Assembly (NCBI GenBank): GCA_002189035.1 | Contig: NEEC01000002.1 | Coordinates: 6,634,001 to 6,698,000, forward strand | DNA: 64,000 bases | Reading direction: 5' to 3' | DNA from: Utricularia gibba | Taxonomy: Eukaryota > Plantae > Magnoliophyta | In this document: piece after piece, positions 1 to 64,000 of the stretch | Position numbering within the stretch: the stretch's first letter is position 1 | How the letters are laid out: the number at the start of each line of letters is the position of its first letter | Notes under the pieces: generated by a model | Seen by the model: only the letters and a program-made list of their open reading frames with translations | What the model was told of the DNA's origin: nothing | The model's database searches: none | Program-made: the position numbers and the translations under genes

Positions 1-477
1 CCAGAAACTAAAGCTCTTTGTCAAAAGCTTAGATTGGACCATGTAGTCTCAGTTCAGCCATGAAAACCTGAATGAAAAGTTTTCATTCGATTTGGGAGCT
101 CATATTCAAATTTGTGCAATACGGACACCTCAGGGATTAGAACCATACATCATAAAATTCAGAACATTGTGATACATCAACTAAATTCAGAAGCTGTCCA
201 GCACCATGCCCGTTGCCAAAAAACTTGCAACTCCATGATAAATTGGAAATTATGGAGTCTTTTCACGTAATTGTGGCTGTGTTGTTTTGATACAATAATA
301 AAAAAAAAGATAATACATAGAAGATTTTTGTTACATATTTTTGAAACCTAAAGCACAAAACTTTGATAGCTGAGAGAACAAACTGAATGTAGGCTCTCCT
401 CTCCAATTCATGTAAGTTCTACATGCTGACAGGTCATATACGAGCACAGCATAAATATGGCTGGCCGGTTGGCTTTT

Positions 478-3400
478 TCATGAGCCAGATGATGAAACAG
501 ACTTCAATCCCAGTTGCACGTTTTCGAGGCAAGCTACGAGGTCGCGGTATTCTTCTGTGTCCTTAAAGTTCTCAGCCTGTCTGATGGAACTCTTCAAATG
601 CATCTCCGCAGCGAACAGTTCTCTGCGGCTGGAGCCACGGGAAGCAAGAGCATGATAAACTTTGCAAAGCTCCAAAGAAGAGTGCGCAAACTTTGTGAAA
701 CGATCCTTATCGTTCCATAGATTGGTCCCCTGGTAGGATCTCACCTGTTTTAGGAGAGCTTCTGCACACATAGCAAGATCTCCCGTCAGCTTGTGCCACC
801 TTGCATAAAGTCCCCATGTCTCTGCTGTTCCACCACTCTGAATGATCTGCTTTAAGATTCTCCCTAGCGTATCTACCATTCGCTGGGCCTCCCCATCAAT
901 CAGGGGTTCGAATTCGGAGCAGCTTGCTTTGGTCCCATGAACCAAATTTGAGTTGACGTTCACACGTTCAGAGTGCCTGCTATCACCATTCACCAAGGGA
1001 TGCTGATCAGCAGGAGTTGAAACTCTGGTTTCAACCGCCAGCATTATTCTCTCGAGAAGAACGGTGTCGATTCTCTTCTTCTTAGTCATATCTAGTACTT
1101 TTTGCATGGCTTCCATGGCCTGGCCAAAGTTTCCAACATCAGCAGCGACATGGCTAAAATTTTCCCACATTTCCCAGCTATCTCGCTTCAGTTTTAATGC
1201 CTCCTTGAAAGCAATAAAAGCCTCCTTGTTTCTCTTTTTGATCATATGTAAGCAAGCGATATTATTCCACGCCTCCCCATTATCAGGATCTAGTTGCACT
1301 GAACGTGTAAAAGCATCCAGTGCCTTGTCAACGTCCTTGGACTTCAAGGCAGCAGCCCCAAGTGCAAACCAGCCATTCGGATACATGGAATTCAGAGCCA
1401 ATGCAGACTCAAATAACGCCTTTGCTTTGTCATACTCACCTCGATTGTATGCTGAGCGCGCAAGAGAGTGGAATGCTCGAGCAGATCGATTTCCAGAGAC
1501 CTCCAGGGCTTTCTCAAAATAGGTATCATTAAACGTGACATCACCAAGTGAACACCACAACCTGGGGTCTAATGGCTTCTCCAACAGACGCTTCTTAATG
1601 AGTTCAACAGCTGCTGGTTTCTTATCCATCAACTTGTAACAAAGAATTAGATCATCCCACAGCTCAAGATCCTCGTAAATTCTAATAGCTTCCCCTATCA
1701 AGCCAATACTGACTAAAAGATGACCATGTTCCCTGCATGAACATTTGGATGTCAGTCATTCAACGAAGAACTGACTATGCAGCAACAAACATATTTCATG
1801 GTTGTTATTGCAAGCTTTACAAAGAAAAAATATGAGGGATGTAGTTGCATACTTGCGCAGTAAAGGAATCAATGGCATGCTAACTCCAAAAGAGTAAAAT
1901 AATCTTTCAGCACAAGCAGGAGGTTGACATCGTACTCTTTCTACCTACATGATGAAAGTCCTAGATTAGAAAGAGCCATACAAGCAAATGGTGGTCCATA
2001 ATGCAATACTGCAAAATATAAGTACCAAGTTATCCATCATCAATAGTGCACGCTCCTTTGTTCTTCCACGGCTGGATTCCCATCGAATACGCAATATGTT
2101 GCAGAAACATTCAATCTACAATTTAAAATGTTAGAATTGCTAACATGGGAAGCTCATTCGAAAGTCAGGAAAAATGACCACACAACAAAAAAGGGGAAAA
2201 AATAACTACAAAAATTTAAGTTCCAATTCCCCCAAAGAAATGTGTTTGGCCATCATGCATAAATCACGTAACATCATGGACATCAGCAATTCTGCCCAGT
2301 CTTAGAAGTTTGCTGAAGTCAGATTTATGGAGATGGTGACAATAAAATTAATACGTCATGAAAACCAAAAGTTTCCTTGATGAAAATTAAGGTTAATTTT
2401 CACTTACCATGAAAGGAGATGAATTCTGTGAATCAATAGCCTCAATATATGGAGCCAACTCCCATTCTGGAACAAAGTTGACCCATTAGACCATCAATTA
2501 TATGTATAGATTAAGATAATAGCCATGCCATAAATAAGATGTGACATCTGCCATGAGAGCATTCTCATGCAAAGCTCACTCAGAACTTGGAAAATTTGGC
2601 ATAAAAGAATATGCAGCCTTAGGTAAAACTCAAAGACCGAACAGCAGAGAGGTTAAGACAGTTGCGGCAAACTCTTTAGATTTTCAATATGTAAGAAAGC
2701 ATGAACACCACAGTTTACCGAGGATCCAAGCACATTCACATTGGAAAAAAAAAAGAAGAGAACATGCAAGAGATTTCAGCAAAAAAAATATATAGCATAC
2801 TTTGCAACTCATCACTACGAGCATCTTTCTCTATACAGAGACAATGAGCCAGAACAATTGCCTGGTGCACAGCCTTCAACTGAGAGGGTACAATAGAAGT
2901 GTTTTCGATATCCAGCTCTGCAGTTGACAAATCTTCTGAATCTCTCACAAATCTAGGTGTAACTAGAATATCAGATGCTTCATCTGTATCAGAAGATTTT
3001 TGACGTGAAGGGTTATCAGGGATGCCTACAGGACTGCTAATGGGTGCATCAGTGCGTCCAGATTTTACTCGTGTGACAAGGCGAAGCTGAGCTTTTGGTT
3101 CTGTCTACAAAGATAAAACATGGCGCTTTGCAGTGAAAAAGATTAAAACGTAACTTCACTCAGCAGAGAGAAACCTGATACCTGATGCCTAGTCCGAAAT
3201 CCAAGAGCTCCACTAACAAAACAATCGTAATTTGAAAACTTTGCAGCAGAGTCTAGATGATTCCTAGACACCAGAATCAAAGAACGCTAATCAAAAAACC
3301 AAATGTAAAATGTGATAAGAGAGCCATGGTTAAATAATTAAGTCAGGCACCCAAAAACATCATTCATTCATGAACAGAAACCAACAGGTAATAAATCTAT

Positions 3401-4943
3401 TTGAAGGAAAAAGAATAAGAATCAATTGAGAAAGATCGCTTCCTCCAGACACAAACATCAACTAGAAACCCACAACTCTCGTGAATACTGTACACAGCAC
3501 ATAAGTCAATGGTTCACTGAAGTAAACCTGCATATAATTAGGGCATGTATGAGAATGACTCACTTGAAACTGTCTATTCGTCCATAGTATAGATCCACAA
3601 TGCCCTTTTCTAGATGCAGCATTGACAGAATAGATGCGGAGTCTTCATTCTCTTGCCAGTAATCTTCTATTTTCTCTACTGTTCCGAGACACATCACGCT
3701 TTCATGCATATAAACTTGCAGAAGATCAAACAGAGATGATGAACGCTCATCCAGCAGCTTCTGCTGTATAAACAAAGCCCTGGCAAGCCACCATGTGATA
3801 CTTCTCACTCCATCTATTACAGAAATGCTCCCTTCATATACAAAATCTCTTGTTCTCATCAGCAAAGTCTTTGCAACGATCAGATACTATCGGCAATGGA
3901 GTAAGAGGAAGAGAGTACCAAAATTAGATAACATGCAAAATGGACGGCAGATACAAGCTTCGGTTTGAAACTTTAGCAAAAATTACATTATTCTTTGAAT
4001 ATATCACTAAAAAAAACAACAATTGAGTTTCAAAAAGGCCGTTTCTTCTTGCACTTTCACTCATTGAAAAATGAACTAAAAAGCGACTGAAATTACCTGA
4101 AAGTTAGAGAACTTCGCACAAAAGTCTGAGCCAACAGGCAAGATCTCCTTACATGCCCATTCTTCCCAATCGAACCAATTAGAGCATTCTGCTTCATCTT
4201 TCGAACTCACTAGTTCCTCAAATGGCATTAAAGGAAGATTATCAACTGGCCTATCATGAAGATGCAAACAAAGAAAATGATGTCCAATTGGCTCGAAGTT
4301 CGCTCTCATTCCATGCTACTGGCACGTTAGGACAGAAAACGCATAAAAGCCTTGAAAAGACTGTGTTCATGAATAGAAAAGTAGCATATAAAATGACAAA
4401 AGTACACTATCAAGTGATATATCTTTAAAGAACTTTTTTTTTCCACAGATTCTGGCACTCGAAATAAAAAGTTTAAACTGGACACCACCAACAATAAAAC
4501 TGATATATAAGCCGCAGGTGCCGGGATAACATGACTGACCCAGTGATATTGCATTGAGTAAAGGCAAGCAAAGCCGCAGTGCCTAAAGCCATCAAGATCA
4601 AAGCTTTATAACCCACTTTCAGAAAATCTTTGTTGCCATCAATACTCAGAAAGGCACTGACACACTCAGCGAGAGTCTCGTTGTAGAATATGCTGGCGGA
4701 ATCGGAGAAGCCAATTTTGACATTCGAAAATAGCGCAACGGAAGCGGAAGAGGAGGCGAGTGCTTTCCCATAGTCACCAGACTCGATAATGGACACAAGA
4801 GAGTTCAAGAGGGAGTAAAGCTCAAAAAACTCCGCAGAACAGCAATCAGCACTAGGCTTCCCCGGAGGACACTCAAGCGGTATTGTACAGCGAAGGAGGC
4901 GGAGCTCCAGAGAGCGAAGAAGAGCGCCGTCCTTTGCCGCCAT
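478..4943 (-). CDS. TTC27: Tetratricopeptide repeat protein 27 homolog (multi-exon)
   Basis: First exon MAAKDGALLRSLELRLLRC (ATG 4943); internal exon 3560-3865 (VRSITWWLARALFIQQKLLDERSSSLFDLLQVY); large last exon to TGA at 478 with TPR repeats (GWFALGAAALK, AFTRSVQLDPDNGEAWNNIACLH). GT/AG introns between. Confidence 0.9.
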
Positions 4944-6167
4944 TAGTCCACTACGTCTCTACCAGAAGGCCAGTTCTCTTATGGTTCATGCAGTGGCAAC
5001 CATCTTTCGTCCCCTACGAAGCTTTTAGGGCAAAAACTCACGCCCACGGAACATCCATAGCTCGCGATTCTTCCGGTGTCCAGAATCCTTTCTCCGTACA
5101 GGCGCCAAGCAAGACATCTTTATTCCCGGGCCCAGGACAAAAGCCCCATAATCCGCCATCTGAATCTTCAAGAGCCCAATGGGCCAGTAAGTAGTTTGGA
5201 CGGTTTGAGGTAAGGCCCATAATTCTTAGCAACCCGTTCGGCACAGGCCCAGTTCCATACTCTACAAAGATGCATTAGGCCCAGAAAGATCTAGGCGTGG
5301 ACTGTATCATACTTGTTCTATACACGTGTCAGCATTACTTAGGTACTCAATAATTGATAATTTAATGTTTTGAAATGAGATTAACATTTAAATTTATGAT
5401 CGTTCTACATTCAATTTAGAATTGGACCTAAAGTCTGAAATTTCCGTAGATATCAAATTCTATTAAATTAAAGATATATATATCACATTGATTAGGAATA
5501 CAAACGAAATACGTTTAAATAGAGAAATATTTTTATTTTTAAATGAATAATGTAATCTATTATTAAAAACGTAAAATTATAATAATTAAGTAATACGTGC
5601 CTCAAATGCTTGGAGGCGTCCGACCCGACCCGACCCGTCCGTACATCAAGTCTCAACCTAACAAAGATACCAAAGATTGATAGATAGACGTAATAGAGGC
5701 GTATTCCCATTTACTTCATGAGAGTACACTTCGTTGGGTTGGGTTGGGTGGGTAGATGGGGCAATTTAATAGTGGGTCCCATCCAACGTGTGGACCCCAT
5801 GCTTCTAGTTTGGTAGGTGGGAGGAGGACTGGTATCATTATTACAAGTGAGCTTATGGTTGTTGAATTTTCTGATGTTATTTACTATTTTTTTCATTCGT
5901 TGAAAGAGATTTGAATTAAATAAAAGTAATAAGCGACTAATCCTTTTTTTAAAATAAAAAAACATTACATGTGTTTAATAAATGATTACTTTTTAATTAA
6001 AAATAATTAGTTTTTCAAAATAATATTTAAAAATGAATATTTTTATTTTATTTTATAAAGTGCGTGGATTAGAAAAAACGGGATGCGTCGTCACCGGCTA
6101 GCTACTAGCTATAAAAAAGATGGGTGAAATAGGGAGTGTAAGGTCTGTGTTACTGTGATCGGCGGCA

Positions 6168-7362
6168 ATGGCGTCGAAGCCGAGGTGTATCAGCTTGACG
6201 GCGTCGAGGAGCCGATGCCTGAAGCTCTATTTCTCCCGATCGGGGCTACGCCCCACGACGACGGACTTGGGAGGAGGGACGGTAATGCACTGCTGGGTAC
6301 CGAGGAACCCGAACCCGACCCGAAGGAACGTGCTCCTGATCCACGGCTTTGGAGCCAACGCCTTGTGGCAATTCTGTGATGCTGTGCCGGGTCTGGTGGC
6401 CCGGTTCAATGTCTACGTCCCGGATTTGCTCTTCTTCGGGAAATCGTACTCGGCGGAGAGTGACCGGAGCGAGGGGTTTCAGGCGCGGTGCGTGAAGCGG
6501 GTGATGGAGGCGAACAAGGTGGAGAAGATGGCGGTGGTGGGTCTGAGCTACGGGGGTTTGTGGCGTATAGTATGGCGAGCCAGTTTCCTGAGAGCGTGGA
6601 AAAGGTAGTGATCTGCTGCGCTGGAGTTTGTTTGGAGGAGAAGGATTTGACGGAGGGGCTGTTCATGGTGTCCACTGTAGACGAGGCGGCGGGGCTGTTG
6701 ATGCCCAAGACGGTGGAGAATCTCAGGGAGCTCATGAGGCTCACTTTCTACAAGTTCCCCAAATCCATCCCCTCTTTCATCCTCGAGGACTTCATTGAGG
6801 TCAGCAGCCGACACCTCTGATCCAACCATCCACCTCGCATTTCGAATCACTCGAAATCCGGTAAATTCATATCCTACTCTACAACGGTAAATTCTACAGG
6901 AAATGTGCGTTCAATACGTACAGGAGAAATCGGAGCTGCTTCACGCCATTGCACGGGGTAGAAAGCTCTCAGAGCTTCCCAAGATATCTCAGGTCAACTG
7001 AACCCATCACATCCCTTCTACATAAACGTGCGGCTTCCGAAGGTGAAGCGCGTTAACTGTTTCCTGTCATTTGCAGCCAACTCTGATAATGTGGGGTGAC
7101 AAAGACCAGGTTTTTCCAATGGAATTGGCCCACCGATTGGAAAGGTCGAGATTAAGCAGCATTCTAACAGGTTGTGGAATTATTTACCTTTTTTCCGGCG
7201 TTTACTGGTTGGTTGTGCAGGCATTTGGGGGAGAACGCTGAGCTGGCCGTAATCAAGAAAGCAGGGCACGGCTTCTTTCTGGAGAAGCCAAGACAATTCA
7301 ACCGCCGCCTGAAAGCATTTCTTGAGGCTACCACCACCGCCCCTGCCGCCTTGAAGGCCTGA
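6168..7362 (+). CDS. Alpha/beta-hydrolase fold protein (ABHD6/epoxide-hydrolase-like); apparent 1-bp frameshift at 6552-6559
   Basis: LLIHGFG oxyanion motif, GLSYGG nucleophile elbow, later exons PTLIMWGDKDQVFP and AGHGFF (Asp, His). Exons about 6168-6799, 6900-6992, 7077-7144, 7221-7362. Adding one base to GGGGGTTT restores SYGGFVAY. Confidence 0.85.
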
Positions 7363-7701
7363 AACCAACGGCAGAGCGGGGTTTTAGTCCGCCGCAGTTA
7401 AGACTCCGCTGGAAGTTGATTGTATTATTGGCGATGCACTTAACGCCACCGTTTTCATTTTTCTTGTTGTTTTAAAAAGAAAAAGTTAATAATCGTTAAT
7501 TAGCTAATTAATTCCAATCTTCCAACATTAACCATTAATTAACAGATAAATTAAGAAAATTACATTAAAAAAAAAAAAGAAAACAGCAGGGGTCCCTAAT
7601 GTTGAGGCTGCCGGTAGGGAGATCGGATTTCATGGTATATATAGGCTATGTGACGCAGGAAACACAAAGTCCCAGCGAATCTGTTCCATGTTTTTGGTTG
7701 T

Positions 7702-10183
7702 TTATACCAAGTAGGAAGACATGAGGCTCCAGCTAGTTTTCATGTGAAAAGGCATTTCTGCTACAAACCTCAGCAAATCAGGCTGCAATCCAGCTTCTGC
7801 TGCTGCATCTCTCTTCACTTGCTTTCTGTTGTGGAGTTGAACGAACTTTGATATATTGGGCAGCACCATTTCCCTGCAATGGAGATGAAGAAGGGGAACT
7901 TTGGACAGCACGCTACCTTTCTGAACTTGCAGACCCTCAGGGCGCCTCAGCTTGTAGGGTGCTCCGGTCGTCGGCTCGTAATCGACTCTCGGCGTTTGCT
8001 TCCATCTGCTATGGACGAACCATCCATATCTGTAGTCTCCAACGATCGGAGTACCGAGAGCTTCTGCACAATGGACCCTTAGCTGCCGGAGGAGGAAGGC
8101 AGTGTGAATCTCAAGTTCATGTGAAGTTGCATTCATTGGAACAGGGGATTAGAATTGACTGAGGATGATGGGGGGCTATTTGATGTTCTGTTACCTGATG
8201 TTTACATCTTGTATGTGGTCGCAGCTCGATCCAAGAACATCCATTGATCGTTGGACCAAGTACACGGTACTCAGTCACGGCGGGTTGGGAAGAGTCCATC
8301 CCCAGATCATTGGCTAGGATTATTCTCTGTGTTTCTCCATCATCAAGGAGCAGCTGCCATCATAGAAATCAAATGATCCAGGGTAGAGCTAGTTCCTTGT
8401 GAAAAACTACTTGCTGAATTCAGAATTGCAAACCTTCGATAATGGTGCAGATATTAACCCTTCCTTATGTTTTGGTGAACCAATAACCAAAGCCCAATAC
8501 CTCTGATACATAGCATCGCAAGCATCACTCCACTCCTTTTGATTAACAAAAACGAAGTTTTAGCTGATTTGTAGCAAAAGATCAACCACAGGATTTATGT
8601 TTTAGAGCAGTCAAAGAGAGGGTCACAAAAAGCTCGAAAATCTCAGATCACAAGAAGCTCAAATACCTTGGACAAGGGTTTGGCTTTTTTAGTGTCACTG
8701 AACAACCACTGAAGATGAGAAATGCTTTCCTTTGTTCGTCCCATCAGCAGGAGGCCGCAACTCTCTCTGTCAAAGCGATGCACCTATAAGAATATTCACA
8801 AATAATCGACTATGATGAACTCATGCTTGCAATATTTTGGAAACATGTCATTTTGTGTTGGAAGAGTACTTGATTTTTCGTATGGACCAGATAAACATTA
8901 GCACAACACAAACGGCTACACCTATTACATAGTTTATGAAATTTGACTATATTGATCAGCTTTCTCTTCAACTTTCGCGTCAGATATCATTTATTCTTCA
9001 ATCCCAACTCCTCACATTATATATTCATCAAAAGTAGGCCTAGAGAAGCTCACCAATTTCGGACCCTCTGCCAAATCATATGACAATGCAGCAGCTGCCA
9101 TGGCATCCATGCTGTTAAGAACCGAAAGGTTCCCCTGGTTGCAGAGATAATGTCAAAGGAATCGACAGTATAATAAACACAAGATAAAAAGTATTGACGA
9201 TTCTAACCTTTAACGGAAACTTGGGGGCTTATTTAGAACAAGTATAGCAGGGTCCTGAGATTATAAGTTAAACTGATCAGCAATGATATCAATGCCATTT
9301 GAATGAAGTTCATGGCTGAGATTCTCAACAGTAGATATGGAGCTTTTTTTGTTTGCCATCAAAAATTATACCTCACAAAAATAGCTTACAAAAAAAAAAA
9401 CGTCGACCTATCATAAAAAACATGCCTTGTAATCCACAAGCCTCTGCAAATACTGAATCTCATCAGCATTCGGGTTAGCAGTTCCAACAGGTATAACATC
9501 AAACCTCTTCGATGGTCTACTTTCAGCCACAGTAACGGGGACATGAACTCTCGAACCACCTTCCATGATATGTTTTCCTCCAATCTACATATTAAATGTC
9601 TCGATAATGAAAATTTCAATCTGTATATCTATGTAGTACGCATAAGAATGCAAGGTGAAAGCAATAACTGCAGCCAGTGTATGTCTTGACTCCTGTAGCT
9701 TGCAACCGTCAATAAGTTAAGCATCATTACCTTCTCCAATGACCTTGACCTTCCAGTGCAATCTCCCATAGAATCTACTGAACCCCGACATTCAATCTGA
9801 ACCTGCTAAGCCAAAGAAAACGGGGAATACTAATAGCAGAGAATTTGAAACGAGTAGCATAAGATGAAAAATGAGAGGACACCCACGAGGCCTTTCTTAA
9901 AATAATCCTGAATAACTGGAGGAGGGATGTCTTTGAAGTAATATTGGAGCCAACTTAGAGCAGTAACATGTCCAGTTGACGTTGACCTTCGGCCCGGCAA
10001 GGGGTGCCCTGGAAATGCAGGTAAAGATAGCAACTGCCGAGGCTTTGCGTCCTGTTTCCGCTGGCCCAAACGAGCAATATTGTTCGACACCCGAATTATA
10101 GGCTCTGCAGTAGCCGGCGGTGGTGGGCGAATCTTCGATCTCGGCCGGCAGGTGGCAGTCTGGCTGAGGAGCCTATTCCGCAT
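7702..10183 (-). CDS. RNA pseudouridine synthase (RluA family), mitochondrial type (multi-exon)
   Basis: N-terminus MRNRLLSQ...EPIIRVSNNIARLG...KPRQLLSLPAFPGHPLPG resembles plant RNA pseudouridine synthase 3. C-terminal exons contain CSWIELRPHT..KHQ, LRVHCAEALGTPIVGDYRYG and LHLHCREMVLP. Confidence 0.88.
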
Positions 10184-10700
10184 AAACACGAGCCGTGAAA
10201 CAGCAAACTATTCCAAAAGTTCAACATGAAGGCATTTACGCGAACACGTCGCGCGCGTGATTATCATCCTCAAATATCAATACAGAATAGAAGAAAATGC
10301 ATCCGTGTCGCTTCTACATCAAAATTCTCCAAGAACGCTGAGGCAAACCATGGTGAGGACGACGACCAACATAGGTTACCAGTTACCTGGATTGAACCAA
10401 ACGCAGACTGTTGGAATGGGCCCGTTTTGAGTACTTTGTTATGTAGCCCATTTATTATCTCTGTTGGCAACCCAACACACCTCGGCCCGGCCCAAAAAAC
10501 GCATATGAACTATTAATCCCCTATTCCATTTATATGAACAATTAGAAGCACTCTTCAAATTCTTCATGTTTGGAATTTTCAAATTTAGGTAGTATTTTCT
10601 TGATGTTGGAATTTTCAATTCTTCATAGCATGTGGATATAATTTAAATCCTTTTTTATTTTAAAGCAATTTTGTTGTTTTGATTGTTCGAGGTTTAAAGA

Positions 10701-10957
10701 TTGATTGATGGGAGTAGGATAAAAAAAAATTATTTATTTGAGTTTAAATAAAATTAATATAGAGGAATTAATTTTTTATACAACTTTAGTTAATGAAATA
10801 AGAATTGGTATTAATTAAAATAAAAGGATACTGTTTTAAAAAAACGCGTAAATAGAATTAAAAAAATTCACATAATCTCAAATTTATTTAAATTTATAAA
10901 ATAAACATTATATTATTTATAATATTACCTCAAAATCCATCTAATCCCATCAATCAA
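10701..10957. mobile_element. Candidate degenerate MITE (Tourist/PIF-like)
   Basis: 17-bp inverted repeat TTGATTGATGGGAGTAG (10701-10717) vs CTAATCCCATCAATCAA (10941-10957), 16/17 match, enclosing AT-rich DNA. No clear TSD. Confidence 0.35.
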
Positions 10958-11511
10958 ATGCTATTTATGGTTATATGATTCTAAAATGCAAGTTCCATTC
11001 AAAACAACTCATGTTTGATTAATTTAATATTTTTTAATTCAAGATATTCATTGTAGCACGTGTATCATGAGTCACGCATCAATTTTTTTTATTTATCAAA
11101 GAGATTTTCTTTTATTTTTTTAAAGATATACTTAATTAAAACTATCGATATTGAATATTACCTAATTTATATAATTTTTTAAAGCAGTTAATGAATTAAT
11201 TATTCGATAATATGAATATAAATCCTCAAGTACATAGTTACTTGCAACCGTATCATTGGTATCGAGTACACAAAACAACTACGTTCGTCTGGATAATTAT
11301 CCTAAACTATTTTATTAATAAATGATTACAAAAATAACTAATTTGTTTATCTAAAAAAAATGTGTGGATAAGGCAAATTTAATTATAATATTTTAAATAG
11401 GGCGCCATAATTGAAAAATCATGCATTTTCTAAGAGACATTTCAAACAAGAGGATTGGTGTGCATGTGTATATATATCTCCAGTTTGCGCGACGATCAAC
11501 TACAGATTCCG

Positions 11512-12677
11512 ATGGCTTCCAGTCTACGTGTCTTCGTTCTTGTCCTAACAGCCGCCGCTCTTTTTGCTTTCTCAGGTTTTGTTTCGTGGAATGTAATGCT
11601 TTAGTATCATAACTTGAGTCCTCATTTTGTTGGTAAGAATGAGTTTTTTGGCATGGCAGATGCTCAGATCGGCGCCGCGTACGGGAGGAATGGAAACAAC
11701 CTGCCGTCGGCGGCGGACATCGTGCGTCACTACAACAACAATGGGATTCGGCGGATGAGGATCTACGACCCCGCCCAGGATACCCTAAACGCGCTTCGTG
11801 GTTCCAACATCGAGCTCACAGTTGGGGTGCCCAACTCCGACCTCCGGTCGATCGCCGGAAGCCAGGACGCAGCCAATTGGTGGGTTCGAAACAATATCCA
11901 GAACTACGGGAACGTTCTGTTCCGGTACATCGCTGTCGGAAACGAGGTAACTGATTTAGTGTTCACTTTTTTGACAACAACAGACTTGAAGACTTGCTTT
12001 TTTTCTGTCAACAGGTCAGCCCTCTTAGAGGGGATACTTCGCAGTACGTGCAATTCCTGCTCCCGGCCATGCAAAACATTCAGAACGCCATTAACGGCGC
12101 AGGGCTCGGCGGCCGGATCCGGGTCTCGACGGCCATTGAAACCGGACTGATCGGAAACTCTTACCCCCCGCAAGATGGGGCTTTCCGCAACGACGTCCTC
12201 TGGTTCATCACGCCCATCGTCCAGTTCTTATCAAGAAACAGCTCCCCGTTGCTCGCCAACGTATACCCCTACTTCTCATACATAAACAACAAGGCGCAGA
12301 TCAGCCTCCCCTACGCGCTGTTCACCTCCGACGGAGTCGTCGCTGGCGGCGTCAGGTACCAGAACTTGTTCTTCGCAATCTACGACTCCGTAGTCGCCGC
12401 CGTACAGAGGGTGGGCGGGAATGGAATGGACGTCGTTGTATCAGAGACTGGGTGGCCCTCGGCAGGCGGAGACACGACGAGCATTGATAACGCCAGGACT
12501 TATGCCACTAATCTGGTCCGCCGTGTCAACGACGGCACGCCGCTGCGTCCTGGTCGTCCGATTGAGACGTACATATTCACGATCGTGGATGAGAATCTGA
12601 AGAATCCAGAGGTCGAAAAGCATTGGGGCATCTTCTATAACAACTTGCAGCAGAAGTACCCCATCAGCTTTAGTTAA
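11512..12677 (+). CDS. Glucan endo-1,3-beta-glucosidase (GH17, PR-2-like), 3 exons
   Basis: Signal peptide exon 11512-11575; exon 11660-11946 (QIGAAYGRNGNNLP...YIAVGNE, acid/base Glu); exon 12015-12677 (LLANVYPYF, VVSETGWPSAG nucleophile, EKHWGIF). No C-terminal CBM43/GPI extension. Confidence 0.93.
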
Positions 12678-12950
12678 AGCTTATTACCCGTCTGTAATAA
12701 TTGGGACAAATAAATAAATGAAATGCTTCATGTCCCATTTTACAATAATAATAAATTCCTTTTTATTTCTGGTCTTTAATTATTTTATCATTTTGGGCCT
12801 TTTCAAATTTATATCATATTCACAGAAAAGCACCAGCCTAGGCCCAATCAAGTTCACACCCTTTTCCTAAAAAAAAAATTAAATAAATAACATAGTTTAC
12901 AAACATATAAGTTTTATTTTCTGATTAAATAAACAAATATATAAGTTTTA

Positions 12951-13287
12951 GGGTTCAATGTTTGATAATATAGCATAATTAATAATATATATGAAACATT
13001 TATATTTAAATAGATATGTATTATAAGGTTAATATTAAAATTTGTTTGATACTTGAATTTTAAATATGTATGTTTAAAATGATATTATGTATTGGGAAAT
13101 GTGTTAAAATAAATATATTATAAATTGGATTATTTAGTAAAATCCATCTAAAAGTTGAGTTTTAAAATATTTAATTTTATTTATTTTTTAATTTTTAGTA
13201 ATTTGTAAGACGCTTGTATATTGTTAAAATAGTCTATTAAACATATACAGATACTTAAACAGTAAAACCAATATACCAAACATGCTC
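12951..13287. mobile_element. Candidate degenerate Tourist-like MITE
   Basis: Right end CCAAACATGCTC followed by TAA; left end GGGTTCAATGTTTGA preceded by TTA. Arms imperfect and the flanking trinucleotides are not identical. Confidence 0.25.
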
Positions 13288-13763
13288 TAAAAGAAATACT
13301 AACTAATTCATTATGGATAATGATAGATAAATTGAGATTTAAGTGATAAAAATGATTAAAATATTCTAAAAATCAATAAATGTAAAGTATGATATTTATG
13401 AATTAAATTTGTTATTAATTTTTTAAGAAAATCCTCAGTATCATATATTTTGACAATAAAAATAATTGGTTCTTGATTACGGAGTTATTAAATGACAACT
13501 TTGCCCTGGTAATAATTTTGCATATTTTAAAATATTATCTCCTCCCAGTAAATTAATGACGATGAAATTATTAATTCTAATATTTAAAATATATTTTTTA
13601 ATTTAATTGACTATCGAAAAAAATATTTTGATTAATTTACGAATATAATTGCGATTTTGCACCGCCCACCGCCAGCTGAGTCCCTGTAAAAACGGAAAGC
13701 CCTATGTTTCTCAAGACCACCTGACTTCCCCATCACCGGAATCCCCGCGGTGGCCGCAGAAAA

Positions 13764-14425
13764 ATGAAGGTGCCGGCGCCGGCGAGACCAAAATGTTCAA
13801 AACCGAAGCCGGGGCACCGCCCTTGTTGCCCGCGTTGCGACTCTACCGACACAAAATTCTGCTACTACAACAACTACAATCACTCCCAACCCCGCTATTT
13901 CTGCAAATCCTGCCGCCGTTACTGGACACTCGGCGGCGCGTTGCGCAACGTCCCCGTGGGTGGCGGCACTCGCAAATCGAACAAAACCCCCCGGCCCTCC
14001 GTCTCCGATAACAGTTTCAATAATCCTGGCTCCGTCCTCCCTTCCGATGCCACTGATGGTAAGCTGAAAGTCCACGAAATGGGAAACTCCGGCAGCCTCA
14101 GTCCTGCTTGCAGCAACGGCGGCGGTCTTCTTCCGTTCACTCTGTACGGAACCGAGTCAGGTTCGTAAAATTACAATCATATAGTAAATACGAAGCCTCC
14201 ACATGTCGCTAACGTTTGAGCTATCTACAATAAATAGATGCCAGCTTTGAGCAAGGTCTGTTCAGTTGGCCCGACGAGGAGCTCTGCGGCGGTGGTTCAG
14301 AATACGTGGCGGCGCCCGGCGAGTTTCCAAACTGCGGTACCTGGGAAATCGGCGGCGATTTGGTTAACCTTGACCTTTCCTGGCCGGAGCTCGCTGTCCC
14401 GGCCCCGGCGGACAGTAACAAGTGA
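13764..14425 (+). CDS. Dof zinc-finger transcription factor, 2 exons (about 194 aa if intron 14161-14237 is spliced)
   Basis: [50 protein letters not shown] is a complete Dof domain. Splicing GT(14161)..AG(14237) joins in frame to [15 protein letters not shown]...[17 protein letters not shown], a Dof-like W/WP tail. Confidence 0.9.
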
Positions 14426-15116
14426 CGTGTCAGGCGGCGGAGGCAGCGAGTCTTCCGGTAACAGTGACATGTTACGTCGGCGTCAGTAAAAATTCGATGT
14501 GACGATAGTTTTTACTGTGCAATATATGTAACTACTATTCGGGATGTTATTATCATGATGATGACGTATCCAAGCAGGAGTGGTGACGTCACTTTGAAAA
14601 TGAAATAGTGCAATCATTCTGGTGCATGCTTTTCCACCACGTACAGTAAATACCGAATTAATAAATATAAGTATTTTAAAAAATCAGTAATTCGAATTTT
14701 AATATTAATTTATAAAATTATTACAATAATCACAGACTTGACGTGACGAAAACGCCCCGACCGTTTTGGTCCACTTGGTGCGCCGGAATTGATCCTGGCC
14801 CAAATGTCTCTATGGCGAATTGGGCCGTTTTCAAGGCCCAGGTTTGGGAAGCTTCTGGAGCCTCCCAGCTTTGCAGCCAATGATCGACTTGTTTGATGAA
14901 GGTTCCTGGGCGTTTCGCCGCTGCGTGTAGCGGTTCTCCTCCATTTTGTTTCGATATGCCCTTCTGAAAATTTGACAAGTAGTCAGTCGTGTACTGAATT
15001 TCTTGGGGATCTCTTGTGTCCGAATGATTCTGTCGATTTTGGTGGTAGTCGACTCATCTGGGTAGCCTTCTTGACTTCACACGCTTACCATTTGATCTGT
15101 TCGGTGTTCGCTGCGT

Positions 15117-16893
15117 ATGGCGATACGATTCACTGTCTGCTTCTCGGCTTCAATCGCCTCAAACATCGCGGCTTCCGGGAAATGCCCAACTTCACGCTTT
15201 CTTTACGAGTGCCTCGCTCGATCAGGGGGCTTGCAGAATTCTTCTTACCAGAAGAAATCTGATTGTTCTGGGTTCGGCCAGCCGTATTCAAGATGTGATC
15301 TTTTAAGTATGCCGACATCGGCCATGTATTCGACTCTGGCCGGGGAGGCTTCCGGCAAGCATGTGGAGTCGCCCCTGGTTATGGGTTTGATCTCTTTGGC
15401 GAAGAGGTCAACGGGTACTTCTTCGGCTGTCAGTGTTTTAGGAATTTCTCCTGTTAAGCTTTCTTCTTTCATTCCATTTCTTTCGGGTTCAAAATGGTTA
15501 CCTTGTAGTGAACCCGTGACCTCCGGGGTCGATAAAAAGGCTCTCGTTGTACGAGGACTAGGTGTTAGCAGTAGCAAAGGGACGGTGAAGAAGAAGGAGA
15601 ATGGTTTTGAGGCGTATGCCATGGACAAGAGTAGTGGTGGTAGTACTAAAAGCCTTTCTCCACGTAGCGACTATGTCAATGATAGTTGGCTTTCCAAGTT
15701 CACGAGATTCAGCAGCGAGGATGCCAAGGCTGCTTTTACTGCGTTTAGTGTTAGCCTCTTGTTCAAGTCTACATTGGCTGAAGCGAGGTCCATTCCATCT
15801 ACTTCAATGTTCCCAACCCTTGATGTGGGCGATCGAATTTTAGCTGAAAAGGTACATATTTGCATCCAAAATCTGATTCCTGATGTTGAACTGGATATGC
15901 TGCCTAGATTTGATATGATTGCATCGCGTATATGCCTATCCGGTTGCTGATTGCTTGAGTCTTTATCAATGTCCCATAACAATTCAGAGGTCTCTTTTCT
16001 GGTTTTCTACCGCTTACAGCCTACAGACTACTTCATATAGTTGACAATTCTACTGTTCATTTAACATAGTAGATCATGGATCTCTGGACAAGAAAAGCGT
16101 ATGCTGACCGTAGCTCTAAAACATCTGCTGTCTTCCATTTGTGCCCGGTTTCAGGTTTCCTACTTTTTCAAGAACCCCGAAATCTCAGACATTGTTATCT
16201 TCAAGGCACCTCCTATTCTTCAGGTATCTCGTCACTTTTTAGATTAGTGCACACTCTCTACTCCCCAGATGGAGTCCACTAAATGCCAGACTACTTGCAT
16301 ATTATGCAGCAAGTTGGTTTTAGTTCGTCTGATGTTTTCATCAAGAGAATCGTAGCTAAGGCCGGTGACTATGTAGAAGTAAGCCACAGAGCTCAAATTC
16401 CCTGCACCTGTTTGTTCATTGCAGCACTTTCCTCACATGCCAATTTGTCATCTTCCCCAGGTTCGTGACGGGAAGCTATTCATAAACGGCGTTGCTCAAC
16501 AGGAGGATTTCATCCTGGAGCCCCTCCAATACAACATGGATCCAGTGGTACCCGTCCACCCTCCACACACTGTCATCTGATCATCCTCCCCATTTGGGTC
16601 AATCTTTCGTTTCCCATATCGCAGCTTGTACCAGAAGGGTACGTCTTCGTGCTGGGGGACAATCGCAACAACAGCTTCGACTCCCACAACTGGTGAGCGG
16701 CCATCATTCTTCTCCCTGCTTTTGACACATTGCAAGCAACTTTGTGAACCCAAAGGTATGCGCTTTCAGGGGTCCCTTGCCTGTTTCCAACATCTTGGGA
16801 AGATCCATGTTCAGATACTGGCCTCCCTCAAAAGCACTGGACACCATGCAGAACGCCTCCACCCCAAGGACTCCTGCTGCTGTGTTTTCATGA
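15117..16893 (+). CDS. Thylakoidal processing peptidase / signal peptidase I (TPP-like), 6 exons
   Basis: MAIRFTV N-terminus, RSIPSTSMFPTLDVGDRILAEKV (catalytic Ser), DVFIKRIVAKAGD (catalytic Lys), [20 protein letters not shown]. Exons about 15117-15851, 16155-16223, 16310-16378, 16461-16550, 16625-16692, 16769-16893. Confidence 0.93.
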
Positions 16894-17604
16894 ACTGCGA
16901 GTCTTTTGTTCCCGTGTCCTAGTCGACACGCGGACGCGAGTCATCTCTACCAGTTGTTTATGGTCTATAGATCTCTTTTTTTTTGACCGAGATTCATTTA
17001 TTATGTATTTTGATGAATAAAATATATAATTAAATGGATAAGGTAGTACGTGGTGGCGAGGAGGTAATATGTGAGGAGATCAGGGGTATTAATGTAAAAT
17101 CACAGGGTCGGCGAAGGTACGGCTTGCCCCCCGACTCCTGAATCCCAGAGCTTAATCCAGGATGCTGACATGTATTACCATAAAAAATGAAGAAAAATTG
17201 AAGATGCTGAGTGCTGACAACGTCTTTTTTTGTGAGAAGGGTGATGCCGACAAGTTAAAAAGGTCTAAAGGAGTCAAATTTACACTCGGATTCTGCTCTG
17301 AAAGGAGTAATGGTGGACAATGCAAATGAGGGATTACTTTCTTAAACCGTTGCTAGCACGCAGTAGTGTGGTCAATACTCAATTGTCTCGATATGTCTAT
17401 GCTCGCCCCTCTGATCTGCTAAATAATGCTTCTTTAAAAAAGTAAGCTTCTTTCTTTCGTATCTTTTTGGAGAGGAGATTGGGTTTGTGGGTGTGGATAG
17501 AAAATCACTGTTTTCAGGTGTCGGTGATTCGGGTGCTCTGTGTCTTGCTTTGGGTGGCTTGATTTGAGGAGGGAGAGTTCGGCCTTTAGTGGGGTGAAGG
17601 AGAA

Positions 17605-20600
17605 ATGGGGGAAGGGCATCATCATAACCATAACCATGGCCATAACCATAGCCACCCGCCGCCGGTGATGCTTCCGCCGCAGATGGTGGCTGCGCCGCCG
17701 ATGGGGTTCCTCCGATGGGTGCTGCAAGAGGGCCTATTTATGCTCCAGCTGAGCAGCTTCAGCAGCTCAATTATTGCATATTCTCTAACCCCTCTTGGGG
17801 TCAGTAATCGGTTGCTAAATTCTTGATTGTTTTTATATTGTTTTGTTTCAGTGGGGTTAGCAGGATTCCCGTTTCCTCCTTTATTTTCTCTTCATTTCTT
17901 TGGGTGATATTAATTTGCAGTAGGTAAAAGAAGGGAGGAAGTTGGTTTCTTCAAATATAAAAAAGAAATTCGCCCATGTGTTGAAAAACCGTATCTGGCA
18001 TTCCATGTGCTGTGATGAAATTAGGAAAAGAGGAAACTTTAGATGCGTGCCTGAAAGAAAGTCAGCTTTTCTATATAAAAAGTTGTTCTCTTCGATGGGA
18101 ATCATAGAATTGGTGCTTTTTGGATTGTGGATTTCTCGAAGAAAAAGCGGACATGAAGAAGCTGCACAAACGGAGACTTTTTTTTTTCTGTCACCTTTAC
18201 TATATATTTCGTATGAATTCCTGATACCGGCGGTATGATTAGGGAACTCTGTATACATTTGCAGTTCAAATAATCCTGCTCGGTTTCCAACACTATGTGG
18301 TTATGCTTGGGACAACTGTTATGATTGCTAATCTGCTCGTGCCTCAGATGGGTGGTGGCCCTGTAAGTTCCTTCATACTCGTTGGCGTGTTCCTAAGCTG
18401 GGACAGAATGATCTTCGTGTTCCATTCTTTATTCTGTACTTTTGTAGCATTGAGTGTCTTATTCACAGGGTGATAGAGCTCGAGTTATCCAGACATTGCT
18501 CTTTTTGTCTGGACTAAACAGTCTCTTTCAAACTTGGATTGGAACTCGCCTTCCAACTGTTATGGGCCCTTCGTTTGCTTATGTTATACCAGTCATGGGG
18601 ATCACCAATGATCTTTCTGACAATGCTTTCGTAGATGGTCATCAGGTGCGCCTGACACCTTTAGATAGATTAGTTTTGTTGCGTATTTGCAGCATCAAAG
18701 ATTTATATTGAGCCCCATTTCATTTCAATATGTTCCATTTTAGCTTTTTCCTGCTATGCTTGTGCATTGATTGATTATTGTGCTTATAGAGGCAGCGAAT
18801 TCAGTTTTGAAAGAGTAGAAACAGGTAGTAGTAAGTGAGTTGGTGAAATGTAGAATGTAGAAACTTAGGTGATTGGCCAATGGAAGCACTGTAAAGATGC
18901 TTTGGGACAGTCAGTGCCTTGAGCTCATCAAAGTTTCTAATACATGAATTCTATGTCCACAGAGATTCACCTACACCATACGAGCCGTTCAAGGCGCATT
19001 GATAATATCATCTCTCATTAACATCCTACTTGGATACAGCAAAGCTTGGGGAAGGCTTGCAAGGTTTTTTATCAGTCCTTGTGTTCTATCTTCAGTAGTT
19101 TTGATGTTCCTGGCTGGTTTGATGACCTCCCCTTCCCTCTTTGCTTCCCCTTAACCAGACACTGCAGTCCCGTGGTGCTAGTACCAGCAGTTAGTGCAGT
19201 GGGCCTTGGCTTGTACTCTAGAGGATTTCCACAGGTGCCATTCATTATCTTGAAACTTTAAACCAAGTTTGGTAAACTATAGTTACTTATCATCATGCAT
19301 CCTCTACAGCTTGCTAACTGTGTAGAAATCGGCTTGCCTATGTTGATTCTCCTGGTTGGCACCCAGCAAGTGAGGAATCGTTTTATATCTGCAGATCTTC
19401 CCTTCTTATTCTATCTACAGAGATAGTTGAGTAACAGAGATGCTTTCCTTGTAGTATTTGCAACATGTCCACTCTTGGGCTCAGTCGAAGCTTGAGAGAT
19501 TTGGCTTGCTTCTCTGCATTGGCGTCATGTGGGCTTTTGCTGCAATTCTTACTGCTGGTGGAGCGTATAGAAACGCAGGCTTACAGAGACAGCAAAGCTG
19601 CCGCACTGATCGATCCTTCCTCATGACTTCCGCTCCATGGTACGCCCGGCACAGGGAGTTTGTTGAAGTAGATGGTGGCTTCCTCTGAACCATCTTTCTT
19701 GTGATTGCTCATTACAGGGTCAGCATCCCTTATCCTTTTCAATGGGGTACACCAGTATTCAGAGCTTCTCATGTGTTTGGGATGATGGGTGCTGCACTAG
19801 TTTCATCTGCTGAGGTTATCTTCTTTTCTGGAGATGGAATTTTACTTTCATTCTTTTGCCTTTCGGGATGACTCCTGTTTCAGGCCACAGCAACATTTTA
19901 CGCCGCCTCACGTCTCGCCGGCGCTACAATACCTCCAAACCATGTGATCACCCGGAGCATTGGCCTTCAGGTTAGAGAAGAAACAGAAGATACCCTGACT
20001 TTTAGCATGGCTAATCGCAGTTGCATGAGATCATGTGGAACGTGATTTTCAGGGTATCGGTCAGCTGTTTGAAGGGCTGTTCGGCTGCGTCGTTGGGACT
20101 AGCGCCGCCGTGTAAGGCCCTTCTTCTTATCCAGCTTGACGGAAGGGGTGTTCCAGGCTAATCGGTCTCCCCTGTTTTTCCCTGGTTTCTGCAGAGAAAA
20201 CGTTGGCCTCCTCGGACTAACTCGCGTAGGCAGCAGAAGAGCAGTCCAGATAGCTTCGGTGTTCATGGTCTTCTTCGCAATCTTCGGTTAGTTGATTCGC
20301 CTGAAAATCCCATGCTGGTTTCCCACCTCCCTGAAGCTGACCATCGGAACTTTACAGGGAAATTCGGAGCCTTCTTTGCCTCCATACCTATACCAATCTT
20401 CGCCGCCATATACTGCATCCTATACGGCATAGTTGGTGAGTAGCAACACCTCACTCACTGCTCTTTCCCCGTCGATCCAACGCCGCTAGCTCATCTCTTC
20501 CTTTTCGCAGCCGCCACCGGAATCTCCTTCCTGCAGTTCGCGAACGCCAACTCCCTCCGGAACATCTACGTGATGGGAGCCTCCCTGTTCCTAGGCCTCT

Positions 20601-20976
20601 CCATATCCCAGTTCTTCGTGATGCGCACAGACCTCCTGTCGGGGCGCGGACCGGTCCGAACCAACGGAGGATGGGTAATGAACCGACCCTTCTGCAACAA
20701 GGAAAACAAAGCTGCAACGCACATCATGATCCTGATGCTTCCCCTGTTTTGCAGTTCAATGACATCCTGAACACGATATTCGCCTCCGCCGCGACGGTGG
20801 CCCTCCTCATCGGCTTGCTGATAGACAATACGCTGCACGCGAAGCACGCGATGCACGACCGGGGAGTTCAGTGGCTGCTTCCGTTCCATCGGTGGAAGGG
20901 AGATGGCAGAAACCAGGAGTTCTACGGTTACCCCGGGGCCATCAGGGAATGGGTGTCCTCCAGATTCTCCTCGTAG
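17605..20976 (+). CDS. NAT3: Nucleobase-ascorbate transporter, NAT3-like; apparent 1-bp frameshift at 17703-17706
   Basis: His/Pro-rich N-terminus, then APAEQLQQLNYCIFSNPSW, LLGFQHYVVMLGTTV, GIGTRLPTVMGPSFAYVIP, NAT signature ENVGLLGLTRVGSRRAVQ, C-terminal GDGRNQEFYGYP. One G added to ATGGGGTT restores the frame. Confidence 0.88.
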
Positions 20977-21894
20977 GCCGTGTGTAGATCCTTCTAGTTC
21001 CTTCTAGAACAACGGTTCTATTCCACGTTCCCCTTATCAATGATCTTTTGCCTCAACATTTTTAATTTTTATTAACGTATTTTTCATATTTTTTTCTATT
21101 AAATTGGAATGTTCTAGAGTATATTTTACACCTCTTGGCTAGAAAATGAAAAATTATTTTATATTAAAAATTAATCATAAATTTAATATCTTGGGAATTT
21201 TATTCTTTCGTATATGATTTATAGTGAATTAAAACTCATTTATTTTTGCTCCAAAAAAAAAATTTGCATTCCAAATAAAATTTTAATAAAACTTTATATC
21301 AAACAAATAATTTTTTTTTAAAAATGAATTACATTCAATCTGGAATAAATTAAAATATTCTATAAAAATAATTACTAAAATAATAAATTTTAGGACAGGG
21401 AGGCGCGTGGAGGCGAAACGCGATGCGACCAAACTCTCTCACTCGTCCTAAACACCTGACTCGAGACTCAGAGAAGATGAAATAGAGGAGAATTAAGAAG
21501 GGGGGTTCAGCTCTAAGCTGACGCTTATGTGGACTCTTGAACTTTTCCAACACGCTTAACGTCGTGTCGTCACCAAATGCAGCCAAAAGAAAATGGGAAT
21601 TGACTTTGGGATTGGGAAGGTGGAGAGGGATTGGTCAAGGCAGCGCCTTTGAATTGGTAAACCAAAGGAAATGTGGGACGTGGGGGATGAAGCCTTCCGA
21701 GATTTCTATATTTCCGCGGCTTTCTCCTTTACACGGAGCTGGAGCCTTTGACTTGCTATAGCTTGACCGTTCTTCGATTTCGTGCATATACGACGACCCA
21801 TTTGTTCCACCCGTTAGGATTTGCCTGATACCTACCTGGGTAGTTCTTGGAGATCGGTGTCGGTGGTGGGTTTGGAAGTTTTACACTTATAGTA

Positions 21895-24700
21895 ATGCCA
21901 TCCATCTGGGGTTCGCTGACGCCTTCTCCTGGAGCTAGCTCGGAGAGTAGCAGCAGCTTGGATAGGAAAGTGGCGGGTAATGAAGAGAGAAGGAAGTTGA
22001 ATCGACAGAGGAAGTTGCGATATGCGACGGACGATGAAGTTGGCCTTAATTCGAGTAGCTTTCGTGATGTTTCGCAGTCCCCGCAGGTTTCAGGTTCGGG
22101 TTTTGGGTGTAATGCTCATTGGTCCTACTCCGCCGTGCCGCAGCCGTTGCCTCTTCCTGATGTGAATTTTAATCCTCTTCCGATTGGTGATGAGCCTCGC
22201 CGTTCAAGGTTGACCTTTTGATTTCGTAGTTCAAATGATGAAAATTAGTAGTATTTCTTCCTTTAAGTTTATTCAACTTGTTTGTGGATACGCTGTTGAT
22301 CTCAATTTTGTTGGGTTTGCAGTAATCAGCCTCATCAATCGTTTGCGAAGAGCACAGATGATGCACTCAGAAGCCAATCTTATGTACCCACAACTTATGT
22401 TCGCAGAGGATTCCCCTCTGGCTTAACTATTGACACACCAGAACATAACCTTAGTCTGCATTTCCCTGTCCGAAGTGCACCGAGCAGCGGCTACTGCAGT
22501 CCTAACCTCAGCCCAAGATACAACTCGCCGCACCCTCTAAGTCCCTCATTTCAAGTCTCATCAGCTAGAGAGAACCTAGTTTCAGAAGGATCTTCAGCTC
22601 CACATTCAAGTCCGAAGCACACTTCCGCTCATAGTTCAGCATCACACAACCCAACTATTGGTGTGAACTCGAGGAACCGAAATGGTGTTTCAGCAAATAT
22701 ACCCTTAGAGACTTCTGTAGCAAAGGCGGACATAAACAATACCAGCCACCGTTTGCCTCTCCCACCAACTCAATCTAGGCCATCACCTATTCAGAAAAGC
22801 TTTGACAGACCTGATAGCTCATCAACTAAAGGCCAATGGCAGAAGGGGAAACTAATAGGCCATGGTACATATGGAAATGTGTACATTGCAACTCACCGGT
22901 GAGTAAAGGCACCTAATTCTTTTTGTGATTCTTAGTTTGCTTGCTCCTAAGTAGTTTTTCCAACTGATAGCGAAACTGGAGCTACATGTGCGATGAAAGA
23001 AGTAGAAATGATTCTTGATGACCCAAAATGTGTGGAATCCTTTAAGCAACTTGAACAGGTAGATGTAGAATTCTCATACTGATATTGAAGCATTCATCTT
23101 GCCATCTTAATTTCTTTTTTTCTCTATTCAGGAGATGAAGTTTTTGAGAGATTTAAGTCATCCTAACATTGTTCAATACTACGGTTGCGAAACTGTAAGT
23201 AAACTTTGTTCTGGCAAACTCATGAAATGCTACATTGTGAAAGTTACTTAGTACAGCGTGCTGTTTGCTGCAGATTGGCGATCGTTTTTGTATCTATTTG
23301 GAATATGTGCATCCCGGGCCGATAAACAAATATGTCCGTGAAAACTGTGGAGTGATGACAGAAAGTATTGTTCGGAGTTTCACTCGGCATATTCTGTCTG
23401 GTTTGGTGTACTTACACAGCAAGAAGACGATACACAGGTTGAGAAATAAAAAAAATTCCTGTACATCATCACTTCATGTGCTTGCACATTTCTGAAGCCT
23501 CATCTCAAAACCATTTCTTCATGACTGTGAACAAACAGGGATATCAAAGGGGCAAACTTGCTAGTCAATGCCTTCGGTGTCGTCAAGCTTGCGGACTTCG
23601 GGCTTGCAAAACATGTAATTAACCTTGATTTGTATGCAGCTGGATCACCTTGAATTTAATTGATCTCACATCTGCTCTTTTTTCCAGCTTTCAGGGCAGA
23701 ACTATAATCTCTCTTTGAAGGGGACTCCACATTGGATTGCCCCAGAGGTACTGCAAAAACTCATCCCTGAGTGTTATTTTTATCAAAAAGGCTGATGGTT
23801 GATTCTTTCTTTCAGGTACTGCAGGCGGAACTGCGAAAAGATTCCAATCCTGAGCTTGCATATGGGGTCGATATATGGAGCCTCGGCTGTACAGTCATTG
23901 AAATGTTCACTGGAAAACCTCCTTGGAGTGAGTGTAGTGAGGTAGGAGCCAGCATCAGGCCACTTTGGCTTTGATCTTTTGAAATAATGGTGTATGAACC
24001 CGGTGGCTGTATGTATTGTGATATGGAGCGAGTTGATCGTGTAGGTTTTCCGTTTGTAGGTTCAGGCAATGTTCAACCTTCTGCACAAACCACCACCTAT
24101 ACCAGAAAATTTGTCTGTTGAAGGGAAGGATTTTCTCCAGAGGTGTTTCCAGATGAGACCTGCTGATAGACCCTCTGCTGCTAATCTTCTTGAGCACCCT
24201 TTTGTCCGAAGTTCATCGGATCATCGCGGGCAAGACTTTTCCGGGAGAAAACCCAATGTAAGTTTCAGACCAGATCATCGACACCTTCATCTTACTTCAT
24301 TGGATCCTGACAGAAAATATTAGCAGGGTATTGAAAGTCCAAGCGAATCAACTCGAACCTTGATGCCATTTCCATCAGCAACGAGGATTCGACCAGGGAA
24401 CTCGTTGCTACTTAACGTGTAAGCTTTTCCATTGATGAAGTGTTCACTGTACACATCCAGGCATTCCTTGCGCAATTCTCATGATCCTGCAATTGCAGAG
24501 AAACAAATCTCCCATACGGCTTCCTCGACTCACTAGGGACGGATCCATCATACCAGAACTTGTCTCGTGAAGGCAGAAGCAACGGCGGAGGCTCCCGTCT
24601 GGCTTCACCGGAACCCGCAAGAAACTCCATCATCTGGAGCCCCTCAGGCGTTCAAAGTATCGTAGTCTCCAGAATTGTTCCCAGGAACATTTTTAGATTC
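21895..24700 (+). CDS. MAPKKK5: MAP kinase kinase kinase, MAPKKK5 (MAP3K-gamma)-like; 3' end uncertain
   Basis: [11 protein letters not shown] and PQPLPLP N-terminal motifs, [69 protein letters not shown]. The reading frame of the final exon could not be fixed by eye. Confidence 0.85.
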
Positions 24701-25144
24701 CCCGGCCACAAGAAAGCATGATGTTGACCAAAAAACGAAGCAGGACATGCTGCTTCCAGATTCAAACATATTCGCGGTTGACAGCATGTAATAACCATGG
24801 GGACGATGTGATTCGTCTTTGTAAGAAAGCATCTGTGAATAGAAAAATTTCTATGTTTGCAGGTTTTTAGACCATATTTAGTGATTTTTGGAAATAATGA
24901 CATGCTTTTTTAGAAATTATTTTTATTTTTACGGAAATAATTTATTTTAATAAATTTTATATTATGGAAATAACTTTTAGAAAATTTCGTTTTCTCATCA
25001 AAACTCAATAAAGTAAATCACAGCATCATATTCGGAAATGAGTAAAAATGCTATTATATGGATCGAGAAGATAATGTAAAGAAAATGATGTATTTTTTAA
25101 ATAGAAAAATGGCGCCGGCGACTGGGCCTGGACCGGACCTGAGC

Positions 25145-25215
25145 GCGGGAAATTCTCAGGGTTGTATCCTTTATGGACCGTTATGGAATGAAGCGTCCTC
25201 CGGAAGTTTTCCCGG
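25145..25215 (+). promoter_or_regulatory. Two E2F-type elements upstream of CTC1
   Basis: GCGGGAAA at 25145-25152 (reverse complement of TTTCCCGC) and TTTCCCGG at 25208-25215, 160-230 bp upstream of the CTC1 ATG. Confidence 0.5.
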
Positions 25216-25375
25216 CGATTACGGTTTTGCAGTGGCTTCGATATTTCCAACAACCTGGAGCTCGCAGGTTTATTTTTATTTAAGATGGCTGCGGTAAAGA
25301 TTGAATTCTTGTCTAGTAGCTCTGGGAAGGGAACTGTGATCGGAATGGGTTTTCGAGTTTGTGAGTAGAGCTACG

Positions 25376-28300
25376 ATGGCAGAAGACGGACTGGATGGTG
25401 CAAAAGTTTCCAGCCTCATAAAGCGCGGTCGTCCCCTGACCGCCGCGTCGTGTCTGGTCTCTGGTCCTGCGTTTTCTTCCGCTGAGTTCCATTATCACAA
25501 TTACAAAAGGAAACGCCGTCGAGAGAATCCCTTTTCGGATTTCCAAACCCTTAAACCCTGGTGCAAACCCATGTTTCTTGTTGGGACTCTTACCTTGCCT
25601 GTATTTGCTGATTGCTCGGTAATTAAGTGCAGTTGCTTTCGGTTTTCAGATGGCACGGCTACCGTTTGCTGCGACATTCTGAATTTTGACCTTAGAATGA
25701 TCGATCACAAGATAAAGGTTTTGGCTTGGAACTTTTTACCCGTGAAATGCACGGAGAAGGATGTCAGAGGCGGGTTCTTGGAAATTATTCGTTGGGAATT
25801 TTTCCATGATTTGCCTTTAAGCAGTTGTGGTTTAGTTGGATACGTTGCACTTTGTTCACATTCAGGTGCTTTTGAAGTTGTAGATGACTCAAATATTGGA
25901 CGTACATTGTTTGGTGTTATAGAATCAATAAGCCCCATATTTGTTGCTCCTTGTTCAAGAGACAAATCTGGGTTGACTAATATTATTGGATTTCTTGCGA
26001 ATATTCTAGTTTGTCAATGTAAGTTATGTATTTCAAAAATCTGTGGATCAAAATTAAGATATTTGAATGATGAGGGCGTGAAAGGTCATTCTTTTGTTGA
26101 CGAGGTGATTGTGTACTTTTATGGTCTGGCTTCTTCGTGGCATCCTGCAATTTCAAGATTTATTAGTCATGCGATTTTACTGACTGGTTTGAGGAAGAAG
26201 AATGTTTTTCTTACAAAGGAGGTGCCTCAGCTGATGTTTGTAGCAGGAGATCTCCCGTTGCATCTCACTGTGTTGTTTAGGAAGCAAGATGTAGTTCAAA
26301 GGGATGGTGTGAAGGGTAAGGGTGAAAGCATAGCCTACTCTGGGCTGGTAACTGGTATTTACATGCAAGGTCAGGTTGCAGAGTTGGATAAAGATGTGAT
26401 GCTATTGCTGACCGATCAGCTTCTAAATGTGCCTCATTCAATGAGAGTCGGTGCAATTGTATGTTATTTTGGGAAAAAAAAAAGAAGTTGCTTTCAAACT
26501 AAAATTCCACGACTTTTTCACTCCACTAAAGTTACATAGGTTCTAATATATTCCTTTATTGGTATCCCTTCAGGTGACTTTGAAGCATTCTCATTTAGTG
26601 GATCCACAATTTCCATGGAGGAAGATGTTGATTCTTGGTGTTTGTTGCAGAACTACCTTGCATGTTGAGTCATTCTCTCCACTGGAAACAAGGTGGGATC
26701 CTTATACACTTAATTCTTTCTATATGTTGATTATTTCACTTTTCCTATGATAAGTCTGGTGCAGTAATGTGTGCCAGGTGTTATCTGAAATCAAGATTTG
26801 GATGCGATCTTCAGAAGTATATCGATTCGTTGAATTATTCTGCAAAATTATGGTATTCAGAAAATTTTATATAATTTAGGGTGTTTCTCAGTTGAATTTA
26901 TTTGTTGTTTTTTGATGGTTAATTGACGACAGTATTTTACTCCAGGGTGTTGCTTATTGTCTCTTGTTTGAGGAAGAAGTTCAAAGGAATCCTGTCTGAG
27001 ATGGAACTGTTGGGATCAGAAAATGTTTGTCTTACTTTCTTGTCTCTATTTTTTCAGCACTGAGTTATTCTTTTGATGGTTTTTTAGGCACTTTGTTGTT
27101 GTTGGTTTCATTGTAATTTCTAACTTTTATATAGTTTATGCAGAAAGAAGGGCTGGCTAAAAGATATGCTTGCGCTCATTTGCCAAAATCAGCTTACCAG
27201 ACTTGTGTAATATGCCATCTTCCAAACCATATTTTTTTTTTTTTATCATTTCTTGTGGTTCTTTTGCTCCCTTAACGCCATATTTTTTTAGCGTGGACCC
27301 CTGGCACAATTCTGTAAACCAGATTTAGGTTTTGTTGGCAAGGTTACATGCTGTAGCAACCTGAGATTGGTGAATTTTCAGCTTTGAACTCAGTTTACAT
27401 TTCTAATGCCCAATTGATGCTGTGACGGCTTGAAATTTTACACTTCTTGTTTGCGTTGTTGTGAGTTCAGGTGCCACCTATTGCTACTTTAATCAACTAT
27501 TTTGTGGCTACATGGAAGAACATTCTTGATGACTCAGAGAATTTTCCCGACCCTGTGGCTCAGTTTAGTAATGAAAATTCTCTTCCATATAATCTGAGTT
27601 CTTGCACACAACCAGTTATAAGATGGATGCATGCTCAAGAAACTGGGGTACACATAATGGGAACTTTAAGGGTAAGAAGAATATCAACCTTTTTCCCCGA
27701 CTCATATCTATACATGCTTGAGTTTGAGCTATCAGCTAATGACATCATAGCAGATATGCTTTCAACCATAACTCTCGTACATTTGTTGAGGGGAAGAACT
27801 GGATTCCCCATTAAGCATTTTTCTTCTCCACCATGATGCACAGATGTACAGTAATACGCTTCTGAACTGCCTGACAGCTGTTTCTGCCTTTTCTCACTCA
27901 GTTTTCATCCTCTGGAAGAATGCAGCTTATTGACGCGACAGGTGAAATAGATATTGCATTTGAAGTTCCGGCGTTTCACTACATGAACAGAGTTTATGAG
28001 GTCTCCTGGTGTTTCAACTCTCTTTTACTTAATTCTGCCATTTTTCTATGGCTAAATGTTGCTCTCTGACTCTTTAGGCAAAGGATTACAAGATAATACT
28101 GGAAAGCATGCCTTATGAGTTGAAGAATATGGAATTCACTTCAGAAAAATGCTTTTCATGTGGTAGCATACTTGGCAATGCTCAACCAAGAAAACTTATT
28201 GAAATGCCAGGGTATATTTACTGCTATGAAGATTCTGGGAGCTGCTCTGGTCTCTTTGGGGATAAAGAAAATTTTCTTGAGTTTGAGGAAGGAGAATTTC

Positions 28301-30951
28301 AATTGCTTTTGCTAACTCACAAGTTTCCTTCTCGGAAGAAGGTATTTTTCTGTGCAAATACATATTATTCAGTCCAGAGTAGATTAGTCTTATTAATTTT
28401 TCTTTTCTTCTGCGTCAGTTCAAAAATGTATCAAATTTATCAGAAGTTTATGCTGAGGCCATACTTCTCCCATGGGATTTAACTGTGACTGGTAGATGTG
28501 ACTTGAATATGAGAAAGAGATGCGCCCCATATGACTCCACTGCCAACTTTCCAGCATTTAAAAATTGTTCAACCATCCAGAGGTTTAAATCAGAGCGAGA
28601 TGCAGCTGATGTTTGCTGTTGCAGTTCAAAAGATGATAAAATTGAATTTGGACGTGCTCATGCTTCTTTTAGCCCTTGCAGTACTTCAAGGACTGTAGGT
28701 TCTGGTTTCACTCCAAATTCCTCACTAGAACTGCCATGTTCGATTGTTGTGAAACAATCAGAGAGCTGCTTCTTTGGTAGCTTGTTGAGCAACAGTTCAG
28801 GCTGTCAACCACTGCGAAGAAGGATGTTGCTGCACTTTCCTCCGGATGCTTTCTTTATATATGCTGTAAGCTGTGTTTAATTTTACTACTCTTGAGCAGT
28901 TCATTGTTTTTCATTACCCAGACAAGAACTTCCTCGACTTTCAGGTGTTGAGAATTGGTGTTTGTTATGTTGTTAAGCTCGAGGAAGTTGGCGTTCCATG
29001 TCCAATAAAAGGAAATGCGAATGTCACCAGGCATAAATTGTTCAGCTCAAAAACACATATTTGGAGTGCAACTTTTTCATCATCTGAGACCTGCAAGAAT
29101 TTTGATTCATGTGGTTCAGTTCCAATTTGCAAAGCAGAAGCAAGTAGAAAAATTAACATGCTTGGAGGGAGAAAACAACCTAAAAGTTCCTGCCTCACTA
29201 GGATTAATGCTGGTTCTGACATTCTTTCAGATGTAACGATATATGTTGCTCCTTGTGCTCTTAGCCTTCTAGCGAGTGCAACTAGTATGGACAGTTGCAT
29301 CGCAGATCAAACAGATTTTTCTGGTGAAAAACCATTCATTTCCAAAGTTAACACCTCCTTGGCACAGGCTTTAGAGACTTCATCGTCCAATGGCCCTTTG
29401 CTCAAGGGCAGCCTGGTCACGTTAAGTGGTGCTGTGGTAGCTTTCCATCACGGCAATGGTGATGCATTGCCTACCGGACATGGTTATGTGGCTCGTGATG
29501 GCTTTCCAAGGATGTTCCATGAAAATAATGATCTCTGTGTCCTTGTTTTGGAAGACCATACTGTGGTATTTTCCTGCACCAACCTGCTTATGTTATTGCC
29601 TAACTTGTCTTCATATTCTTACTAGCATTAATATTTGTAGGTGAACATCGTCTGTAATCTGAGCAAGCAAGCTTACCCTGTAGGATTTGGAAGAGGTGTT
29701 CATGCGACCTTTTATCGAGTTCTCGCTCTAGGGTATGTAAAATTCGTGATCATAGATAGTGTTTGTTAATTTGAACTTCCACCACTAAGATGCTAGCATT
29801 ACTAGGACAAGTTGGACTGTGTAATAAAATTCTCTTGATTTTCTCAGTGAGCAAAACAAGTATATGACGATTCCTGCTTCCTTCATATCATTCAAGATTC
29901 CGGCTGATGAGTCCACGTCTGCATCAGAATCTGATGCTGCTGCGGCGGCTTCAAATAGTGTATCATCCTTGCTCATATATGATGCACTGAAACTAGCAAA
30001 GCATCAACGAGCACAGTTTTGTTGCAGAGTAATTCATGCAGAACTCTCATATGATTCAATAAGCGTTTCAATGCAGATTAATTCAATGTGGTGTCTTTGG
30101 TTTGAATCTTAGGTGGTGGGGGTTTATGTCGTTGTGATGGAGGAAGCCAGAGGAACACAAGTTTTCCAAGCAAGTATGCATGCAATGCCATCAGCGATCA
30201 GCATCCCCTTAGCCTGTTTCATCATTGGTATATTCCTTATGGATGCATATAGCAGTGCTTGCAGAGAGGATGACATATCTCTTCTTGTTCCAATGTTCCT
30301 TTCCTAGATGACGGTTCAAGCAGGTGTTGTTGTTGGGTCGACTCCGAGATGGCCGCCACCTTGCTTAAGCTAGACGTGAAACAAGATTCTACAGTAGTTT
30401 ATGGAAGTTCAAAGGGTGGACAAAACCTGCCTTGCAGCAGCAGCAGCTTCCTCATTTCCCAACTCAAAAAGATTTTGAAGGAGCACAGGAGAGTAGTAGC
30501 AAAGAATCATGAACTCTTCTCTGCCTCTTCATTCCAATATCTGATGTTCTCGGCTGGCCCAAGTGCGTCAATTAGTTGCTCACATGAAGAAATTCTTTCA
30601 CGCTTCTTTTCCAGCGCTTCTTCACTCAGCAAAATTTGGGTAAGCTAATTTACTTTATCACACAGCTCTCTTGTGATATGTCTCCTTTTTTCACTGTGGA
30701 CCGAGTTAGAATCTTGTTGCATGATAATGGGTTTTGTGTGATTGCTGCAGACCATTGTTGGGGAAAGGATCGATCAGAGAACTGCTTTGGTGTTGGACGA
30801 GAAATTGGCTGATCTTGGCATGCCAATGCCTCCAATGCTGAACATTCGGGCAACCAGCATTTCCCAAACGGATTTGCTCCCTCAAGCCAGGAACATCATT
30901 GCAGAACTGATTGCACCCAATCTCACTGTAGGTTACAAGGGACTGCAGTGA
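25376..30951 (+). CDS. CTC1: CST complex subunit CTC1 (telomere maintenance), multi-exon
   Basis: RPLTAASCLV, FRFSDGTATVCCDIL.FD..MIDHKIKVLAWNFLP....GGFLEIIRWEF match the plant CTC1 N-terminus. Later exons LLLTDQLLNVPHSMRVGAI, QLIDATGEIDI, FCCRVV, DDGSSRC. Last exon ends YKGLQ* at 30951. Confidence 0.9.
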
Positions 30952-31138
30952 TCTTGTCACAAAATCACTACTCCTGATTTCTGTGTACATAACTGTTCAT
31001 TAGAAACTAGAAAGAACTAGCAGCCTGTTGATTAATCTGATGCTGATTCTACTACATGATAAGTACACTGAAGAAGGCATAACAACTGCGCAAGTATTCA
31101 CATTTATTTCATAGATCAAAAACACCTCTTGATATCTG

Positions 31139-31792
31139 TTAAGGTTTCTGGGGCCGTTTCAGTTTGAGAAGATGAGATATACCTGCTACTACATGAAGTC
31201 TACTATTGGGAACCCCTGTTTTCGCTAATGCTCTTCCCTGTTTATCCAGCAGAACAAAGCATGGAACGTACTTGATATCGTAATGTAGGAGCTGCTTCAA
31301 CACACCAGAAAGGTATCACATTCAATGGCGGCATGATGAGAAGTTTGTGTGCAGGACGAAAGTGAAATTTACCTCGGGCAACCATTGATCACTTTCAGCA
31401 TCAGCGACGACGACGCTGAGCCAGTCAGCATTTCGATTTTCGACTTCTTTGACAAACGTCACCAGGGAATTGCAGAGCCTGCAATTGGGGGAGTAGAATT
31501 CCAGAACCGTAGCATCTTTCCCACTAGCCAAAGCTGCGGCTAAAGACCCCTGCTCCTCCTCTGCGCTTGAAAACCGTTTCTGATTCAATGACCGTAAAGG
31601 GTTTCCGGTGGAATTCGCGGAACCCAAGAAATTTGCAGCTGCGACGCCGAGATTCATCAGTGGCTTGAAAAGCCACGGCACGTCCCATGAACACTGATTG
31701 GTATTGCTCTTTTCTTGACGACTCCGTTGCTGTTGAGAATCAGGAAATGGCGATTTGAAGCAGAAAAACGGAGTCTTTGCCGCTGGGTTCAT
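31139..31792 (-). CDS. Atypical thioredoxin-fold protein (CRLC motif), 2 exons
   Basis: Exon 1 31373-31792 with [13 protein letters not shown]; exon 2 31139-31291 [50 protein letters not shown]. Confidence 0.88.
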
Positions 31793-33898
31793 TCCGGCGT
31801 CGGGATTGGAACAAAGGAGAGAATTGGTGAATAGAAATTAAATCTGGGGCAACATTTTAATTATGGAATAGTACCGTGGCCGAATGAAGTTTTTCAAATT
31901 ATTATTTTCTCATATTTTTCAATTACACAAATAACATAAAGATTTCCCATTTTTAAAAATAACTTTAATCATCCAAATACATTATTTTAAATTTTAATGG
32001 CGTGTCATAAAAAAATATTTTAAAAATAAATATATTATACATAAGTAAGTCCTCGTATTAAACGAAATTTAAAAAATATAAAATACTATAACATATTTCA
32101 ATGTATCATTAATAAATTGCAATAATCATTTTGTATAGAAATTGTGCCGACCTTACGTGACCCTACCGGAATGAATACGGACAACACGACTCGTCGCCCA
32201 AACCCTATCCCGATTTTATCACGACAAAAAAACCCTAAACCCTAACTAAAAGTGGGCCCCGTTTACTGCGCGGGACCCGCCATCCAAATATACCACTTTG
32301 TGCCGTGTTCAACGCACCAACCGGTTGCATGTGCCTTTCTTGGTGCCCCTCATCCATTCCTATGATCAAAAACCATGAGCTAACCCTCGCTTTGGGATAA
32401 TATGAACCATCTATTACAAAAGGAATGAATTCTGCATAAAAAACATAAATTTCTTAACGATTTCGAATTATTCTATTTTATTAGAAACATTTATTTAGAA
32501 AAAATGTAACTTTTTAGATCTCGTTTTTAACATGAAAAAAGTGTGGATGAAATGGTCAAATGCAGATTCATAAATGTAATATTCATCATTTACTTATATG
32601 ATATTATCTGCTTTGAACAATCCATTCTTACGATTTTACAGTTTTCCATCACAAATCTCATTATAAGAGTTTTTTTTTATTTAAATACATTTACTTCATC
32701 ATCTGTAACTCATGTGAAATTCCATCACAAGTTTCATTGCCTTACATTCTCCCCCTCTTAGATGTTCATTATCCTACCATTGGCAAAAGCCCAAATTTAG
32801 CTTTGATACTAAATCCTCTTATGATATGCATTATTCATTAGCAATGATTATAATTACGAACATCATATATATAAATATACATTATGATCAATAATAAAAC
32901 TACAGTTTCGTGTCTAATTCTTCAAATCATTGTAATAATTCTCCTAAATGTTTTGAGACAGTGCAACTACAGTAAAATGCAATCATTGGGTGGGGGGTGA
33001 GTAAGCACAAAATAGCGACCCCCGAGACATGTCACATGGTCGAAACGTGACAGTCCATTAAGGAAACAAGTCGACTGTTTGTCTAGGGCTGGTCTGATTC
33101 AAGACAAGTGCCCTTCACAAGATTTTTTTACATATTAAAGTAAACCACACTTCATGACACGACTCTTGGAGTAAATAATTGATGATGCCTTCGCTCACCT
33201 AATCTCCACGCCCGGGTTCATCTTCGCTGCATTAGGGTTCTATGCTATTGTTCAATAACAAGATCTTAATTTTATGATATGGTGATAATTGATCTTATGT
33301 TGTAGTAAAACATGAACTCATCACGTATTTAGGTTTCGTTAATCTTATAGTTCAAAAAACTATGACTACTCATACCCCAAAAGAGATGACGTATTCGATA
33401 AATTGAATAAATGTATATGAAATCTAGATATACAATAAACATAAATTATAATTAATACTAATCGAGTCTGAAAGTTAAATGTTTTAATATTATATTAAAA
33501 TTAAGTATTCAATGGATTGAATTAATATACATGAAAACTAAATATTTATGAAAAACATAGATCAAAGTTCCAAATATTAGATCTAACTAATTATTAATAA
33601 TCTATAATTTTTTATATATTTGATGATATCATATTAATTTTTTAATGTGAAATTGTTTTTCCCTAATATTTAGTACTCATACCCTCGTAATATTATATTG
33701 AAAATACAATGATTAATATTTTGTTAAATATCTTATATGATCAAACACGTTCAAGTTTTCTCAAATATTTTATTTATGTACAATTAATCCTACCGACACG
33801 TAATGACGAGCAAATTAAAATATTGTGGTATGGACTACAAACCCTAAAAGAAGCAAAAGGTCACATGCAAGTATTGATTATGACTCAATAGCTATCGT

Positions 33899-34610
33899 TC
33901 AGTGAATTCTTAGTAAGAAGATACTGAGTTCTTGACCCGAGGCTCCGTCGGGATTGATCATGTGGAACGACTCTGAATTCTTCGATCCAACGACTCGATC
34001 GAATCTTGCTCGGACGTATGTTACCTCGCCGTCGACGTACTCCTTCTCCGACGGCGGCGGCGGCAGAACTCCGGCGCCCATTGAAATGCCTGCTGGGCAG
34101 TGATTAGTGTTCCGGTGTAGTAGCAGATTAGAAGTGGGATGGGACTCCGGTACCTCTTAGGAGCTTCATGACGTGGGCATCCTCGTCGCTCATCTCCAGC
34201 CTTCTAATGGAGTACCCCATCTTCCTGCCATTGCAGTAAACCTCCCACACGAACTCTTCCAGAAGCTTCCGCTTGTGCGTCCTGGTGTCGGTTTCGAGGG
34301 CGATCCGGAGGACATCGGAGGCCATTTCTTTGTGTAGAAACGTCGTGAGAATGGGAAGTTCGGTCACAAAGATGGGCGATCCTTGAGGATCTTCTTGTAT
34401 GGCTAATGAGAGCCTCCCCTTCCGGTACCCGTAGAGCGTCCCGATGGAAGCCTTATCGGTGAGAAGAGGCCGCCGGTGACGGCCGCTGAGGAGGGCCGCA
34501 ACCTTGTACCCGGCGGAAAGCATGGGAAGCAGCTTAAACATCCGGAAAATCCCCCCCATCGCCGCCGGCTTCTTCCCGCCACGGAGGCCGCCTCTCCGAT
34601 TACCTTCCAT
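33899..34610 (-). CDS. MIZU-KUSSEI 1-like (DUF617) protein, 2 exons
   Basis: GTLYGYRKGRLSLAIQEDP, EFVWEVYCNGRKMGYSIRR, then after a 64-bp GT..AG intron (34153-34090) LRG-ISMGAGVLP...YVRARFDRVVGSKNSESFHMINPDG...ELSIFLLRIH*. Confidence 0.9.
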
Positions 34611-37457
34611 GACCTGTTCAGTGAGACTGTGAGTGGTGAACTGCAACAGGGGGACTATAAATAGGAGAAAGCAAGCAAATTAGTTATGGGTGGGGGCTTG
34701 AGGAGAGGCCCAGAGGAAGGCAAGTTGGCTGCCACACCCAAAGGACCCCATTCTCGGCTTTTCCCCCATGGGAAGAAAGCATTTTCACTCCTTATCAGCC
34801 TGATGACAAGCTGCCCACACCATTCATTGCGTCGGGGATGAAAGTCTTCACAAGTTGAGTGGGGAACACCACAGAGGCGGTGAGGGAGATGGATCACGAG
34901 TGCATGTTCTGTATCAAAGTTGTGGGGCACTTTGGAAAATCAGATCCAGGACCACATGAAGGAAGGACAGCCTCAGAAGCGAAGAGAGTTGATGGCGGAT
35001 GCCTTAAAGAGGAAAAAAGAAGCCATCATCGTGCTTTCTCCAACCCAGAAAACCCATTTTCAACAATAACACTATTATAACAAACAGTATCACATTTTAT
35101 CAAGTATATAATAAATTATAAATTACTAATAATTAATTGAATTTAATTTTTATTAGACTTCAAGTGTAATAGTCATATTCATCCAATCTTTAATTTTAAC
35201 AAATCATTCTTAATTTTATTAAAAGCTTAACCTCAGAAAAAACAAAAATAAGAAAAACTATTTTATTTTTAATAATTAGAAATTCAGTTTTTAATAAAAG
35301 GAAGCAACCCATCAAACACAATATTTATTTTAAATTTATGAATAAAATTATATCTAATTTTTAATAATTTAAACCCTATCTTCATCTTTAGCTTGTTTCT
35401 TGTAACTCATTGGGCCTTCCCAATCTCGGGTAAAAATCATCTTAATATCCACGAGCCCAATAACATAATCACGATTATGCCATTGACCTTCATAGCCGTT
35501 GACTTTGATATACTTATTTTTTAAAATAATGCAATTTCGAGAGTTGGCCTGCATGCCATATACTCTAAAATCATGAATTCAAACTCCAAAATTATGTTCA
35601 ATTTATTTAAACAATATTTTTTAAATAATATTCGAAATGTAATTTAAAAAATACTATTCAACCTATTATTATATAATAAATCGGATTTTATCTTGTCTTG
35701 CAACCATTGGTCGTAGGTCACACGAGAGCGACCTGTCACGTGCGTTGGTCTGATAAGTTCACATGAAAATTCTTGTAAGACTTGGGCTTTACTCTTCTTA
35801 CCTCCTCCACAAGCATCTCCTCTTGACCCCCACTTTTCCATTTCTTTTTTATTGGAGAAAAATGCTGTAATTTTTTTAATTAAATTTTATCAGTGATTAA
35901 TCTCCCATAATCATTCATGCAACTATGCAGCTTTTGCCGCCAAGGTTAAAATAATTAAAAAATTAGAAATTAATCAGGAGATTAGTAGTGTTTAGTTAAT
36001 TATAATTAATTAATTAGTTATATTTAAGTTCATCATTATCTTAATCGGAAAGTGGGATGCGGTTGCTTGGTTGGACACAAAAATCTCAACACATTACGCA
36101 ATGGAAATGCGTTTATTATTTTAATTTATAATAATAATAATAGCGTTGAACAGTGTTTTTATTTTTTGTGGGGCCCGGTTAAGACGACCAACAGCTATTG
36201 GATAGAGTTCAAACATTCAATTCCAGTTAATTGATTTCTTTATTTATTTATAATATTTAAAAAATAAATAAATTTGGTTGGATATTTGAAATTCGAAAAT
36301 GTTTCGAATTAATTAAAAAAATTGGTAATATTTTGTTTTGGAATGGGAAAAAAACATCGTGAATAGTATACTCGAGGATTTTATATTTAGAGAAAAAAAA
36401 AAAAGATGTGCAAAATGGTTTTCCTCACGTTTTTCATGATGAGCACCAACTTAAACGTACATCCGTCTTCTTTCTTTCATCTGATGATGTGATAGTAAGA
36501 TATTTTCTTAATTTATTATTAAATATTATTAGTAGAAATCGAGATGGATGAGTTTGAGTGAACGACGTTTTACTACAAGACCACGATATAAAGTATATAT
36601 ACTTTAAGATTTTTTTATAGTGATTCTGTTTAATTTTAGTTATCTTATATTAAAGTTAAAAATATAAATTTTGAAATAAGTTTATAAATTAATGAATTTC
36701 TTAAATATATATTTTAATAATTAAGTAAAAAAAATTAATACATAAATTATATTATTCAATTTTAGACATCTTTAAAATATATATTATACTATTAAATTTT
36801 ATATTATGCATTTTATAATACTTTACAAGATAGATTTATATTATCAAAACTGATTTTATTTTATATAATTTAAAATATATCTTCAAGTTTTAGAAGAATC
36901 GTTTTATTTGCCAAATTTATGTTTTAAAAATCAATGATAATAAAGTATATAATTGATATTTACTATTAATTATTACTCTTCTAAACATATGTATTAGATA
37001 TAATATTATTTTTTATATATCAAATAAATTTTCAATTTTAATCGTATTTATATAAGCACCGTTAATTCAAATGTCTCCTAATATGATTTCGAAGATTCGA
37101 GTTGTAATTTTTTTTATCAGAGAAAAAATGTATGATTGATAAGCATGGAAAAGATTGTATTAAAATGGATGGTTGAATTAGGGTTTGATAATTCCGGGTC
37201 CAAGACATTCTCCCTACGGATGGAACTCAGCATCTGAATCAAACCCCAACATCTTCAAGAATATGCAGCCAGCAGCCGCCACCCGAGTTGCTTCTCTTGA
37301 CAGTGTGTCGGAAGTTTCCTCATGAGCAAAAAAATATGTATCTTGGTCTCCCTGCCCGCCGGCCACTTCTTTCTATAAATGTCTCCTCAGCCCATGCAGG
37401 CTGCAGCACCGATTGGAATCCATACAGACAGACATCAGTCAACAAAGCTTCCTGAGA

Positions 37458-39094
37458 ATGGTAAACGGCTACCCTTCGACCCCGAGACTCATCACGGTTC
37501 TGAGCATCGACGGAGGGGGTGTTCGCGGCATCATTCCGGCGACCATCTTGGAGTTCCTTGAGCACCAGCTTCAGGTATGCGGAGGATGGATACATGATGG
37601 ATCATTTTGTTATTTGGAACTGAGATGTTGTGTGTGTTTAGGAACTGGATGGGAGAGATGCGAGGCTGGCGGATTACTTCGATGTCATCTCCGGGACGAG
37701 CACCGGTGGCCTGGTAGCGACTATGCTGACGGCGCCGGACGAGAACAACCGCCCTCTCTTTGCGGCTAAGGACATCGTGCCTTTCTATCTTGAGAACTGC
37801 CCCAAGATATTTCCTCAGAGACGGTGGGTACTATCAGAGTTGTGCTCATGGTTCTTTTTGTTACTGCTGCTGATAGGCTGATCGGAAAAGTTCATTGTGA
37901 TGCAGTTGCCTCAACTGGCTCAAGCCCTTTGTTGGTCCGAAGTATGATGGAAAATACCTTCACAAGCTCGTGAGAAGAATTCTGGGAAACACTCGATTGT
38001 GTGAAACTGTAACGAATCTCGTGATTCCAGCCTTCGACATCAAGAACTTGCAGCCCACGATCTTCTCTTCGTTCCAGGTCCGACTTTGCGACCCTCGTCC
38101 TCGATCATCATGTCGAGAAACAGCACACATGTTAATGGTCTGATTGATTTCATGTATGCAGGTGCGGAAGAACCCTCGTATTGATGCTCAGTTGGCAGAC
38201 ATATGCATCGCCACATCCGCAGCTCCCACATACTTACCAGCTCACTACTTCACCACTAGGGACGCTGAGGGCAACCTCCATGACTTCCATCTCATCGACG
38301 GCGGAGTCGCGGCGAACAATCCGGTAGGGTGATGTTCATCAGTATGCATTGAGGCTCATCGCTGTTTTGATGATGAATTTGTTTTAATACCTTTTGTTTT
38401 CCTTCACAGACCTTAGTTGCTATCAACCAAGTCTCCAAACAAATCTTCGAATCGAACCCGGATTTCTTCCCATTAATGCCGATAGAGATGACACGATTCT
38501 TGGTCATCTCCATCGGCACAGGCTCCCCGAAACAAGCGAGGTGTCTGACCGCTAGGAAAGCGTCCAAATGGGGCGTTTTTGGATGGCTGCTCCCCATTGT
38601 TAATGTCTTCTGCCAAGCAAGTGCAGACATGGTGGATCTCCATATCTCGGTGGTCTTTGAAGCCTTTCGATCCCAGGAAAACTACCTCAGGATCCAAGTG
38701 AGTAGCAGCATAAGCTAAACAACACAGAATGTGTAACAGTATATTGAGTTTGATATAAGAACATGAATTGTATGAATCGCAGGAAGACAATCTGATTGGT
38801 GGAGAGGCATCAGTTGATCAAGCAACGAAATCTAACCTGAAAAAGTTGATAGAAATTGGGAAGAATCTGCTGAAGAAACCAGTTTCAAGGGTAAATCTTG
38901 AGACTGGTGTGTTTGAGCCTGTTAAAGGCCATGGTAGTAATGAAGAAGCTCTAACCAGGTACCAATTTTAAATATTGATTAGCAGTTTCCTTTTCAAAAC
39001 AAAATGATGTTGATTAACTTTGATTATTCTTTTTTGCAGGTTTGCAAAACTGCTTTCTGAGGAGAGGAAGATGAGGCAGTCAATGCCCCAATAA
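37458..39094 (+). CDS. Patatin-like phospholipase (pPLA-II class), multi-exon
   Basis: [25 protein letters not shown] (catalytic Ser), [22 protein letters not shown] (catalytic Asp), [23 protein letters not shown] (CTATAAAT) at about 37374. Confidence 0.92.
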
Positions 39095-39293
39095 CTCAAG
39101 CAGATTGCAGATTCTATTTGTTAAATTGATTCTTTGGTCTTTTAGCTGTTTCTTTGTCCTTTCATTCTTTGTAACCATTCAATGACACATCTCTTGTAAA
39201 TACTTCAGAATAATACAGGAACATCTTTCAACTCTTTGAGCTTGTTACTGTATATGCAAAGGACGAAATATAAGTAAACATCACTCCACTACT

Positions 39294-39818
39294 TCAAAGC
39301 TCGACAATGGCATCAATAAACAACCGAATTTTAAGGGAGCAAGATCCACAAGGAAGAACGATGGAGGCTTGCATTGTGGACGGGGTTTGTAAAGAAAGCT
39401 TCCCACTAGACATTGAAATCTTGTACCCCATCTCAGTTAACATGTAGGAGTCGATGGAGAAGAAGTCACCGCATCTACAAGGGTACCCGAGTTCGAAGCC
39501 GGTATCGACTTCTTGGATATCCATATCAGCTAAGTTGATGTCTTCCGATGTCATGGCATCTTGTCTCAGATTTCTCAGCTCCATGTCATACAGTGCACGG
39601 GAAGCTGGGTTGCTGAGGATTTCCCAAGCCTTCTGCACCTCCAAGAATTGGTTGTTTAACTCTGAAGAGGGGGTTTTGGATGGCTTTTGAAGCTTGTCTG
39701 GATGGGAAGTGAGAATGGCTGATCGGTAAGTTCTACGCAGCTCTTCTTGGTCAGCATCTTCCCTCGCACCTATGATCTCATAGTGGGTTCTCCCACTGAG
39801 CCCTTTGTGCACTAACAT
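39294..39818 (-). CDS. DPH4: DPH4 homolog (J-domain plus CSL zinc finger; diphthamide biosynthesis)
   Basis: THYEIIG...HPDK J-domain followed by YPCRCGDFF and LPCGSCSLKIRL. Single coding exon, ATG preceded by a TTGCAG acceptor (5'-UTR intron). Confidence 0.92.
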   Translation of the reverse strand: MLVHKGLSGRTHYEIIGAREDADQEELRRTYRSAILTSHPDKLQKPSKTPSSELNNQFLEVQKAWEILSNPASRALYDMELRNLRQDAMTSEDINLADMDIQEVDTGFELGYPCRCGDFFSIDSYMLTEMGYKISMSSGKLSLQTPSTMQASIVLPCGSCSLKIRLFIDAIVEL

Positions 39819-41406
39819 TCCCTGCAACGGACAGCATATAAAAAGTTCGATCAAATGGATATAAGCATCAAACTAAACAGAGAAACAGATAACTACATGG
39901 AGCAACCACCAACACTATCATTCCCATTTCAAAAACACCTTCTGAATATGAGTGACCACCGAAATAGCCTATTCTTGTTCCATTTTGTAAGCAACTTATT
40001 TTACAGTTAAGAGCCAAGGTTTTGGATGGAACTCATCATGTAAAATAGAACATGAATGCGAATCCAAAGTATCTTCCTAATTTAGAAAGAGAATCAAACA
40101 TTCACTACCTTAAAGTTAAGTTCTTGAGAGATGTCAGAAACCAGGGGGCTACAGGGTTTCCACTGACGGCGCTGCCAAACAAGAGGAACAATGCATCTCA
40201 TCAGATATGCTGGGAATCATCTCACACCAAATCCCTAATACTAGTAGATGAATTCAAGCTTCAAATCTTTTCACCAATCAACGAAGAGAAACTATCAGCT
40301 TCATCGGCATCTCACAGATCCTTGCCGGAAGTCATATATTTCAATCGAATGGGGGCGTACCTGCGTCAAACTTAGCGCTTCTCCAAAGCAACCCGCCGGT
40401 CCTAGGGCTCCGGTTGGCGAAACCGGAGACTCCTGATTCAGTTAATATTTCAGCCGCCGGCATCCGCTTTTTTATTTTTATTTTCTACAAAAACTATGTA
40501 TTACATTTTTGCCTCCCATTTTCACTGTTTTCCCAAAATCCTCCAAGAGAAAGCTATATCTTGTCACTTGTGCCGTTCGAACGGAAACCAAGCGAACTGC
40601 GTTGCGCGTTCTTTGGCTTCAGTTGCCATCAAATTTGGGGTGTGAGTTCATCATTCATATTCAGAAAAAGACAACAGAACAAGGTATGAGTTGATTTTGC
40701 CTAACTGTTGGGTCAAATTTTATATTGAAGATTACTTCGTCCTACCTGACTTTTGGCGATGGGATTCATCCCTGTCCCATTTGGGTCTTACGTGATTGAT
40801 TATAATTCCTTTGATTCTAAAGATTGTCTTTTGAGGCTGATTGTGCAGAAAGACAAGATCTTTGTATTTACTCATTCATGAATTGTCGATAAGATTCTAG
40901 TTTTCGGTATTCCGAGTCGCTGAAGTTTGAACAAGAGGTGAAGTGATCGAGAAGTGCATAATTTTCGAATGCTTTCGAGGGGAAGATGGCATAATTCAAT
41001 GTTAATCACATGAACCAAACCTTGAATGATTTGGAGTTGAGTTAAATGCAAAAACGCAGCCATTGGTGTAATATAATTTGAGCTTTAGCTTGGCCTGTGA
41101 TAGCGTTAAGAATTCCTGTTTTGGCTCTATATTCTTATGCTTTTCAGTAAATGGTCTGCATCATCCCTGCTTAATGGACCGGGATGTCTTCTGAGTATCC
41201 TTGCATTGTATAGTATGGAGTTGGCTTTTTTTGCTGATGTTAGAATCTTTCAAACAATTTCATATATGTTTGCTGTCGAAGTTCTTTCTGATATATGGGA
41301 TTGACTCTCTTTTTTATCGTTTTCATTTCAGGCTGACAAGATTGAAGAAAGATTGAGGAACTGACTCTAATGATATTTTGAAAGTAGTACTTGTGTGTAT
41401 TGTGGT

Positions 41407-42394
41407 ATGGTTGTTAACGCCCTTGCAGAGTCGTTTATCAAACCCTCTAGACCTGAATGTATGGTGCAAGTGGCTCTGAATTCCTTTGTTTCTCTTGGAA
41501 AGATTAATGGGCTGTTGAAAAACTTCAGAAGTTCGGATTCATACAGCAGCTTTTGCATTGAAAGAGCCACTAAAAGATCTTGTCTGTTGGACAAGAGAAC
41601 TCGATCTCAAACAAGTGCCATGATCTTCAGGCCGAAAGGTGTCAAAACTCAGAGCATGCCACATGAAAGTGTTGCGGATTTGGATGATGACGACTCTGAG
41701 CTCTGCCCTGTCGATTGTGTAAGGGAGTTCAAGACGGAAGAGGAGTTTTCAAGGTTTCTCAGGAAGTCTGCAACTTTAAATGCACTCGTTGTGGTGGACT
41801 TCTACCGAACCTCCTGTGGAAGCTGCAAGTACATAGAACAGGGTTTTGCAAAGCTATGCAAGGGTACAGCAGACAATGAAGTTCCCATTATTTTTCTGAA
41901 ACACAATGTGAGTGTGCCCGCGTTTTGTTTTCAGTTTGTTGTGTATCCAAATCAATTTATGCAGTTGAAGTGGAGGGCAGAAGCTTCTCATGTTGTTTTC
42001 TTTTTCGTTTTTCTACTGTTCTACTGCAGGTTCTTGATGAATATGATGAGCAAACTGAGGTGGCTGAGAATCTTCGAATTCGGGTATGCCTTCTAGTCCT
42101 CTTCTGCAGTTCTGATTCTGAGAATGTATCTGCATATTGATGTTCATTGAGAACTAGGCCTATTAGAATTTCATGGATAAATATCATTCGACTCTGTCTA
42201 ACTTCAAGAATTCAAGTAGCCACATTGTTTCTCAACATAACCAGTGAAGCTGTTTGTTGCAGAGCGTCCCACTTTTCCATTTCTACAAAAATGGAGCCCT
42301 CTTGGAAGCATTTGCTACAAGAGATAAGGAGCGAATACTTGAAGCCATACGCAGGTACACAGGTTCAGCTTCTTCAGCTGCCAGTTCAATCTAG
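41407..42394 (+). CDS. Thioredoxin-like 4 / Lilium-type chloroplast thioredoxin (CGSC motif), 3 coding exons
   Basis: ELCPVDCVREFKT, VVVDFYRTSCGSCKYIEQGFAKLCK, VLDEYDEQTEVAENLRIR (42030-42083), SVPLFHFYKNGALLEAFATRDKERI (42263-42394). Confidence 0.9.
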
Positions 42395-42429
42395 AGATGC
42401 ACATTCGCTGTTGCTTGAGTTCCAGCTGA

Positions 42430-42564
42430 GAATATGATAGATTTCAATGCATGAATGAATATGATAGATTTCAATCATGGCATAAATGGATATGATAGAT
42501 TTCAATGCATGAAAGCTTGTACCATTTATGCATGCACAGCTTGTACCATTTATGCATGCACAGC
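42430..42564. repeat. Compound short tandem duplication array
   Basis: ATATGATAGATTTCAAT three times (starting about 42432, 42459, 42490) followed by a perfect 24-bp tandem AGCTTGTACCATTTATGCATGCAC twice (42514-42561). Confidence 0.85.
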
Positions 42565-42934
42565 ATCATTACACTATTCTCAATGTTTTTTTCACTTTTC
42601 TTCTTGCCAAGCACACTTTGTTATTAGGAAAATGCTCAAATAACATATTCCAGTAACTTTTAAAGACTTCCACAGCATCATTTCCCTACTCTTCCAAGCA
42701 GGATGTTCTGTGCTTTATAACCTGCTGGCATTCAGCCTTTATTGGGCACCAGTGTATTGTGTATTGAAAAAGCAAAGCTTTATGCGTATTTCCATGAATT
42801 GAAAAATCCAAATCCCGCTGTATACAAAGTGCTGGCTTGAATCAAAAGGACACTTCTTTCTCAAGGGAGAGTTTCCTTCTGTTGGTTGAAAAGAATTACT
42901 CTTACAACTGCTACAGCACAAGTTTTATTCCGTT

Positions 42935-44507
42935 TCATGTCTCATGCTCAAGAACTTGCACTCCAGGTCCGTATATCAGCCTGCATCGTTCATGGAAAGA
43001 GCCAACGAGCCGGGAGACAACTTCCTTGAAGAACACATTAGCAATCTGCAGACAGAATACTGATGTCATTACCAAAAGACAAATGGCTGCAAAAATTTTG
43101 AGTTTCTGCTAGGAGCTAACTGCCTGCAACTCCCTTGTTTCTATCTGAACACTCTTAAGAATTCATTCATCTAACATAGCAAAAAAACAGGTTCTTTTCC
43201 AACAAGAAAAGGTCCATCACATGATTTTATAGCTGTTGTGACAAAGCATGATTTTCGTAAACGATGATTTTGGCAGGGTCATACCAGTAATATGTATGCA
43301 AAGTCAATAAAAAGGCAACCATAACTAGATGAGAAAGTCTCACACCTGCCGATAGAATGGTGACTGAAATTTGAAGTCTACCAGGAAGTACAAGCTGCAG
43401 CTTCCTGGAACTGGTCCAGGATTGAACTCCCAGACATTGATCAAATGATGGAAGAGGCTACTCTCAGAAGATGTTGTCTGCAGGAATCACCAACGAACTA
43501 ACATGAACAACAACAGCAAATAGGGGATGATTAAGGAAATGCAATACAAAAGGCAGATCCTTTAGAAAATCAGGAGGACAAACACTACTCATTAGTGCAA
43601 AAAAAAAAAAAAAGAGAAAACTAACTCACGCGAACACCTAAATGCTCCTTTCAAGATGAGAAAACACGGTAAAAAAAACCAGGAACCATAATGAATATGC
43701 AGATTCACTCAAAATACAATAAGGTCATTGGCAGACAACGCTTTATTGGCTAATATCCACGCCGTCAGGTTCACAACGATCATGACTTTCAGTTAGAATG
43801 CACCATAAACAAAATTACTGGCCTCGTTTTGATGCTTTATTTCTAATTTCACAGGAAGACATGTAAATCCGCCAACACATTGTGGAAAAAACAAAAACAA
43901 AAATCAGACTGACCATGGCAGTAAATCACAACCTTTATATATTTTGGGCTCTTGAGTTCCACATGAGAAATGTAACTTTCAACAAGAAATTTGAAGCCAA
44001 TTTCAAGCTCGGCATCAAAACTTCCATCCGGGTTATGGCTAACTATATTAGACCTTTGACACCACGGAAGAAAATCTTCATACAAATCAACAGCCGCAAC
44101 CACATTGAACAGCTGCTCTGGTTTGTACCTATCAAAAAGTAAAAATAATACCATTCCATAGCCCATGAACAAATCGGATCACATAGACATGATTAAGATG
44201 AGAATGATTACCCTAAAACCCGTCTTTCTTCGTATACCTTTGACAGCATATTCCCCTCCTCGCCATCGCCGCATCCCAAAAATCCTCTTTTCTGTAAAAA
44301 GGTTTCGCCGGCGTTCGAAAGTATCCGATATTCCTTGAATCGACGGTCGCCGAAACCTTTTGTGACTACATTCTCCGAGGAGTATGGTACATGGGTTCCG
44401 ACTGAACTATGCAAACTCCGAAACGGGTCATAATTGAAGTAATTTCTCAACCCTCTCCTGGGTGAATTCCGGTGAAGAACCAACCCCGCCACCGCCTTCA
44501 GAAACAT
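42935..44507 (-). CDS. COQ10: Coenzyme Q-binding protein COQ10 homolog, mitochondrial (START/polyketide-cyclase fold)
   Basis: FLGCGDGEEGNMLSKVYEERRVLG/YKPEQLFNVVAAVDLYEDFLPWCQRS...FDAELEIGFKFLVESYISHV; last exon VFFKEVVSRLVGSFHERCRLIYGPGVQVLEHET*. Confidence 0.92.
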
Positions 44508-45072
44508 TCAATAAAGATCCCAACTTCCACAGTTTCTCGGCCTTTATCGGTCAAGTTCAAGTCTTGCAACCCCTCCGATGCGACGGAATCCGTGGACGAC
44601 CGATCGTTGATCAATGGAAACGTCTCTCAACTCCTAATTCATTTCCATATTTCCATTTGCAGTTTTTTTCTAGATTTTATAGATTCATGTTTCTTTTTCA
44701 ACCCTAAAAAAGAAATAAAAATTCTTATCTGATATTTCCAATTTAAAGTTTTAATTTTTTTTTACAGAAATTATTACATCCAATTAGTTTTTCCAGAATT
44801 TATTTATTTATTTTTTTATAAAATCCATGATTTTAAACACATTACCTTTGAACCCATCATTATATCATTATTTTCCTTTCACAAGGCAAACGCAGCCAAC
44901 AGGAAATGAATCGATTCAGTGCTGATAGAACTAAAATCATCATGTTTTTTACATACAAGAAATGTGGGTATGATTCCAAAGCTTAAGGAATTGTTAGCTC
45001 TTGAACCCCAATAGCTTCTAGCAAAAAAAGGTATCTGCAGATCGCTAAGGCCTACTCTCTTTCTCGCTCTGA

Positions 45073-47031
45073 CTAAGAATCTGTTCTACGCAGAACTGAT
45101 AGAAATCTTCGCTGACCTTCTTCCATTGCTGGTTCATTTGATTGCTTCGTTGGAGACTGCTTCTGAGCTCCTCTACCTCTCCTTGAGTGCTTCCAGAAGT
45201 GGGTTCTCGACGCTGTCAAGGAGATGAGATCAGTAACCAAATGAGATGAAGGAGAAGAACTCATGCGATGAGTGTCATGTTTTGCTAGTGACTGTGAACC
45301 TGGTGGTTGTTTATTTGCTCCATCATGAACTGGATGCTGTCGCATACTGGCTCAGGTGGTTGACGTGAAGATGCTGGAACGCAAGCCATGGCCTTGACAT
45401 GGGGATTCTCTTCTGTTGAACCATGCTTTCTTTGAGAAGCAGCAGCGGATTCCCAGGGATTGTGGGGTGTTTTTTGTCTGATAAACTGAACGTTGCTGAT
45501 GGGACCTGCAACAGCAACCAATTTAGCATATGAATTCACTGGAACTCTTAACAGAAACTGCATTGGGAGGAGACCTGTTGTGTGCTTAAGGGAATGCACC
45601 AACTTGGATGTTCTGGTATCCCATACTCTTATCATTCCGTTCTCTAATCCAAAGGCCAATAGAGATCCATCATAACTAGAAGCCAAGCAGGTTACACCAA
45701 TCCTGAACCAAAGAGATGGGGTATTCGATCAATGGAAATAGCAACAAAAAATGTCTGTTTGGAACTATTCCAAATTCCCCAGAAGTCTGTAGGAGCTGGG
45801 GACTGTTCTTCAGCTTCAGTAAAGAATGGAAGAAGCTCATACCCTTGCTTTAAAGATGAACCCATTATGTCTTTTACATTCCTACTGCTGGAGGATGATG
45901 TAGCATTGAGTTCTCTGACATATATGTTGCCATCTCGAGCACCAGCATAAATTACTTCCTCCAAGGGATCCAAAGAAATGGCATTCACGGCAGACGGAAG
46001 TCTAATTTCTCGAATGAGTTCCCCTGTCGCTAATCTCCAAACCTGTGAAAGAATGATACTTTGGGTCGCAGATATTCTCCAGATGATCAGCTCAACAACC
46101 TGATTCTTAAACATGCCACATTTGATAGAGAAGCAGACACTGAGTAGAAGAAGCATCACAAACCTTGCAGGTATGATCCTCAGAAGCCGAAACAATGAAT
46201 GGATATGGTGTGGAAAAACATAACTTAACATCAGTGACTTTCAGGTAGTGTGCTTGAATACTGCGGTCATAAGGTTGCTTTGCTTTTTCTAGTAACGCAT
46301 CATCAAGCATCCTGATGCAAAATAACAGCTTTGATCAGGAAGAACGCACCCAAGAGACTGCAACCAATTGGGCATGCATAGAATGGTAACATACAAGAAA
46401 AGAGGCCAAACGCGAATGCATCCATCGTTCGACCCTGAAACCAAAAGGGATTCATACAAAGCTAAGCAGGTAACTGCTGAATAATGCGCATGCCATTTCT
46501 TAACCAATCTCTTAGACAAAACCTACAGAAATGGATGATTAGCCAGATATCATTCAGCGACTGCCACATGAATCAAAAATTACCTCCCACAAGTATAGAT
46601 CCCCAGAAACACCTCCACCCACAATCAAAGTTCCTTGAATATCCGAAACAAGTGGTCCTATAGGCTCATTCTGTTTGCTCATCACGTCAACTTGAGCCTG
46701 AAAGTTCACAGCGAAATCAGAACACAAATCCAGTCCTCTCACAATTATGAAGTCGCAGTCATTGTTGGAAACGTACGGGTAACAATGAAAATGCATCAAC
46801 TACACGCCCAAATGAGAAAAAAATTACCTTGTTCCAAGACCAATAGGAAATAGAGCCTGAGGACTTGCCCTCAGTGAACTGAGAAGAAGCGAAGCCGCCA
46901 GCGACAGGGACTAGGCCATGAGACGGGGAGGCGCAGGGTTTATAACGTCGCCGCTCAGCTCCCGCTTTGAGGTCCCAACAGCTGACGGCGGCGTCCACCG
47001 GCGACGAAGCGATAAGTATCTCCGCCTCCAT
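45073..47031 (-). CDS. RID3: WD40 protein ROOT INITIATION DEFECTIVE 3 (IPI3/WDR18 homolog), multi-exon
   Basis: MEAEILIASSPVDAAVSCWDLKAG.ERRRYKPCASPSHGL...SGSISYWSWNK, IVGGGVSGDLYLWE, KKWHAHYSAVTCL, VSASEDHTCKVW, C-terminal coiled coil (QFMMEQ). Confidence 0.9.
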
Positions 47032-47132
47032 CAAACCCGGAAATCAATTGGCTTCTCTTACTTTTAATTTTTCCCCGGATACGAAGCAATGTCCAATAGT
47101 CGTGAATAAGCAACCACGAAACCCCAAATCCC

Positions 47133-47216
47133 TAAACCCTATTGACATCTCCCTCTTCGGCCATCGCCATGGAGAGCTTCCCTTGCTCTGAGCCCACCAA
47201 AATGGGCCTTCAGCCC
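47133..47216. promoter_or_regulatory. Telo-box plus site II elements upstream of RID3
   Basis: AAACCCTA at 47133-47140 and TGGGCC/AGCCCA at about 47203-47217, 100-190 bp upstream of the ATG. This pairing is typical of ribosome-biogenesis gene promoters. Confidence 0.5.
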
Positions 47217-48345
47217 ACTCTAAAGCCACATTTTCTTTTGCTTGTGTGGACTGTGGATGGATGTCACCAAAGATATCTAGTAGCTTCCTGCTATGTAGCC
47301 TTTCATGTTTCAATGGAAGTAATCCATTGCTGCACACATACCATCAGACGCAGCACTGAATCCAAAGGGAGGAGGAGATGAAGCTGAAGGATAATCAAGA
47401 AATGAACAGATAAAAAGCCTGTGCAGTTGGTGGAGTTGGTGAACAGAAAGCCAACACAGTGTTTGGAATCTTTTCTGAGGTAACTCTAAAATGGCTCGTT
47501 AAAGATTGCTTTTTGACTCCAAGGGCATGGAAAAAGGCAGAAAGACGAACCTTGATTCAAAAGAAATGCGTTCAAAAGTCAGACTTGGTAGGAAAATCTG
47601 AGGCATCATCGAGGAACACATAAGAAACCCGAACCATTTTCTGCACCTTTGAGAGAAATCAGCAGTACAGCAAAATCGTGTTATGGGCTACGCCAACAGC
47701 AGAGTTTTTTTCTTTTCTTGTCAGCACCACGAAGGCAAATTCCAAATCCTGCAACTCCGGGAAGAAAACACAGTGAATGGGTCAATTCATTACACACCAA
47801 TGGAGACAAAACCCTGGAAGTTACTACAAGACTTGTCCATCGTTGGAAAAGATCAGAATTTTACCAAATAAATTGTTATTATTTAAATATGAATGTTCTA
47901 CATCGGAGGGAGCTCAATGTAGCGGCCTAGTGACGACAATGGGGCTTGTGACGGCATGTTTACCGGCGGTTTCTACCCAAACCAATGAACCGTACAAAAC
48001 GGAAGTTCTTAACTGCAAGGCGCCTTCTACGGTGAGCTTGAAGCTTTTCTTCTCGTGCATGTTGTTGAACTCCAGTCTATCCGGCACCACCGTGACCTTC
48101 ACGCCGCTGTCGAAGGCCGACGTCTTCGCCACGTAAACGGCCCTCCCGTTCCCCATGTACGTCACCGTCCTGCGGAACTCCTTCACCGTGTGGCTACTGG
48201 CGTCGAAGAAGGCTATGAAAGAAGGGTAGTTCAGATCCAAGGAAGGACTGGAGCAGTGGAAAGTCCCTGATCTGGTGATGGCTTTTATCTGGTTTGCGGT
48301 GAAGTTTAGTCCGCAGAGAAGATTGATGTAATCTTGGGAAGATGA

Positions 48346-48790
48346 TAAAAGTATTTTTGGCTGCTTGATTTTGTTGGAGACTTGGTTGAACGTTGAGAGA
48401 ATGTTGAAGTTTGTGGATATTGACTATTGTTTTTGGATCGAAAAGAACTTTCCTTTTTTTCATAAAGCAAACAGGGATTTATATAGATGAGGAGAGTTGC
48501 CCGTTGGATCATATCAGGCCTAAAATATGACCGTTGCCTTTAGTCTGTAGATTAGTCCTCTTGTTCATCTACTGTGTAGCAGCCAGAATTTACTAGGACT
48601 TCTTTCATGGACTGGGCTTCAGATGCTTCTTCTTGGGCCAGTAGTTTGGAATGTTGAGGCCCAAGTATGATAAGGCCTTTTTCCCAATCTAATTGAGGGT
48701 TGCTTCTCATGGGAGGAACAGAGGTCGCGCGCCATTCATCTTCGCGGGTTGAGACTTCCCGGATCTTCGTTGCTCCACCACTTGCTGACA
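48346..48790 (-). repeat. 3' LTR (445 bp), TG...TA termini
   Basis: Matches 53788-54233 except one substitution (48539 T vs 53982 A) and T7 vs T8 in one run, by eye. TATA-like TATATAAA on the minus strand at about 48480. Confidence 0.97.
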
Positions 48791-49754
48791 TTCCTCCTGA
48801 GGGAGTAATGAAGATCCGGCTGTTGTCACAAGAGGATTTCTCCGAATTCCCAGCATTTCTCTGATTCTGTTGAAATTCCTTGGGAATAAGCATTTGGTGA
48901 GAATATCTGCAGGTTGCTCATCCGATGGTAAGTACTCAAGTTTAATCAGTCCTTCCTTCACATAATCTCTGAGTATATGGTATTTAAGCTTGATGTGCTT
49001 GGTCCGACCGAACATCACAGGATTTTTTTTTGATGCTAATGGCAGATTTGTTATCTATCTTGAGTATTATCGGTCTTGTAATTTGAATTTTCAGGTCATC
49101 GCATAATTTCACCAACCATTGCGCATGGTTGGCAGCAGCAGCTCCTGCGATGTATTCGGCTTCTGCCGATGATTGTGCAGTGACGGCTTGTTTCTTGCTG
49201 TTCCATGAAAATACCGCTGATCCTAAGTTGAATAGATAGCCTGTGGTAGATTTACAATCTTGTTCGTCGCCAGCAAAGTCTGAATCAACAAATCCCTGCA
49301 AAATAGGGTTAGTACCTTTCTTGTAATATAAACCAAAGGAAGTTGTGGCCTTCAAATATTTCAGGATACGTGTTGCTATTTCCAGGTGTGTGTTGTGTGG
49401 CTGATGCATGAATCTGGCCAGAAATGATACGGCGAAGGTTATATCCGGTCTAGTAGCAGTTAAATACATCAGAGCGCCAATGAGTTTCTGGTAGTTATGA
49501 GAGTCAACTGGATGAGAATTAAGGTCAGATAATTTCTTTCTAACTTCTGGTGAGAAAGGAGTAGTAGATACTTTTGATGATTCCATGCTGTATTTTTTGA
49601 GTAGTTCCTCTGTATATCTACGTTGGTTCAAAAATATGAAGTCTTTATGTTGAATGATCTCCATTCCTAGGAAATAACGTGCATGTCCCAGATTGGTGAG
49701 TTCAAATCTTTGCTGCAATAGCTTCTGTAATTCAGAAATTCGTTCTTCACTGCT
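48707..49754 (-). CDS. Copia RT C-terminal half plus RNase H (element orientation)
   Basis: SSEERISELQ...FELTNLG..RYFLGMEI, YQKLIGALMYLTATRPDITFAVS, GFVDSDFAGD..DCKSTTGY, SWNSKKQ, SSAEAEY, TKHI, ADILTK. One slip in the T9 run at 49023-49031. Confidence 0.9.
48791..48800 (-). other. Polypurine tract
   Basis: Minus strand reads TCAGGAGGAA immediately before the TG of the 3' LTR. Confidence 0.7.
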
Positions 49755-49796
49755 GTATACCCTGAAAAAAGTGTATACAGTAATAAGTGTATACAT

Positions 49797-50077
49797 CCAA
49801 ATGCCTGTACTGTTCTCTCCAAGGTCATGTGGACAAAGTGTGTCCCCTGAAAAAATACCATCAGATTGGAGGAAAGGCTGCAGATCCTAAGGACAAACTT
49901 ACTAGCGCTATGAATGATGTAAATCTCGCAGCTGAAATGAATAAGAAGAAGATTGATATTTACTCTCTGCGCCGCAAAACTCTAATCACATCATTTGTGG
50001 ATCTAAGGAAACAAGACATCTGGTTTATCGATAGCGGATGCAGTCATCATATAACCAACGACAAGAGTCTATTCACA
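49797..50077 (+). repeat. 281-bp inverted duplication, arm 1
   Basis: CCAAATGCC...CTATTCACA is the reverse complement of 52681-52961. Both arms translate to an identical peptide. Confidence 0.95.
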
Positions 50078-52680
50078 ACCTTCATCGAGCTAACTGGGAA
50101 AGTAATCGAAATTGCTGATGGAAATCACTTACAGGTCATCGGTCAAGGAACAGTTTGCCTTGAAACTGTCCAGAAATTAATCAAGATCACAGACGTGTAT
50201 CTGGTGCCCCAGGCCTACCACAATCTACTAAGCACTGGCCAGCTGGTTGAAAAGGGGATGAAAGTTCATCTGGAAAGTAATGAGTGCAAAATATTAGATG
50301 AAGAAGATAATATACTCCTTACGGTTGCTATGACTGATAGGGTCTTTCCACTGCTTCCGAATGCTACATCCATCGATTACAACATTTGCCTCAAGTCCCT
50401 AGAATCATCTGAGATTTGGCACCAACGGTTAGGTCACCATCACTATGCCTCCCTTATATCCATGAAGAAGAGAAACCTGGCAGAGGGGATTCCTAATATA
50501 ATTCCTGAGGAAAAACACTGCAGAATATGCTTTCAAGGGAAGATGAGCCGAACACCACTCCCTAAGTCCAGCATTCATTCTCAGAAAAAATTGGAAGTTG
50601 TTACCAGTGACGTCTGTGGGCCCATGGCCTCTCCTACTCGAGCCGGCAACAAATATTACGTGATCTTTATTGACGAATATTCAAAGTATACCTGGATCTA
50701 TCTCCTGAAGCATAAATCAGAGGTTTTGCACCACTTCCAAGTCTTCAAGGTCCTTGCAGAAACTCAAAGCAATAGTAAGATTCTAACACTCCGGTCAGAC
50801 AACGGAGGTGAGTACAAATCAACTGAACTGAGACACATTTGTGAGACAAATGGTATTACTCACCAGTTTACAACGCCATATACGCCAGAGCAGAACGGCA
50901 TATGTGAACGAAAGAACAGGACAATAGTCAATATGGCTCGGTGTCTACTCTATCAAAAACACTTACCTCTAGAATTCTGGGGCGAAGCAGTCAACACAGC
51001 CGTGTATCTGTTGAACCGCCTGCCAACCAAAGGAAATAAAGACTGTAAAACTCCTTATGAGCTATGGTACAACAAAATTCCAAGCCTAGATCACATGAAG
51101 GTATTTGGATCACCCTGCTATATATACATTCCAAAGGAGAAGAGATCAAAATGGGACAAAAGATCTGATGAAGGAATTTTCCTGGGATATAGCAATACAA
51201 GTAAAGCCTACAGGGTACTGAATCTAAGAACAAATGAGGTGGAACTCAGTCGTGATGTAACAGTAGACGAGACTAGAATTTACAACTGGAGTTCCTCGAC
51301 AACACATGACAAAAATCATTCTTATTCAGAAAATATATGGAATTTATTCCCTCAACAAGGACATGATGCAACAACCGAACCCCTCAGCATCCACCCAGCG
51401 AGGAACAGTCCTAGTCAAGACTCTATTCAACAAGAAATGACAGCCTCAGGAACAAATATGTTAAGGGTCCAAGCAACCCTAGAAGATCAAATCACAAACT
51501 CAAATGATCGAGCCTCAAACTCAACAGATTTAAGAGGACACTCGGTGTCAACGACAGACATCCTAGAAGTCTCTAATAGCGAAAATTTGCCACCACCTAG
51601 TCCTGATGTTCCGAGAACAATTGAGCCCGAAAGCCCCTGTACAACAGAAGATCCTGTTAATACCCAACAGTTTCCAGAAGGCTCCTTGGCCACTACTATC
51701 GAAGACATGAGATATGAGGATGCAGACTCAGAGCACATACCTGAACAAACTCTAGAATGTCATGAAACCCTCATCAACAGCATCAGAAATCCAAAGGAAA
51801 TCACTGAGCTATCATCAACCGATACATCAGAAGAAGAAAACTCATCAGGAGAAGATGAAGAAACTCAAAACCGAGGACCCAACCTAGCAGCAAGAAATCC
51901 TATACTCATTCCCTCACCTCAAAGGCAAAGTTACCTGGAAGATTACGGACAAGAAGGGGTTCCTTACACCCCACATCATCTATGTATGGATCTGAAACAA
52001 AATGAAGACAGCTCACCTGTGCGAGGATATGCACCAATCAACGATATCTATGATAGGGCATTGAGCACCTATGAACCAGCAAGCGTTCAGGAAGCTCTCG
52101 CTGACCCAGATTGGAAGAAATCCATAGACGAAGAATTCAACTCCATCCAGAAACACGGCGTTTGGACAGCAGTGCCTAAGCCGAAGCAGAAAAAACCTCT
52201 GGACCTAAAATTCATATTCCGTCCCAAGTTAAATCCTGATGGCACTCTGAACAAAAGAAAATCCAGACTGGTGGTAAAGGGATATTTACAGAAAGAAGGG
52301 ATTGATTACCTGGAAACCTTCGCTCCGGTGGCAAGATTAGACACCATTAAGCTGATTATTGCACTTGCGGCCTGCAACAAGTGGTATTTACATCATCTGG
52401 ACATAAAAACGGCCTTTCTGCATGGAGAGTTAAGCGAAGACATATATGTGAACCCCCTCCAGGTTTCATCATCCGAGATAATCCAGAATATGTACTGAAA
52501 TTAAATAAAGCTTTATACGGACTCAAGCAGGCCCCCAAAGAATGGTATACTACCATTGACACTTTCTTTCTAGAGCTGGGATATACAAGAAGTCAAAATG
52601 ATACTACATTATACATATCTGAGGATATCCAAGGAAAAGTTATTGTCTCCTTATACGTAGACGACATTCTAATCACAGGC
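49797..52680 (+). CDS. Copia second knuckle-protease-integrase-RT N-terminal half, inverted relative to the LTRs
   Basis: About 900-aa + strand ORF (CLYCSLQGHVDKVC, DSGCSHH, WHQRLGH, integrase core, RT FAPVARLDTIK...LDIKTAFLHG), continuing after a 1-bp slip at about 52453 to LYVDDILITG. Opposite strand to gag and RNase H. Confidence 0.93.
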
Positions 52681-52961
52681 TGTGAATAGACTCTTGTCGT
52701 TGGTTATATGATGACTGCATCCGCTATCGATAAACCAGATGTCTTGTTTCCTTAGATCCACAAATGATGTGATTAGAGTTTTGCGGCGCAGAGAGTAAAT
52801 ATCAATCTTCTTCTTATTCATTTCAGCTGCGAGATTTACATCATTCATAGCGCTAGTAAGTTTGTCCTTAGGATCTGCAGCCTTTCCTCCAATCTGATGG
52901 TATTTTTTCAGGGGACACACTTTGTCCACATGACCTTGGAGAGAACAGTACAGGCATTTGG
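52681..52961 (-). repeat. 281-bp inverted duplication, arm 2
   Basis: TGTGAATAG...GGCATTTGG, in frame with upstream gag on the minus strand. Confidence 0.95.
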
Positions 52962-53722
52962 CGTCAGGGCTCCAGAAACATTGTGTTGGTGAATGGCCTT
53001 TTCGCTTGCAGAATGGGCATGAATCTCCAGTACTTGGTTTCTCAATTTTTGCTTGAAAGATCACCGGTTCATTTGATGATTGAGAACCATAGCCTTTCTG
53101 ATTTTCTGTTGCCTTGAAGGCAAGTTCCTGGCCTTCACCAAGTCCGACTTCAACTTCGGATTCACTGAGTCTTTCTAGTAGTTTTCTGGAGGATATGGAG
53201 TGAATGCCTGTGACCCGCAAAGTAGTGACTACAGGGGCAAAGGACCGCGGTAGGAACTGAGTATTTTTGATTTAATTCTTCTGTCTTCCAAGGGCTCTCC
53301 CAAGGTCTGTAACTCAGTGACAATTTTGATTAGCGTTTCTGAAAAATGAGAGATACTCATACCTGGTAAGAATTTCAGGTTGTCAAAGAGCTCCCATTGA
53401 CGTTGAATGCGGCTCTCACGGGCTTCCGTATCCTCTCCGTAGAATTCCTCCAATTTTTTCCAGATGTCTTTGGACTTTTCAGTAGCATAACACGGTTGAA
53501 CACTTCTTCAGATAAGGCTTGATCCAGAGCATACTTAGCTTTCTTTACTTGAGCATCTGTGAGTTTGAGACTTTCTGCTGTGGCTATTTCAGAGGAGTCT
53601 GGACGTACAGGATCCACCACAGACCATAAGTCGTTCATTTGCAGGTAACTTTCCATTCGTACTGCCCAAGAAGCGTAGCGCTGACCAGTGAAGATTGGAG
53701 GAGCTTGTTGGAGGGCTGCCAT
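52681..53722 (-). CDS. Copia gag plus start of protease (element orientation)
   Basis: MAALQQAPPIFTGQRYASWAVRMESYLQMNDLWSVV, UBN2-like segment, CPFCKRKGHSPTQC and CLYCSLQGHVDKVC knuckles. Two 1-bp slips (53469-53471, 53253-53254). Confidence 0.9.
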
Positions 53723-53769
53723 TCTGAGAGACTGCAATGATAAGAGGAGATGGGAGTCGGTGAAGTATC

Positions 53770-53787
53770 TTCACGTCGGGTTCACCA
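53770..53787 (-). other. Primer-binding site complementary to the tRNA-Trp 3' end
   Basis: Minus strand TGGTGAACCCGACGTGAA directly abuts the 5' LTR. Its complement TTCACGTCGGGTTCACCA matches the 3' end of plant cytosolic tRNA-Trp(CCA) as recalled from memory, and is not the tRNA-iMet PBS TGGTATCAGAGC. Confidence 0.8.
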
Positions 53788-54233
53788 TAAAAGTATTTTT
53801 GGCTGCTTGATTTTGTTGGAGACTTGGTTGAACGTTGAGAGAATGTTGAAGTTTGTGGATATTGACTATTGTTTTTGGATCGAAAAGAACTTTCCTTTTT
53901 TTTCATAAAGCAAACAGGGATTTATATAGATGAGGAGAGTTGCCCGTTGGATCATATCAGGCCTAAAATATGACCGTTGCCATTAGTCTGTAGATTAGTC
54001 CTCTTGTTCATCTACTGTGTAGCAGCCAGAATTTACTAGGACTTCTTTCATGGACTGGGCTTCAGATGCTTCTTCTTGGGCCAGTAGTTTGGAATGTTGA
54101 GGCCCAAGTATGATAAGGCCTTTTTCCCAATCTAATTGAGGGTTGCTTCTCATGGGAGGAACAGAGGTCGCGCGCCATTCATCTTCGCGGGTTGAGACTT
54201 CCCGGATCTTCGTTGCTCCACCACTTGCTGACA
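53788..54233 (-). repeat. 5' LTR (446 bp), TG...TA termini
   Basis: Minus strand begins TGTCAGCAAG at 54233 and ends ATACTTTTA at 53788, followed by the PBS. Confidence 0.97.
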
Positions 54234-57200
54234 GATGAATCGTAAACAAGTCCTGGGTTTAAAGCTTTGTTTGGATCGATGTGTCCAGCTCCAATCCCCA
54301 GGGGAGTCGCAGCTCTGTTCTGGAATCCTAGATCTTTGATCGGGGTTCGGGTGTTGTCGAGTTGGTAGGCGGTGGTCATGATGGCGGATCTGATCGCCGC
54401 CGGCGACCAATCACGATGGACTGCCCTGATTAGGGCAGCGACTCCTGCTGCATGGGGACACGCCATTGATGTCCCTGAAGCTATGTTGAACTTACTGAAG
54501 AGATTTCTAAAGTCTATCTCTTTTGCTAATAGTGAAGCCGGGGGCCATGCTGCTATAATCATGTCTCCGGGAGCCATAATATCCGGTTTCAGAACATGTG
54601 GGCAACTCCTCGACGGTCCACGGGCGCTGTAGGATGGGAGCTGCGGCGCCGGGCGGGTTCCGGTGACCGTTCCCCCGAAGTGTGAAAATCGTGCGTTTGG
54701 GTCAGGGGAGTTTTTTAAGTAATCGAGAATTTTCCGGCCTTGCTCCGGCGAGAGAAACAGCGCCGGATACGGAACACGGATTCGAGACGATAAATCGCCG
54801 TCAGCAGTAATGAAAACGCCGGCGTTTACGCCGGAATCTTGAACGCAATATATTTGAATTCCCAATAACCCATCGGAGTCAGAGGAGCAAACAGCAATTT
54901 TGTGCTGCTGTTTTCTCAGCAAGTCCTCGTCGTCACAAGTCGCCATAAGAACAAGAGGAAGCTCAGCAGAGGAGTGGTTTCCGTAAAACAGAGAAAGCCC
55001 ATCTATGGCAACACCGTTGCCGAGAGTTATCGTTCCCCTGAATTCCCGGTCCATGACAGCCGCCGCGACGGTGAGAACCCACGGCGTTCCGTTATGCAGA
55101 GACGCAGAATTCGGGCCATCGTTCCCGGAAGAAGTTACGACAAAGATACCTTTCTCCATAGCAGCGAAGGACGCAATTGCAATCGGATCAGTATACAGAG
55201 GATGATTATCGAATCCCAAAGACAACGATATCACATCGACGCCATCTTCAATCGCTTGATCAATCGCAGCAATTATGTCAGATGCTGCAGAACCCTCCTC
55301 CCACACAGCCTTATACATGGCTAATCTAGCTTTAGGCGCCGCGCCTCTGGCGTCGCCGGAGCCGTACCCGAAAAACGAAGTTCCCGGAACGACGCTCCCC
55401 CCGCAGTGGACGAAGTATGGGTACCGTGGCCATCGGAGTCGCGAGCGGAGTTCATCGAAATCTTCAAATTGCGATTTCCGGCGAGGAGCCCGCGGTTGAA
55501 GTAACGAGCTCCGATGAGCTTTTTGTTACAGGTGGAGGAATTAAACATCACCCCTGCTTGGCATATCCCTTTCCATCTCAACGGGATTTCTTTCATTCCT
55601 CCGTCTTTAAAGCTATCACTTTCCGGCCATATTCCCGTATCCACGACTCCGATGATCACATCATCCCCGTAATTAGAATCCGGCCACACCCCAGCACCGG
55701 AATTCAATCCCAGAAACTGGTAAGAATGAGTCGTATCCAACCTCACGCTGGAATCCTTGATACAAGAAACAAAACCAGGGGAATTCTTAACAGCTTCAAG
55801 CTCCGAAGAAGAGAGAGCTGCACTAAACCCACTAATGGCGTGAGTATAAGAATACACCAGCTTGGAAAGGGGTCGATCCGTGACAGAGGCCACGGTGTTC
55901 AAGTGCCAGTTTTGATGATCGGAGTAGGCCCTGGGCATGGCCGATCCGTCCATGAAGATAATGTAAACCTCCGCCTCCGCAGAAGTAGACGTCAAGTACC
56001 CATTTGCCTTCTGCAAGCCGAGGAGAGAAAGAAGCAGCAGGAGGCGGGGAGAAAGCCCGGAAGCAGCATGGCAGCGGTGCTCCTGATTGCCGGTGCACAG
56101 ATTCTGTGAATAATTCACTAATCAGAGAACAGGTGTCGCTGTTGTGCTCCGATGACCGGGATAATGCTTTTTCCAAAAGCCACTCACCGCGTGTGCCGTG
56201 TCCACATTGAACTCAACTCACCATCTTCCTCCCCTGTCGATCATCCCCATTCCGGCCAAAAACTGCCCTCCTTTTCAACCATGAATGCCTCCAATCAACA
56301 AGACGTCCTCCTCTCGTCTCCCCTGGTAACACAAACCTCACATGAAAACCTAACACATTTATAAAATATTTAATTAATTTCATAATTAAAAATATAATAT
56401 TTTCTTTTTGTCAACAAAAAAGTTGTCTATTTTGGAAAAAGAAAATACCGAGTAGAACAAGAAAGTCATATTAAAAATTTATTTAATCACAACTATTTTT
56501 CTAATATTCTATATAAATTAAATTATAATTTTTTATTAAATATATTACCACTAATTTCTTTTTAAATATATAATTAATAATTATTATTATAATGATTCAC
56601 TTTATTCTTGTACTCTCTGTTTTGAATATCAAAATTTTACGATTTTATATTATTTTCTTTCAAGAAAAAACATCATTACAAAATTAGATTCATTTTATAT
56701 AAATTGTATCTTTATTTCATTCATAATTAATGTGGGATTCACTAAAATTTATTAAATTCTCACAATAATATAGATATCATTTCAATTTTCTATTTATAAC
56801 TACTTTTATTATTAAAAATTAAAACACATATATTTATTGATCAAAAAATCTTTTTAAATAACATTTTTACAAAATATATTCGATCTTTCTAATATTTTTA
56901 TTTTTATATAAATTAATCTCATACACTTCAATTTTATTATACTCATTAACATTAATATTTTTTTCTTTTTTCCATTCCTCTACACGACTCATCTCTAGGG
57001 GTCATTCACAAAAGTAAACATTATCATATTCGTTTACCTAGTCAACAAAATACGTCTAAGGTGGCTATTTTTTTTATATAGTGTATAACACATGTCCAAA
57101 TTTCTAATTCATCTCATTTTTAGGTCTTCCAATCTTGTTTCTCATTTCTGGAAATAATTTCTACTTCAAATGTATGTATGGTTACTACGGACCATAAGTC

Positions 57201-58786
57201 GGTCCGTAGACAATAAGGAGAAGGATTCAATCGATACTATATTTAGACCATAAACCTTCAATTGATAGATGTGGGATGGAGGAGGAGAGTAGATCCAAAA
57301 TTGGAATGCAAACGACGGGATGGGATGGGATGGGATGGCATGTGTGTTGGATGGCATGCATCACGGGAGAGTAGAAGAGAAAGAGCACCCCGACATAAGA
57401 TGTGCTAATACATCCAAACGACTGTAAAGGACATTCACATGCACCCTTTTTCAACCTAGATCCTTGTCTTTTTTATATATATAAATATTTCATAATAAAA
57501 AATATTCGATTCAATCATTATTGAATTTATCCATTGAACTATCCAAATTACAAATTCATATTTTTTGTAAGGAAAATTAAAAAAAACAAATAATTCAACG
57601 ATGATTAAAATTACTATCCAATTTTACAAACCACGAAACGTGCATACAAATGATTTATGATTTTGTTAGATATTTAAAAAACTGTAAATATTCTGTTAAA
57701 TAATAAAATTTTCAAGATATCTAATTATTGTTGTGACATCATATTCTATAATTTGAAGTTTTGCTTCAAATTATATAGAATAAAATCAGTTTTAGATTAC
57801 ATGAAAATAATCAGTTTAAGATTATAAAACTATTTTGTGTGATAGCATAAAATTATATTATAAAATTTGATAAAGTGAAATATATATTGTAAAGTCTAAT
57901 ATATTAAATTATTATAGATTCTAATGTTATAATATAAATGTATTTTTAGAATAGATAAAAATTAAATAATATAATTTTTTTAACTAATATTTTATTTAAT
58001 TTCTGAAACGTAGATTCTAGGAATTCAATAATTTTTGAATATAATTACGAAATTTGAATTCCTGATTTTACGACAAAACTGGAAATTAGAATTTTCAAAA
58101 ATTAAATAGAATTATTTCAAAAAATTCATAACAGAACAGGTCCATGATTTGTTGTTAAACCCATGATTAACGTGTTGTAATAAATTAATCTGAAATTAGT
58201 AAATAAATTCCTCTATAATAATAATAAATGAATAAAAAGGAATTTATTGCTATTCATTTCTGATGCTTACGTCATAATGCCACGCCCTCCATTTGCAAAT
58301 CGATCGGTCAAATCGATGAGTTTTTCACCATAAATAGTACACGTTTTTTTGGGTGGGAAAAAACATTATTTTAATTGTTAAATAAAAAAATAGTAAGTAG
58401 AATGATCGTGGACTTGGGCCGCGGCCCATTATCCGGTCTTGTCTGAGAAGCCCACTTCATGCACGTGTGTGTAATATGAAAAATAATCTTATTTTTTTGA
58501 ATTCTGGTTTACAAGAACAAAAGTAGAACCTAACGAACAATTTCTTAATCTTGTGGGGGCGAAATACAGTGGTCCGGTTTGTGGGTAAATGCAGAAGATG
58601 TCTTGAAAAGCGGCGAAGAATCTTGAGGTCCACTGGGCATTGTCATCATCTGGGCTACTCTTCTAACCTCCATTATGCAATTGGTCCACCATGTCCGATT
58701 CTTTAGAGATTGGACCATCTTCCTTGTATTACAGAGCAAAATTCAAGTGTAGCTGCTGTGTATGGCTTTCCCTCTTCCATTGCTGC

Positions 58787-60696
58787 TTATAAATTTCCTG
58801 GGTCGTCGTCTCCCAGCTTGCTCTCATGGTTGCTGCAGTCGCCGCGCTCTGCGCTGGGCCTCCTGCCTCCTCGACGCTCCTGCAATGGATGGATGGATGG
58901 GTGAAGAGAACAATGGTGATACACAAGGTGATCGTGGAGACGGGCTCACATCACGGAATGGGTAGTCATCGGCTTCGAGCATGTGCACGACGTGCCCCAT
59001 TTTGGGTCGTTTTTGAGCGTTTGGGTCGACGCATCGTAGGGCCACCAGAAGGGTGCGTTTCAGTGATCTTGAAGAAGGTTTTTCCGGTAACTTGGGGTCG
59101 AGAACTCCCTCCGAGTTTCTGCTGGACACCATTGTTTTAAGCCAGTCCACCAGGCTCACCTGACATGGTTGCATCAGTTCAGTCTGGTTCAGTTCTGCTA
59201 TTTGAACCAGACATGTAAAAGGGAAAACTTTTGAGGTAGAAGTAATGCGTACCTCCCCTGAGGGGCGGCCGTAATCCACCGGATTTCTGCCGGAAATGAT
59301 CTCCATTATGAGGATGCCGAAGCTGTACACGTCGCTCCTTTCGTTAAGCATGCCAGTGCTGGCGTATTCTGGAGCAACATAGCTAAAGAAGACAAACTTC
59401 TGTTTCTCAGTGTTCGGAGAATAAAGACTGGATCTTTGTATCTGAAATCAACAAAGCTTGTTACCCGAAAGTTCCCATGACTCGTGTAGTGATGTAGCTT
59501 CTTTCTGATCCTAACAGCTTCGCCAGTCCGAAATCAGATACCTTCGCATTCCAGTTTCTGTCCAATAGGATGTTGCTCGATTTGATATCACGATGAACAA
59601 CTTTCGGTTCGAGGCATTCGTGTAGATAAGTTAACCTGAAAAGCTTTGAGCATTAAGTCACGAAACCAGTTCTTGCGCATTCATAAATTGCAGAGAAGAG
59701 GACTCTACCCCTTTGCAGTTCCAAGAATGATGTTCATCCGAATCTCCCAAGTAAGAGGACTCAGAGAGCCTACATCTCCATGAAGCCATTGCTCTAAGTT
59801 CCCATTGTTCACATACTCGTAAACCAACATCCTGACAAACAAGAAGATGAAAAATGTCGTACCAGAGAAATGTGTATACTTGGATGCTCCAAAGGCTACC
59901 TGTGAGCTCCTTCAGCACAGTACCCAAGCAATCTCACCAGATTCTTGTGACGAACTCGCCCTATTGCATCAACTTCAACCTTGAACTCTCTTTCAGCTTG
60001 ACCCCTGATCACGAGACACGAATATGAGAGAATTGGCATCAAACTGAAGGATCCATTGAGAGGAAGAGAGATCAGAATACCTGTTGTTGAGCAAATTCTT
60101 TACAGCAACGTTGGTGTTATCTTTCATTAACCCTCTGTAAACAATCCCATATCCACCTTCACCAATCACATTCCCATCATCAAAACCATTGGTTGCTTCT
60201 TCAAGCTCACGGAGGGTATACCAATGTCCCCATCCCAAATGGGAAACCTCCGGTCCAGCCATTCCCGTCGCCGGATCAGCCCCGAACGGGACTCCCCACT
60301 GACATGCGCCGAACCTGAACCCGACCCAGAACGAACGGGCTCCGGATAGGTTATCCGATGCCCTTTTCCGATCTCAATGTGGATCCTGTGGTCACTCGGA
60401 TCTTGCTCCGGGATTTGGTCGGAAATGGGCGGCGGAAGGAGTAGAGCCTCCGGTTTCCTTGTCGGGATTTCGAGAATTTCTCTAGAGACATTCGGGATAG
60501 CAGAGGTTTTTCGAGTCAACGAGAGGGAGGTCTTCTTATACCTCCTCGAGGTGAACCAGAGAGATATAAGGAAGAGAAACAAGACAATGGCGGCACCCAC
60601 GCCGATTCCAAGGACAACCCACAAACGCAACCCGAAAATAGAGGTCCTCTTGGATAGCTCATCGTTAAGAAACCCAGTTTTCCCGTCATCAGACAT
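58787..60696 (-). CDS. Single-pass receptor-like Ser/Thr kinase (At1g01540-like); apparent 1-bp frameshift at 60280-60283
   Basis: [25 protein letters not shown] motif, [86 protein letters not shown]. Confidence 0.92.
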
Positions 60697-61306
60697 GACC
60701 CTTTCCGCTTCTTCTCCTCAAACAACTCCGCAACTCAGCTTTTTCCGCCACATACACAACTCAGTAGAGCATAAAGAGTGGGAAAAAGAGGGACATTTGA
60801 CCAGAAGCAAAGGATTAACACACAGCAGAAAGAAAAACTTTCACTCCACCGGGCGACCCTTTGTGGGCCGCTGGATCCGAGGACTGGAGCAAGCCGTAGT
60901 GATGGGACTTTAGTACAGATTTAGTGCTGGAGTCCATAGCCGCCGCTCTTATTTTACTCCCAGGTCACCTTCTTCCTTCTTTTAATACCTCACAAACCAA
61001 GCAATCAATCTATATTTAGATTACATTAACTATACTTTCGAACCTTCTGGAATAAGTAATTATTTTTTAATTATTCTTAAATTATGTCCTAACAATTTTC
61101 GATCGATGTAATAGTGTTTTTTGAATAATTTTTTTTAAAAAATAACCTCCGCACAAGGTGGAAATAGTAAAAGTAATGGGGGAAAAATATAATAAACGAA
61201 GGTTGGGTTGCCGAAATAATTGAAGTGCAATTAGTTCAAAAATAAAAATAAAAAAAATCTACGAATGAGTGAACCGTGGATTTTACGGCGTCCCTCAATC
61301 GTCGTT

Positions 61307-63647
61307 TTATGTTCTGAGGCCTGTCGTTTTGCAAATGGGGCATACATTCTTAATCAGAAGCCATTGCTTGATGCAGTTGGTGTGAAACTCGTGGCCGCAG
61401 TCGAGTTTCCCGACGTCTTCTCCGGCGTTGTAGTCCTCCTGCATCAGAGGTCATCGGACATCAGGATATATATGTTGGAACGACTGCATGTATCGCTCGT
61501 CTTGATTCGATGCCACAAAAGGAGGATTGGAATGCTTACTCTGCAGATGCAGCAGGGCTCTTGCTCCGCCTCATGGACTAGGGTTATGACCTCTGCGTAT
61601 TTTCGATTCTTGAGGTGTTCGGCTATGGCTTCTTCACTGAGTCCGGTGCACACGTTCCCGATGCGCTCCCCAAGGGCCAATAGCTCCTGGGGGTACGGCG
61701 AGGGTTTTCAGAATATGAAAGAATTTTGGTGAAGATCAATGGTGGAGAGTTGTTTGTTACCTCATACGACATGTTGTCGACATCCATTCGCATATGGCGA
61801 TGTCGATCGTGAAGATCAGCCACGCCTAGAAGCACCGAGTGATCGAGGATCATCATGTCCTATGAAGAGTGAGCAAAGACCATGGAAGGAGTAAGAAACT
61901 AAGGTGTTCCAAGCGGCAAAGAGAAAGAAAAGGCACAATGAACCTCGAATCTCAGGCTCTCCCCTCGTCGCATGAGATTGAGAACACGTCGAATCTGCTA
62001 CGCAGAAGTGAAAAAAGGTAAGCATTCGATGATAGAAGTGGATTAGGATCGCAAGAAGGATCGGTTACCTCGGATATCATGGTTCTTCTTCCTTCAGCAG
62101 TGGGAGGTAAAGCTGTCATCGGTGGAGGCACGCCGAGAACACCACTACTGAGATGCCTCTCCAGCCGTGCTGTGGACACACTGGATGCGCGACGGGCACG
62201 GCGATCAGGTAGAGAAGGAATGGGTGCTGCAGCCTGAGGGGCAGGGGGGTTAATTTGCAATCCATGATTACTGCTGCTGCTTACCGCTCGCGGTCCAGCA
62301 CCTGATGGGTACGCATTAGCTCTCCGCATTTCCGACAGTCTATGGTGGTATCGGGAGCGAAGGGACATAAGAGAGGGTAAAACCGGAGAAGCTGCACTCA
62401 GACCAGCCCTAGGTGTTGATCCAACATTGCCTCCAAGTTGAAGATTTCCACTGGGTGCAGAGCTCCAGCTAACTGGCTGTTCGGGAAATTTTGAATCCCA
62501 TCGGCAGGAAGAAACATGGGATGTGAAATGGTTCTAGGGGCATTTCGAGATGCAATTTCTGGTTGAACAACAGCAGTATTCCCTCCTGGGGCAGAGGACC
62601 CGCTGCTAGTTCTCCTGCTCGATGCTGCCACCCACCTCGAATGGTGATTACCAAGTGATGGAGAAGGATGCAACAAGGACTGATGCCCATGATGGCTCCC
62701 ATTTCCCAATCCGGTAGCCTGGCTCATATCAAACAAATAGCCTTGAAGAGCTAATCCGGGAGAGTGCTCTGAGGAGGATTCCACATTTCCTGCACCAACC
62801 CCTGTTGAAAACTGACCTCCAGAACCATGATCTTGCAGATGAAACTGATTGGTGTTGAGGTTAAAGACCCTGCTTGAACTTTCTGCACGATCTGATGCAG
62901 CAATAACTGAGGAATTTGCAGAGCCAGGTCCACCGATCCTAATCCTCTGATTCAACCTTTCAACCCCGTTGCTCAAGACAAGCCTCTCATTCCCCGTTGG
63001 GAGTGGCAGGCTGATGTCATTCTCTGTAATTGGAGGAAACTGCCATTGACTTCTTTCAGTCCTTTTAGCGTAATCAGAACCTCTATGGGAGTGATCCACG
63101 CTGACTTCACTGGATTTCCTTTTATGAGGCGTGCGCTGAGTATCCAATGCACAGCCAGATATCAAGTTAGGATGATCAGAAGATCGGTGACCAAGATGAG
63201 ATGGCACAGTCGTCCGAGACACAACAGCATTCTCCTCTACATCTTCAAATCCTGCACTCGCATTAAGATCCTGAATAAGGGCTTCAGAGCTAGAAGCTTG
63301 TGAAAACACACATCCGCTCCTGTGATTGCTACCAGAAACATTCAGCACAGTATCCTGCTCTTGCTCTTGAAACCTCCTCTCTGAGCAAGAGTTTCTCCAC
63401 CCAATCTCTAGTTTTCCTTCATCTGAAACACCTGGAAATCTTGCAGCGGCAGAACTAGATTCCCCAAGCACCACTCAGCAGCTCTTCCACCAGGTGATGC
63501 CCAGAAATCTGATTTCCGGTTTTGTGAAGCAGCCTGCAAGGTCTCCCATGGCATTTGACAGTCCACTCCTGCATCATTCGGCATTGAACCATTCTCAGAA
63601 TGAAGACTATTAGCCATAGTGTCTACCAGACCCTTTTGTTTTTGCAT
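61307..63647 (-). CDS. RING-H2 E3 ubiquitin ligase, MBR/RHG1A-like; apparent 1-bp frameshifts at 63462-63465 and 62483-62485
   Basis: W.LGESSS motif, ISHPMFLP, DLHDRHRHMRMDVDNMSYE/ELLALGERIG.V.TGLSEE, EPCCICR/EDY...LDCGHEFHTNCIKQWLLIKNVCPICK. Confidence 0.9.
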
Positions 63648-64000
63648 CTTGGAACCTGAAAATACTTCATGTTTAGTGAAAAGTGAAAGCTTCTTGATCG
63701 CAAGCAGATGCTAAAGCCTTATGTTTACAGGCATATTTGAGCACATTACCTCTAGCAAAACAACATGAACACAATAAAACTGGAATCTTTTCAAGACAAT
63801 TTAACTCTTCCCTTTCAAAATCGGACCTCGCCCACACAAAAAGATCATCTTTTGAAAACAGAATACCACACAGAAGCTATTCAGAAATCCTAAACAACAG
63901 CCCAGTTTTCTGATTCCACTCCAGAAAACATAATCCAAAGGCGAAAACATGAACACCAAAAACAGAGAAACACAAAGGCCGGACGCCAAATCTTTTATCA

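What the first reader, a model, noticed from the sequence alone, without database searches (positions are those of the whole stretch)
49755..52961. Retrotransposon with its PR-INT-RT core flipped between a 281-bp inverted duplication, with no RT bases lost
Element-strand order is LTR-PBS-gag-[281 bp]-(inverted: RT N-half, INT, PR rest, [281 bp])-filler-RT C-half-RNase H-PPT-LTR. The + strand RT ends ATC ACA GGC (52680) and the minus strand resumes AGC AGT GAA GAA (49754). Joined, they read LYVDDILITG-SSEERI with no gap. At the 52680 junction AGGC|TGTGAA aligns with the donor context AGGT|TGTGAA, a microhomology. Model A: staggered-break inversion duplicating 281 bp. Model B: a break or template switch in RT captured an inverted 281-nt copy, and the 2603-bp middle then flipped by recombination between the arms, or was mis-oriented in assembly. 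With near-identical LTRs, the event occurred during reverse transcription or very soon after insertion. The arms could make this an invertible segment present in both orientations.
Basis: partly seen in the sequence, partly recalled or inferred. Interest (0 to 1): 0.85.

Follow-up and report, generated by a model that had tools for sequence, protein, structure and literature searches.

The report
Young copia retrotransposon with inverted core
One very recent copy of a plant copia retrotransposon, sitting inside a subtilase gene, has its protease-integrase-RT core turned round between two identical 281-base inverted arms. Its sister copies in public read sets are colinear, so this is a neatly resolved one-off rearrangement, not a new kind of element.

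Summary
A Ty1/copia element lies on the minus strand at 48346-54233, with a 5-bp target duplication and LTRs alike at 445 of 447 aligned positions. It reads LTR-PBS-gag-[arm], then inverted RT N-half/INT/PR and an inverted arm, then a 42-nt filler, RT C-half, RNase H, PPT and LTR. The arms (49797-50077 and 52681-52961) match perfectly over 281 nt. The RT is cut with no loss: Pfam RVT_2 position 176 meets 176.

What is new comes from public read-derived contigs. In three runs from two studies, contigs identical to this copy join 49754 directly to 52680 and join gag-arm directly to PR. So the family's common form is colinear, about 5.57 kb. The only outside support for the rearrangement is one 60-nt contig at depth 4, against 12-16 for the colinear paths, across the 52680|52681 junction. 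The filler junction is not covered in three of the runs and not shown in the fourth. Contigs cannot tell which way the middle points.

Best reading: a real, private rearrangement of one copy. One clean break in RT, inverted copying of 281 nt, and an end join with filler, made either during reverse transcription or by chromosomal repair. The claimed microhomology is weak (chance about 0.06). A hairpin role like Mu killer is possible but untested. Interest is modest.

The parts
48341..48345 (.). Target-site duplication GATGA, left copy
   Evidence: Read; the same five letters stand at 54234-54238.
48346..48790 (-). 3' LTR of the element (in element sense it starts TG and ends TA)
   Evidence: Alike to the other LTR at 445 of 447 aligned positions.
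48791..49754 (-). Segment D: RT C-half, RNase H region and polypurine tract. It has a frame break at about 49026-49042.
   Evidence: RVT_2 profile 176-242; P0001 residues 1015-1316; polypurine tract read.
49755..49796 (.). 42-nt filler at the junction between the inverted arm and the RT C-half
   Evidence: Not found elsewhere in the element. It shares an 11-nt word with the arm 49 nt away, and 10% of shuffles do as well. The depth figures show no contig of X1, X2 or X5 over it, and none is listed for X6.
49797..50077 (+). Arm copy B': end of gag to the protease active site, inverted relative to the element
   Evidence: 281 of 281 letters complementary to 52681-52961.
50078..52680 (+). Segment C: rest of protease, integrase and RT N-half, inverted relative to the element. 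It has a frame break at about 52452.
   Evidence: Pol_BBD, gag_pre-integrs, rve, SH3_retrovirus and RVT_2 3-176. No differing letters from contigs of X1, X2 and X5, apart from one single-letter length difference at 52452.
52681..52961 (-). Arm copy B in the element's own orientation, continuous with gag
   Evidence: The junction 52680|52681 is covered by a 60-nt contig of X1 at depth 4.
52962..53787 (-). Segment A: primer-binding site flush with the LTR, and gag. It has frame breaks at about 53253 and 53468-53486.
   Evidence: DUF4219 and Retrotran_gag_2; tblastn frames.
53788..54233 (-). 5' LTR
54234..54238 (.). Target-site duplication GATGA, right copy
   Evidence: Read.
54239..56118 (-). 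Host subtilase gene, upstream part (I9 inhibitor and S8 domains), same strand as the element
   Evidence: Pfam; ORFs.
47914..48340 (-). Host subtilase gene, downstream part (fn3_6 domain, running to its stop codon)
   Evidence: Pfam fn3_6 1-99; ORF.

Best explanation
This is a real rearrangement private to one very young Ty1/copia insertion, whose family is otherwise colinear. Call the colinear order A (PBS-gag), B (281 nt, gag end to protease site), C (protease rest, integrase, RT N-half), D (RT C-half, RNase H, PPT). This copy reads A-B-C'-B'-filler-D, where a prime marks an inverted segment. The simplest history starts with one clean break in RT between C and D, with both ends kept to the base. 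The 3' end on the C side then primed in inverted orientation at the B/C border and copied B backwards for 281 nt. That new end was joined to D with 42 nt of filler, as error-prone end joining and template-switching polymerases do. This yields A-B-C-B'-filler-D. The assembled orientation then needs one flip of C by recombination between the arms. Alternatively, it could arise directly from a two-step template switch: leave at the end of B, copy C' and B' from the other strand, and return at the break. The event could belong to reverse transcription of the cDNA that integrated, or to repair of the chromosome afterwards. I lean to reverse transcription because the insertion is so young. Shown: the anatomy, the exact RT split, the colinear sister copies, and one junction seen in independent reads. 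Inferred: the order of steps, the stage, and the orientation of the middle in vivo.
For: The arms are perfect over 281 nt and are the only long inverted repeat in the window. The RT halves abut exactly. Contigs of X1, X2 and X5 join 49754 to 52680 with no differing letters, so this breakpoint is a single position with nothing lost on either side. A 60-nt contig in X1, at depth 4 and with no differing letters, covers 52651-52710. In the same run the contigs break at 52680 and at the end of B, as expected if colinear and rearranged forms coexist. The 42-nt filler is new sequence that an assembler would not invent. It has internal repeats and an 11-nt word shared with the nearby arm. The intact 5-bp target duplication and the near-identical LTRs show a normal and recent integration. 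Segment C and the arms carry no differing letters from the family contigs.
Against: No contig of X1, X2 or X5 covers the filler junction, and none is listed for X6. The junction contig is absent from the deeper run X2 of the same sample and from X5 (depth arithmetic), although contig building drops rare branches. The window differs from all four runs by single-letter length differences in two homopolymer runs. The host gene also has a frameshift next to homopolymers. The assembly consensus is therefore imperfect. The microhomology at the junction is no better than chance, and the filler's match to the arm is reached by 10% of shuffles. Nothing here dates the event relative to integration.
Confidence: 0.5

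Rival explanations
1. A cut-and-paste inversion by staggered breaks, after integration. Two nicks 281 bp apart on opposite strands at the gag/protease border, plus a double-strand break in RT, freed the B-C fragment. Fill-in left B on both ends. The fragment was religated in reverse, cleanly at one junction and with 42 nt of filler at the other.
For: This gives the assembled order A-B-C'-B'-filler-D directly, without a later flip. Inverted duplications at inversion breakpoints are the signature that Ranz et al. 2007 (PMC1885836, found) ascribe to staggered breaks. The junction 52680|52681 has no inserted letters.
Against: It needs three strand breaks inside one 5.9-kb element within the short life of the insertion. 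A 281-bp duplex between two nicks does not fall apart on its own. Only one of the two breakpoints carries a duplication.
Confidence: 0.2
2. An assembly artefact. Either the locus is a plain colinear copy, or it is the colinear copy carrying an inverted 323-bp insertion in RT, and the assembler oriented or threaded the middle wrongly through near-identical sister copies.
For: All long contigs in X1, X2 and X5 are colinear and identical to the window's pieces, and the depth figures show no contig over the filler in those runs. The window has single-letter length differences from all runs. The frame breaks near 53253, 52452 and 49026-42, and the host-gene frameshift, lie in or next to homopolymer runs. 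This is typical of a noisy consensus.
Against: The X1 60-nt contig shows the 52680|52681 junction in reads. Forty-two letters of filler with no source elsewhere in the element are not what mis-joins produce. There is no other long inverted repeat in the window. If the assembly was made from long reads, as its error pattern suggests, such reads span 281-nt arms.
Confidence: 0.15
3. The rearrangement is inherited. A non-autonomous subfamily with the flipped core is transcribed, packaged in trans and has inserted here and elsewhere.
For: The LTRs, primer-binding site and polypurine tract are intact. The copy has frame breaks in gag and pol, and at least one of them is probably shared with the contig form, judging by lengths. 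So the family may already depend on proteins supplied in trans.
Against: The junction depth is 4 against 12-16 for the colinear paths in X1, and the junction is absent from X2 and X5 contigs. A 281-bp perfect hairpin in the RNA would hinder reverse transcription and attract Dicer. There is no other copy in the window.
Confidence: 0.07

Closest known systems
Inversions flanked by inverted duplications ('staggered breaks'), Drosophila (Ranz et al. 2007, PMC1885836)
   Same: An inverted segment with an inverted copy of the sequence next to a breakpoint, and no repeat there beforehand.
   Different: Here the scale is 2.9 kb inside one mobile element, not chromosomal. Only one breakpoint is duplicated, and the other carries a 42-nt filler.
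Fold-back inversions and snap-back priming at resected breaks (yeast, PMC7467729; human, PMC3907307)
   Same: A 3' end primes on its own strand in inverted orientation and copies backwards, giving an inverted duplication.
   Different: The spacer here is 2.6 kb rather than a few bases to a few hundred. Copying stopped after 281 nt and the end was rejoined to the other side of the break, so there is no large duplication or dicentric.
Defective retroviral proviruses of the 'internal inversion' class (category used in HIV-1 proviral sequencing, e.g. PMC8473067; from my own knowledge these are ascribed to template switching in reverse transcription)
   Same: An integrated retroelement with normal ends and an inverted internal segment.
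   Different: This is a plant Ty1/copia element, and the stage at which it arose was not determined. Whether those proviruses carry comparable inverted duplications was not checked here.
Mu killer of maize (PMC3440606; Slotkin et al. 2005 as cited in PMC11624286)
   Same: A natural partial inverted duplication of a transposon that can be transcribed into a long hairpin, including by read-through from a flanking gene. Here the host subtilase gene runs in the same direction as the element.
   Different: Mu killer derives from a DNA transposon and has demonstrated siRNAs and heritable silencing. Here no transcript, small RNA or silencing was examined.

Membership tests
Ty1/copia (Pseudoviridae) LTR retrotransposon | Two direct LTRs flanked by a short target-site duplication | tested here: met
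   LTRs alike at 445 of 447 aligned positions; GATGA on both sides.
Ty1/copia (Pseudoviridae) LTR retrotransposon | Primer-binding site next to the 5' LTR and polypurine tract next to the 3' LTR | tested here: met
   A site starting TGG stands flush with the LTR, and a purine run stands before the 3' LTR. The tRNA-Trp assignment rests on memory and on scan notes. It was not tested here.
Ty1/copia (Pseudoviridae) LTR retrotransposon | Copia-type domains in the order gag, protease, integrase, RT, RNase H | tested here: inconclusive
   All the domains are present (RVT_2, rve, gag_pre-integrs, Retrotran_gag_2). In this copy the order is broken by the inversion, but it is colinear in the sister contigs. 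RNase H itself gave no Pfam hit. It is covered only by the alignment to homologues.
Staggered-break inversion | Inverted duplications of formerly single-copy sequence at the ends of the inverted segment | tested here: inconclusive
   Present at one breakpoint (281 nt). The other has no duplication and a 42-nt filler instead.
Fold-back inversion | Inverted duplication with a short spacer, formed by hairpin priming at short inverted repeats | tested here: not met
   The spacer is 2,603 nt. The pairing at the priming site is 3 bp with a mismatched end, which is chance level.
Mu killer-like hairpin silencer | Both arms of an inverted duplication of a transposon lie on one transcription unit | tested here: inconclusive
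   Both arms lie between the LTRs and downstream of a host gene on the same strand. The arms would pair at -545 kcal/mol. No RNA data were examined.
Mu killer-like hairpin silencer | Small RNAs from the arms and silencing of intact copies in trans | not tested

The most novel reading that the evidence does not exclude
The rearranged copy acts as a natural hairpin locus against its own family. Transcription from its 5' LTR, or read-through from the interrupted subtilase gene on the same strand, would give a 281-bp perfect double-stranded RNA matching the gag-protease border of the identical, colinear sister copies. That would seed small RNAs that silence a currently active copia family. It would be a retrotransposon counterpart of Mu killer, which workers on the Arabidopsis copia EVD have looked for (PMC11624286).
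Probability: 0.12. Interest if true: 0.7.

Novelty: new member of a known kind. Interest (0 to 1): 0.3.

Why it matters
The value of this copy is that every breakpoint is known to the base, and the unrearranged form is available from sister copies that are identical in sequence. That makes it a clean natural record of how a break inside a retroelement was mended: one break with nothing lost, 281 nt copied in reverse, and 42 nt of filler. If the locus is transcribed, it is also a ready-made hairpin against an apparently young family. That bears on the open question of how plants first recognise an active LTR retrotransposon. As a structural oddity alone it is ordinary, because defective and rearranged retroelement copies are common.

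Tried and rejected
1. Sister copies by protein. None of the four window ORFs that reach or cross the junctions, or start in the filler, is in the protein collection. A search with the 903-aa ORF found nothing closer than about 49% identity, and about 41% for the best-scoring hits.

2. Sister copies by DNA in metagenome contigs. A 24-nt RT word gave nothing. A 20-nt protease word gave three unrelated elements that share only that motif.

3. Other copies in the window: none.

4. A central polypurine tract at the RT breakpoint, as a built-in plus-strand discontinuity. The breakpoint is not at a purine run of 9 or more or at a near-copy of the 3' tract. Other places in C resemble the tract more. 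Rejected.

5. The filler as a mosaic of neighbouring sequence. Only one 11-nt word matches, in the arm 49 nt away, and 10% of shuffles reach 11 nt somewhere in the element. It is suggestive because of its nearness, not proven.

6. Microhomology at 52680|52681: 3 of 4 letters alike, chance 0.056. This is not evidence for a homology-guided join.

7. A nested second element. Rejected, because there are no extra LTRs and C carries no differing letters from the family contigs.

8. Earlier scan notes searched by sequence and by rearrangement words: blank.

9. Naming the species. The runs are coded, and I ran no further search on it.

Full report
**What is in the sequence**

The window holds exactly one long inverted repeat. 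Base by base, its arms are 49797-50077 and 52681-52961. They match perfectly over 281 nt, followed by one mismatch and three more matching letters.

The arms lie inside an LTR retrotransposon on the minus strand at 48346-54233.
- The LTRs (48346-48790 and 53788-54233) are alike at 445 of 447 aligned positions. They differ by one substitution and one T-run length.
- The five letters GATGA flank both ends, at 48341-45 and 54234-38.
- A primer-binding site starting TGG is flush with the 5' LTR, and a purine run precedes the 3' LTR.
- My element coordinates agree with scan note s1-257902.

**Domains and order**

- On the minus strand, from the 5' LTR: DUF4219 and Retrotran_gag_2 (gag), then the start of the protease barrel inside the right arm.
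- On the + strand, from the left arm: Pol_BBD, gag_pre-integrs, rve, SH3_retrovirus, and RVT_2 profile positions 3-176, ending at 52686.
- On the minus strand again, from 49754: RVT_2 positions 176-242.
- An intact homologue, P0001, aligns residues 938-1014 to 52450-52680 (+) and residues 1015-1254 to 49745-49032 (-).

In element sense the copy therefore reads A-B-C'-B'-filler-D. A is PBS-gag. B is the 281-nt arm. C is the rest of protease, integrase and the RT N-half. D is the RT C-half, RNase H region and polypurine tract. A prime marks an inverted segment. The RT is cut between two adjacent codons with nothing lost.

**What the public reads add**

Six runs hold the stretch or part of it, five of them at least half of its sampled words. 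I laid four runs from three studies on 49300-53400. All four are kept as contigs rebuilt from reads.

- *The RT is unbroken in other copies.* In X1 and X2 (one sample, 2013) and in X5 (a plant-associated metagenome, 2016), contigs with no differing letters join 49754 directly to 52680 on opposite strands.
- *Gag-arm continues into protease.* X2 and X5 join the gag-arm side directly to 50078 onward.
- *One contig is a ring.* X5's contig is 5,153 letters long. It returns from 53400 to 49300 through 1,343 letters, which equals 387 + 447 + 509, that is, through a single LTR. This is what a word-graph assembly makes of a colinear element with identical LTRs. It implies a full length of about 5.57 kb.
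- *A scan note fits this.* Note s1-273770 reports a 5,578-letter copia of the same description on another piece of this genome. I did not check that note.

So the family's common form is colinear and identical in sequence to this copy.

**Support for the rearrangement itself**

Support is thin but real.
- X1 has a 60-nt contig at depth 4, with no differing letters, covering 52651-52710. That length is what a junction gives when the sequence on each side also occurs elsewhere.
- In X1 the long contigs stop at 52680 and at the end of the arm. This is expected if a colinear path and a rearranged path coexist.
- The colinear paths in X1 have depth 12-16, so the junction is a minority form. That is compatible with one rearranged copy among a few colinear ones.
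- The bin depths show that no contig covers this junction in X2 or X5, and none covers the filler (49755-49796) in X1, X2 or X5. None is listed over the filler for X6.
- Contig building removes low-depth branches, so these absences prove nothing. The filler junction still has no independent support.
- Both possible orientations of the middle share the same junction sequences. Only reads that span a whole arm can tell them apart, and none were available.

**Quality of the assembly**

- All four runs carry one more letter than the window at two places, 52452 and 53252. Both are in runs of a single letter, and both are where the window's reading frames break.
- The frame break at 49026-42 and the LTR length difference are also at single-letter runs.
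- The host gene has a frameshift next to such runs.
- This pattern suggests an imperfect consensus from long reads. If so, the reads were long enough to cross 281-nt arms, which argues for the assembled orientation.
- By length alone, the stretch of the X5 ring outside my laid region equals the window's. At least one of the other two frame breaks (53468-86 and 49026-42) is therefore probably shared with the common form. This is an inference.

**How it most likely arose**

The RT breakpoint is used twice, once by each neighbour, and loses nothing. That points to a physical end there rather than two independent jumps. I see three routes.

1. *Single break (fewest events).* One break falls between C and D. 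The C-side 3' end primes in inverted orientation at the B/C border and copies B backwards for 281 nt. That end is then joined to D with 42 nt of filler. The product is A-B-C-B'-filler-D. One recombination between the arms then turns C to give the assembled form.
2. *Two-step template switch.* Synthesis leaves at the end of B, copies C' and B' from the other strand, and returns at the break. This gives the assembled form directly.
This also gives the assembled form directly, but it needs three strand breaks in a very young element.

The sequence gives little help in choosing.
- The pairing at the junction is 3 of 4 letters, at chance level.
- The filler has internal repeats and an 11-nt word shared with the arm 49 nt away. 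However, 10% of shuffles reach 11 nt somewhere in the element.
- A central polypurine tract at the breakpoint was looked for and not found.

The stage is not decided. I lean to reverse transcription. The insertion is nearly new, and cDNA synthesis is far more prone to template switching per event than a chromosome is to a complex repair within so short a time. This rests on general knowledge of retroelements and is not a result obtained here.

**Surroundings**

The element interrupts the coding sequence of a subtilase gene on the same strand. The I9 and S8 domains lie upstream at 54239-56118. The fn3_6 domain lies downstream at 47914-48340 and runs to its stop codon. The reading frame continues across the target duplication.

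Transcription from the 5' LTR, or read-through from the host gene, would put both arms on one RNA. The arms would pair at -545 kcal/mol.

This is the architecture of Mu killer in maize, which makes a hairpin by read-through from a flanking gene (PMC3440606). It is also the kind of trigger that workers on the Arabidopsis copia EVD have searched for (PMC11624286). No RNA or small-RNA data could be examined, so this remains a possibility only.

**Comparison and verdict**

This is a member of Ty1/copia by every feature tested. It carries a rearrangement of a known general kind, an inversion with an inverted duplication. Related cases are the staggered-break signature in Drosophila (PMC1885836), fold-back priming (PMC7467729), and the 'internal inversion' class of defective proviruses (PMC8473067). 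It fails the fold-back definition on spacer length. It meets the staggered-break signature at one breakpoint only.

It is not a new kind of element, and the evidence is against a propagating subfamily. Its merit is base-level resolution, with an identical unrearranged form available for comparison.

I built no joined, consensus or repaired version of the element.

Noticed in passing
window 47914-48340 and 54239-56118, minus strand: The copia element sits in the coding sequence of a subtilase gene (I9, S8, fn3_6), between the catalytic and fn3_6 domains. The gene is on the same strand as the element. It is otherwise open apart from one frameshift around 55320-55410, next to A5 and C6 runs.
   Followed up: partly
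window 49740-49754 plus 52662-52680 (run X6): A 95-99% similar relative in a 2019 run of the same species label joins 49739 to 52661. It therefore lacks 34 nt that straddle exactly the RT position broken in this copy, including the catalytic motif. That contig's depth is like that of X6's other contigs laid on the stretch. Two independent lesions at one site may point to a fragile or pause-prone spot.
   Followed up: no
window 52452 and 53252: Contigs of all four runs have one more letter than the window at these two places, each in a run of one letter, and the window's frames break there. The likely cause is either assembly consensus errors or private changes in this copy.
   Followed up: partly
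run X5, record 8, corresponding to window 48791-54233 without the second arm and filler: A 5,153-letter contig closes on itself through a single LTR. The most likely cause is collapse of identical LTRs in the word graph. A one-LTR DNA circle cannot be excluded from contigs alone.
   Followed up: no
window 53772-53787 and LTR ends at 48346 / 54233: The primer-binding site is flush with the LTR, and from memory it fits the 3' end of tRNA-Trp rather than initiator tRNA-Met. The LTR ends are TG...TA. Several scan notes report the same in other windows of this genome.
   Followed up: no
window 50611-50658 (run X6): In the X6 relative, 46 nt of the integrase region are replaced by 15 other letters.
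   Followed up: no
window 25361-26539, + strand: A long open frame matches the CTC1 telomere-maintenance subunit (CTC1_2, E 5e-77). Together with the subtilase gene, this shows the window is gene-rich plant nuclear DNA.
   Followed up: no
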